A stretch of DNA of 64,000 nt from Camelus dromedarius (Eukaryota). The DNA is taken from positions 76,634,001 to 76,698,000 of the forward strand of contig NC_087436.1 in the NCBI RefSeq assembly GCF_036321535.1, read 5' to 3'. Within the stretch, counting starts at the first letter, position 1. Every line of letters begins with the position of its first letter. The position numbers and the translations under genes were made by a program. The notes under the pieces were generated by a model. The model worked only from the letters and a program-made list of their open reading frames with translations. It ran no database searches and had not been told where the DNA came from. Shown here piece by piece: positions 1 to 64,000 of this stretch.

Positions 1-1774
1 AGATAGTGAGGGAAACTAATCCTAGAGTGTTTTCAGAATCCTCGAGACCAGGCACCTAATCTATCGGGGACAGAGTCGAATTTTATTCATACTGCTCACT
101 GACGTAAAAACGTAAATGACATGCAAACTGCTTCACAGTGTGCTCAGCTGATGATTGTTTCCCAGAACTGCCTCCTAAAGACCCATTCAGTCAGTCTCAG
201 GAACATCCTAAGGAAGCTGACCACTTCCTTGATTGGGAGATTTACAAGGCAGTAGGTTTCTCTCCACCTCCCTGTACATATAGGTCCATGGAGGACAACA
301 AACTGAAATGATCCTCCTTCCCTGGAACCAATATGGAGGCAACGTGAAGTACAGGCAAATCCCCTGAGTCCTAAATGGCCTTCACCAGACATGTCCTAAT
401 GAAGCAAAGTTAAAAATCAGTAATAAATTAATGAGAATGTGCCTCTTAGTGGCAATCATCCATCCATTCCCTCTTAGAGCACCTTTTAATTATTGTTACT
501 AATGACAGAGTTTGGGGGTCACTGATTTCAGAAAAGAAGAAAACTTTTCTGCTTTTGAGGCAGTAATGTGCAGCCTCTACATTCTGCATGTTTGGAATAA
601 TCAACATTTATTACTTGTGCTTGTTTCTTTTTTAAATGCTGAGTGATGACATTGCTGAAAAGACACTTACTAAGTTTGCCTTTTTCCTTCAGAAGGAGAC
701 TGTCATTTGGGGCCGTTCATCACGTGTAGATGATGACGAGAGGAATCTGCCCTCCCCATCTCCTTGGTCTTCACAGGGTACCTCAGGGGTCTCCAGGGAG
801 TCACAGAGGTGCGGATGAAAATGCTGTTCTCTCCATTTCCCATCTTTCTGTTAACTGGGCTTATGCCGAATTTATGCAGAGAATCATTCAGTCTTGCTGG
901 TGATCTTCACAGCTGCTGGCCAATGCAGACCCCTTAAACATCTCTATGAACCTCTAAAATCTGCTTAGAAATTTGTCAGAATGACACACGTTGGCAGCAA
1001 TTTCATTTCACAAAGAATCATGGAGTGAATATGCTGCCCACTCTTCCTCCCTCCTTTTCCTTCCTTCCCATCAAACCCGTGGCACATGCCAAATGGGGTG
1101 ACATTCTGGGGTTACCTCTTGTAAAACGTAACTTCAAGTTTTGAAAGTATATTTAATTTAATGTGTCTCAAAGCAAATGAAGAACAATCAATATGAGTCA
1201 GTAGCCTGTCATCATTTTTGTAGGAACCAAGCTGTAACTGGGAAATAGAGGCCACGGTCACCCCACTGGACAGCGACAGAGCGCAGAACAGAAGCCAGTG
1301 TTCCAGAGCTCTCTGGCCATCGATGGCAAGTGCATGCCCGCTGCTGTCCTGTGCTCTCGCTTCAGCCACCTGATCCATCTGGTCTCTCCTCTGGCCTCAA
1401 ACTTCCAGATTCAGAAATAGTGGAGGGTGCAGAAAAGCAATCAAAGAAAAACAGACAGGTGTATTTTAGTAGCAACTTATGAGAAACTATGGGTTCATCA
1501 CTTTGTGAATTGCTGTCCTGACTCTGGCACCCTCCTTCCCACTTAATAAAGGAGGAATAAATTACAGACAATGCTAGAGAACTCATGATTAATAAAATTA
1601 GAAGTATAAAAACAGCTTTATATTTTTAAGGATTTTGCTGAGCTTTACGTTTTCAACGCTTCTCCCAGTGGTACCTACTTCAAGACCACAATGTAGAATC
1701 TATCACTCAAGAGAAATTAATATTGCCATAGTTTTTAACAATTTTGAGTGGAGAAAGACTGTAGGGCTGTATAC

Positions 1775-1980
1775 ATTATTGAAGTATAGTTGATTTACAA
1801 TATTTTGCTAGCTTCAGGTGTACAGCAAAGTGATTCAGATACACACACACACACACACATATACATACATTCTTTTTTATTCTTTTCCATTACAGTTTAT
1901 TACAAGATTTTAAATATAGTTCCCTGTGCTCTACTATAAAGCCTTGTGGTTTATCTATTTTATATGTGGTAGTGTGCATC
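1775..1980 (-). mobile_element. L1 3' end, cetartiodactyl type, containing a (CA)n microsatellite
   Basis: ttattgaagtatagttgatttacaatatt…ttcaggtgtacagcaaagtgattcag…atatagttccctgtgct is the characteristic antisense L1 3'UTR of artiodactyls. (CA)n at ~1841-1868. Confidence 0.85.
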
Positions 1981-3519
1981 AGGATTAACATTTTTTAATG
2001 AATCACAGTGGTCAGTATGCACCGCTTTCTTTAGCGATTATTCTTGGCAGAGTGAAATATCAAACCCAGTTCGATGTGAAAATTCCCCAACAGAATGAAG
2101 GTTAGAATTGAATACAGGCAGCAAACTTGTGACAGAACGTTGTTCATTCAGATTTTCATAACTAAAGTGCATATGTTGTCAGCAGATTTAGTGTGCACTT
2201 CTCAGTCCTTATGACAAGGCAGGCCGGCAAGACTCAGCCCCATCTTCTCATTTCACTAATTCTCATCTTTAGTCTAAACTTGAAAACTGAACCATCTAAG
2301 TTCCCCAGAGGGTTTTGCAAGAAATGAACTCTTACTTGAATTAGCATCACTTCTGCAATGTTTTCTAAACAGGCTAATGCAGCCTCCCTCCTTTGAGGAG
2401 AAACCCTTTCAGGGGCAAAAAACATTGCAATTGAACACATCCAGTCTTAAAAGTATCACTGATAGTGAAGTTCAGCAAAATTTCTTTCAACTGATTCGAC
2501 TTTGACAGGTCGTCCACATAGACAGCAAGCCCAAAGTTCCTCTCCCTCTTCACCGGACCAGAACATCTTATTGCCACCGGTTACTAGGCTGTGAGGCCAT
2601 GAGGCTGGTGAAAGCTACCTTTGTTTCTTTACATACCCATATGTTTTTAAAAATATTTTTCCCATTTAAAAACTTTATCATTTTATTGTCTAGAAATCCT
2701 AGAGGTCTTGAGAAGAAAGACACAAATTTAAGGCACTGTGGTTTGGATAATAAATTGGTAGCAACCATTATAAGGGCTGCCTGAATTAATTACTCGGGGT
2801 TTACCTGCCTGGCAGATTTGTGAGTTAGATTTTGTTTCAGTTTCATCATTATTTATGCTACTCAGAGAAACAAGTAACTCCCCCATTTTTGCCGTATGTT
2901 TTTTTTCTTAATGCAACATTTATCTCTTGGCCAATGGGGAGAAAATAATACTTCTATTGATGTGACCCAGAATGAAGGGGGAAAACCAGGAGAAGATATA
3001 GCTCATACATGACTTTGCTGATTCAAGTTTCTCTGATTAAAATATAGTTGACAGCATACTTTCATCCCATGCTTTGCGTGATGTCTCTCTGTCCTCAAAA
3101 GAGAACTGGAATTGCTTCCGCTAATTTAAGTCCCAATGATCTATTGCTCTTTAATATTAACAGTCAGTGCTAGTTTGCCTCTTGCAGCACAAGCAGCTTC
3201 GGCTCCAAAACCCAAGGTCTAAAGACTGCAGTCATTGATCTAATGAGCCCCAGGAGGACCTAGGGTAGCTCAGCCCATTAAGCAAGCTGAGCCTCAAGCA
3301 AGGGCTGCTGAAAGTTGAATTGAAACTGCCAAAATCCCCCTTTGTGGAGTTTTGTTATGAGTCGTAAAACTCACTTCCTCCATGGCAAATCCAACAGTAT
3401 TTGTTAATTGTGTCTCTGCTCCGTGCCATAAGCTTCACCTCACCAGAGCATCTGCTTGGGCTTCATCTCGTTGCTAATGATCATTTTCTACTTTCCAGTC
3501 ACTAATTTTTAAGAAGCAC

Positions 3520-3720
3520 CAGTGTGATATAGTGAAAATACACCCTTAAAGAGGTATCACGAGACTTGACTTCTGTTCCCGTTCTTGCCAATAACTATCC
3601 AGGTAACATTGAGAAAGTCATTTGACCTCTGAACTCCAGTTTCCTCATCTGCAAAACAGAGGTGGGGTTGGGGGAGGATGCACAAGATGACACAAGGGTC
3701 CCCCTCACATTAAAATTCCA
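3520..3720 (+). mobile_element. MIR SINE
   Basis: MIR core-like aagtcatttgacctctgaactccagtttcctcatctgcaaaa. Confidence 0.7.
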
Positions 3721-3894
3721 GTTACACTTCCTTATAAAGAAAGGACTTTATTTCTACTTTTTAAACATAACTTTTGGTGAAACTGGATGATTTTCTACAA
3801 CTTTTAAAATATTGATTATATCTCTCAGTTACAAAATCCTGGGAAAACTCTTTAAAATTGGAGGAAACCTGAAACAATGTAAAAAAATCTCTGA

Positions 3895-3977
3895 AAAGAA
3901 ATGTATATATATAAATGAATCACTATGCTGTACACCAAAAATTAACACAACATTGTAAATCGACTATACTTCTATTG
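3895..3977 (+). mobile_element. Very short 5'-truncated L1 3' end with TSD
   Basis: gaatcactatgctgtacaccaaaaattaacacaacattgtaaatcgactatacttc, flanked by aaaaaatctctga (3882-3894) and aacaaatccctga (3978-3990). Confidence 0.8.
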
Positions 3978-4189
3978 AACAAATCCCTGAGTTTCTCAGC
4001 ACCCTAGCTGATACGATTCTCTAGCAGTGCAAAAAATAATTTAAACCTTTATTAGTCGCTTCTTAAAAATCTGGATTTGCTAGAACTTGGTTTCATTTTG
4101 TTTGTTTTGCAGCACCTCAACTACCCAAATATGGTCTTTATTTTCCAAATGTGGAAAATAAAACACAACAGGTTTGGAACCTGGAGTCT

Positions 4190-4940
4190 CTTTCAGCCTC
4201 TTTTCTGTGACCGCTTTGCAGGCTCTGACACCGTCCACTTTCCCCTTAAACGCACTCTTCTCATCGGGCTTCTGTGACACTATTTCTGGGTTTTCTCTCC
4301 CTCTGTGACCGTTCCTGACTTTTCACTGGATCCTCTTCTGCTCACCTCTACATGGGAGAGTTTTCCCCAAGTTCCATTCTCAATCCCCCCATTTTAATCT
4401 CTCTAAATGTGTCCCATTAGCAACCTCTTTTACTCCAACATACACATAATAATTTTCAAAGTCATTACTCTGTCTAAAAAATCTCTAGTGACTCACCATT
4501 ACTTCTGTTGATCAAGTTTAGATTACTTAACAAGGCACAGGTGGTCCCAGGCTACCTTTGTAGAATCATCTCCATCTCTCTCTGACATGAACACTTTGTT
4601 CTCTAGCGCCATTCCATGAGCCCTCAAGGACTTTCAAGTTTCTCTTCCTTTGCCTACATTATTAACTCCTCTTGGAATGTCTTTATCTCCCTCCTTCTGT
4701 TCATCTTATATGAATGTTCTGTTTCTTTTTAAAGTCTCAGCTCACAGTCCCTTTTCTCTCTGCAGCCTTACTGACCCAACAGGCAACATGAATTGCTCCA
4801 CACTCCCCGGACCCCAGTCACTTCCATGTGTTCCTATAGGGTATTTCCATGCCCTTCTGTAGTAGGTATTGCGTATCTGGTTAATTAACCTGTATTTTGT
4901 AGAGAAAACCGGAAAGCAACTCTACTCATTTTACCACTGT
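4190..4940 (+). mobile_element. L2 LINE fragments
   Basis: Pyrimidine-rich L2-like text (tctgacaccgtccacttcccctt…gggcttctgtgacactatttctgggttttctctcc; cctttgcctacatt…tcctcttggaatg). Confidence 0.6.
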
Positions 4941-5376
4941 CCCTTCAAGCTGACTTTGTTGACTTGTTCTTCCTGGACTCTGGATTAACTCTTAGGTGGA
5001 TCCCATTATTTTTCTCATCTTTTATCATATGGGGAAAAGCTCGGTGCTATTTACTATTTTTAAAAATCTTTACTCTGTTATCCAATTTAAAGCGTTTCTT
5101 CTCCTCTGGCTTAGGCCTGGCCCAGCCTCAGAAACCTGGGGGTAGAGGGGGACTTTGGTCACATTCTTCCTGTCCCATGTACTGTCTCCTCCCAACCTGT
5201 TGGGTGCTGTTTCAAGCCCAGCCAGACCAAGCAAGGGAGGTGGGAGTACATAAAAAGAGTAAAATCTTTGTTGCCTTTCTGGTTTTAATCTGGGGTTAAT
5301 CTCCTTGAATGTGGCACGTGACAAGAAATGAATTCTTTCTCTTATAGAAAATTTTCATCTGTAAATGGAAACCATC

Positions 5377-5738
5377 TGTCTTAGTTAGCTCTGGCAGCCA
5401 TAACAAAATTTCATAGTTTGCTGGCAAACAACAGAAATTCATTGTCTCACAGTGATGGCGGCTAGAAGTCTAAGACCAAGATGCCAACATGGTTGGTTTT
5501 TGGTGAGACATCTCTTCCTAGCCTGTAAATGACTTTCTTGTTTGTGTGTCTTCCCATTGGAGAGAAGAGAGAATACTTTCTAGTGTGCCTCTTATAAGGG
5601 CACTAATCTCATCATGAGGGCCCCAACTTCAGGATCTCATCTAAACCTAATTATCTCCCCAAAACCCATCTCCAAATACCATTTGGAGTTAGAGTTGCAA
5701 TAGATGAATTTTAGGGGGACACAATTCAGTCCATAGCA
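5377..5738 (-). mobile_element. MaLR solo LTR, MLT1A/MLT1A0-like
   Basis: TG…CA termini (tgtcttagttag…cagtccatagca), 5-bp TSD ccatc/ccatt, and hallmark cttataagggcactaatctcatcatgagggcccc. Confidence 0.9.
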
Positions 5739-6279
5739 CCATTGTTGCTATTAACCATTCACTAAGGATTTCCTGGTATGGGAAATATTCTTTACAGCTG
5801 AATGTTCTTGGTAGCCCTTCAGCCCCTGGCTTTCAGCAGTCCATTCCACATAGACTGTCTGTTGCCCCTCCAGACAGGGATCAATTTCAAGTTCTGTCCT
5901 TTAAGGGCTCAATAAGCCCCCTGGGAAAATTCACAGTATTCTTTCTTTTCCTGTAATATTCTCTTTTCTTCCACTATCAGGTTATTAACCTTCAGACATC
6001 TTCATGTGAAAGTATCCTTCATCCTCTCCCACCCCATATTGAGGAATCTGAGAAGGTCCCTGAAACTACTGGGCTTGGAGGCTGGGGAAGGAATCCCCTT
6101 CCCAGGAGGTGATTGAAGAAAAGTACAGTACATTGGTGATTCTTTCTCTTTTTTTGAAACTCCTAATCTTCAGTAATATATTCTTAGGGCAAAGCACCCA
6201 GATAAAGTATGCTTCATTTTTTTCAAGCAACTGAGATTCTAGCCAAAATTTTGTGGCTGGAATGTAAGTAGTAGAGAGA

Positions 6280-7065
6280 AGAGTCACAGACAATGAGATC
6301 AGACAGGTAAGCAAGACAGATCACATAGAGTCTTGGAGGTTATGGTGAAGAGCTGTTTTTTATGCAAAATGTAATGGATAAGCTTTGGAGGTTTTTGAGC
6401 AGGGAAGTGATATGAGCAACATACTGAGATTTACATTTTAAAGATGTTCCTCTAGCTGGCATATAGAGAATTTATTAGATAGGGGAACGAGTGGAAGCCA
6501 GGACATCAGATGTCAGGCTTCCAAGTAATCCAGGCAAGAGATGTAAGCGATTTGGCTTAGAATGACAGCAGGAAGAAGAAATAAAGAAGATGGACATGAA
6601 GTATGGTTTGGAAGAAAGTTGAGAGGATGTGCTAAAGGATTGATTGTGGAGGATGAGGGGACAGAGATTAAGAGTGACTTCTATTTTGGGGGATGGATGA
6701 GGGTGGTATTACCTAATATGGAAAGTATTGAACTAAGAGTAAGTTTTGCTTTTGCTTTTGTTTTCTGATCTGTGTTTGAGGGCAGAAGGGATTACAGAGT
6801 TCTATTTAGGTTACATTAAATTTGAGGGATTTATTACTTTGAGTGGAGATGTCAAAAGGCAAATCAGCAAATATTTAAATTTGAAACTCAGTGGTCATGA
6901 CTAGAGACAGAAATTTAGTTGCCATGGGTATATACAGGGATTTAAAGCCCAAAGACTGAATGGAAGCACCTAGAGAGAGAAAAGTGAAGGAGAAGAGGGG
7001 CCCAGGACCAAGGAAGATGTGGGTAATTGGCATTAAGGGAGGAGGGGTGAGCAAAGAGACCATGA
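6280..7065 (-). mobile_element. L2 LINE
   Basis: ttggaggtttttgagcagggaagtgatatg…agatttacattttaaagat…taatccaggcaagagatg…aaatttgagggat: antisense L2. Confidence 0.8.
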
Positions 7066-7334
7066 AGAATCAGAATACATCTTACTCAATAACGTCTTAG
7101 CATTTTAAGTATATAAATAATGAAAGAGAACCCTGTCCGTCAACCATTTCTCACCTGAGAATCTAAAACAGCAAGACCTAAGAGAAAATTGTCTAATTCG
7201 TAATTCAATAGGTAATTATTTGAAAATGTTTAAAAAATTTGGAGAAATTTCTCATAATGCTGGTATTATGGAATTGGACTCATATGTATCACTTAACCAC
7301 AATAGGCCGTGATCACATATGAACGTTCATATGC

Positions 7335-7560
7335 AGAGGTTAGGAGCATAGGCTTTTAAGCACAGACCTTCACTTTTTAGTTGTGAGATTCTGAGCAGGT
7401 TACTTGACTTCTCTGAACCCCAGCATTTTCATCTGTGAAATGGAGATGATAATAATAGGACCTATCTCACAAGACTAATCGGAGGGTTAAAAGATTTAAT
7501 AGATGTAAATACTTAGAACAATGCCTACAACATAATAGCTCTGAAATAAATATCAGCTGT
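7335..7560 (+). mobile_element. MIR SINE
   Basis: gcaggttacttgacttctctgaaccccagcattttcatctgtgaaatggagatgataata…gtaaatacttagaacaatgcct. Confidence 0.85.
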
Positions 7561-9224
7561 GAGCACCACATGTCGTTGTCATCTTCTGGGAGTCTGAGCC
7601 ATCTACAGGATATCCAGATTAATGGAGAAATGAGTGATAGTTTTCTAGACTCAAGCATGAACTGAGAATTACGTTTATTATGTCCTGGAGAGAACTGGTT
7701 GTGAATCAGGTAGAAACAGGTTTTTCCTATGATTCTGACACTTACCAGAATTACAGCTTTGGAAAAGTCATTTAAATCATGGGGCCCCCGTTGTCCAATT
7801 TAAAGAGTGGAGAAGTGGAAGGATTAAAACTTCTTAATGGTTTTCTGTAAATTTTATAATTTTTAAATTTTCTTCATTTCTCATTTCACATGGTTTTCTT
7901 TCTTTTGAGTCTACACGTGGATGGAATTCAGTGTAAAATGGGGTTAAATTCTTCACTTAAAGTCTGTGCATAATTAGTTTTTAAGGATCTTGAGATTCTA
8001 GGGAATAACAGTTACTTTTTTGGTTATTTTCGTAGATTACAGATAACAAAGGTCCAATATAACTGTGACTATAAATCTATCCAGATATCATGCCAAGAAG
8101 CTAGTGCAAGCTATTTAGGAAAACTCTTACTTCAGTTGAGTTTGAGGTAATTTATTTTGTCTATCACTCATTTGTAAGATGTCTTTTAGGCAAATATATA
8201 GTGATTTCAATATATCTAGTTTAAAATTGATAAATATCAAACTATTCATTTGAAACTTCACATTCAGGGAGTGTTTTTTTTGGATCTTAAGTTTGAATAT
8301 AAAGTTTTATTTTGTTGAAGACATACACAAAGTGTAATTTAATGTGTAAATATTATGAGATCAAAACATTTAAACTAACATTAATTTTTTTCCCTCTTCA
8401 AACATACCAAAGATAAACTTCATGGAGGAAAATAGTTTGGGATATTTGACAGTGTTGCTTGGTTATGATCAGACATTTGGGTACTAAGTCACCCAGCCGT
8501 CTGAAGACCTTGCATCTAACTAACTACAGACGGCAAAACTGTTTCCCTCCTTCTTATTAACAACGGGGTCTTTTACCTAGAGATTTCAGAACAAAAGGTA
8601 AGAAAGACAGTTAATTATAGCCCAGGCCTCACATGCAGAGTTAATGAATTTTAATGCACATCAATTAATATCTAATTGGGTTTTTGCCTGACTATAGATA
8701 GAGGTATTGGGTGATGAGAAGAAAAGAGGCCCTATTTTAATTGAAATACAACAGTCATTCTTCTATGGCTTTGTGTCACTGGTTCTCCTTGTCTTTAAGT
8801 CAAAATCAGAAATAAAAATCTGAAGCTTCTAAAGACTTACACATGGCTTATCAAATAAGGCACATATAAAATTCTTTATAACTCTGTATAATGCAATGCT
8901 GTTTCAAAGCATTTATATGATGTATAGGTAAGATGGATATTATATTTTAATTTCTAAAATAAATACAAGATAAAAAGAAAATAAATAAAGAAAATATATA
9001 GAGAGAGAAGGTAGAAGAGCTCAGAAGGTTTAAATTCTCAGTTTGTGAAATTGAAACAGATAAAAGACTCTGAGTCTTATGACTCTAACTCCAGTTCCCT
9101 CTCACCACAACATAAAACACCATCCAAATTCAATATAACATCAAAGAACAAAGACACGCAGTCAAGCTAGAGTAATCACGTTTGTATGACATTGGGTTAA
9201 GGATGCTTAACCATATCGATGAAA

Positions 9225-9862
9225 AGAATAAGGAGCACAGCACGTATATATGTGGCCAACTGTTTCTTAACAAAGGTAACAACATAATTCAGTGGGAGAC
9301 GGAATACTTTTCAACAGGTGCTGCTGGGAACAACTACATGAATATTCAGAAAAAAAATTTAACCTTTATTTCTACTTTGCACCACACACAAAAATTAATT
9401 TGAGATGGATCATAGACTTAAACATGAAATCTAAAATCATGAAGCTCCTGTAAGAAAATAATAAGAGAAAATTTTTGTTATTGATCTAGGCAAAAAGACA
9501 CAAAAAACAAGAACCACAAAAATTGGTAAGCTGATTTCATATAAATGAAAAACTTCTCTTCATCAATAATTAAAAAACAAAAAGGCAAGTCATAGCCAAG
9601 GAGGAGATATTTGCAATGCATCTATATAACAAAGGCTTATATCCAAAATATGTAATGAGTACTTACAAATCAATAATAAATAGACCAAAAAAACAACTAA
9701 GCACTGTGTAAAAAACTTGAGCATAAAAATCTTTCAACTACACTATATACAAATGGCTGATAACCATAGAAAATGATGCTTAATATCATTAGCCATCAAA
9801 AAATTCAACTGAAAAACACAATGAGATGCCACTTCACTTCCATTAAAATAGATATAGTAAGA
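9225..9862 (+). mobile_element. Old L1M, ORF2 3' portion (host element, part 1)
   Basis: tttcaacaggtgctgctgggaacaact…ccacacacaaaaattaatttgagatggatcatagacttaaac…cacaatgagatgccacttcac. Confidence 0.8.
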
Positions 9863-9864
9863 AC

Positions 9865-12280
9865 ATAGGTAAACTTCCTGTTTCATCTCAGAGATGCTGC
9901 TCTCTAGCAGTAAAGAACGTTGATATCACCCTTACCAAAACAAAACAAAAAACTTCTCAAACTTCAAATTAATGACTTTTTCTTGAATCTATCAGAAACC
10001 TTTAACTTCAGGGAAAAAAATTCCCAGATAAAAAGGAACCAAGCATTTGTATACCTGAGTCAAATGCCACCATGTGCCATGTAAGCCTGTAAAAAGAGTC
10101 AGTTAAAATTTCTGAATGAATTACTAAAGGCCAAATACATATTGATGAGCAAGTATAAAGTCATTTGTGGCTGCATGTATAGGGGAGTCTATGCCCTTTA
10201 ATATATTTTTCCTCCATGAACCACACGAGGTCCTCACTGAGAAAACTGTGTAGATTCCTGAGAACAATTCCCTCATGACACTCATCAGGGGAGGGGAACT
10301 GCAACCACCATCAAAACGCCACCCAAGCCCATGTCCCTGACTCCCCTATAGGGAGACAGTCCGCAGGGAGAAAAGCCACAAAACTCTTGCTTAGGACACT
10401 GTTGGAAACCTGTTAAAGCTAGAGAAAAGAGAAACAGGAAAAGTTAAGTTCTACCTTTGGGGAAGGGGCAGGAATGTGCGCTAAGCAAAGTTATATGTAC
10501 TATAGCTGGAGCAAGGGCAGGAACACTTGTGAAGGTCACACCACTCTGAGACCCAGGTTCATCCTGCCTAAGAATGAAGTTGAATTAATAACATCAGAGA
10601 GCATCTCTCTCCACCTCCCATCACCATGCCAACGAGTGCTGATAATTTTAACAGTGGGATAGAGCTGGGGAGCTATACTCTCTCTGGGAAGAAGATACTG
10701 GAGAAAAAGCTCTAGAAAACCCACCCACACCCTAAACCTAGAGGAATTTGAAGCCTGTGCTACAAACTGCAAATCCAGCCCATCTCCTGAGCATATTAAC
10801 ATAGTCCTCCACACTACAAGCCTAGCATAAGGATAGGCATACACATATCGAAATATAAAAATGCATTAAGATCAGTATCTACTGTGCTATAAAATATATC
10901 CGGCTTTAAAAAAAATTACAAAGCATATGAAAATGAAAAAAAAGTTTAAAAAGACAAAGTAATCATCAGAACTAGAGTCAAATATATGATATCAATGTGG
11001 AAATATCAAAGAATTTAAAGTAACTATAATTAATATGTTAATGACTCAATGAAAAGGTATACCACATGTAAGATCAGATATTTTTATGAGAAAAATAGAA
11101 ACTACAACAATCAAATGGAAATGCTAGAAATATTAAACACAAAAACAAAGATAAAGACACCTTCAGTGGACTCTCTACAACCATGGACTTTACACAACCA
11201 AGGAAAGGATCAGTGAACTCACAGATAAGTCAATAAAAATTGCCCAATCTGAAAACCAAGGAGAAAAAAGTGAAAATGGGGGAAGCACCCATGAATTGTG
11301 GGATTGTATCAAACAGTCTGATATGTGAATAATTAGAATCCTAGAAGGAAAAGAGCAAATGATGCCAAAGTATTTCTTGAAAAAATAACGGCTGAAAATC
11401 TTCCAAAATTAATGACAAGACACTAAACCACAGATACAAGGAGCTCAGAAAAGCATGGAGTTTGGGAGTGGGGGAAGGGAACACCTATCATATCCAGTTC
11501 AAATTGCTAAAAACCAAAGACAAAAAGAAACTCTTAGAATCAGGGAAGAAAGACATAGTACCTACAGAGAAACAATGATAAGAATTATGGTAGACTTCTC
11601 ATTAGAAACATGCAAGAAAATACACAGTGGAGTAGTATCTTTCAAGTGCTGGAGGAAAAAGAAAGATGGTCGGTCAGATTCCAGACCCAGTAGTGCATAA
11701 TCCAAAAATTAAGGAGAAATAAATATTTTCTCAAACAAGCAAAAAATTATGATCTCATAAAAATTCATGAATTTATTGTTAGCAGGCTACCTTGGAAAGA
11801 AATATTCAGGGAAGTTCTTCAGGCAGAAAAAAATGTAAGAAAATTAAATTTATACAAAATATGAAGAGCATTGGAAAAGGAATAAATTAAATAAATTAAG
11901 TGTATGTTTTTCTTAACTTTTGCTGCTCTAGAGATAACTGTTTGGAGCAAAAGATGGTTAACAGTGTATTGCCTGTTCATAGCATATGTAAAAATTAAAA
12001 TATATGACACTGTACAGCAAAGGATGAGGGGAAGGAATTCGGAATACATTGTTACAAGGTCCTTACCACGTGTGGGGTGGTGTCATATTATTTGAACATA
12101 AACTCAGTCTCATCAAGACAGACAATACTCTGTGCTATAAAACAAACTTTACCATCTGTGAAAGAAAATAATTCACACAGAATCTGTTCTAAGGTCATAA
12201 TGGATTCAAACCAGAAGTCAGTAACAGAAACAGATCTAGAAAATTCTCCAATATTTGAAAATTAAACAACACACATCTGA
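9865..12280 (+). mobile_element. L1M 5'UTR/ORF1/inter-ORF segment nested in an older L1
   Basis: ORF 11455-11700 contains L1 ORF1p-like IREERHSTYRETMIRIMVDFSLET. gctgaaaatcttccaaaattaatga…aaaccacagatacaagg is ORF1-like. Short ORF2 endonuclease-like piece at ~12110-12280. Confidence 0.75.
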
Positions 12281-12915
12281 AAAGACTGAAGACGCAGAAT
12301 GTTGGCAAGGCTGTGGAGCAGACGGATCCCTTTTATGTGATGATGGTGACGGTGCAAACTGACCCACACTTGGAGAACTGTTTGGCAGTTCTTAAACATA
12401 CACCTTTCATATGACCTGGCACTTCAACTCCCAGTATTTACCCAAAGGAAATCAAAACATAGGTCCATGTAAAACTTATAAAAGTGTTTATATTGTAGCT
12501 TTATTAATAATAGTTCCAAACTGGAAACAATCTAGAGGTGTACCAAAAGAAGGGAAGATACATAAATCACTGCATATCACACAGTGTAATACTACTGAGT
12601 AATAAAAGCAGAGTGACCTACTGATACATGCAACTAGAGAGATGAATCTCAAAAATCTATTTTAAAAAAACTAGCATAAATAAATACATGCTGGGTAGTT
12701 CCATTGAAGTTCAAGAACATACCAAACTATTAGTGATGGAAATAGAAGAGTGTTTGCCTATGGATGAGAGAGACTGATGCAGTGGAGGATGAGGAAACAT
12801 TCTGGGTCATAGCAGTGTTCTTTGGGGTGTTATGTTTGTGTGAATTTGTCAAAACTCATTAAAGTACACACTTACTAGCTGTGACTCTAACTCTATGTAA
12901 ACTTTACCCAAAATA
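12281..12915 (+). mobile_element. Old L1M 3' end (host element, part 2)
   Basis: aaagactga…gaatgttggcaaggctgtggagcag…ccaaactggaaacaatc…gatgaatctcaaaa…tttgtcaaaactcattaaagtacacactta. Confidence 0.8.
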
Positions 12916-14494
12916 ATAAGAGAATGAGATTTTCTTTAGCAGATAATATTACAATATTAGTCAAATTTTAAAAACAAGAGGTAAATTCTTAATAATATGT
13001 ACAAAAACACCTTAAAAGAAACTAAAATTAATTCCCAATTTATTTTATCCTTAAATAAATAAAATTTCCAAAGCAATAGAATTTAGTTTACAGTTTCTTA
13101 ATACTCAAATTAGATAGTTTAAAATCATAATGGAGATCTGGTAAAAATTTTAGATTTTAGAATGTTTGAGCAATGGACAAAAATATAATTTAGCACCATA
13201 TGTATTTCAACTATCCATCTTCTTTGTTCAGTGCTCTAATTATCACCTTTTACCATAATAATCAAGATTTCCTTAAGTATAAATAAATGATACTCAACAG
13301 TACAGGTTACACAAGCTTACTTTTCAATTTCCATTAATTTTTAAAGAATATTCCTGGAGGAAGATACATATATCTTCAAAATCTATCAAAAACTGAATGT
13401 TTATTTATGACTGTCCACGTCTATTCTTATAGCAGACTTTGTCCCTTCATAGGATTGTTTTTTAATGTGACACTGTGTGATGGATGTTTTTTAATTGTCG
13501 TTTTAGAATTTCTTTTTATTTTCATTTATTCATTCAATCACAAGAAATCTGTTAACTTTATTTTCGTAGTATTTGACAGGGCACTCTTGTGTATTAAAAA
13601 TGGATGACTTCCCAAAGTGCAGTATGTCTTTACTTCTTGGCTAGCTTCCCATGTGGAAAAATAAGTGTTCATAATTATCTGAAGAAGGGTGTTTGCATAT
13701 TACTCCTTAAGCATATAATTATCTCATATTTTGGGAAGCACTTTCTGTGTAGGCCTACAGCATACTGTATGTTTTCTTTAAAAGGCAAAGTAGCTAAAAA
13801 TGAACGTGTGGAAAATGTGACAGTCATACCATGCTAGCTGTATTTGTTACCATGCCACTATATGATTTAAAAGCCACTAATGCAAAAGGAAAGTGCATGG
13901 TACTTGCTGTGTGTTTCTAATTGGCACAATTTGCTAATACAGTCCTTGACGCCAGAATTCTGTTGTTCACATATCTGATTTAATATAATTAAATGGCAGG
14001 CACTTTTTCCTTGCAATTTTGGAACATCAGAACAAACAGACAAAAAGGCTATGCCCATGAATACTAATTCATAGCAGTTCTTGCTAAATATAAAGTGCCT
14101 TCCTCAAAGGCAGCTATGACAAAGACACTATTAAAAATAAACGCACGAAGAATCCATTTTCTAGAATAGAACTGTATCAAGATTTTCTCTGATTCTCTCC
14201 ATCAGCCTCCAAGTATGCAGCAGGTTGAGCTTTGGAACTCTGATTAAATAAAACCTTTCCTCGTCCCTTACCCAGTTCTACTCACAAGAGTCAGTATCCA
14301 TGCTGACTTTAAAGATCGGGAAGCTGCTCAAGAGAGCAGATGAGATCCGAGCTCTGAGCTGAGACCCCCACCACTCTCCATACAGTTCTGCCTCTCCCCC
14401 TCCCTCACTTCTCCCTACCCAAGGGCCTGACCCCAAACTCTTGATGACAAGGATTTTTCCTGATGACAAGTCTCCTCAGTGCAACCCTAAGTTC

Positions 14495-14830
14495 ACTTAT
14501 TCATCCATTCAGCCATCCACCGAAGATTTACTGAGCATCTACTGGGTGTCAAAGACCGTGTTAGGTACTAGGAGTAAAATACTGTTCCATGCCTTCAGGA
14601 AGTTTACAGTTCAGTGAAGAGAAGTAAATCAACTATGACAATACAGAGAGAAGAGTGCCGCACGGGGCGGGCTGGGGGGTGAGGGGTGGGTATGAGAAAG
14701 CTTCGGGATGCTTAGAAAAAACTTCCTTTCAGAGACCAAGTTTGTGAGGAGGCTTAAAGGGTGAGTAGGAGTTACTGATACGCAGCAGGAAAGGAGAGCA
14801 TTTCAGGCAGAGAACTAACTACAAGTGAGA
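14495..14830 (-). mobile_element. L2 3' end
   Basis: attcatccattcagccatcc…atttactgagcatctactgggtgtcaaagaccgtgttaggtact…gccttcaggaagtttacagttcagtg. Confidence 0.75.
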
Positions 14831-17800
14831 AAGGTGCTGCTCACCCCACTGGGTACAACCCTTGTTATGTAATCAATTTGTAAATGGATGTGAAAAATTA
14901 ATGGTCATGGGAAACAATAATATCCCTGCCTGCCCCTGAAACATCTAGGAAATGTATATCTAAATACTGGTGTAAACCCATCTATAACCAGTGTCTTGAG
15001 AATTGGATTTTCCTAGCGGAACTATTTACCATATTATTTGCCTAATGTTACTCTACCTTTTCTTGTCAGAAGATTTGGTATGTTTTCTTTTGTAATATAA
15101 CAGGAAATATACTCTTACTTGACTTGGTAATCTGGAAGCCCAGAGCTATATTTAAATCTAAATCGTAAGGCCTTGTCATATGTTCCTGTTAAATTTTTTT
15201 TTTTGTCAACCACGTTTTGTTGAAGAATATGTTTTTTGACCTCTCTAACTTTATTTCTAACCATCCTGCTAGTCTGTGTGTCACTCCAGATTATATTTTA
15301 CAAGTAGATACATTGTCAACGCTTATTTCTATAGTAAATTCTTACAAGATAGTCTCTTGAGGGCCTTGATACAGTTATAGAGAATTAAATTACTTAAATA
15401 TACTTGAAATAAAATGCACATTCTCCTAATCACTCATTCCTCATTTTCAAAAAAGAAAAAAAAAAGATGTCTTGTGGGGAACAGTATAACATTTATGAAA
15501 CACATAAAGCCATTATTCTTTACTTACCATAAAATACTCCAGCAATACTTGCTCTGATAGTCTTTATTTCAAAATCAGCCTTGCTGCTTTCACGATGAAA
15601 TTGCGTAAGTAAAGGTTTTAAAAAATATGGTTTTCTAAAAGCACTCAGAATTACTGCTTCTACAACAAAATTCGTTTCCATTCACATATTTATATTATTA
15701 ATGCATATCATGAGTGAGTTGTCTGTGTCGGGCTGCATTCCATAATATATTTTCATTTCTAAAATAAAAGAAATATTCAATATGATTTTCAACGTGTCTC
15801 AGTCCTGATCATTCTTTTTTCCCCACTTTTTATTATTCAAAATATAATTTAAAATGAAAAATAATTTGAAAACCTGGAGAAATTAAAGTAGCATCCTTAA
15901 AATGAAGAATCAGTCTGTGCCACATCTTTTTGAGAATAAAATGTTCTGGGAGATCGTAATGGAACAAAATGCTCACTGGAAGACAGCAATTATAGGACAA
16001 ACAGTACACTCATCAGAGTGCTTGCTGCCACAAATAAATTGAAGGTCCAAATGGCATACATAATCCAAAATTAGAGTAAAGCCTTTTCGAAATCATAGTC
16101 TCAGAAAAGGAAGAATGATGCTTATCATGAAAGAAGAGAGAGCGTATTTTGTTTTAAACACTGAGGAAAAAGACAGCTAGAATCGTGTTAAATAAGCAGC
16201 ATAGGAATTAGAGCCCTTTTATATTTGATTCAGTTCTCATCACAGACTCACCGCTAATCATTTGCCTTCCTCCTCTTTCCTCCTTCATTTTTTTCCGTCC
16301 TTTCCTTTCCTTTCTTTCCTTCATTCTTGCCTTCATTTCTTCTTCCTGCCTTCATTCTTACATATGTTGGATTTGCAAATGCATAGATACACAAGAATAA
16401 TAATTCAGCAGTCATTATGACTTCATATTTTGTACCGATTCTCCTTGTGTCTGCTTTCTATTTTTCCCTCGTTAGATAAGGGTCAGACCCTTTCAGGTTT
16501 CATAAATTTCTAACCACATTCATATCTAAGACTTAACAGGCAGATGCAAATCAGTTCTATTTAATACCAGAGATAAATGCAGAGACTTAAGACTTTCAAA
16601 AAAAAAAAGCACTTAGAACAGCATACTTTCCCCCTTATTGACTTTATTCTCATTATTTCTACAAAGAAAGACGTTATTTACAATGATCTGTTATTTTATC
16701 AAACTCCCAGGAGTAATGGAGTAAGAAATATTCACCTGTATTCCAAAGCATTTGCCTTATTTACATTTTTTTCTGAATAATTTTCAAAGTTGCGGTTTGA
16801 AATAGATTTATTTTATTTCTTATGTTGACATGTAATTGTCTTTGTCCTGATATCGTAAAAACAAAACACTGGAAAATATGTTTAGTTGAAATGGTTGCCT
16901 ATGATCTTTCCGGTGGTTGAAGGGAAAATTTATCTGCAGACTTTCCCATGCAATCTCCAAAATATATTTATCAGCAATTTTACTGATTGACAGCCAAAGG
17001 TTTATAAACCTACATGCTATTAATTTTTAAGCACCAGAGGATAGAACAGTGATAATAGGAAAAAGAAAGAACTCATTAGTTTTCAAGAGAGCATTGGACG
17101 GCACAGATTTTGCAACCAACTATTTATCCGGGCTTTCTCACCATGCTCTTCCAAACGGCTGCCCAATAAATAATAAAAGATTAAAACCTTAAACCTGGAA
17201 AACTTAGAAAAAAATATTAGAAAAATTTTATTTGAGATTATAAAAATCCCCAAGTGATTTACTTGAAGAGACACCTTCATTGCTTCCATGTGCAGGGACT
17301 AATGATGGCCCGGGACCCGGGACTGGCGAGAAGCACTGCTTGGGAAACACAGTCCGAGGGAGGTGATAAAGCAGGCTCTCCGCCTGACTCTCTCACTGTC
17401 GCCTGCGTAGCTTTTTACCATTTGTTACAAGAGAATGATAGTCCATATACATATTTATATGCCTGGACTGTTATGACCCTGATTTTCTTGTTCCAGGACA
17501 GAACTTTTTGTTCTAAGCAGCTCCGTGTCTAGGCAGGGCGACTGCAGTGAGTTTTCATGTCTTGAGCTTAGACACAATAAAAGCAGATTCTAATGACTGG
17601 ACCTGCTCTTAGGCTATTGACATCTGCAGAGACAAGATTTCACAACCACTTTGGCTCTGTCTACACCCTCACTGGCTTCTACAAAGGACTCTTTTAATTA
17701 GGATGTCATGTCTTTAGAATCTGACACTCATTTCATCCCTCTCCTTCTCAAGGCGGTGTATCTTTGATAGTTGCTCCGATGACTATTGAAAGGAGGTTGG

Positions 17801-18289
17801 ATGTGCCTTTTCTGTTGGATAAAACCTGAAGGTATCTTAGCCCGAGTCGCAACCAGGAGATGAAGATGAGGGCTGAGTTTTAATTTGGTCACTTTTATCC
17901 ACGGAATTAGACAAAAGTAAATAATGCTAAAAGAATTTTTGTCTGGAAAGTCTACAAAGCCAGCCACTGCACGTATTCTTTATAAAGCCAAATAGTTCGC
18001 TAAACATTTCATAAATTCTCCTTCCATTTAACAAACAAGTATAAGGAAATGAGAAGCATGAGGCAGAGAGATGAAACCTTCTCTCTTCCGGGACTCGGCT
18101 CAGCTCCTCAGTTATCCTGGGACTGCACGACCTAATGTTATTTCTAAACGCCTTGAATTGTTTGAAACTATTAATGAATATGGTGTCCCCACAAGAGTTA
18201 AAAGTGCTGTTCCCAGGACCTACACTGCAATGGTATGATGGGGTATAAGTAATTCTTCAGACATCTCTGCCTGTAGGAACCTCATCTCT

Positions 18290-18440
18290 ACCTGTGACCA
18301 GCCCTGTGATTTTAATCTCTCTGAGCCTCAGTTTCCTCCTTTGCAAATGGGGTAATTATAAGATTTAGCTCATAAACTGTGATAAAGATAAAAAATAATG
18401 CACTTAATGCCTCACACACAATGAGCACACAATAATTTTA
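18290..18440 (+). mobile_element. MIR SINE
   Basis: ttaatctctctgagcctcagtttcctcctttgcaaatgggg. Confidence 0.75.
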
Positions 18441-19999
18441 TAAGATCATTACTGTTTGTTGATCTTATAAAATTTATTTTTTAGCCACCAAGAATGTTAA
18501 CTGTATGTCCATTACATCAAAGATAGCAAAGAATGTAATACTGTAGTGAAGAAAAACTAATGTAAATGTTTTAGAATCTTCCTAAATATGGCAAAAGATA
18601 GCAGCAGTAGAAAATTAGGGAAAAGAATTTTTTTTCTATCGACCGTTATTGGAAAGAAAATAGAAAAAAAAAAGGGAAGGAGATAAAAGGGAGTTAGGAA
18701 GGGAAGAAATCAGCATTTATCAACAGGAATTATTTTCAGAATGGTGTGTTTCTTAAGTAGAAAAACTTTGTATATCTTTCAATTCAATATTTTGAGAGGA
18801 ATGTATCGGGTTAGAAGATTTGTGTCATGCAAAAGTGTTCATTTTTTTAACAACAGGGTCATTGACATAGTTAAACTCTTAAAATGATATTTGGGTTACT
18901 GCCTATGGGGAATTCATAAAAATATTTTGACCACAATGGTGGAAGAAAACTAAATTTTAATTTTTGGTGCCATTGAAATTGCCTATGATGCCTTGTTCAC
19001 CGCTCAGGCTTTTCCGCCTCTAGACCCGGCTAACAGCATCAGCTAGGTACTCCAGAGGTTTAGTTACTTGCTTAGAGAGCGTGTGAGACCCTTCCCTCTT
19101 CTCTGTAATTCATATTGTACTTCAAGGGGAACTGTGTCACCATTTATACGATGTATTGCGATTTATACGACTGTATTTTGGAGAATTTTTCCAAAACTCC
19201 CAAATCTGTTACTGCTGCGATGCTTCTGTTGTTGTGGTTTTATTTTGTTTTATTTATTTTACTTTTTTGACCATTGCCTCTCTTTCTTCTCAAGATTCAG
19301 TATTCTTCATTTATCTGCATTGATTTCTGGCATTTGCCATCTTTTAGCCCTGCTTCTGACTGCATAGTTCTTTCTTATTTACTTTTCTTCTGACTTTCTT
19401 ATCATCTGCAATGTGGAGTTTTTCCTCTGGGTCACACTATAAAGTCAGTCCAACGTATAGCACAGATCTCTCTGGGTTTGGGTCTTCTCTGATAATTTTT
19501 GTATGTTTTTAAAAGACAAGCTTGAGTGCTTTATGTTGTGTATTTATGTCTCAGAAGGTGAAGCTTAACCTCTTTAGAAGATCGTTATCCTTGAATTTTA
19601 ATTCTAATATTAAATGTAGCCCTTTTTAGAATCTTGAAAAACCAATCAATAAAAGCCTTCTACATCCTCCATCTATAAAACAGGATCAAATATTTGTGTC
19701 TTTTACTTGTGCAAATGTGGATACCTTAGAAAGCAAAAGCCTTCTTTCACCTTAGTGTGTATTTTTAAAAACTAACATCTAGCTGCTATCAGTAGCTCTG
19801 TCAGCTGGGAATTTTAATTGGAAAGTCTAGAAATTTTAGAGAAAAAAAGAATTTTAAGGAAGAGCAAATTTTATAGAGAACTAAATTTTCTGATCATAGG
19901 TTAAGAGGAGAAACTAAAGAAAATTGTGAGGAATAGAGGTGGTAGAATTTTGACTGCTTAATTTTTTGACAGCAGTTCTAATGGTGTCTTAATGAATTA

Positions 20000-20790
20000 C
20001 AGACATTATGGTGTAAGTAACATTCCATATAGATTTTGATATGCCTAATTATTGCCTTTATACATTTTACCATGGAGCTGCTCAATTTATTTCTTATTCA
20101 TTAGTAAAAGTTCTTTGTCTACTAGGAATAACCCATTGTCACATGTATTGGAAACATTTTGATTGTAGTATTTATCTTTTGATTCTGTTGCTGCTATAGT
20201 TTCTCAAAATACATTGAAAATATTCTCTATAATCAGACCTCTCAGTCTTTCCAATATATCTGTGTTATCTTGGATAAGATGGCCTTCCTGTTCCATATAA
20301 ATGCATAGATATAAATAGATTGGATAGATGAAAAGATAGATAGACAGACAAGGATAGACAGAGGAGAGAGAGATCTGGTTGTGGCAGAATAGAGAGAGAG
20401 AGATGAATCAGGTAGAGACAGGTAAAGGTAGTCCTTAAGAAAGTTATTCTCGAGTGTGATTTTAGTTAGGAGTTTAACTATGGCCAGAACCATTCATTTA
20501 TACACTTACTCTTATTTCACTGTCTTATTGTGCTGTTTGCAGCTTTAAAACCTTTTTTTTAACTGATAAGGGAAGTTCTTCCCTAATATTCTTCTTTTTC
20601 AAAATTTCTTGGCAATTCTTACACTCTTATTGTTTCATATGTATTTTTCAATTATTTTGATCAGGTAAAACAAGATACTTTGGAATTCTGATTGCAATTT
20701 TATTAAATGTGTATATAGATTGGGATAGTTTTACATCCTTGAAATATTAACTCTTTTCAACCAGAAACATGGTATGTCTTCCTGAATGTT
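20000..20790 (-). mobile_element. Degenerate L1M(E) fragments with a GATA/GA-rich low-complexity tract
   Basis: tcttctttttcaaaatttcttggcaattctt…ttggaattctgattgcaattttattaaatgtgtatatagattggg…ccagaaacatggtatgtc is antisense L1 ORF2-like. Confidence 0.55.
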
Positions 20791-23599
20791 AAACATTGTT
20801 GGTTTCAAATTCCACCTCTTATTTGTTAATTCATATTAAGCCTCTAAATATCAATTTTCTCAACTAAATTTGTCCTAAAAATAACTTCTTGCAGGATGAT
20901 TTAAAACTCTAAGAAGAAAACATTTGATGTCTTTTTAGAAGATAAATTTAATGCTCTAACACAGTAGGCCTGTCCTTCCATTCAATCTGAGCCCCACCTC
21001 TAGTGAGAGAAGGGAAGTGAGGGACGAGTATAGAAAGATGGTGATTTTAGACATTTATGAGCCACTTTCTACCAGCTAATAGCAGTCATTAAAATCCTAT
21101 TAATATGGTATTCACAAATCGTACTACTTGGATCAACCTTTAAAAGTCATTATTTTTTTTTTCAGTCCTTCTCCCAAAGAACCTCAAACCTCCATAGAAA
21201 ATGAAGCAAGAGATAGATTAATTGTGATGCTGAGAAATGTTCAGTTAGTCTCAGGCATGACTGAAATCAATATGCAATATAACTTGAAGGAACGAGGTCT
21301 CCAAGTACTTAAAATAAACAAATGACAGCAGCAACAAAACCCTCTTCTTGACCCTTTACTGTAATTGGCTGGATCATGTCTTCATTCCAAGCTTTGGGTT
21401 TCCTCTTAACTTGTCCTTAAAGTTATTTACTTCCTTTCTCCTCCCCTGGGAGCTCACGGCAGTTTGTGGTCTTTAGTTGCTCCTTTGGGTCTGATCAGAG
21501 TAACTTACACATTTCAAGCATCCAGCCAATGCCAACCTGGAGAGCAGGACCTGCCTTTCCACCAGGCTGGTCCTGTCCTCCGGTGCTTACCCTGCTATCT
21601 TATCCTGTGAGTTCAGCTGCCACGACCAGAACTCCTCAGGGCAGTCCTGTTATCAAGAGAGATTATGCTAAGTGGGCTTTGTTACTGGGGAAATTGTCAT
21701 TATCACTATTAATTAATAAATAATATCAGCCAAGAAGACTTACTTCGTGCTCATTAAATGCCCAGCCCTGTACCAGATATTACCCATATTTAAAGAAACA
21801 TTTTGTTTTAAGAAATGGCTTATTAAAGTATTCCAATTGAGGTAAAAAAATATTAAATTCATAGAAGTTAAATCTGGCATAAGTTCATAAAACTAGTTAA
21901 GTACTGAACTTAAGATTGTGAGTCACAGTGATGCTGCATTTCAGTTAAATTGCTAGGGATCTATTCATTGATTTAGGTAAGGCTATTTAATAAGACTTTA
22001 GCAGACAGAAAACTGAGAGGAGAGGGTACAATCAAATGCCCATTTCTCGATCATTAGTTTCACCTCTGTTTCCTTATTCCATACTTCCTTCTCAAGAAAT
22101 ACCATACATATTAACAAGTTCACTGTCTCCATTATTTGCAAATTAATTGATAGGTGGGGTAAAGATCTGAAGTCACAAAAATGGATTTGTTTATGATCTT
22201 TGAAGAGCATCTATTTTGTAGTGTAAAGTTACTTTATAACTCTCATCCAGGATACTTTAATACTTGTTGGAGTTTACCCTCATTTGCTATTTAAGGAGCT
22301 CACAGTTTAGAAAGTTATTTCACTATTGCATTTTTGCTATGTTTCTCGTATATTTAATCTCTAGTTTATACACGTAGATCCAATACTGCCTCTTTAAATA
22401 TATGGCTACACTTCACTTAGAAGTGCTTATCTGTTTATGACGGTGTTTATCTGTCAGTCAGTCAGCTAGTATTTATTGAGGGCCCACAGAGTATGTGCGT
22501 GTTTGTGAATACCAAGCTTGTAGATTATTTAATTTTGAAAAATGGTACTTGTAAATCCTGGCAGACTAACACTATAATGAGGATAATATTGTTTCCCAAA
22601 ACCTATTCTGTGTAAATGCTATTGTAACTGAGTCTTTTGGCCTCCAATACATTAATCACATGCACTTGGTATGTCTCCCATGAGAGTGACCTAATGCACA
22701 ATTGAATTTTTGTTGTTAATACTCCTAATGTTTGGTCTGTAACGGGATCACTCCCCTGGCTAGATTTGTGCTGTGAGCTCATGAATTGCTCACTGTAGAC
22801 ATACTCACACTCTGGATATCAGAATGAGAATGAAATCTAGCCTAGAAGCATCTATCTGTGATTCTTTATAGCTGTGTCATTGGAGTAATCTTAGGAAACT
22901 TAGCCTCACCAGGCTTCAGTCTCCTGCTGACAGAAATGTTGATAGTAATCATTACAGTCATATTAACATGAACAGCAGATACCTGTTAAATATTTACTAT
23001 GTTCCATTCTTTGCTAAGAGTTTTAGGTAGATTATTTTAAAAGAATTCTTATAAAAAACCTCTTTTACCTCTCCACCAGCATCATACCACCCACACCTAA
23101 CTTACAGCATTTCAGTGGCTTCTCAATGCTTTAGGATAAACACTAAAATTCTTTTATACAGCCTGTGTGTTTCCATACCTCTGATGGTTTTTCGCTCCTG
23201 CTCCCCTTGGCTCTATGATTGCATCAGCCACACCAGGCTTGCTTGCTTTTTTCTCATCAATTCCTTGAATATACCATATTCCCCATCTTCCTACTGAAGA
23301 TAAGCTAAGGAGGAATATTTGCAACATATACGACCAAAAGCTCCATATAATTAGACCAGAAGCAGCTACTTAAATCAGTTGGGGAGAGAATATTATCTAA
23401 GTAGAAAAAAATAAGCAAATCACTATGAAGAGGCATTTCATAAACTGGGAAACACAAATTGAGATAAATATTCATGCTCAATTTCACTAGTTTTTAAAGA
23501 AATGCAAATTGAAGCAATGAGATGGGCTATTTGCCTTTGGGGGTTCCTAGCGTTGACAGAGACAGGCAGAAAAAGAGAATTCTAATATTTTTCTCATCC

Positions 23600-24745
23600 A
23601 CTTTTTTATGTATATACTAAGATGCCAGTGATGTGTATCACGGCATAATTTATGTAGTATTAATGGGAAGATCTACACCATTCACCTAAGTGTAATATAT
23701 GGGAACACAAGAAAGAATCAGTGAGTAACAGAATATTGATAAATTGTTTCACAGTATATTTGATATCACAGAGAAACCTATAAAATCAGTACAAAGCCAG
23801 TATTTCACATTTTTTATTGTACTGATGAAATGTATAAAACCATATTTGCAATAAAGGTAGCAACCAGCAAGTGTCACAACAGTGTTTGGACCTAAACACT
23901 TGAGATATTCTGTCTTCTAAAGAAAAGTATCAGATTGAATGCCATGTGTTTATCACTTAACAGCAAGAGTACACGATGCAGTCGATGAGTTGATAAGCCA
24001 CCTGCAACTGCTTGTCAAAAGCCTAAGTATGTACAGCTTGTAAATAGCACCAGTCAAAATAAAATTACAGAAGAGTTAAAATGTAAGCAGTGGGGAAAAC
24101 AGTGCACAACTATTGTACTAAGTTGAGATTAACTCTGCCCAATTACTTTTATACTTTTATTTTGAAATAATTATCAATGCACAAGACATTACATATAGTG
24201 GAGTGGTTCTGTGTTCCATTCACTGAGTTCCTCCCTGTGATTACATCTTATGTAACAATAGAAAAATATTAAGTCCAGAAAATTGCTATTGATGCAATGT
24301 GTCTGCACCATTTTATTACATGCGCCACACAAAACACGTGTATGACATGTAGATTTTTACAACCACCACTACGATCATGGCACAGAGTCAGTCCATTGCC
24401 ACAAAGATCTCCTTCATGCTTCCCTTTATAGTCACACCCTTCTCCCTCTTCTCTCTCACCTCTAACCCCTAGTAACCTCTAATCTCTTCTCCATCTCTAC
24501 AATTTTATCATTTTGATCTTTCATATTTAGTTTTGTGAGCATTTGTCAACATGAATTTTAAAAGCAATAACACTTTGAGAAATATTTCAGAAATAAGCAT
24601 CACGGCTCTTAAAATTTGATAAGGTGACAACATTAGGTGAATTTGCATGTGGCTTAACTAATTTTGATAATTCTAAACCAATGAGCTCATTCAAAAGATC
24701 AGAAACTGCTGACAGTGGCAACTACAGTACCAACTAGAATACATT
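23600..24745 (+). mobile_element. Possible ancient hAT-type transposase remnant, interrupted by the L1MB piece
   Basis: aaactgctgacagtggcaactacagtacca (~24703-24732) reads KLLTVATTVP, similar to the hAT dimerisation motif (KLLxxxxTxP). SQYFTF…DE at ~23795-23828 is reminiscent of the first catalytic-Asp region. Weak evidence. Confidence 0.3.
24145..24520 (-). mobile_element. L1MB-like 3' end
   Basis: tttattttgaaataattat…aaccaccactacgatcatggcacagagtcagtccattgccacaaagatctccttcatgcttccctttatagtcacacc…aatctcttctccatctctacaattttatcattt. Confidence 0.8.
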
Positions 24746-26136
24746 GTCTTATTCTGTAAGCAAACCCTTTTTTAATCAACTGATATAACTTTTATAATGA
24801 ATAGATTCTATTTTACCTCATCTACTAATCTATTTCCTCCAAAGACTAACCATTCATACATACAAATAAAGCATGCATTTAGCAACTACCACGCACCTAA
24901 TGCTGCATTACTATTGTATGAAAAAAACATATAGCCTTGAAGAGCCTAAAATACAATGAAGTTATTTTTAAATCTTCTCTCATTACACTTTATTTTTCTA
25001 GTCTCATTTATTAAGCACAAAGTGACTTCGGCATAATTGTTATATAACTGTTCGTTTTAAATATTGTGATGCCACGTTTTTTGAAAGAGTTGATACAATC
25101 AAAGGATGCTATGAATGTAAACAGAAGTCTCCATTTGCCTCTGTTCATTAACTAAAGCTTAGACTATTTGTGTCCTGTTTTGGACCAGAGTTCTATTCCA
25201 ATTATCTTTGGATTTGTAGTTCAATTAAACCTTGATAGCCTGATCCAAGGATGCATTCAATCATCCAGCACAGAAAGCTAAACTCGTTTTTGCACATTCA
25301 GTACCAGATAATCCAGATTTTCTCTATGTTAATAGATATTTGGGCATGGAGAGAAAACTGCATCAATCTGTATTGGCTATATTAGTGCAAAGTAACCAGT
25401 GCCAGAGCTTCATTTCCTGTGTAGATTTGATGTATAAGGAAGCAAATAACTATGAAACAAATAGGCTACTCAGAGTAGAAGCAATATGTTACTTTGGAAG
25501 TGATAATTTGTATATAATAATGACCATGACATATGTGTGTTTTATTCTATGAGTACATTTACAAGATAAGTTGACATATATTGCAGGGATGTTATTGGAA
25601 ATAGAATACTCAGTAAAGAAAATGGTATAATAAAATACAGAGGTGTGTTTTGTTGCCATTGTTGTTTCTTTTGTATTTATTTCCTTGGTTTTGTGTCTTT
25701 TCTTCCAAAGGTAACAATTGAAAATATGTAATTTAGATTGATAGACAAGCATTTGATATCCAGCTCTAATATTTATCACTTGTGTGGCCTTGACCAAGTA
25801 TTCTCATTTATAAAATCTAATACTATTATTTCCACTTGGAATTTGTAGCAAATTAAGAAAGGTTTCTGAGAGGACAGTAACACCTACCAGTCTTTTACAT
25901 CGTGCAATCTCCCTGGAATCAGCCAGACCAGAAGGGCTCAATCAACGACTCTGCTGGCAATAAGAATGAAGAGAATGAAAAAGCGTGAGACTCATCATAG
26001 CCCTCTTCACACTAGAGAAGCAGAGAAAAGGCAGAATGAGGAATCAAGGAACCAAGGCAGCCTTAGCAGAAGCAGATGCCTGTGTGGGAGGAGAGGCTAT
26101 CTGTTGACTGCCAGGCACCTGCAGATAAATAAATGC

Positions 26137-26462
26137 TGTTATGCATTGAATTCATATGTTGAGTTTCTAATCCTCCATTTGACTACATATGGAGATAGGA
26201 TTTTTAAAGAGTTAATTAAGGTTAAACGAGATGATAAGGGTGGGGTCCTAGAACTGCTATCCTTATAGGAAGAGAGACACAAGGGATGTATGTGCACAGA
26301 CAAAAGGCCATCTAAGGACACAGTGAGCAGACAGCCATCTGCGTGCCTAGGAGAGAGGTCCTAGGAGAAATCAAACCTGCCTACACTTTAGTGTTGGACT
26401 TCCAGCCTCCAGAATTGTGAGAAATCGACGTTAAGCCACCCAGTCTTTGGTATTTTGTTATT
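26137..26462 (+). mobile_element. MaLR LTR, MLT1B-like
   Basis: tgttatgcattgaattcatatgttga…aggccatctaaggacacagtgagcagacagccatctgc…ttggacttccagcctccagaattgtgagaaat. Confidence 0.85.
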
Positions 26463-26469
26463 CTCCCAG

Positions 26470-27312
26470 TAACCAAATTTGGAACAATTAGAGCAACAAA
26501 ATAAATAATGATAGTATTTCATTATAACCTATTAGCATAAAATAAACATCCATGAGTCCATATTGATATAAACAAGTAATTTAGTAAATAAATAAATGAA
26601 GTAGAAGCTCCTTTTTTACACGTGTTTAGGAGGACTGAGGGAAATATAGAATTATCATTAGGTAAACACGATCGTTGTTAATTGCTGCGAGATCCACCAA
26701 CAGATGAAAACGGCAGTGGGTGATAGTTTGAGGAGAAGTAGAATATTTGCAGAGCTTCAAAATATCTGTCCCAAGATATTTATCAGCTGCCAAGGGAAAA
26801 TAGTAAATTTACATTAGAGAGAACAAGCAAATACCATGTTAGTTATGCGATTTCAAGTTTCCACTATTGATTATAACGCATATGAAAATCATTTTCCTCT
26901 TGTTGTAATGTAGTGAAAAGAACACGTCACTTCTGTAGTTTTCTTGCTGAAATGTAGAACCTCATTCTAATCATGAGACAATATCAGACAATAAAAAATA
27001 ACTGACCATGAGTATGAAAAATATCAAGTCGTGGAAGATAGGAAAAGGCTCAGGAACTGTCACAGCTTGGAGAAGAATGAGGGGACACAACTGTGGAGCT
27101 GGAAAGGGTTGTAAGGGGAAATTGAAATTTGAATAGGTCTGTGGTTCAGCTGAGAGTAACATGCCAAAGTTAATTTCCTGGTCTTGATCATTGTACTGTG
27201 GTTTTGAAAATTATTAACATGACGGGAATCAGAGTGAAGTGTATGCGTGTACTATCTATGCTATATTTTCAACTTTTCTGTGAGTTTTAAGTTATTTCAA
27301 AATTTTAAAAAA
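26470..27312 (+). mobile_element. L1MC-like 3'UTR
   Basis: aaccaaatttggaacaatt…aaataaacatccatgagtccatattgatata…aagttaatttcctggtcttgatcattgtactgtggtt…caacttttctgtgagttttaagttatttcaaaat. Confidence 0.8.
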
Positions 27313-28394
27313 ATTTTATTATAGAAGAATAAGTGGGTGCATTTCTGGACATTTATCTTTGAAGTTCAATAAAAGCAAATGAGGCACTTCCTTAACAACT
27401 AATCTCTCACAATTCTACTGTAAAATCATGCTATTATTTCCAATGTGAAAAAGCTATATACTCACTTGCTAGGTTTAAAGATACTAACCAAAGGCAATAA
27501 TGAAAATTTCACTAGTTTTTTTAAAATTGAAAGAAAATTGAATCTCAGGCACAACATACTTATTTCGTGCTTTTTCCCATCAAAGAGAAGATTTCAATGA
27601 AACTCAAAAAAAGTAATTGTGTTACATCATTTTAGAACAAAATAATAATTATCTTTTAAAAAGAGCAAAATTCTTGCTCAGAAATTAAAAAAAATTGACA
27701 CAATAAATCATTTTTGAAAAATTTATCCTACACACATTCTCACACACACATATAAACCTGTATCAATCAGAATTTTTCCAGTGGAATACTCTGCAACTTT
27801 ATTAGAAGTTGATCTGTACCTTTTCATAGGGAAATGAAATAGAGACTCTGTTGTAAAGTAAAGGTAAATTTTATTTTACATTCCAACCTGTACTTAAAAA
27901 TCTGTATAATTTATATTTATATCAATAGATATATGTGTTTTTAGGTGAGAGTTTTCTCAAGGAATCCCCAAGAAATTTTTGATCATAGCTACTTCTGGAG
28001 AGTGGGGCAAGGGGATGGAGTGAGAACAGGCATATTCAGATGCCATGAGCATTTCATCTCGCACAGGAAGGAGACAGTTAAGACAACTTGAAAGTGAACA
28101 GCGAGTCACATTTTTTGACTCAGTGATATCAATGCTCTTTTCCTAGCAAATGATTAAAGTTTAGGTGCATCCCTCAAACTCAGATACAGGGCTTAGTGGA
28201 AGGACAAGTGGGAGATTTAGGCTTTTGAAATAAAAGAAGCCACCTTCTATTTACCTGAAAAGCAGAGCACAAATTAAATAAGGGTGGTCATCACGACTTA
28301 ATGTGATTAGTTTTAGATCCTAGCTTAAAACAAAAGGTGTTGGAATCAAACTTCAGTAAAGCTTAAAAGAAAGCTGAAATCTGACTGGCAAAAT

Positions 28395-28800
28395 TACTCA
28401 TTCATACATCTATTCAACAAGTACTTGTTGGTACCTACTATATTGCAAGCCTTTTCTACAAACAGGGAGATAGTGAAAAATCCAAATCCCTGCTATCATG
28501 TAGTTTACATTCTTGTGGAATATGTTTTTGCTGAAAAAACAAATAAAAAACTGTGTATCATGTTAAGTGCCCCGAAGGAATAAAACAGGGCACTAGATTA
28601 AACAGTAATGGTCAGAAAAGACCTCTTGAAGGAGTGACATTTAAATTGAGAGTTAGTCATATTAAAATATGGAGAATGAGTGTTCCAAGGAGAGGAATCA
28701 GCTGGGGATAAAGGCCCTGAAAACTAGGCAGAAGGATCTCACTCGGCATGCTCAGGGAACAAGAAAGCCAGCTGCCAGGACTAGAATTTCAGTAGAGGAA
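28395..28800 (-). mobile_element. L2 3' end
   Basis: tcattcatacatctattcaacaagtacttgttggtacctactatattgcaagc…tccctgctatcatgtagtttacattct…ggtcagaaaagacctcttgaaggagtgacattt. Confidence 0.8.
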
Positions 28801-29864
28801 AGCAAGGTGAGGAAGAGGAACAATTAAAATCCCTGCATCCTGTTCACATCCGTGACTTAATTGTAATTATATTTGAATAAAAATGCTGTATTGCTATTGA
28901 ATCTTTCCTATGAATCTTTATGCTCTTTGAAAAGCATAAAGCTGAAATTACTGTGAGTATTCTATTATGCTTTGGGGATATTTTTTCCCTGTTAATCAAT
29001 AATTAAGATGGTTTTGAATAATTGCAGCTCATCTCTATTCAAGTATGAAGAAAGCCTATATATAGGTATGGTTGGATATAAAGAAAGTAGTTAAAACAAC
29101 TTATTATAGAATGTGGGAAACTTTGATGGAACTGGGAGGTCTGTGGCAAGATGAACTGCCAACCAAGTAGGGTGCGTTCGGCTTTGATTATAGTTCTCTT
29201 CTTGAAGGAGTGTTTTCTTATAAATTGAAATTTAGAAGAAATGTGTGTGTTGGCAAGGCTCTGGATTCATCCATCTAAAAGCTGAATACTTGAAAGATAG
29301 CCTAGGAGTAGTATCAATGTGAGTGTAGCATTTGCCAACTTAAATCTCACCATTGAATAAACAGATGGAGAGAAAAATTACTGAACGGTATAAATGTCAC
29401 CTTCACTTTTTAGATACAAGCAGAGAAATGTGTGCCTGCTTGCTTAGAAGAGTCTTACTGGACAGATGTCTGCTCAGATCCAGCCTATTTATTGGAGGGC
29501 AGTCTCGGCTCTCATTTTGTATTTTAATCACTGTGTCAATTTTAAAAGGGCAGTTCTCATTATATAAACATTTGGAAGTTATAAAGCTGAAAGGTCAGGG
29601 TGTAGACAAGACAAAGATAACATGCCACTGGCTGGCATACACTTCCATGAGCAAAACTTTCCTCCCAGGAAGTTCAGTGCTCAGATGTGAAGGTTCTAGA
29701 ACGTAGGAATCATTGTTTACCATTTTTCTGTTTCTCCCGCAAAATGATTTAACTTGTATGTGGAGAGTTACATCTATCTTTCTACCCAAAGATTAGGGAA
29801 GCTAGAATTTTGCAATAAAACTTTATAACAATATCACTTTGATTCAATCAGACATCTTCATGTA

Positions 29865-30110
29865 GAATAATAATCATAATTGCCACTGTTTATTTACCAA
29901 TAATTATGTAGCAATCGTTCTCTCTGTGCTACATCATTAATTCCTACCACATCCTTGTGAGGTGGGTATTTTCATCACCAACATACAGAAATAGAAATTA
30001 GGATTTAGAGAAATTGAGCAATTTTCTCTATTATTGTAATAGATCTAACACTTGAACCCAGGCCTGTGTAACTTCAAAACTAGGATATTAAACTATATAT
30101 TACACTCTCT
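29865..30110 (-). mobile_element. MIR SINE
   Basis: attaattcctaccacatccttgtgaggtgggtattttcatcacc…cacttgaacccaggcctgtgtaacttcaaa. Confidence 0.7.
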
Positions 30111-30644
30111 CCTTTATAAGGATTGCTTGAGCTGAGGATTTTATGAAAGATGCAGTAAAATTTATACTGCAGGATTCAAGAAAAAACACCTGAAGCACAA
30201 AGGAAGTATCACACACCTTTGACATCACTTTATCACTTTTATCTAAAAGGAGCAATATAAACTGAAAACTTTAAAAAGTATTGACTGGCCTCTTAGTTAC
30301 ATATAGCATAATAAAGTTTTTTTCCTCATTCCTTTTTTTAAAAATTTAAGGAAAATAATAAATATTTAAAATACAGAAAATCTGAAACTCAAAGCATACT
30401 TGCAAAATACTATAAAATCTGGACCAAAATGCAGAAGAAAGATGAGACTTGGCCTATTTTTCTCATACTTTTCTTAAAATTAAGAAACGTTATGTCAAGT
30501 GGCCTGTACAAATACCTCTTGCGGAGAGAAACAAGAACTAGGGGTACATGTGTATCACAGTGGATAAGACCATGTTAGAGACTTTGTGTGAGACCGCAGA
30601 ATGTGAAGGGAATTGGAACTGGAGGAGAAAGTGTGTTGTTCCGT

Positions 30645-33600
30645 CAGTAATTAATAGAACAAGTGGTCAAAAAAATTAAGCAGTATAGAGAATATTTAAA
30701 TAATAATATCAACTATCTTACTTTACTTGACATTAATAAACACATATGTTCCTTTTCCAGTGTACAAAGGATGTTATCAAGATAGAACATATGCTGGGCC
30801 AAGAAAAAAATCCTCAATAAATATCAAGAAAACAAGTTTTTCAAAGTAAGTTTTCTTATCACAGCAGAATAAATTAGAAGTGGCTAACAACAGTATTCCT
30901 AGAAAAGCTGCAAACACCTGTAAATAACACACTCTTAAATAAGCTTTAGGTCAAAAAAGAAATAAGAAAGAAATTGGATAATTAGAAAAGATTTGAATTA
31001 GAAAATATCAGAATTTCGGGCTATAACTAGTCATGAAGATTTATTAGAAAGGAAGAAAGCACTAAGTCAATGGCCTAATATTTCACCTTAAGGCTCTAGA
31101 AAAAGAATAGCAAATAAAACCCAATTGAAGTAGAAGGAAAAATAAAATAAAATCAGAAAGGCAGAAATGAATGAACTAGAGAAAATAATTACAATAGAGA
31201 AAAATCAACAAAGTCATGGGTCAGTTATTAGAATTCTAAGATTAATTAAATTGATAGACTCCAAGAAAGAATGCCCCCTCAAAGGGAATGAACACAAATT
31301 GCCAGTAATAGTGATGAAAGAATAGACAAGAGTCAGATCTTGGATATAATTAAAAAAAAAAATTAAGGATGAACTGTAAGGAAACAACTTTACACAAATT
31401 TGACACTATAGTTGAGATAAACAAATTCCTTGGAAAAGCAAATTACCAGTGTTGACAGAAAAAGATATAGATAATTTAATGATCCCTAAGTCTATTAAAT
31501 AAATTAAATCCATTGTTATAAATGTCCCCACAAGGAAAGCACCAGATCCAGATGGTTTTGCCAGTGCATTTTTCCACAGTTTTAAGCAAAAATAATTTAC
31601 CAAAATTATTTCAGGAATTATAAGAAAGGAGCACTCATGTATGGATCCAAGGCCATCTTTACACAAAAACTGATAAGGATATTAAAAGAAAAAAAAAATC
31701 ACAGACTATTTTTTTTCATAATTATAGGTGAAAAAACTCAAAGCAAAACATTAGAAAATTGAATACAACAATATAGGGAAAATGAGTTTACTCAGAATAT
31801 AAAGTTGACTTACTATTAGAAAATAAATAAGCAAAAAGATAAAATGTGTAGTATAATCTCAATAGATGCAAAAAAGCACTTACAAAATTCAACATTTACA
31901 TACAACAATAAATAACTCCCTCAATCTTTGAAAGATTATGGAGATGTACCAAGTACCCTACTTAATAATAAATTACTGAAAGTTTTTCTCCTAAGGTTGA
32001 GAATGAGAATGGATGTTTGTTATCACCATTTTAGTGCTGCTAAAGTAGTATTGCTAGTCCTAGGTGTTGAAAAAAAGGACAAAAAAGAAATACAAGTTAT
32101 ACGTATTGGAATGGAAGAATTAAAGCTGTAGTTATTCAGAGACAGCTTGGTTGGCTATATAGAAAGTCTGAAAGAATCTACAGAAAAATTTTTTGAATTA
32201 ATAAATCTCTAGAAATAAATACAGTAAATATGTATAAGACCTCCACACACACACACCCCACCAAAAAATCACAAGAATACTAGGTGAATTAAAGAAGATT
32301 TAATATATGCAAGGCTATACCATGTTCATAGTTTGGAAGATTAAGTATTGTAAAACTATCAATTGTCATTCAGTTGAGTCATAGTTGATTCAGTTTATTG
32401 AACTGAGTGAAAACTGATGAGATGATAATAAAATTTATATGGAAATGAAAAGGCCCAAGAATGGCCAAGGAGTTCTTGGAGAAGAACAAAGCTGGAAGTT
32501 GCAATGCTAGATGTCAAGATATAGTACAAAGCGTTAATAATAAGGAAAATATGGTAATGATGCAAGGAAAATGAAATAGACCAGTGAAACAGAATTGAGA
32601 GAAAAGAAAGCAGCATTTCTTTTATCATCTAGATGGCTACTTATTGCATTGCTGAAAAGATGCCTTTTCAATAAATGGTGCTGGGTAAATTGAATATTCC
32701 TATTAAAAAATGAATCATAACCACTACCTCACTTCATATGCAAAAATATAGTCAAAAGCTAAATGTTAAAGTTAAAACCATAAAGCTTTTCAGAGGAAAT
32801 CACAGGACAATATCCTCATGAATTTGGAGAAATTTTTATGTCATTATTTCCTAGTGTAGGCAAATAAAAACAAAAAATATTAACCATAAAGAAAATTAGA
32901 TGACATTATAATTAAGAAATTCTTTTTTATGAAAAGACATCATTAGAAGAGTAAAAACAGTAGAATATATTTGAACTATATATAGTTAACAAAATATTAC
33001 TATACAGAATATATAAAGAGCATCAACAAATCAATATGAAAAATGCATACAATGGAACACAACAGAAGGGAAAATGTGCAAAATACTTGGAGATACTTTA
33101 CAAAAGAGAACATCCAAATGGCCAATAAACAGACAAAATGCATTCATTTTTCAATAGCATTCAAATTACAACTATAATGTAATTTATCTTTACACCCACC
33201 AGAATGGCTAAAATAAAAGAGACTTTTTTTTTAATGGAGCAACTGGAACTATCATACACTGATAGTGGAAGTATAAATTCATAAAAGAACTTTGGAAATT
33301 TGTTCGACAAAATTGACTAAAATTGAGCATGTGCATACCTTATGACTTAGCAGTTGCACTCCTAGGTACAAATCTAAGCGAAAATACATGAATCAAATGT
33401 TCACCAAAGGACACAGGCAACAATGCTTATAGCAACTTTTTTACAATGACCTCAAACTCGAAACAACCTAATGTCCATCTATAATAGGATGGATAAATAA
33501 ATCGAGATATACTCATACAATGGGAAACTAAAGAACAAGAATGAACAATTTACCATTGTAAGAATAAGAAAGATGAATCTCACAAACAATATTGAACAAA

Positions 33601-33730
33601 ATAAGCCAGTTGCAAAAGACTATGTAGTATATGATTCCATTGATACTCAGTTCAATCCAGTAAGCTACCTGGGGTCTCAGAAGTTAGGGCCATGGTTATG
33701 TTGATAGGATGGAGGAGCAGATGGAAGGGG
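30645..33730 (+). mobile_element. L1M ORF2 plus 3'UTR (degenerate, ~3 kb)
   Basis: Colinear ORF2 landmarks: catatgctgggcc; aaagcaccagatccagatggttttgccagtgcatttttcca (GPDGF-like); atctcaatagatgcaaaaaagcacttacaaaattcaacat (SIDAEKAFDK-like); ttcaataaatggtgctggg; cacccaccagaatggctaaaat. The 3' tail resumes at ~34190-34330 after an LTR insertion. Confidence 0.9.
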
Positions 33731-33734
33731 ACAG

Positions 33735-34180
33735 GCGTCAGCCTCAGTCCTCCAGGAAGCAGATGCTGAGATGGATTAGGACAGCAGTAGGTTTAATGAG
33801 AGGTAACACTTGAAAAACGTAAGTGAGAGGAAAGCATAGTCGAGAAGTGAAAGTCTCTACACCCGCTGCCCCCCTGACAGGCGCGAGAAAACAGAATCGA
33901 GCCAGAAAAGCCTCAGAGGGTAAAGCAGAGCTGAAGGTGTCTCAGCCAATCCGATGGAAAGCTCCGCAAAAGGCCTGCCAAACAGAGGAGCTCTTTGTTG
34001 ACCAGAAATGATCAGGCCCTAAAGACCCCACTGTGTTCCGCGGCCGGCTGGGCTTGCCCCGGGAGGAACGAAGGAGCTGCGGGTCCGGGAAGTGAGCTCT
34101 TGGCGCTCCACGCAGCAGAGAGCGGCTCTTTCCTCACAGACGGATGCGGGCAACACCTCCGCGGCTGCCCGGCCGGAAGG
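33735..34180 (-). mobile_element. ERVL-type LTR (LTR16-group-like) inserted in the L1 3'UTR; CpG-rich
   Basis: gtcctccaggaagcagatgctgagatggattagga…aggtttaatgagaggtaacac resembles the antisense end of LTR16-group LTRs. L1 3'UTR sequence lies on both sides. Confidence 0.6.
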
Positions 34181-34384
34181 GCAGCTTCTGAGTTGCTAGC
34201 AATGTGACTTTTCTTGGCTCCACTTCAGTTTATTCTTCAAGTGAATTCACTTTGTGAAAATGATTTAAGCTGTATGCTCCCAGTTTGTGTATTTTCTGTA
34301 GTTTATTATGCTTTAATAAAAGAATTTACTAAAAGATTAGTCTAATCTCTTCATGTTTGTCATAATATTTTATTCTTACTTGGG

Positions 34385-34565
34385 CTATTTGTTCAGCCCT
34401 GAAAATAAGACTGGTTTTTAAAACTGTCAAGGGTTGTAAATACATCCCCTACCCCCTTCCCCTAAACACACACACGAGGAATATGTGACAGAAACCATGT
34501 GTGGCCCACAGACTAAAATACTTAACTCTCTGGTCCTCTAAGGAAAAAGTTTGCCCATTTCTGCT
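34385..34565. mobile_element. MER58-like hAT-Charlie element
   Basis: gtgacagaaaccatgtgtggcccacagactaaaatacttaactctctggtcctctaaggaaaaagtttgccc. Confidence 0.7.
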
Positions 34566-35569
34566 TCAGAGGGTTCTTCTAGAACTAATATGTCATGTGG
34601 TAAGGAAGTTAATTATCTAAAGTTCAGCATACTTTTCATTTCTTTTCTCTCAAGTATTTTATTTTATTTATTTTAAAATATGACTATAGTATATTAATTT
34701 TTGTTCTACCTATCCTTTTATCTGCAAATAAATATTCTATGTCTAGAATAAAATTCATTTTTAAAAGCCAGTCAACTTCGATATATTGGGATTATGAGTA
34801 ACTTGGGAAGAAATCTTCTTAGGACTTTTCCTAGTTACATGATTTATATAAAATATGACCAGTACATGTCATGGGTTTAGAAGTCAAAATGATATCACAC
34901 ACTCACCCCCCACCCCCCCACACACAATGTGTTATATAGAGCTTACCTGATGATCTTGCTATATGCTGCTTTTCTACCTGGAGATTTACAAGAAACATAG
35001 CAACATGGGATGAAACAGCATAATGTGATTTATAAGAAAAATAGTTCATCATATGTTGAGCTTGGTGTGCTGTTTTCTCAGCAAAAAAGAAACAAATAAG
35101 GAGGAAACTTGAACTCTGAAAGTTGCCACAAACCACAGGCATATCTCTCACTTTAGAAAGACATTTAAGCTCACCTGACACCATGTGATTCTTTCTTGCC
35201 AAATATCTTTCAATCATACTCAAATTGAGTTCACAGAGAATCTTTATGTTCCTAATTAAAACACCCAGAAAGGTAAAAGGCTTAATAGAGCCACAATTAA
35301 GGGACCTTCCTTATGACTTTTTTGTGATCTCTTGTCTACATGAGAGTTTATCATGGACTTGACAGAACTCTAATTCTCGCTTCTTCTTCCAAACCTCTTT
35401 TCTTTACAAAGGGACATTAGAAAAAAATATTAACTACATAATCAAAAGTCATATGTTAAAATATTTTCTATTTGTCCCTGAGAAAATTAGGCATTAATAC
35501 TGAGTCTCCATTCCTCTTTTGGAAAATGAAATGAAAGTTCTGAGAGGCTTTGTGTTCATTCTCTGTTCA

Positions 35570-36123
35570 TAGGAACTTCCACACAACACAAACTTAATAT
35601 CTCTCACTTCCTATAGATCACACATGACAGTTCTCTGCACGGTCTCACCAGGAAAAACCCAGGTGTCAGCTGTCTCTGCAGTTTTCATCTGTGGTTCAGG
35701 ATCCTCTTTAAAGGACATGGGCTGTTGGCAGAATTTATGTCCTTGCTGTTGGTGAGTTGAGTCCTTTGTTTTCCTACTACTGTAAATGTAGGATCACTCC
35801 AGACCTAGAAGCTGCCCACATTCCCTGCCACATGGTCCCTTCATCTGCAAAGCCTGCAGTGGAAGACTCTCCCTCACATCAAATCCCTCTCTTGCTTCAA
35901 ATCTCTGACTTTCTCTGTGTCTGATCTGTAGACCCATAATATTTGAAGGGTTCATGTGATTAGGTCTGGCCCACCAGATAATCTCCCTTTCTTTAAATGA
36001 TGCTACATTACATAATCTAATGATGTAAGTAAAATCTATGAGATTTGCAGTCTCAGGGATAATGTACAAAAATGTACACCAGGAGTGGGGATCTTGGAGG
36101 CTGTTTTAGAATTCTGCCTACTA
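35570..36123 (-). mobile_element. MaLR LTR, MLT1E-like
   Basis: tgttggcagaatt…gctgcccacattccctgccacatggtcccttcatct…gaagggttcatgtgattaggtctggcccaccagataatctccc…ttagaattctgcctacta. Confidence 0.8.
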
Positions 36124-37743
36124 GGGTTGTTTCAAGGATTAAACAAGATAACATGGAAAAACTTTTATCTGAATATCTGGCCCTTAATAGGGATCTAATA
36201 AACTGATTTATTCTGAATATAATATTTGGGGGGGAGGAAAGACAAGTGAACTACTAATCAGTCATCTACTCAGTTGAACTGTAAGAAATCACCCTTTTAT
36301 AAATCAGTAATATTAATAAATCAGCAATTTCACATGGTTCTATTTACTGTATCTGCTCAATAATATATTTCACAAAACATTGAAGAAACACCTCTACACT
36401 GATTTTTAGTCAATAATCCATTCACTCACTTCTTTCATTCATTTGTTGAGCAATTTAGAGCATAAGGAAAGGAACAAGACAACCATCAGCCATCTCTCAC
36501 CCTTAAGACTTTAGGATCTAGTGGGATCTGAGTCCTCATAGATTTTAACAGTGCAGTTGATATTAAACAAAGCTGCTTCTGAGAGAGCGAAAGAAGCAAC
36601 ACATATAGCAGTTTCATGTGTCTAACCTCACGTTGTTTATAATTCTATGACAAAAACAAATGGAAATGATAAATTTAGAAGAAGCTCTGTACTACACAGG
36701 CTCTGTGACAAATGGAGTTTACAGTCTTGGCAAGCAGCCCCCAAGGTTTTCCAGCGTTAGCTGGCATCTCACTTTGGAAATACCTTTCTTAGTTTCTCAG
36801 CAGCAGTTAAGATATGACAAACAATCCTAGTGTCTCCTTTTTTGGCTTCAAATACAATAGCATAAGCATATTTAAACATCTATTTTCTGGCTTCTAAAAT
36901 CCTTTTTCACCTGAGCACTTAATTCATGGCCCTGTGCACCTTACAAGAGTCTCCCAGTGGAGAGTTTTCCAAACTTTCCTGGAAACTGAAAAGCTTCCTT
37001 TGTAACATGATTCAGAATTCTGTCCTTTCCCAATTTGTTTTGCATTATTTCCCTGGTCAGAAGGTGAGCAACTTTTGCTGCAGGTACAGCCTTCTTTCTG
37101 CCTTGTTGATGGCACCTTGGTTGAGGTATATTATGATGGAAAGACAGCTCCCAAATTATTATTAACTTCCTTGTGTTGATATAATTATAATAAAACATAT
37201 GATAAAAGAGAGCTTAGACACAACCTCATACTTTGAATTCTTTTTTATTGTTATAATTAACATACACTATTATATTAGTTTCAGGTGTCAAACTTCTAAT
37301 TCTCATTGCAATATCCTTAAGCAGTTGCCACTCAGTCTCTTCCTGAACACTGATAGAGAATTCACTAGCAGAGAAGTATTGCTCATACTTTTTATTCTTA
37401 ATTTTCAAGCTGAAAAAATAGTGCATTACAATTTCATCATTGCTGAACTTAAGGTCTTTTGTGTTGGTTGTGGTTTAGCAAGAAGAGACTCCCTACCCTC
37501 CCCAGATACACACAGATTAGATTAAATTCCGAATTTAATTAGCCAAGGACACAAATAATTAACAGAAGCAAGATGGACAGAACAAGTTAGAAACAGATGT
37601 AATTTATCTTTTCTGGTGACTCCAGTTCCCAAAAAAAGACAGAAACTGATAACACTTTAAACAGAGTAGAATAATGCGTGCTCTGAGAAAACAGTCTGAT
37701 TTTTCTTACCACAAGACTTTTTTCATACTCAGGGTTTAACATC

Positions 37744-38267
37744 TGCTGTAGGTGGAATAATGACAAGCCCCCTACATCCAGAACGTGAGACTATGTTAAG
37801 TTTCCCAGACAAATGGGAATTAAGATCACAAATGCAATTAAGTTTGCTAATGAGCTGAAGTTAACATGAAGAGATTATTGTGGATCATCCGAGTGAGCCC
37901 AGTATAATCACAGGTGTCCTTTAAAGCAGAAGAGGGAGCAGAAGAGGAAGTTGGGGTGATGTGATATGAGAAGAAATCAATTAGCCTTTGCTGGATTTGA
38001 AGATGGAGACAGTGTCAACAGCCAAGGGATGTGGGTGGCCTTTGAAATCAGAAAAAGGCAAGGAAACAGATTTTCCCCTGGAACCTTGAAAAAGGAATGC
38101 AGCCCTGCAGCACCTTGGTTTTAGTCCAGTGACTGGTTTTAACAGTGACTTGGTTTTAACTCCTGTTGGACCTCTAGCCTACAGAACTATAAGATAATAA
38201 ATTCATGTTATGGTAAGCCACTGAGTTTGTGGTCATTTATTACAGCAGCAAATAGAAAACCAATACA
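37744..38267 (+). mobile_element. MaLR LTR, MLT1D-like
   Basis: ggcaaggaaacagattttcccctggaacc…ggaatgcagccctgcagcaccttggttttagtccagtga…acagaactataagataataaatt…tacagcagcaaatagaaaaccaataca. Confidence 0.85.
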
Positions 38268-38269
38268 CC

Positions 38270-38790
38270 TTAGTTAGGTTGGTTTTAGGCTCCAAAATGA
38301 GGATTTATATAAAAGTGTCTTTTTAGGAAGTGTTCCAGGAAAAATTTAGATAATTAGGGAAGAGGGATCTGGAAGGAAAGGAGACCACACAGGGAGTCAT
38401 AGCAACATAAGTCCCAGGAAGACTTTGGCTCAGTTCCACAGGGGAGCTCTGGAGACAGTGTGGGTCATTTCTCAACATCATCCTCAATCAGATGGCAACA
38501 GGACTGAGTTCTCAGTTCCCCTCTGACAAGACACTGCTTACACACCGCCCATGGTGGTGAGGCTGGAGGAGTAAGCTCCCAGGAGTTCTGAGATCTCTGT
38601 GCAGGTCAGAAAGTGGAATCTAAAAGTTCGTGAGCATCTGCCTGCCAAGAAACACAGGTACTGGCTATTCAGAATAAAAGAATGACTGAGACCTCGTGTG
38701 TATAAACGCATGACTGAGACCTCGTGTATGTAAAATGGCAGAGACCTGAGGGCAGATGGGTGGAGCGCTAGCAGTGTCCTCTACAGGTGC
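38270..38790 (-). mobile_element. ERVL-type LTR (LTR16-group-like)
   Basis: ttaggttggtt…tgaggattt…ttaggaagtgttccaggaaaa…agggaagagggatctggaagg; contains a 28-bp-period local duplication at 38682-38737. Confidence 0.5.
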
Positions 38791-39824
38791 CTGTGCCAGA
38801 ATAGTTTTCTAAAAATCAGTGCGTTTCGCCCTAAATAGTATTAAGACAAATTAGACTTTTCCCTGCTTTTGTATCACATTCAGTGTCTGCAAGGCTACAT
38901 ACAATCCAGGACAAGAAAGCAGAATCAGCACTTCAATGATCCTGAGTGGTATCTTTGCCTTCTCAGGGATCTGCATAATTCTAATTAACCATCATTAAGT
39001 AGTCTGAGTACCTACTGCGTTCTGCGAACAATCTCTGGGACCCTAAGCTATATAACACGCTTCTCAGACTCAGCTGTTATAAACAGTTTTAAATGTATAT
39101 GGATTATCATACTGTGTGAGAACAATCCCACTGTATATTCTGTCATCGCCTTAAAAGCATGATATTACAAAACTCCAAATTTCTAAGAATATACCCTTGC
39201 ACCCCAATTTCTCTCTATTAGTTATTTATAAATAAAATCGATCACATCAGGAGAATTGGCTGCATCACTTTTCTAATGGACATCATCTTTAAAATTATGT
39301 GTTCAAAACTGATTGCTTTCCCCTGTAAATCTTCTTTCCCCAACATCTCTTTCTTTACTAATGACATCATGATTATTCTGGCCTCCCAAATGATACTTAT
39401 CAACTTTGACTTCTTCTTAAACCCTGAATCAAGTTTGCCATTAAGTGTTGGCTAGTTTGCTTTCTCTCTGTCCACAACTGCTGACAGTCTAAATTAAATT
39501 TTTGTTCATGTTGCTATCATAGCCTCGTATATCGAGTCCAGTCTGACGATCAAAAAATGCAAAAACTGTCATTTCCTCCCATACAACTTCCTTGGTTAAG
39601 AATCTGCAACGAGTAGTTTTCCACTGTACCAGGAAATATGCCCCAAATATTGTTTAATGTTTTCTGCATGAGGGGTCAAAAGCCCCAATCTGTCTCTTAT
39701 TACTGAATATTTTTCTGCTTGATGTCACCCTGTTTGTTTCCTTTATAGCCTTTTCACACACAATTTAAAATTACATTTTTGTTTGTTTAATGATTTATTG
39801 GCTATTTCTTTAATTAAACAGTAA

Positions 39825-40447
39825 TGAGACAGGAAGGGGGCAGGGCATAGCCATTCAAGGAATGATACAGCAATTAACATCAAAATGGTGGAAGATTAAC
39901 CTTCAGTAGGCCCTGAGGCTCAAGATGGTGGGAGATTTGACTTCTAGCAGATCTTGAGCATCATTGTAATGTATTAACATGGTAAATAACATGCCCACAG
40001 GCACCATGGCAGTCCCAGAGCTAGCCACAAAAGGTCAAAGAGTGGGAAATGGCCAACTTCCTGGGAATCCCAGCCCCTTCCCCAGGCTAGTTAGACTGGT
40101 CCTTCCACTTAGTAGCATATGAAGCCACCAAGCCGATAAAAACCAGCAACACGGCTCGCTGCCACCACCCTCTATGTCTCCCCCTTCTGAGACGGCCCAC
40201 ACTCTGTCTATGGAGTGTGTACCTACTTTTACTCTAATCTGAGCACCCAACCCCCACACCTCGTGGCCTTTCTCTTGTCTTTTGATGTATCTCTGTAAAT
40301 AAATCTACCTTTACTCAACTGTGGCTCGCTCTTGAATTCTTTCCTTCGCGAAGCCAAGGACCCACACTTGGCAGGGCACGTCCCAGGGCTCAACCAAAGC
40401 CTGGAACGTGGCCCTCCTCACGCCCTACATCCATTTTTTCTGCATCA
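39825..40447 (+). mobile_element. Intact ERV1-class solo LTR (623 bp) inside an L2 tail
   Basis: TG…CA termini (tgagacagg…ctgcatca), perfect 4-bp TSD GTAA (39821-39824 and 40448-40451), AATAAA at ~40298, and U5-like ctcttgaattctttccttcgcgaagccaaggaccc. The flanks rejoin as an L2 3' end. Confidence 0.9.
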
Positions 40448-40829
40448 GTAAGGTCCCCAAAGGCAAGAGTGAGGCCTTTTTATTCAGTGCATATCCTGTA
40501 CCTACTATAGGCTACTGTATGTGCAAATAAAAAGTACTCAGTAAACATCTGTTGATTTAATGGGAAAGGGAAGTAAGGATAAAAGAGAGGGAAAGAAGAG
40601 GAAGGAATTATTCTCCTGGTCTCCTCACTTGACTGCCATGCCCACCTCCTTCCTTCTCCACCCCTACCTCGCGCACATACTTCAGAATAATTCTTATCTC
40701 TGTCTTTTTTTAACGCTGCATCTCTACCCTTGATACCTCCCTGCTTTCTTTCTAAATCAAATCTGTGGAGCTGGCTAGAGCTTCCTGAAGCCGCTCTAAA
40801 GTTCATAAAATCCCCATTCCAGGGCTCTC

Positions 40830-41283
40830 TGTGTGCCTTGAGCCCGGTGACACCTTAACCCCACTCCCCACTGCAGGACCCTTGCATACCTGCATTTCTG
40901 CAAGATAAAAGCATTTTCTCTGGATGTGTGTTTACCCTAATAAAACTAACCGCCCCAGGAAACTGCGCCTCACAATGCCCCAGGCAGATGTCCAGTCCTT
41001 ATCAGAGTTGTAAATCGGGTATTCAGAGTAGTACCTGACAGATCTTACAACCAATCAGGTACCTATGCACAAATCAATCATGCAGCCCCCTACCCCTTGT
41101 GTTTACAGCCCCTTCCCCTCAATAAAAAACCCTATATTCACCTGGTTGCTCACACAGGCACCTCTTGTCTGCGTGGCTCACTGTCGCCTGTAACAGCGTG
41201 TCTATAAAACTTTCCCTTTGTTCTAAACCCTCTAAATCCTCTTCTTTCACCACCTGTGCTCTGGCCTGCCATTTCCCCCAACA
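40830..41283 (+). mobile_element. Probable LTR (family not recognised)
   Basis: CCAAT (accaatcagg ~41050), TATA/polyA-like aataaaaaaccctatat and ctataaaac, and a terminus ttcccccaaca. Confidence 0.5.
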
Positions 41284-41488
41284 AAATCTGGTCACAGCCC
41301 ACGTCCCAGCATATCTTAGTTTTCCTGATTCCTGCACACTTTTCCTTTCCAACCGGAGACATTTCTCATATTTGATGTCTCTTGTAGTCATCTGGATAAT
41401 TTTGAGTACTTGGTTATATCTTTTCTTATGTTGCCATCTAATCGTTTGAGTATTTGATATTGTTTCTGCAAAGAAATAATTCCTCTAC

Positions 41489-42139
41489 TTTTAGAGCAGG
41501 CAGAGAGCTAGATATGAGCAGAGAAAGGGGGACACAGGCCAGATGGCAGGGATTGGGCAGAAAGGAGGGGCACAAGCCAAATACAGGAAACCCCATTATG
41601 TAAGCACCAGGGGTCCCTGGGCAGAGAAAGAAAAGCAGGATCCTCTGGGCTGATAAGTGGTTACACTTTCTGGGGTGATGAGAAGCCTGGAGGCCAACAA
41701 AGAAATGTAGGAAAAGGCAGGAATCTCCAGTGTCTGAATGCAACCTTCTGCTTATTATGCACTCATTTCAATAAAATTAGCCTTGCAGATTAGAAGTACC
41801 CATCATGCACCAATGCCATGGCACTTCTGATCTGGACTAAATAAGGAAAATCTCTCCTCCCTTTGGAAAGGTGGAGTTGGGATGAAAATCAGGGAATATG
41901 ACCCCAAACCTTTCCCTTCCCAATGAATATTCTACCCATTCATTTTTACACCCTATGTAACCAACTTGCCAAAAAACTCAGGGCAGCCGCTCACCTGGGA
42001 CTGTTTGCTCTCCCCTTGAGAGTGTACTCTCCATCCCTTAGTAAGTCTTCCCTTAACTTTCTTAACCTCTTTGTCTTGTCTCTGAATTCTTTCTGGGATG
42101 GGGCAAGAACCTGGACACCGGCTACATCTACCAATAACA
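41489..42139 (+). mobile_element. ERV1-class solo LTR, MER50/MER41-group-like
   Basis: Start ttttagagcaggcagagagctagatatgagcag (TG decayed), end …tctgaattctttctgggatggggcaagaacc…ccaataaca. TSD ctac/ctgc. Confidence 0.8.
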
Positions 42140-42149
42140 CTGCCTGTCT

Positions 42150-42600
42150 GTTATCAGAGTCCTTCTCCACTGTTTCCCTGCTCTGCTGTGCATTGTATTA
42201 ATCTGCATTTCCCGGGCTCCCTACTCTCAACTTCCCAGCAAGTTTAGCAATGGGAGAAACTCATTGAAGATTAGAAAGTGCGGACGAGAAGCCTGGATGT
42301 TTCTGTTTCCAGTAGCTATTTTTACAGGTACTGAAACTCATCCCCAGCTCCAACTCCTGCCAAGTAGCCTGGTTCCACCACTCTTCAGATACCCTGGCTT
42401 CTGGATTCTAACAAAATCATTTCCTCCTTTGTTTCTCTCTCCCTCAGGAAACTAAGACCTTCTTGCTGTGGCTAATCTCTGAGTTGCCCCAACCAAAACC
42501 AATTTAGCTTTCAGTTCTTCTATTCATGCACCAGAAACTCCCTATGTTGACTTTCTTATGTTCAAGGACTTCAAATGGATTTATTTTTTCAGAGAGGACC
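42150..42600. mobile_element. LTR33-like ERVL LTR fragment
   Basis: ctgcatttcccgggctccct…agtttagcaatgggagaaactc…gaagattaga. Confidence 0.5.
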
Positions 42601-44574
42601 CTGACCTATATGCCTTCTTCAAGCGTTTTCTAGGATATAAAATTTTCCTATATCCTTCCACAGGTGGTCATATAAATGTTGCTTATGTATGTTGACTGTT
42701 CTTTTACAAGCTCTACGTGCTTGTATCAGAAACAGTCCCCTGGAAAATACTCCATTGTTCTCGATAAACAAGATTCAAACAGTGTATTTCCCCAACTCCT
42801 TGGAGAAATGTGGTTTAGTGTTCTGTGGGGGTAAATAAAGGTCCTCAAACTTTGAGGTGATTTTGACCAAGCCACAGATACCAAGGAAAGTAAGTGTGTT
42901 CTCTGTGTTTAATATTACACATAGAATATGCTTTCCACTTTCTATCCTTATTTTGTGCACTGAGTCACATCCCAATCCTCCATAGACAAAGTGTTGGCTA
43001 AGACTCTGAAGATAAGAATTAAATTGTGAGTAAAATTTATCTCTGCTTTCAAGCACAAAAAGTGTAATCTATGCATCAATTAAAAAATAAGATTCATTTA
43101 AATTATTTTACCCATTTCACCAGAAATGAAACAAAGCTATACCAGCACAAACATTTGTAAATAAATCTTTTTTTCTTGCTTCATCCCACTACTGACTGAA
43201 TCACATTATCATATTTTCACTTTCTTCTACTTTTTCCAATGGACAGTAGAGTTTATGAATCTGAATACAAAACAGGGCTGTAAAACCTCAGCAGAGTAAA
43301 CCTAGGCTGCAAAAGGACTGGAGAGAGGAGTGGAAAGGCACTGACCCCACGGCTGTTCAGGACTAGAAGTGTCATCTTCGCTAAATCAGCAGAGTGCAGG
43401 GTTTCCTTCAGTCTCCTCATCTTCAACCTTCGGGGCTGGGTTGAATGACCTATTAAGATGCTTCTGCTAAAAAGAAAAAAAGAGAGAGAGACATAAAGAA
43501 ACAAAAACAGAATGGAGACTTATCTTTTGATCCCAATACAAGAGCAGTCACACATCCCTTGTGAATTGAAGGAGTCATAGAAGCAGAAATTTATAGTAGG
43601 AGACTCCAACACCATGTTCGTAATGTTTTAATCCATTCTTTTGTTCTTTCCATAGACAACCGAACACTGAATAAATTGAGAAACAATCACATTTTACATG
43701 GCAAGAGGTAAGCAAATTTTGACTGGAAAAATGTGATGTTCAGTTAATGCCATTGTATAATTTTAAATCTATAAGGTATCTTGGGAAAATTGTGTATAGA
43801 ATTTCTGGGTGTTCTTAAACCTACTGAAGTCTATTCACGGGACCCCTGACCAAGTTATGCCCATCATTCAATAGGTTAGAGACTTGATACTCAAAAAGAA
43901 TTTAAATGGATAGTCCAAAGACACCAGGATATGTATGATGGAAACTATACTGAAACAGATCTATCAATTACTCCTTCTATTTCAAACTGCCTCTTATTTG
44001 GCTAGGAAATGTTAATAATTAGTATTATTGATATAGTAATAAAATGATTATTACCATTATTGATGTAAAAATAAATAAAAAGTACCATTTGCATCAAGTG
44101 GTAAAATGTCCGAGATACAGGATGAAAACATCACTAATGAAAGACTTGAAGCAAATATGGGGAAGGCTAGAGAGGTGGTGGTGGGCGCTTTTCTCCTAAG
44201 GATCACGTAGATCAGGTAGCTTTCTGTCAAAGGTGCAGATCAGTAAATAAAAGTTAATTTCAAAATAAATTCTCTTTTTTGCTTAAACTGATTGAATATC
44301 ATGATGGGATTCCACAACCAGCCTTCTTTAATTCCTCTTTCCTCACACACATCTCTTAACTCTCCTGGCTTCAACTCCCCTGGGAAATGCAGCAGAGAGA
44401 CCCCTTGCTGATCCTTGGCTCCCACCTCTTGTCCCTTCTCCAGCATCACAAAAGCATGCCAGCCTAGGGACCCCCTAGGTTCTTGGGAGAGGGTGAAAAA
44501 CAGAGTAAGTTAAGTCAGTATCTCAGTTAGCAAAGACAGATTTGGGGAAAGACCAAGAGTATTCATCATTTACC

Positions 44575-47100
44575 ACTTCTGGATGTATTGATTTATTTCT
44601 GTGGATTCGAGTTAACCTCCGGAGTCATTTCCTTAGCCCTGCTGAGCTGTGTTCCCACCCACCTCCTTTGAGCTCTTAATGGCAAATATATTACATTTCT
44701 GTGTGTTATAGGCTCAAAAAGTCATTATATACATATTGTTTTGTTTTATACAATTGATTTTTAAATTACTTAAGAGAAGAAAAGATAAGAAATATACATT
44801 CATACTCTCTTTCACAATTAACATTTTTGCCTTTATAAGTGTTCTTTGTTTCCTTCTGTGGATTTGAAAAATATGAGATCGTTTGCTTTTAGCCTGAAAA
44901 ATTTCCTTTAGTGTTTCTCAAAGATGGGTCTGTGAATAATACACTATTTTACTTTTGGTTTATCTTTCAAAGTCTTTTTTCTCCTTTCTGTTTTGAGTGA
45001 TAGCTTTGCTGCCTGTAGGATTCTTGGTTGACAGTCTTCACTCTGAGCACATTGGGCATGTTATCCCACCGCTGTCTGACCACCACTGTTCCTGAGGAGA
45101 ATTCACCTGGTAATTTTGGGGGGTTCTCTGTGTGGGATGAGTCGTTTTTCTCTTGCTGCTTTCAAGGTTTTCTCCTGGCCTTTGGCGTTCACCATGTGTA
45201 CCACGACTTGCCTGTCTGTGGATCTCTGCACTTGGCCTATGAGTTTGTGAGCTTCATGGATGTGTAATGTTTTGCAACATATTTGGCAGGTTTTCAACTA
45301 TTTCTTTTTTTCTCTTTTCTCTCTCTTCACATTGTGTGTATGTTGGTGTGCTCAGTACTGTCTCATATGTCTCTGAATATATATATATTTTAATTCTTTT
45401 CTTCTCTCTGTCCTTCAGATTGCATTATCTCTATCAGTCTATTTTCACTTTGCTAATTACTACTCTGACTTGTTCCAAGCTACTCTTGAGTTCTGCCAAA
45501 GAATTTTTCATTTAAGTTACTGAAAATTTCAACTGTAGTTCTTATTTCCTTTTAGTTCTTACTTTTATAATGTGTATCTCCTTATTGATACTCTATTTGT
45601 TGCAACATTGCTATTATTACCTTTCTGTATGTCTTTCATCATAGTCTCATTTTAGTTTCTTAAATATATTTATAATGCCACTCTGAAGTCTTCATCTATT
45701 AACCCTGACATCGAGTCACTCACAGACTGCTTTTTTCCCAGTGTGTGGGTCATATGTTCTCGTTTCTTTGCATGTCTCATAATTTTTTTTTGTTGGAAGT
45801 GACATTAGAGATAACATATTCTGGCAATTCTGGTGCTGGCCTCTCCCTGCCAGGGTCTGTTATTGTTATGGACTGGACCATTTTTGTGAAGTAGATCACC
45901 CACCCCACCCCGACCCACCACTCTGTGAAGCCTCTGATGCGGTTTGCTGAGGCACACAGCCTTGGATAGCCCACATCAACCTCAAACGACAGTGTTTGGC
46001 AGGACTTCCTTTGACTGTCTTTTCCCCTGCCTGCACCAAGTTAGTTGCACTACTGTGATTGCCAGCTACTTGCTGTATTGTTTTCAACAATATCCTAGGG
46101 TATGAATTGTTCAGCCGACCTATCCAATGAAATTAGACCCCATGAAATTACATCCAGTGAAATTAGGCTGCTTTGAAGGGGTAGCTCCTGTCTGAGATTT
46201 GTTCTGGCCCAGGAAGTGTTCCTCCCCCTGCCTCTTTCCCCACCTCTCTGGCAAACAGCTAGCCAACACTTTTGCCTATATCCCCAATGAATCTACCAAC
46301 CTCCTATCATATGTTTGTTGCCACAATCCTGCTAGTTTTGAGGACACCTTGAAGTTTAAATTTCTCTACACCCTATTGCAAATGAAATCAGTTCTTTTGG
46401 GAAAGGAGTCAGAGCTTTCTAATATGCAACCTGATTCTCCTTCCAGGCAAAACGTATTAGCCATAGCTCCGGAGCTAGGTGTGGGGTCAATGGAAAGACA
46501 CACTTGCCTTGGTGCTGAGTGCTGAGTGGAAGGGGGCAAACTGTAGCCTCGGGTTTTGTCTGCTTGCCTCTCTCAACATGGAACCTCCACCCACCTGACA
46601 AGCAAGGCAAAGGACAGGCTTCGGCATTCTCAGTGAGGCTCCACCCAAGATAGCCTCTGCCCGCGAGTGGGGGCTGAGTGGGAGACAGGAGCCCCTGCCT
46701 GTCAGTCACACTTGCTCAGAACCTAGGTTCAGCAACAGACAGTCGGGATCAGGATGAGAAATGCTGTTGTGCTGCCTCTCCTAGGAAAATAGCCCTCTGA
46801 CTTGGAGCTAGAAATGAGAGTGAGTCCTGCATCCTTGGTTACACAACTCTGGAGTGGAGTTTCTGTCTTGCTGAGATGGGAGAGCAAAGGAGAGAGTTGG
46901 GTCTTGGTTCAAATACCATCGACTCTTGCTGTTCTTGCCAAGTTGTAGTAGATATTCCTGAATGAATATTTTTTCATTTGCTGTGTGCTCTTAGATCCAT
47001 TTCCAGAGACTTTAAATAGTTGCTTTTTATAAAAATATTTTTTATCAGTTTTGCTGGAAGCAAGTCCATAGAATTCCTTGCACTGTTATACTGGAGGCAG
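44575..47100 (-). mobile_element. L1M 5'UTR/ORF1 region, antisense
   Basis: ORF 45103-45297(-) contains RQVVVHMVNAKGQEKTLKAAREKRLIPHRE, matching L1 ORF1p (RHIIVK…KDKEKILKAAREK). gatagctttgctgcctgtaggattcttggttgacag is the antisense ORF1 C-terminus. Confidence 0.85.
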
Positions 47101-47689
47101 AGCCCCCACATTATCTTATTTATTTTTGAAAATTTTGAAATGCTTAAAAAAAATTCTGTGAATTGAATATTATTATCCTTATTTTATGAATAAAAAATTT
47201 ATTCTTATTCCACATCACAATTCGTTGGTGACAGAGGATTTGAATAGCATCTTTGCAAATGAAAACTTCAAAGCACCCTCTCTTAATGTATTACACACTA
47301 ATTTAACAGCAAAGAAAGGATATAGGAGAGAAATGATTACTTCTGGGAAACACAGATTTTGAAGTACAGAGACCTATTATAATAGGCATCTTAGTGAGCA
47401 GTTGTCTTGTGTTATTTTATATTCTGAATACCGAGGGATTGTCTGGTAATAGAGATTACTTAGTAAGGTTTGTTGCTGAATTAATACAAAGATGAATTGT
47501 GGGGAGAGGAATTTTCCTGGCTTTGTCCTTTCCATTTTCATTTCAGTTGATGATCATTTTAAGATAAGATACGACAATTTTATAGATTATGAGGAAAAAT
47601 TCTATGTAGAAACACTGGAGGTAAATAGTCTGAAAGACAAGAGTATATGCAGAAAGATCCGCCTGCAAACAGAGTCTTAGACTCCTCCT

Positions 47690-47825
47690 TACAACTGTAG
47701 ATCCCTCAGCCCAGCTCTGCACCCTTCAGATCAGGATCTCTGGCAATGTGGTCCAGGAATCGACTGTTCTTATCATGCATTCCCCAGATGATGCTTACAC
47801 ATACGAATAATCAAAAAGCATGGAT
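47690..47825. mobile_element. MER5A-like hAT element
   Basis: tcaggatctctggcaatgtggtccaggaatc…ttccccagatgatgctta. Confidence 0.6.
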
Positions 47826-48644
47826 CAAACAAGCCAAATACTAATAAATATAGGATTTTAAACATCCAACCTATTCCCCGAATGTCAAATATCACGCAGA
47901 ATAAAGGAAGACACCTCTGAAGGAGAGTGAGGGAGATGAAGGGGTCGTCACTGATGAAGCGTTTCTTTGCCTGGATTGAGAGTTAATATGTAAAAAACTG
48001 TGTAAGTGAAACAGAATAGAAATGGAAAATAGTTTTTATTCGGGATAAATAAATTACAAACCACTTACATAATCAGAACAAATAAAAAATATGTTTAGTG
48101 TGTGAACAAGAATAATTATAGTTCCTCAATCAGTCTTGGCATATGAGACAGTAGTTTAAGTCTGATATTTTTGTTTTGATAGATGATATAAAGGGGATGA
48201 AAGGCAAAAAAAGAAAAGAAAAGAAACCTGATTTCTCCTTTTTTAATGTCAGGTAAAATGGGTAATGGTTTATTGAAGAACGTGAATTTCATCAAAGGTC
48301 ATTCAAAGCAAAGCACTATAATGATTCACTTTTTACAGATACTAATTATATTTTCACTCATGCTTTTCATTATTTCAAAATAAAATTGTTCTTCATTTTT
48401 ATGCCAGAACATCTTTACAAAAGTTGTTACAGATTATTTCCAATACCTTTTGCTCAGCCATTTGGCACCATCACTATCCAGGCAACAATGTTCATATGGT
48501 AATAGTTAAATTTGTTTTTCACTAGGGCTCTCTCATCCAGATTTTTCATTTCCAGGCTACACATGCTGAACCCGAGAAAATCTTTTAATTATTTTATTTG
48601 AATATGGATATTTCTAATTCAATTAGTATCAGATATGTTGCTTT

Positions 48645-48692
48645 TTTCTTTTTTCTTTTTCTTTTTCTTTTTTTCTTTTTTTTTTTTTTTTT
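48645..48692. repeat. (CTTTT)n/poly-T tract
   Basis: cttttttcttttttcttttctttttctttttttctttttttttttttttt. Confidence 0.9.
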
Positions 48693-48855
48693 GCTTAAAG
48701 AGTGGTCTTTACTCTACAAATACAAGATTCTTTAGATCTTATTGTTCAGGTTACGGTTAGTCAGGCAAACTTAGGCTTGAGTTTCAGCTCTGCCTCTCCT
48801 TAGCTGCGTGCCGTGAAGAGAAGGTTAACCTCTTTGAAGCTCACTTTCGTCATCT

Positions 48856-49283
48856 TGGCTTGGAACCACTGGATTTCCCCCGGTGAAATTTGAAACTGGC
48901 CCCCATCTGTGGAGGACAGAGAGAAACCCAAGGAAGAGGCAGAGCACTCTGGATTGGTAGGTGGTAGGTTTAATAAGCAAGGGGACTTACATGCAAAACT
49001 CATCCCTGGCACCCACAAGAAGAGTCAGTTTCCACACCCACCTGCCAGAATCTTGAAAATTTATATAGAGGCCTGAAAGGGCTTCAGTCACATACCCTGT
49101 CCAGATGGTCTTAACAACACATCACTCTCTCAAGGGTCCATCCTCGAAAACGGCTCCCACCATGGGAATGATGGGCAGAACACACATTCTGAGGATAGGG
49201 GAGGGGGTGAGGAGCCCCTGATTGCCCAGGTGCAACTTGTGGGTCAACCAGCAATCACGTCTTCTCAATGTCCACTTCCAACC
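48856..49283 (-). mobile_element. Solo LTR inserted into a MIR
   Basis: Antisense TATA (tttatata ~49060) and polyA signal (tttaat ~48970). The MIR core is split: …aacctctttgaagctcactttcgtcatct | insert | cctcatctctaaaatg…, with tcatct duplicated. Confidence 0.7.
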
Positions 49284-49394
49284 CCTCATCTCTAAAATGA
49301 AATGACACTTAACTTTGCATCAGTGTCAGTATTAAAGGAGTCGATTGAAATAATGCACAGAGCAGAGAACTTGGCACACACTAATCGGTTATTA

Positions 49395-49890
49395 TCATTG
49401 TCTAACAATTAACCCCAAAATTCTAGAAACAAACATTTCACTTTGCTTCTTATTTTATAGATTAGAAATTTGAGGAATGCTTGGCTCTGATATGGGTGCA
49501 CTCAGACATTGGCTGGGATACAGTCATAGGAAAGTCTGAATGGGCTGGCTGTCGAAGACGGCTCTCAAGTGCTGACCCTTGGAGTCAATTATAGGCTGAT
49601 GGCTCAGCTGGGCTGTTGACTAGGGCGTCTGCTTTTGTCTTCTCCAGCATACTGGTTGCAGGATAATCAGACTTATTGCATGGTTTCTGACTTCCGTCAG
49701 AGTGAGCTTTCCAAGACAGCCAGGTGGAAGCTTCGTGGTCTCTTCTGATCCAGCCTTGGAGTTATACAGCTCCCATCTACTATGTTCGGTTAATAATAAG
49801 AGTCACTAAAGCTGGTCCAGGTTCAAAAGGAAGAAGCTTTAGACCTCAGATCTTGATGGGGAGAGTTCAGTTTCTCTTCAAAACACCACG
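49395..49890 (-). mobile_element. MaLR LTR, MLT1H-like
   Basis: taacaattaaccccaaaa…ggctcagctgggctgttgactag…ccaggtggaagc…gagtcactaaagctggtccaggttcaaaagg…aaaacaccac. Confidence 0.7.
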
Positions 49891-49985
49891 TAATCCTGCA
49901 GATTTGAGATAGGCATAGTCCATGTAATTTAGGTTAATTTTCTCTCAAGTTTTCATATTTATATTCTAAAAGTATTATATTGGAC

Positions 49986-50031
<46 letters not shown>
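49986..50031. repeat. Compound (TA)n(CA)n microsatellite
   Basis: atatatatatatatatatatacacacacacacacacacacacac. Confidence 0.95.
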
Positions 50032-50899
50032 TTTACTTATTATACATATTTATATATAAATTCCCCCAATAGCTACATCCATTGGTAAATCCACTTACAG
50101 GTGTCAAGTATCAAAATAAATTATTAAAAGATTGGTGTATATTCTAGAGGATTAATCTTTTTAAATATAGTTGCTTAATTATAGACAAAGGCACTAACCA
50201 GAAGATGCTAAGATCTGCAGATGTTAAGATGCTAAGGGTGGTAGTAACCCAAGGGTTCTATAAAACTATATTCTGAGAAGAAAACATTATAAACAAAGAA
50301 ATTTCAATTATGACTATATTCATATATTAGACTCCAAAAGAGTGAATTGAAGATACTTTGTAAGGATTCCTATCACATATCATGGATGTTCTTTTTGCTC
50401 AGCTGTTTCATAGTGTTCCCGCCATGAAATATCTCTGTTTAAAAGAGCGACTTCATATGTTAACTTTCAACTTTGATTTGTACCCTAGTGTTTCAATACG
50501 CTAATTCTCCATGGAGTTGCTATTGTTATCAGTAAACCATGGCTATTGATAACAGAGCTGGATGTTTCCTGAGGGCAAGGTCTTCACCAATGTGATAGAT
50601 TTCTAGATAGTCATTTAGCTTGCTTATCTCCTATGAATTGAAAATATGAGAATGCAGATCTGGAACCTTACCTGGGATACCAAATGACTTTGTGGGCAGA
50701 ACGGCTCACAGGAGCTAGGTATTATTGATCAGCCAAGCCCTAAGGTCCAGTGTACAGCAGCAACCCCAAGTATCAGTGGGGACAATGTTTTATTCAGGTT
50801 CAGAAAGAACAAGCAAACCACATAAGCAGACTCCCATGAAAACCATCTCTGCTGTACCAATGCCTTTCCTTCAAATTATACCTTCTAGAGGTTGACTGC

Positions 50900-51326
50900 T
50901 CTGGTATATGCTGACATTCACTTCCCAAATTTCCCTTCAGGGATAAAAGACTCATTATCCCACACACTGTAATAGCCCTCGCTGTCAGCCCTTTGGAGGT
51001 TGCCTTAGTTGAAAAGAGCCTCCTTTCCTGAGATCACCCCCCATCTTGAGTAGCCTACATTCGGTGATCACTGAAAAAGGCATACAAAGATCTGATTCTC
51101 TCCCCCGAGCTCAGGACAGATCTCAGGAGTCTTCTGGTCTTCAGTCTTGTCTGCAGGGCAAGCAGAGGTGCTCCACGGATACTGCATCACAGCTCGCATC
51201 TCTGCCCAGTCCTGCCTCACCCTTTTTCCTTCCACAGATACGTTCTCAAGAGCACACTCTGATACACCTCTTGCATGTTAAATCCTTTGAACAGACTCTG
51301 CTTCCTGGGAAACCCAATCTGAAACA
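50900..51326 (+). mobile_element. ERVL LTR, LTR16-family-like
   Basis: Ends in ctctgcttcctgggaaacccaatctgaaaca, typical of LTR16 3' termini, and directly precedes ERVL internal sequence. Confidence 0.7.
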
Positions 51327-51328
51327 AT

Positions 51329-52116
51329 TATGATCAACTGACAGAGGAGGAAAAACTCAGATCTGGTCCACAGACGGGAATATGTAAAACCTTAGGACCA
51401 GCCAGAAAAGTACTGCTACCACCATGCTCCAGCCTTCCTCAAAGATGGCCCCAGATTGGGGTGAAGGAAATTCTCTCAGTGTTCAAAATTATGAGCAGTG
51501 CAGTCTACAGTTTACCAGGCAGAGAGGACAGTGGTTTGAGTTATGACTGTACGTTGACCCCTGTGCATGAAGGAGCAACAACCAATGATCAGAGGCAAAG
51601 AAGTCTGGAGAAGAGGCCAGTAGGTGGAACACTGGAAGTGGCCACAGAATATGCAAATATTTATGTCTCACATGAATGCCCACTGAGATGTATTCACTAC
51701 AAAAGAGGCACTCAGCAACCAACTGGACAAGATGATCCATCTTGCAAGTGTCAACCACCGTATTTACTCAGCCCAGTGGTGCTGACACAGTGAGTTATGA
51801 ATGATGTGTCAGGGATAGAGGCGCTAAATGGACTACCTCGCATCAAGAATGAACTCGCTACTGCTGCTCTAGAGTGCCCTCACACACGCAGCAATGTGGC
51901 GTCATCCCTGAAGAGAAGAGCCAACTGTCTGATTCCAATGTCATTACACTGGAGCTCTTCCACCTTGTGCCATCTTTACTGGAATTGACACCTGGGCTTT
52001 CCTTTTAGCCTTACAGAACCTCCTCCATCACTACAATAAGAGTATTTACCTAATGCTTGATCTATTCACATGGTATCACATCCAACATTGACTTATGCTA
52101 ACAGATTGTTTTTACA
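51329..52116 (+). mobile_element. ERVL-class internal sequence (pol RNase H/integrase remnant, ERV3-16A3/ERVL-E-like), 5' part
   Basis: tatgatcaactgacagaggaggaaaaa (YDQLTEEEK), atatttatgtctcacatgaatgcccac and ctgctctagagtgccc resemble the recalled HERVL pol RNase H and integrase zinc-finger region. Many stops and indels. Confidence 0.75.
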
Positions 52117-52656
52117 TGTTAAGATGTCATATCTGTCTGTTGCAATTCAGGTAGGATGAAGCACGTGCTCTGTGGCGTTGAGTTCTAGTGAGTGGGCATG
52201 AGCTATGGACAGCTTTTCCTTCTCATGGGCCCAGTGTTGAGGCAGCCCCATCTTCTGAGAAGTCTGCAGAAGAAGCCTCTCTGTGGTTTGGGAACTTAGT
52301 GACATATTTTCTCTTCTAGCTCTAATGTCATATTTCCCTCATTTTCAGTTTCAGTGATGTCATTGAAACTTTCAGCTTTGATCATCTCATTCTGCCAGGG
52401 GATGGAGACACACCCTATAAGAAATTGATCATAAAAAGTGCTATCTGTGGTGTCCAGGGAGTCTGCTTTTACCAGGGAGAACTGCTTAAAATCCAGGACA
52501 CCCTTACAACAAACCATAGGAGGATCAGGACAGAGAGGAGGAGCTATTTGCTTTCAGCCTCCTGAAGCTAGTGTCCTTAAACACAGGGCGTTATTTTATT
52601 CCAGCTACTGCATGGCCCTCATCGCCCAGCTGTTGCCTCAGACTCTTGGTGAATAT
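52117..52656 (-). pseudogene. GRK4: GRK4 processed pseudogene fragment (last coding exons plus probable 3'UTR)
   Basis: Minus-strand translation IFTKSLRQQLGDEGHAVAGIK*RPVFKDTSFRRLKAN-(frameshift ~52543)[104 protein letters not shown] matches the recalled GRK4 C-terminus ([61 protein letters not shown]…[20 protein letters not shown]…[21 protein letters not shown]). [11 protein letters not shown] and RGFFxRLxRRxGCL distinguish GRK4 from GRK5/6. In-frame stops at 52593-52591 and 52298-52296. Intronless. Confidence 0.9.
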
Positions 52657-52800
52657 TTACAGTGCTCACCGTCTGAGCTCCAGCAGCTGCGCAGACCCAC
52701 TTCCTAGACGTGCTGTGCCGTGCCTGCCCCAGGGCCTGTACGCACACCTTGTGCTCACTTTCTCTCTGTCTCTCGTTCTCACTCTTGTTCTTGCTCTCTC

Positions 52801-53369
52801 TTAAAATTCAAGTAGTCTTTATTCAGAGTTGAAAAATGTACCATACTGCATTATTGCAAATTTTTTTCTGGTACAAAACACTTTGCAGCTGGTGAGAAGG
52901 CGATACAAATTTGATTTTTAAATTCATTACTCTAAATTATTCTTACAGGACTTTGCAAATTCAGAATTTGCAAACTGCATTTACTTTTTCTAAATTGCCC
53001 ATTGTCCTTGCTGTTCCTAAAGCTAAAGCAGCTGTGCCAGGGAGAAGGAAAGGGAGGAGAAGGTAGCAAACGTCAAGGGACTTTCAGTTCTCATCCAGTG
53101 CCCGCAAACTTCAGAGCATCAGCCTGGCTCTTTCCGTAATCAAAACCCAGCTCCTCACAGGTCTGGATGGCTCTCTTACCAAAAATCCCTGTCTTGTGAT
53201 CACCATTAACCATCAAAACATTTGCAGAGCAGTTTGGTTTTACTGAATGATTTGCAAAAGGAATTTTGTTACCCTTGTGGGTTGCATCCACCACAAAACC
53301 ATTATTTAGGTTAAACATAAAGCAACACATGTATTTATTGTATACTTTCTTCTGTCTGCTTCATCTTGA
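52801..53369 (-). pseudogene. EZH2: EZH2 processed pseudogene, 5'-truncated (C-terminal SET-domain exons plus 3'UTR)
   Basis: Minus-strand translation QDEADRR-(4-nt deletion)[89 protein letters not shown] aligns with the recalled EZH2 C-terminus (…[87 protein letters not shown]). Premature TGA at 53093-53091, native stop at 53075-53073. It is followed by EZH2-like 3'UTR with AATAAA (+ strand tttatt, 52818-52823). No introns across the last recalled exon junctions. The MC, IQT and xxxP* residues and the UTR favour EZH2 over EZH1. Confidence 0.95.
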
Positions 53370-53373
53370 CAAG

Positions 53374-53836
53374 AACAGACTAATTTTACAGCAAAAGAAA
53401 TAGAAGAATGGATACGTATCCACGGAGTCCATTACACTTATTACATACCTCATCACCCAGAAGTAGTTTGCCTGAGCAGAGTGGCTGGCTGTAGAACAGG
53501 ATAGGAGAAAGGCTTGGCAAAGGCACCAGCTCAGGTACAGCACCCTGTAAGGTTGGCACGTAGTCTTCCACAATGCGGATTTTATTCTGAACCCTGAGGA
53601 TAAAGTCTAGGGTCAGTCCACCAGGCACACAACCATTACTAGCCACTTATAAGGGAAATTCAAAATGGGTCTTGGGGGAGAGAAGATACTGATGATGGCT
53701 TTAGGACTAGCTACAGCAGTGAAGACTGAAGTTCATTGAACTCACCCTCTTTTATTAAGTCCTTGCAAGTTTGGCTACTACCTTGAAAGGGACACTGGGA
53801 AGGGAATGAAAGAGACCGAATGGTGACAGGGATGAA
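53374..53836 (+). mobile_element. ERVL-class internal sequence, 3' part (continues the 5' part after the retrocopy insert)
   Basis: ttttacagcaaaagaaatagaagaatggatacgtatccacggagtcc…catcacccagaag corresponds to the ERVL integrase core (FTAKE…W…HG…HHPE) at the point where the upstream part breaks off. Ends in a purine-rich tract before an LTR. Confidence 0.7.
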
Positions 53837-54391
53837 TGGCAGCAGATACTGAGCTCTACTTCACGTTGTCTCCACGTCCCACCCCAGAACTGCTGTGCTG
53901 AATGGTTCTTTGACGGCGTCAGCCAGCTTCCCACAGGTGCAACCTGACAGTGCTCAACTCAGGCCTGTGTTACTATCTTTCAGTTCCTACTGTTGGTTTT
54001 TTGGTTTTTTGGGGTTTTTTTTGCTGTATGTTTGGTTTTGGCTTTGATGCACCTGCACCGGCAGTCTGTAAATACGACTGCACTATTCCAAAGTGCAGGG
54101 GAGGATCGGTGAGGCCTCTCTTGACGAGGCAGAAGTGAAGGAATAGGTGTCCCCTCTTTTGATACCTTTTGGTCTTATCTGAAACACAGACCAGATGGCT
54201 CTTTAGAAGGAACCACAGTGTCGGCCGACGCCGTCCCTTGGGTTGCTTCTCCTCCTTCCTGTTCTAACCCTCGACCGCTTCTTCTTGCTCCTGGAATCAC
54301 TTGCTTCTTGTTTTACAGCGATCCATGAATCAACTACTGATTACAAAAACCTTTGTCTTAGAATCTGCCTTCAGAGAATATCTCAGACACA
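53837..54391 (+). mobile_element. ERVL LTR, LTR16-family-like (3' LTR)
   Basis: Starts tggcagcagatac after a purine tract and ends gtcttagaatctgccttcagagaatatctcagacaca, an LTR16-like terminus. Confidence 0.6.
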
Positions 54392-55344
54392 ATACCCTTA
54401 GGGAAGCGAAGGCCATGGAAGAACTTCTGAAAGTGTGAACCACTTTGAGACATATTTCTACACAGGACCCTGGGAAAATTGACTTGTTTATTATAGCAGG
54501 ACTTACCCGAATTCAATTACGTTTGAAGCTTTTAGAAAACTTAATTTATGGAGGTACTTCATCCTTATTACGTCTGATTCTAAGCCTGGAAACTATTTTT
54601 ATATCTAGGTCTAAAAAATTCAGCACATGATGTATCCAAGTCTGGAAGGATTTCAACCTGACACTCCCATTTATGTCATTGGGTTACATAGCTAAGCTCC
54701 AAAGACAACGCTTGGCTGGCCTTTAAACCGAGGGAGGTCTCCATGCCGTGGCAGATAAGCACTGACGCACGTCTTCTTCTGATTTCAGAACACTTTCCAT
54801 TCCCTCTCTGAACATTTCTCAGTAAAGCTGGAGAATCTGCTGCCCTAAAATGTAGCAAACAAGATGAATTTGAGGTTCTCAATCATTGTTTCCAATTTGC
54901 TCGGAGTGGCACATTTCTTAAGCATTCCACATTGGTATACAAACGTTCCATGTTTTTTTTTTTTTGAATAAGCAAAAATTAAAAACATCAATGACTCTAT
55001 TTTGGCATAGTAAAGATTAGATTAAATGCTTAATGCAAAATGATTATCAATAAATTTTAATCATTGAGATTTTTTCGATTTTTCATAAATTAAACATTAT
55101 TGTGCCTGAAAATTAAACTGAGCTATTTTTAAAAATTTGAAATAATTAAAAAAAAATTCCCCTTATGTATATGTGACTCCCTTACCAAGCAAATTTGGAG
55201 GATGTTGAAATTTTTGTACATTTTCAAATTAGACAGTAGTGATAATTATATAAAGTTAAAAATCAGAAGTTATAAGCTATCTTCAAACATAAAACTTATC
55301 ATTTAAAAATGAGAATATTTTTGACTAACCTGAGTTTAAATGAA

Positions 55345-55560
55345 TAATGATGGTGATGATAAAGATTATTACTGCTAACACTTACTGAGCACTTTCTATG
55401 TCCCAGCATTTTGCTAAGCACTACATATATTATTCTATTTAATTCTCAAACAACTGTAGCAGGTAGATTCTGATGATATCGCCATTTTGTAGCTGCAATT
55501 ACATAGGCTCAGAATGAATAAAAAGTTCCACATAATACCTAGCTCGTAAATCATAAAACA
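55345..55560 (-). mobile_element. MIR SINE
   Basis: gctaacacttactgagcactttctatgtcccagcattttgctaagcact…atttaattctcaaacaactgtagcaggtag. Confidence 0.8.
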
Positions 55561-57434
55561 GCAATGGAATGTATTCACATAACCAAAATAGAGGGGGGAA
55601 ATTGCTTCATATCTCTCCAAGAGGTGCTTTAGGAATAGTGGCTTTCAATTTAGAGGAATGAGCTAAGATTAAATAAAAACTATATTCTCTTGAAATAACT
55701 TCAGTTCATGTTATGATCTACAGACAGTCTACTAAGAGTCATTGTGGAAACTGAGAGTCTTTTTAAAATGAGTCATAATGTGTGCAGTGACACTGAATAA
55801 CTGAAAGGGTCTTTAAAATATGTATTTCAATTATGAAAATAGAGTGGGACTTTATGTATTTGCTGTGGGACTTAATGCCCTGTTGTTGAATCAAGAGCAG
55901 CTGTTCCTAGGATTTAGTCAACGTGTCTGCGGTCATATTAACAAATACTACGAAATAGACAGGACTTTTAGCCTGTTTACAAAAGTCTGCCCTGCACCGT
56001 GGTCACACCAATCAACTCGCATTTTGTGTCTCTCTTCTCACACTACCGTTGTGTCTGGCGAAAGTGCCCTCGGGCTCCTTAAGTTTACTTCATGAAGGGG
56101 GTTTCTGGACCCTCTGTAGAATCCTGGGGGCTTTTTACAATCATCCCTTCCCAGCTGTTCTCTCTCCCCCTGGCCGGGTTCCGAGGAGATGATGCAAGCT
56201 GTGAAGTGGCACCGAGCTTGGGATCCAGCGCAGGGGAAGGCCTGTGGGAAAGGTCACAGAAACTTCCACAGAAAATGACTTGACTGGGTTAACGGGTTTA
56301 GAGGTTGTTCTTCTGGTGGGGACACACAGACAAACAGTGCTCAACGTATCCTGTTCCAAATATGTTTCCCTGTCATTTATGCAACACTGGGTGGGGCCTT
56401 TGACACTGTTTTTTCCCTTTCTTGTGGCTGTGATTCAATGTCTCATTGCACATTATTTCACCAAGTGATGGATCTTATTGTATTGTATTCAGAGCCGACC
56501 CTCAGCACAACTACGAAAAAAGCCAGGTTAATCTACTGAAGCCTCCTTGCTTTGACATCTTCAACCACTATCATCTTTCCTTTTTCTGTTGGATGTTGAG
56601 TATCCTAGAACTGCGCTCGTCTGATGTCCGAGTGCCACACCCAAGTCTGGTCTCCCTGAATCTTACTACGACCAGGATCGACTTGGGCACTGTCCCTTCC
56701 TTCTCAGCCTGTCATCTCAGAATCTGTCTTTGATTGGCTTCTAAATCTCAGTAGGAATTTGTGCGTTAATTGGGTTTAATTTTGGGGAAGGCTTTCTAGA
56801 AAAATCTATTATGTCAAAAAACAAAGCTAATGGAAGTCAAGCCACATTTGACACTGGACTCTACTTGTGAATACACAGAGTTTCTCCCCTCCCTCAGCCA
56901 ACATTTCTCTCTCTGCTTTGTGGTTTTGTAATTAGATATTTTCACCACCCCTGAATAAGGCTGAAAACACTTTCTAAAAAACTTCTTAACATGTAATTCT
57001 CCTTATGATGTGCAGTCATTTTGTCTGTTGCTTGGAGTTTGTGTTTTGGAGGAATTCCCAGGGCTTTCTAATCCAGATCTTAGCCCTTCCAAGCCTTTCC
57101 CAGTCTGTCCAGCTTGGTCAGTTCAACCCCAGCTATAAGCCTTCCTGCAACTTTCTCTTAAACAAAATAAAAACCAAAGTCAGAGTACGTAAGTGTGAAA
57201 GATCAACTAAAAAATAGAAATAAAATCTATTCACTCCAACATTCTTGGCCTAAATAAAATTACTACATAAAATACTAAACAAAAAGTATGGTCACATTTA
57301 ATAACCTGACTTACAAGCGGGTATTCTACATTAGCCAGAAATGATCAATTATCCTTCACAATTATCAACAAAACTTACTTGGCTCAGTGTCTTAAGCCCA
57401 AAGGAAAAAGTATAAAACCTGAAATTAGGAAAAA

Positions 57435-57680
57435 GGGTGTCCAGTTACCAGCTCTGCTGTGTTTAGCTCTGTGGGCTTGACCACATAAGTTACCTCTCTG
57501 GATCTGTTTTCTTGTGGGTAAAATAGGTAAAATAAAAGCTAAATAAATAATAATAAATAATAAAATAAAAATAATAAAATAAAATAATAAATAAATAATA
57601 AAAGCTAGTGCGATTGCTACAACATTTAATTAGATCCTATGATATAGTATATATAAAGATCCTTGTTCACTAACACATGC
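57435..57680 (+). mobile_element. MIR SINE with an internal (TAAAA/TAA)n expansion at ~57527-57603
   Basis: ccagctctgctgtgtttagctctgtgggcttgacc…acctctctggatctgttttctt…gtaaaatagg followed by an A-rich simple repeat. Confidence 0.65.
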
Positions 57681-59057
57681 CTAAATTTAAAAAAAAAAAT
57701 AAAGGAAAAAAATCAAGAAAAGAGAAAATCAGCAATAAACAACCAGGTAGAGGCAAACAAATATGTGTCCTGCGATAAACTGCATGTCCCATAGTGTGTG
57801 CCCCCCTTAGGGACATGCAGTCCTTCAAGGAAGAGTGACAGATCTACTCATACAATATACTAGGTATGACTCAGTCTTCAGTCTTTTTTCAGCCTCTTCT
57901 CCCAAGGCGTTAGTCATCTGCCCTCGGAATGTGTCCAACCAAACTGCTTTGACTTCCTGAATTCCCCTGACTTACCATGTCTCATTTCTTTTGCATAAGC
58001 CATTCCTCCCACCTAGAAAATATTTTTCCATCTTAAGATCCTTAAGAAACTAAGACACTTGCATGTGTGTGTGAGCGCACACACACATGCACACGCGCAC
58101 ACACACCAGCTCTCTCTCTCTCAGTTGTGCCCGTGCTCTGTACCACAAGGATTTTAAAAAGGGAGTAAGCTCCCACACAGACTTTCATAAATGACCTTCA
58201 GGAAATATAATGTCTCTTGAAATTACATGTAAAATTCTGTTTAGATGTGCCTTTGCACATCTGTTTTTCTAAAAATAAGGTTTGTCGTTTTGATCACAAT
58301 CTCATAAAGGTCTGTGAGCCAAAACCATGTAAGAACAATCATTGCAGTTCTGGGTGCAAATCACCACTGCACTGCAACATTGTTGGCGGGAATCGGGTCT
58401 TATTAATCTGTTTCCCCAGCCTCTAATGTCTACTAAGTGCTCAAAGGCATTTGATGGATGATTAATTGCATTTGCAGGAAAGCATTCCCAGGGTACTGGA
58501 GATTATGGTCACAGTACTATATGGGAGAGAGTGACATTCATGAAACAGAGAAGTCCATCCTTGCCCAGCTGCCATGAGATAGAGCTCTGTTGGTGTGGTC
58601 AACAATTAACTAATAATTAGTGCTTTTCTACATACAAAATTAATTATAGCCTAATAAAATCCAATAGCATTTGTTCTTAATTCTCCTCTGATCTGCATTC
58701 TGTTGTTTATTCTCATTTGTTCTGATAAGGTCCATTGTCTCTAATGTTGCCTCATAAAGGGTAAGAAATAAATCAATAGTACTTAGCTTTTCTAACCATC
58801 TGGTCTGGCAAACATCCCAAAATTAATGCTTAAATCTGGGTGCAGTTCATGTGTTGTGTCTCGTCTTAGGGACCATCTCTGGAGTTAGGAAATGAGGGGT
58901 AAGAAAGGCCCTGTAATCTCCCTGAGGAATCTGATCCCTTGGTAGGTACTGCTCTATAAGTACTGGAGGTTTGCATGACAAGGTTCAGTTACTCAACAAA
59001 GCCCAAGACTGATCAGTTTGAAAGCTCCCACTTAGGATATTCTTTTGAGTTTTAGAT

Positions 59058-59236
59058 TAGAGTTTAGCAAACTTTCCCCCCTAAAGGGCCAGACAGTAAC
59101 TATTTTAGGTTTTGCAGGGTATACAGTTTCTACCCAACCATTCAACTCTGCTGTCAAAATGCAAAAACAGCCACAGACTACATGTAAAAACATGGATGTA
59201 ACTGTGTCCCAGTGCAAGTTATTTACAAAAACAGGT
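59058..59236 (+). mobile_element. MER58A hAT-Charlie element
   Basis: gcaaactttccccctaaagggccagacagtaactattttaggttttgcaggg…aaacagccacagac…gttatttacaaaaacagg. Confidence 0.85.
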
Positions 59237-59559
59237 TACTGTTCAACTCAGATTTCTGAGGTTAGGTCAGGAAAGAACATGCTGCTTCCTCCTGGTTCTC
59301 CTGGATGGAGAATTTATTAAGAACAGTATTCTTTAGCTCAGATTTCTAGAGCCTCCATATTCTGACACTAGACTGATTTCCCCCCTTACCCTGCTCCCTC
59401 CCTTCCATGCATGAGGAGCAAGGATCATGCTCTGGGGTTCCACAGTTGGATGAATGAGAGGTGGTAGGTTCAGTAGAAAAGTTAAAGTCAGATGAGGGAA
59501 TTGATTCAAACGAAAACATAAATCTACAATATAAAACTATTGGTATCCCTTGTGTACAC

Positions 59560-61270
59560 CCTCCGTTCCCTGCATGTCTTTCATTTTATCATATTAGACT
59601 GGCCAAACCCCCATCCTGGCTAAATTCAGCTCTCCGATGATTCTACTCCTCCACCCAGCTGAACAGGGCTAGGAAAAAAAGCAAACAACTTTAAATGCAC
59701 ATGCCCCGCTTTCAAATGGGTCCCTGCAGCTCAGGGGCCATGCAGGTTTCCCTGATCCACTCACTCTCCCACGCTTCCAGAGGACTGTTTCAAACCCCGC
59801 TGTCCTCATTCACCAGTGCCTCCTCCCTGTCTTCACTTCAGCTGTTGACCTTCCTTCCTATGGAACAGGGAAATAGAAACAGTGAAAACACAACTCTCAC
59901 AAGCCTGGAAGCTTGAATCATCACCTCTACCCACCTTTTGGCATCCGGGCCCACAGATCCTTCCTTGTTTGCCCCCTGTCATCCTGTCATTTTGCACAAC
60001 CTGTGCTCCTACTAAAGGTCCTTTGTGCATGAAGTCACACGCTCTCTTGCCTACTCAAGGCCATAGCTCTGGTGATTCTTTCTTTTCTCTTGCATCACCA
60101 AATTTCCCTCTCTACCCAATAGTTTCTAACAGCCCGTGTGTGTGCTATTATTCCTCCAGTATTAACAGAAGAACCCTTCTCTTAACCTCGCAGGTCCCCT
60201 CCAGCCACAACTCCACTCTGGTCTTCCCTTTAGAAGTTGTCTATTACCCTCACCGTCAATGTCCACTCCTTCTCTGGTCCTTTGCAAGATTCTCCTGGGC
60301 TCCCCAACCTCAACACACTGGAGTGACCCAGAGTTCAGTCCACAGACCCCTTCTCTTTTCTCCCCATACACACTATCTCTGTGATTCATCCAGTTTGGTG
60401 GCAAAATGCCATCTGGATGATAACTCCCAAATTTACGTCTCATCCCGGGCATTCTCCTGAATTCCAGACACATATACACAGCCTATTGATTAATTTATAT
60501 TTCCATTTCAATGTCTAATAGGTATCTCAAACTTATTGTATCTAGAATTTAATCCTTTTCCCAAACCCACCAACCAAGTCAAAGTCTTCTCAGTTTCAGT
60601 TAATAGTGATTCTTCCTCCTGTTTCTCAGTTAGAATCTTGAAATGATCCTTGCTCCTCATGTCTCACATCTTACCTGTGAGCAAATTCTACCAGTTCTAC
60701 CATCAAAGTACGTCTGGAATCTCACTTCCCACCTCCTCCTGCATCTGTTGCTCCCAGCTTCTGCAAAAGCTGCTATTATCTCTCGACGTAATTGTCGTAG
60801 TAGATTCCTACCTGATGTCTCTGCTTCCACACCTGGCCCCACCCTCTCCAGCCCAGTCTCAACACCCACCACAACATGTCAGTTCTTCTCTCAAAACTTT
60901 CCATTGAGTTCCCATCTCATCACAGTCCAAGCCAGCATCTTTAGAGAGGCCTGTGAGGCTCTCCACTTCCTGGCACCATCACCTCATCTCCTGCTTCCCT
61001 GCCTCTCTGGCTCGTTCTCTTCCAGGGATGCTGGTTTCTTGAGTTACTCAGGAACCTTCCAGGCATATTGCCGCCTTCGAGTTTCTGCACTGTTTCCTGT
61101 GTCCACAAGGCTCCTCCCCAGAGAGACTCACTATCTTCCCAGTGAGGTCTTTGCTGACTGCCTTATGAAAAATCGCAACTGCCCCATCTCCATGCCCTGG
61201 CACCTGTTTCTACCCCTGTGTTCTACTTTTCTCCATAGCACTTAGCACCAGCTGGCATCACCTCTATCTC
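59560..61270 (+). mobile_element. L2 LINE, ORF2 3' part and 3'UTR (~1.7 kb)
   Basis: aaacccccatcctggctaaattc; ctggagtgacccagagttcagtcc (GVPQGSV-like); gatgataactcccaaatttacgtctc (YADD-like); tcctgaattccagacac…atgtctaataggtatctcaaactta; ttttctccatagcacttagcacc. Confidence 0.9.
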
Positions 61271-62749
61271 ACCCTCCTCCACCGAGACACCAGTATGGCT
61301 GTGCAGCTGAGGCCAAGTCCTGTCATGTTAAGGCTGCAACAATGGCTGGAGTAAAAAGTGGCCCAAGAAGATGTGAGGCAGGGCATTCGATGCACTCAGT
61401 ACAGATGCCAACTGGCATAATCTCACCAAAAAGTCAGCCTGGATTTTCCAACCTGTCTTCTTTAAGTGATTCCATCTCCTTCTTTAAGTGATTGTGTGGA
61501 AACAGATTTGAAACAGATTTCCATATCTTTATCTGCTTAACTCTCTCATCCAGCCCTTTGATCTTTCACTCTCCATTTCTCACTTTATAAAGTTTTTTTT
61601 TTAATTAATGCTCACTTTACTGTGCCTTCAGTACACAAGTGAAAAATGTACTTGACTTGATTGATGTTTCTCTATTTCCCAACGCACCAGTTTGTTACGC
61701 TCTGGAAAGGTGACCTTTTCAGCGAAGGAGCCAGGACGTGCATACTTCTGGTAGTATGTTTTGTTATGCTTTTGTTGGCATATCTTAACAAATGGATTTG
61801 TTAACTCCTGTTTTAACGATTTGGTGTAACTTAGTAAATATGAAAAAATACATCCCTCAATATGTGTATTTGTATATTAACATGTTTTCAAAAATAAAGA
61901 GGAAATACATAATATTTGGGAATATGATATGAAAATCATGTTCACAAGTTACAGATGTCCTGATAACTCATAACTGGTGAGACTATGTAAGGTCGTCCCT
62001 AATGAGTGAAAACAGTTTTGATTCCACACTTCCCACATCTTGTACTCTGTTTATCAGAACTACTTAAGATGTTTGACGATTTTAAGAATTTTTAAATGGT
62101 AATTTAACTATCAAAACCAAATAAATACCTCTTTATACAGTTTGATATTTGACAAAAAGGGACTTTGAAATCTTTTTAAGTTAATAGCTTAAAGACATTT
62201 CTCATAACTCAAGGCCCTCATCTTAAATTCTGTTGTTTTATTTTCTAATCACTGTAAATAAATCCACTTTACGTCTTCTCTACATGACAGAGTTTTTGTG
62301 GGTTTAATGCTAGAACTGATCTTAGAACAAAAAAAGATGTTTCAGATATGTATTCACTTTTTGAGACCATTTTATGGGCGGAATTCGGTAGTAGAAGCAT
62401 AAATTTTGAAAAATGTTTTCCAGCTTTAAAAATACCAAAAATCACTGGGAAAGTTCAAATCCTAAGGTCACGGCATTCACATTAAACCATATCACCTTGC
62501 TTTCCATATGAGTATAGAAGAGAGATGGAGAGGCCAGGTAAGAACCCAGTTACAGGAACCTGGGTACAAAGTGGGGCATGTGACTCTGGCCTGACCAACC
62601 ACGAAAGATCAGGTGACATTTGGGAAGAGTGAGAAAACTGAACTCCCTCCATCCCGCACAAACTGGATTACAGCCCAAGCTGGACGTGCTGGGGACCAAG
62701 CTGCACACAGATGCGTGGCAAGCAGACAGACTCAGGTCCCAGAGGGCAA

Positions 62750-63328
62750 CCTAGAGGGGTTTTGAACTCACCTTCTCCCATGGACACACCAAATCTTCAG
62801 CCACATATGAAAGAAACTTTGAAACTAGCCAAGCAACTCCCACGCATTGGATGAACAAGAAGAAAAACACACGAAAATGGGTGAGAGAGACCAAGACACA
62901 ATCTCATCCTGAACCCCACCCTTGGCACAGCGACTCACAGTCAAGAGGTGACTTACAACCCCCAGCTTCTCCTGAGGAGCCAAGGTGTGAACCCTGAATC
63001 TGGCAGCTCAACTTCTGAGACCAGCACCTGAGAGATGGCTCCCAAAGCGTCTAGCTTTGAATGTCAGCAGGGCTTCTGTTCACAAGACCCACAAGGCTAT
63101 AGTGACCTGAGAACCAGTTCTTAAATGTCACATGAGGACTCACTGTGGCTACACCCCAGGTGCAGAAACAGCTGACTGAAACACCCAGTCTTTCTGTAAA
63201 AGTGGTCTATTAACTCATCTTCATAGCGGCCGACCGAGGGGCAGGGTTTCAATTAAACACAGGTCTAAGTGGCCACTGTAATCCTCCCCTGAGACTTCCA
63301 GAAGGAGGTGCTTTCTTTACACTTTCCG
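62750..63328 (+). mobile_element. L1 5'UTR fragment (laurasiatherian-type)
   Basis: tgaactcaccttctcccatggacacaccaaatct…cagcacctgagagatggctcccaaagcgtctagctttgaa resembles recalled L1 5' ends. Confidence 0.6.
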
Positions 63329-64000
63329 TGTGAAGATGTACATTTTGGTCTCTGCCTCTCGTTCCTGCTAATATTTGATCTGTGACTTTGGTTCCTCACA
63401 CAGAACTCCTAAAAGCCCTGTAATTTCCTGAGTGCTAAGAGCATCTCTTGTTTTAATGAGGTGATTCTTGGTGGGCTTCTGGATGGCTGGCAATCACCAG
63501 AAAGACCAAGCCATAATTAGAAATTTGGAACTATCAGCCCCATCTCCCCAGTCTCCAGAGAGGGAGAGAGCCTGAAAAATGAGTTCATAATCAATCATGC
63601 CTACATGATTAAAGCTGCTGTAAAATTTTCTAAAGAATTTTGGGAAACACATCTATGTTCCAGGAGGGCAATGCATCCCAACTCCATGGGGATAGGAGTT
63701 TCTGTGCTGAGGTCCCTTCTGGCCATCACCCTTTGTATCTCTTCATCTGGCTGTTCATCTTTATCCCTTTGATCGTATCCTTTATTACACAATAAGTTGG
63801 TAACTGTAAGTAGATGATTCCTTGAATTCTGTGAGTTGTTCTAGCAAATTATCAAACCCAAGGAAACGGTCCTGGAAACACTGAGAGCTAGTCAGTCAGA
63901 AGTACAGGTGACAACCTGGGGCTTGCAATTGGCACCTGAAGTGGAGGCAGTCTTGTGAGCCTGAGCCCTTAACTTGTGGGTTCTGGTACTAACTCCTGGT
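63329..64000 (+). mobile_element. MER21-type ERVL LTR (runs off the window end)
   Basis: tcaccagaaagaccaagcca…ttagaaatttggaact…caatcatgcctacatgat…tgtatctcttcatctggctgttcatct…tctagcaaattatcaaaccc…gtcagaagtacaggtgacaacctggggcttgcaattggca. Confidence 0.85.

What the first reader, a model, noticed from the sequence alone, without database searches (positions are those of the whole stretch)
52117..53373. Chimeric retrocopy: spliced EZH2 3' end fused head-to-tail to a spliced GRK4 3' end
Seen in sequence, reading the minus strand: EZH2 SET-domain C-terminal coding sequence (53369-53073), EZH2 3'UTR with AATAAA (to ~52801), a GA-rich tract (~52800-52760), ~100 bp of GC-rich unassigned sequence, then GRK4 C-terminal coding sequence (52656-~52200) and a probable 3'UTR. 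Both parts are intronless, in the same orientation and heavily decayed. Established: L1 ORF2p can switch templates during target-primed reverse transcription, and GRK4 is testis-enriched while EZH2 is expressed in germ cells, so both mRNAs could be available in the germ line. Inference: reverse transcription began on GRK4 mRNA and jumped onto the EZH2 mRNA poly(A)/3' end, giving an mRNA-mRNA chimera of two unrelated genes in one event. Such fusions are much rarer than U6/L1-type chimeras.
Basis: partly seen in the sequence, partly recalled or inferred. Interest (0 to 1): 0.8.

Follow-up and report, generated by a model that had tools for sequence, protein, structure and literature searches.

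The report
Ancient two-gene EZH2-GRK4 retrocopy
A dead, intron-less copy of the tail ends of two unrelated genes, EZH2 and GRK4, sits fused head-to-tail in a camel genome; it was probably pasted in as one unit when a jumping-gene enzyme hopped from one messenger RNA to another, a rare but known kind of copying accident, though two insertions in quick succession cannot be ruled out.

Summary
On the minus strand, four spliced EZH2 exons with 3'UTR (53372-52804) are followed by an A/G tract and four spliced GRK4 exons. Both parents lie in the same camel genome. The 'unassigned' GC-rich piece is GRK4 intron 12 joined to exon 13, so the GRK4 template was a non-canonical transcript. One 14/17 target-site duplication brackets both halves (chance 0.3-0.8%); no inner pair was found. 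The raw divergence gap (16% vs 28%) shrinks at constrained sites to 20/181 vs 20/142, p=0.50. The GRK4 half mostly lacks camel and cetartiodactyl residues, and decayed relatives of each half occur in unnamed other genomes, so it is old. Best reading: one L1 event with a template jump (0.55). Rivals: GRK4 nested in an earlier EZH2 copy's poly(A), which gives the same outer duplication (0.22); read-through from an EZH2 copy once in the GRK4 intron (0.13). Joint presence in other species and RNA support were not obtained. Non-functional. The scan had not noted this sequence elsewhere.

The parts
53374..53390 (-). Upstream copy of the target-site duplication (17 nt, or 14 nt if the first 3 nt of the downstream copy come from the GRK4 UTR); begins at a GT|AAAA site resembling the L1 endonuclease consensus TT|AAAA
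   Evidence: 14/17 match to 52100-52116; 12/1500 and 5/1500 random draws reach the score; consensus as given in PMC11702581
53073..53372 (-). 5'-truncated EZH2 coding sequence (C-terminal SET region; last four exons spliced). Broken by a 4-nt deletion near the start and a premature stop at 53093-53091; the RFANHS and ELFFDY motifs are altered
52804..53072 (-). EZH2 3'UTR with AATAAA at 52823-52818; similarity to the parent ends about 14 nt after the signal
   Evidence: 28 of 261 positions differ from the parent; junction shown
52749..52803 (-). A/G-rich tract (55 nt: A28 G18 C6 T3): decayed EZH2 poly(A), A-rich GRK4 intron 12 sequence, or both
   Evidence: Anchored alignment to the parent intron is reached by 44/2000 mononucleotide shuffles, 222/2000 dinucleotide shuffles and 59/2000 random subjects; the best local alignment extends to 52792. 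Inconclusive
52665..52748 (-). Segment copied from GRK4 intron 12 (parent G000:C1:121482812-121482722, same sense as GRK4, 1.1 kb upstream of exon 13)
   Evidence: 75% over 91 columns, E 7e-9; 0/1000 shuffles reach the score; the same segment precedes the exon-13 sequence in unnamed protein P0137
52656..52664 (-). 9 nt between the intron-derived segment and exon 13 that do not match today's parent (likely end of the non-canonical exon, diverged)
   Evidence: interpretation is inference
52248..52655 (-). GRK4 exons 13-15, spliced; broken by a 5-nt deletion and stops; keeps a codon in exon 15 that the camel parent has lost
   Evidence: exon numbers counted back from the 16-exon structure in PMC5015388
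52114..52247 (-). GRK4 last exon and 3'UTR; the poly(A) signal has decayed (52141-52136) and there is essentially no poly(A) tail
   Evidence: alignment; junction
52100..52116 (-). Downstream copy of the target-site duplication

Best explanation
A dead bipartite processed pseudogene made by L1 ORF2p in one target-primed reverse transcription event in an early laurasiatherian or stem-cetartiodactyl germ line. Shown: both halves are spliced mRNA 3' ends in one orientation, one target-site duplication at an endonuclease-like site brackets them, and their decay is not significantly different. Inferred: the endonuclease nicked a GT|AAAA site; the T-rich end primed on the very start of the poly(A) of a non-canonical GRK4 RNA (intron-12 exon spliced to exons 13-16). 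After about 650-700 nt the cDNA, T-rich where the template is A/G-rich, left that RNA and re-primed on the poly(A) or 3' end of an EZH2 mRNA. Synthesis went on for about 570 nt, stopped, and was joined to the other target end. It has no coding function: it has decayed at non-degenerate sites as fast as in the UTR.
For: One outer duplication, 14/17, chance 0.3-0.8%. No EZH2-only pair (best 6/10, reached by 120/120 random draws) and no significant GRK4-only pair (9/11, reached by 14/60). No middle copy of the duplication (best 8/17 against the upstream copy). Decay at non-degenerate sites of conserved codons: EZH2 20/181, GRK4 20/142 (codons conserved in at least 80% of 21 other mammals), Fisher p 0.50; without CpG-prone sites 14/137 vs 13/111, p 0.84; thresholds 70-100% gave p 0.26-0.84; stratified by base class p 0.34. 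The GRK4 half is if anything the more decayed, whereas both main rivals make it the younger half. The A-rich tract lies in the middle and the 3' end has almost no poly(A), the reverse of what nesting predicts. No EZH2 remnant in 60 kb of the camel GRK4 locus beyond a 23-nt match at E 0.3. Precedent: nine de novo insertions with two RNA sources in cells where 99 L1 and 235 pseudogene insertions were counted, with same-orientation cases ascribed to template switching or RNA ligation (PMC11702581, section 7 and passages); template jumping by purified ORF2p (PMC10830420, passages).
Against: The outer duplication does not separate this from nesting in a poly(A) tail. The age test has little power: odds ratio 0.72, intervals 7-17% and 9-21%, so a gap of many million years would pass unseen. 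Both halves were never seen together in another genome: P0129 (EZH2 half) and P0137 (GRK4 half) lie on different contigs of unnamed origin. P0129 shares 4 of 15 changes with the camel EZH2 half, while P0137 and P0143 share only one residue with the camel GRK4 half that is absent from all 22 functional GRK4s (P0150 two); if these come from one lineage, that leans towards an older EZH2 half. If the tract is GRK4 intron, the argument from its position fails. There is no RNA evidence for the intron-12 transcript. One survey of snRNA copies argued that template switching may be largely restricted to U6/U6atac (PMC4476161, passages).
Confidence: 0.55

Rival explanations
1. Two insertions in quick succession: a 5'-truncated EZH2 retrocopy came first and made the visible duplication; a GRK4 retrocopy then landed in its young poly(A) tail. 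The second duplication was a run of A and has since eroded.
For: It gives the same outer duplication. The EZH2 3' end followed by poly(A) forms a TT|AAAA endonuclease consensus (parent and copy ends). The equal-age test is weak. The fraction of shared changes is higher for the EZH2 relative than for the GRK4 relatives, though the species are unknown. PMC4476161 (passages) names a second insertion into the 3' end of a first as the standing alternative for multi-part chimeras.
Against: It predicts the longer A tract at the 3' end, where at most five A remain, four of them inside the duplication. It predicts a younger GRK4 half, but the point estimate is older and that half carries pre-cetartiodactyl residues. 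It needs the only GRK4 retrocopy found in this genome to hit the tail of the only EZH2 3'-end retrocopy found (both searches give lower bounds).
Confidence: 0.22
2. Read-through (3' transduction with splicing): an EZH2 retrocopy once sat, in sense, in GRK4 intron 12. A hybrid transcript ran through its weak poly(A) signal into the intron, spliced to exon 13, and was retroposed as one RNA. The intronic EZH2 copy was later lost or never fixed.
For: It explains without an extra promoter why the GRK4 half starts in intron sequence. The extended intron alignment begins at an A-rich point preceded by GT in the parent, which resembles an endonuclease site.
Against: No EZH2 sequence in the camel GRK4 locus today. 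The EZH2 half is not more decayed than the GRK4 half, so it could have stayed in the intron only briefly. It needs an exon of 700 nt or more that carries an intact AATAAA. An A-rich start is also expected from a jump onto poly(A) (inference).
Confidence: 0.13
3. One insertion, but the two RNAs were joined before reverse transcription (RNA ligation), or two cDNAs were end-joined.
For: RtcB joins U6 to L1 and other RNAs before retrotransposition (PMC6789731, passages); PMC11702581 lists ligation as an alternative for same-orientation cases. The sequence alone cannot tell it from a jump.
Against: RtcB needs a 2',3'-cyclic phosphate and a 5'-OH (PMC6789731, passages). The EZH2 part ends at its natural polyadenylation point, where a 3'-OH tail is expected (own knowledge). 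The junction is not at an EZH2 splice donor, unlike the trans-splicing candidates of 10.1101/2025.02.02.635956 (section 24).
Confidence: 0.06
4. GRK4 copy first, EZH2 copy second at the same endonuclease site directly upstream.
For: The GRK4 half is nominally more decayed (14.1% vs 11.0%). A weak 10/17 likeness to the downstream duplication copy lies at 52759-52743.
Against: It needs a third copy of the duplication after the EZH2 tail that matches the upstream copy well; the best match is 8/17 (p 0.005 at the expected identity). The weak likeness overlaps sequence already explained by GRK4 intron 12.
Confidence: 0.03

Closest known systems
Bipartite chimeric retropseudogenes made by L1 (U6/L1 and U6/processed-pseudogene chimeras; PMC4476161 and PMC6789731, passages; first described by Buzdin and colleagues, paper not held, cited through those two)
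   Same: Two unrelated RNA copies directly fused in one orientation, bracketed by one target-site duplication at an L1 endonuclease-like site, found once in the genome, dead on arrival.
   Different: Neither partner is an snRNA or an L1. The 5' partner is the polyadenylation end of an mRNA, not a U6 ending in a cyclic phosphate. The 3' partner is a non-canonical spliced mRNA.
De novo two-transcript L1 insertions in cultured cells (PMC11702581, section 7, Fig. 3 legend)
   Same: Sequences from two RNA sources in one insertion with target-site duplication; same-orientation cases are ascribed to template switching between mRNAs or to ligation.
   Different: Those are somatic events under induced L1 expression with known single-event status. 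This one is an ancient germ-line copy whose single-event status is inferred. I did not see their Fig. S7, so I cannot say how many of the nine were same-orientation mRNA-mRNA.
mRNA/LINE-1 5' chimeras (10.1101/2025.02.02.635956, sections 20 and 24)
   Same: mRNA-derived spliced exons 5' of a second retroposed RNA under one duplication; sequential versus single origin decided by multi-species alignment.
   Different: There the mRNA part is usually the first exons, often ending at a splice donor, and the partner is a near full-length L1 (trans-splicing proposed). Here it is the last exons and 3'UTR, and there is no L1 sequence.
Ordinary processed pseudogenes, and retroposons nested in poly(A) tails
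   Same: Each half alone is an ordinary 5'-truncated processed pseudogene.
   Different: Two of them share one visible duplication; nesting remains the main rival.

Membership tests
L1-made processed pseudogene | Introns of the parent gene precisely absent | tested here: met
   Three EZH2 and three GRK4 exon junctions are continuous in the copy
L1-made processed pseudogene | Target-site duplication at a TT|AAAA-like site | tested here: met
   14/17, GT|AAAA start; 12/1500 and 5/1500 random draws reach the score. An empty site in another species was not seen
L1-made processed pseudogene | 3' poly(A) tail | tested here: inconclusive
   Similarity ends about 22 nt after the decayed GRK4 poly(A) signal, but at most five A follow, four of them inside the duplication
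L1-made processed pseudogene | Neutral decay, no coding function | tested here: met
   Non-degenerate sites 20/181 vs UTR 28/261 in EZH2; stops and frameshifts in both halves
Chimeric (template-switch) retropseudogene | Two RNAs from unlinked genes fused in the same orientation | tested here: met
   Parents on C7 and on C1, the latter 45 Mb from the copy
Chimeric (template-switch) retropseudogene | One duplication around the whole, none around either part | tested here: met
   an eroded all-A inner duplication would not be seen
Chimeric (template-switch) retropseudogene | Both parts of equal age | tested here: inconclusive
   No significant difference (p 0.26-0.84; p 0.34) but wide intervals
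Chimeric (template-switch) retropseudogene | Both parts present together or absent together at the orthologous site in relatives | not testable with these tools
   No related mammal genomes are held; relatives of each half were seen only as separate unnamed proteins
Chimeric (template-switch) retropseudogene | Junction made during reverse transcription rather than in RNA or in an earlier DNA insertion | tested here: inconclusive
   Origin of the A/G tract unresolved; no EZH2 remnant in the camel GRK4 locus
U6-type RtcB ligation chimera | 5' partner ends in a 2',3'-cyclic phosphate (U6 or cleaved RNA) | tested here: not met
   The 5' partner ends at the EZH2 polyadenylation point; requirement from PMC6789731; end chemistry inferred from the position
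Functional chimeric retrogene | Intact fused reading frame or purifying selection, and expression | tested here: not met
   The EZH2 stop and UTR separate the halves; both frames are broken; decay is neutral. Expression of the copy was not tested

The most novel reading that the evidence does not exclude
A germ-line-fixed mRNA-to-mRNA template jump by L1 ORF2p, older than the cetartiodactyl radiation and possibly shared across several laurasiatherian orders. The jump was guided by an A/G-rich stretch of one RNA whose T-rich cDNA re-primed on another mRNA's poly(A). The copy would also be a fossil of an undescribed, conserved germ-line GRK4 transcript that starts in intron 12 and lacks most of the kinase domain. 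If so, head-to-tail retrocopy pairs under one duplication form an overlooked, countable class in mammalian genomes.
Probability: 0.3. Interest if true: 0.6.

Novelty: new member of a known kind. Interest (0 to 1): 0.4.

Why it matters
It does nothing today. Its value is as a record. If it is one event, it is a fixed germ-line example of L1 reverse transcriptase joining two unrelated mRNAs; I found this reported only for de novo insertions in cultured cells and, in genomes, for snRNA or L1 partners (searches; the library lacks most subscription papers). It preserves a GRK4 RNA form (intron-12 sequence spliced to exon 13) that is not among the four human isoforms listed in PMC5015388 and that was not found in print; this is directly testable in testis RNA. 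Because it appears to date from near the laurasiatherian radiation, whole-genome alignments could decide single versus sequential origin, and the site could serve as one presence/absence marker.

Tried and rejected
RNA reads on the parent GRK4 locus: runs were listed, but no reads were laid, so there is no RNA evidence either way. Orthologous DNA: a motif scan of metagenome contigs found 0 matches. A protein-guided scan kept 80 of 81 confirmed loci; DNA comparison showed no copy of this cassette among them, and the only one matching beyond the EZH2 coding part (L099) is an intron-containing EZH2 gene, used only as an outgroup (copy-private differences 34/300 coding, 21/251 UTR). Earlier scan notes: nothing by place or sequence; five notes by words were other kinds of chimera on other DNA and were not used. 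Protein tree of 26 rows: the camel copy is a long branch outside the starred cetartiodactyl clade and on the side of P0137/P0143/P0150 (support 71/80, not starred); AU tests rejected neither copy+camel gene (p 0.12) nor copy+cetartiodactyls (p 0.45), so the tree is not used as proof of age. The idea that the GC-rich piece is GRK4 exon 12 was dropped once the intron match was found. The idea that it comes from the start of intron 13 (prompted by P0042) was rejected: 154/1000 shuffles reach that score. Alternative upstream exons in annotated GRK4 isoforms of cat, macaque, langur and narwhal, and in two unnamed proteins (6 tested), do not match the intron-12 segment. A search with the GRK4 half for longer proteins gave only 2 distant kinases. 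Flank searches found no paralogous empty site. No Rfam family or tRNA in the window. No paper holds EZH2, GRK4 and retrocopy together. Buzdin 2003 was not held. Raw identity as an age measure was rejected because the GRK4 parent has changed many residues since the copy was made.

Full report
Setting. The window is G000:C1:76634001-76698000 of a 2.3-Gb assembly. The GRK4 parent's exon 13 translates to a peptide identical to proteins named GRK4 of Camelus dromedarius and C. ferus, so this is a camel. The window is AT-rich and has no Rfam family or tRNA; its 11 stop-to-stop frames of 110 codons or more were not tested against protein families.

Observation. A search of the genome with 52100-53400 gave 7 matches: the locus itself, four exons of EZH2 on C7 and two of GRK4 on C1, 45 Mb away. 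A more sensitive comparison with 20 kb of the EZH2 locus and 60 kb of the GRK4 locus gave, on the minus strand: EZH2 exons at 53372-53298, 53298-53221, 53215-53136 and 53129-52804 (81-92%), then GRK4 exons at 52655-52524, 52515-52386 and 52387-52247 (69-74%). The last GRK4 exon and UTR align weakly to about 52114. All six junctions are intron-less. The translations hit solved EZH2 (E 1e-38) and GRK4 (E 6e-24) first. Both frames are broken. Searches with the parents found no other GRK4 3'-end copy among 40 of 194 candidates scored and no other copy of the last EZH2 exon among 2 of 2; both are lower bounds.

The 'unassigned' piece. Window 52748-52665 matches the GRK4 locus on the coding strand 1.1 kb upstream of the acceptor of the first copied exon (75% over 91 columns, E 7e-9; 0 of 1000 shuffles). 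Counting back from the 16 exons given in PMC5015388 (passages), this is intron 12 joined to exon 13, with 9 unmatched nt between. The polypyrimidine tract next to exon 13 is absent from the copy, so this is not intron retention; a splice from an exon inside intron 12 is the simplest reading (inference). Of 295 stored proteins compared with this segment, P0137 gave the best hits (two colinear stretches of 8/11, E 1e-5 each); six other proteins gave single chance-level hits at E 1e-4 to 4e-3. In P0137 these stretches run directly into exons 13-15. P0137 is itself a decayed copy on a 1323-nt contig of unnamed origin; I picked it out by eye among 8 of the 147 new proteins that I printed. It may be an orthologue of this very insertion, so it does not prove independently that the short RNA was a normal transcript. 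No RNA reads were obtained.

The A/G tract (52803-52749). It follows the EZH2 AATAAA by about 15 nt, where a poly(A) tail belongs. But it also aligns weakly with the parent intron just upstream of the matched segment: 44/2000 mononucleotide shuffles, 222/2000 dinucleotide shuffles and 59/2000 random subjects reach the score, and the best local alignment runs to 52792. It may be poly(A), A-rich intron, or about 11 nt of tail plus intron. This is unresolved.

Boundaries. A 17-nt direct repeat, 14 identical, lies at 53374-53390 and 52100-52116, 1-2 nt from the EZH2 start and at the GRK4 3' end. With the same search space, 12 of 1500 and 5 of 1500 random sites score as well (an earlier run gave 1/250, probably a self-overlap, and 0/250). 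It starts at GT|AAAA, close to the TT|AAAA consensus given in PMC11702581. No pair was found around EZH2 alone (best 6/10; 120/120 random draws reach it) or GRK4 alone (9/11; 14/60), and no third copy in the middle (8/17 against the upstream copy, 10/17 against the downstream copy). Three mismatches in 14-17 nt fit about 10% decay per copy.

Age of the halves. Raw differences are 48/300 for EZH2 coding, 28/261 for its UTR and 113/404 for GRK4 exons 13-15. That looks like different ages, but GRK4 itself evolves fast. At non-degenerate positions of codons conserved in at least 80% of 21 other mammals (one protein per species, chosen from the 120 listed), where a difference must have arisen in the copy, the counts are 20/181 (11.0%, interval 6.9-16.5) and 20/142 (14.1%, 8.8-20.9), Fisher p 0.50. 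All EZH2 codons were counted as conserved; the parent peptide agrees with solved EZH2 over the stretch shown. Without CpG-prone sites: 14/137 and 13/111, p 0.84; other thresholds gave p 0.26-0.69. Stratified by base class: p 0.34, odds ratio 0.72. The halves are thus compatible with one age, but the test is weak. Non-degenerate sites decay as fast as the UTR, so there was no coding selection.

Absolute age. At 17 GRK4 positions where the camel differs from the majority of 16 non-cetartiodactyls, one is gapped in the copy; of the other 16 the copy is closer to the outgroup residue at 12, to the camel at 1, and tied at 3. Among the 7 positions that the camel shares with other cetartiodactyls the split is 5, 1, 1. 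So the GRK4 RNA was copied before most cetartiodactyl-specific changes; one search shows a mix of states shared with horse/rhino/cat and older states. The protein tree is consistent with this but does not prove it. For EZH2, 1 of the 8 proteins, P0129 (9545-nt contig, unnamed), shares 4 of 15 amino-acid changes with the camel copy (15 of 1500 simulated independent pairs share 4 or more). It also shares two residues in a shifted frame at its tail, starts its EZH2 likeness at the same codon, and has the same Val-Lys just upstream. It is most likely the orthologous insertion in a distant relative, with 11 private changes on each side. P0137, P0143 and P0150 form a starred clade of decayed GRK4 copies and share with the camel copy an Ile-to-Phe change absent from all 22 functional GRK4s. 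Together these place the insertion before the cetartiodactyl radiation, roughly 65-80 million years ago (dates recalled, not from a call). The two halves were not seen on one contig in any other genome.

Mechanism. L1 ORF2p makes template-jumping products in vitro (PMC10830420, passages). In cells with induced L1, nine insertions held sequence from two RNAs, among 99 L1 and 235 pseudogene insertions counted; same-orientation ones were ascribed to template switching or prior ligation (PMC11702581, section 7 and passages; Fig. S7 not seen, and it bears on how many were mRNA-mRNA). GRK4 is expressed in testis among a few tissues (PMC5015388); EZH2 expression in germ cells is recalled. My best reading (0.55) is one event: priming at the start of the GRK4 poly(A), copying to the A/G-rich 5' part of the intron-derived exon, re-priming of the T-rich cDNA end on EZH2 poly(A), then truncation. 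The steps at the junction are inferred. The main rival (0.22) is a GRK4 copy nested in the tail of a slightly older EZH2 copy, which leaves the same outer duplication; against it are the missing 3' A tract and the GRK4 half not being younger; for it are the TT|AAAA site at the EZH2 tail and the higher shared fraction in P0129 than in the GRK4 relatives (species unknown). A read-through from an EZH2 copy once inside GRK4 intron 12 (0.13) would explain the intronic start neatly but has left no trace in the camel gene. RNA ligation or cDNA end-joining (0.06; requirements in PMC6789731, passages) and GRK4-first (0.03) are less likely. A single insertion at this site, by any route, totals about 0.74.

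Comparison with what is known. It works like the bipartite chimeric retropseudogenes described for U6/L1 and U6/pseudogene pairs (PMC4476161, passages; PMC6789731) and like mRNA/L1 chimeras (10.1101/2025.02.02.635956, outline and sections 20 and 24), but neither partner is an snRNA or an L1. A review (PMC5470649, passages) mentions multi-transcript chimeric retrocopies for LTR elements. PMC9435743 and PMC2912911 (passages) did not describe such a case. Five searches showed no fixed mammalian mRNA-mRNA example in their listings, of which I read passages in only some papers, and none holds EZH2, GRK4 and retrocopy together; the library lacks most subscription papers and the original Buzdin survey. 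Membership of 'processed pseudogene' is met except for a clear tail; membership of 'template-switch chimera' is met for structure, inconclusive for age and junction, and untested for joint presence.

Verdict. Real, old, dead, and most likely a single L1 copying accident that joined two mRNAs, with the added fossil of an unusual GRK4 RNA. New member of a known kind; interest 0.4, up to 0.6 if mammal-wide alignments confirm one event and testis RNA confirms the short GRK4 transcript.

Noticed in passing
window 51182-51324 and about 54240-54380: Old repeat remnants on both sides of the cassette. The first matches G000:C2:105.8 Mb at 70%. By recalled consensus both look like ancient ERVL-type solo-LTR fragments (LTR16/LTR33-like); the name comes from memory, not from a call.
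   Followed up: partly
P0137, P0143, P0150: Three unnamed decayed GRK4 3'-end copies that form a starred clade; P0137 carries the same intron-12-to-exon-13 join. Either orthologues of this insertion in other mammals or a second retrocopy of the same short RNA.
   Followed up: partly
P0129: Unnamed decayed EZH2 piece that shares derived residues, truncation point and flank likeness with the camel copy; its 9.5-kb contig should show whether the GRK4 half follows.
   Followed up: partly
P0022: A 150-aa GRK4 from an unnamed 1.1-kb contig starts with three unrelated residues directly before exon 13, hinting at another short GRK4 transcript; several annotated isoforms (cat, macaque, langur, narwhal) also have non-canonical sequence before exon 13, none matching the intron-12 segment.
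   Followed up: partly
G000:C1:121477501-121487500 (L017): The camel GRK4 3' region lies within 2 Mb of the contig end, is GC-rich (mostly 55-69%) and has changed many residues and lost one codon of exon 15 since the copy was made; fast subtelomeric evolution is inferred.
   Followed up: partly
P0160, P0138 and their clusters: Dolphin and false killer whale GRK4 models are short (185-305 aa); the dolphin one reads exon 13 in a shifted frame, which suggests GRK4 decay in some toothed whales.
   Followed up: no
P0124 cluster: A second, younger decayed EZH2 3'-end copy (4-6 changes) seen in several unnamed contigs; not related to this insertion.
   Followed up: partly
window 48638-48696, 50006-50031, 57520-57603: T-rich run, (AC)13 and an A/T-rich repeat, probably retroposon tails and a microsatellite.
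   Followed up: no
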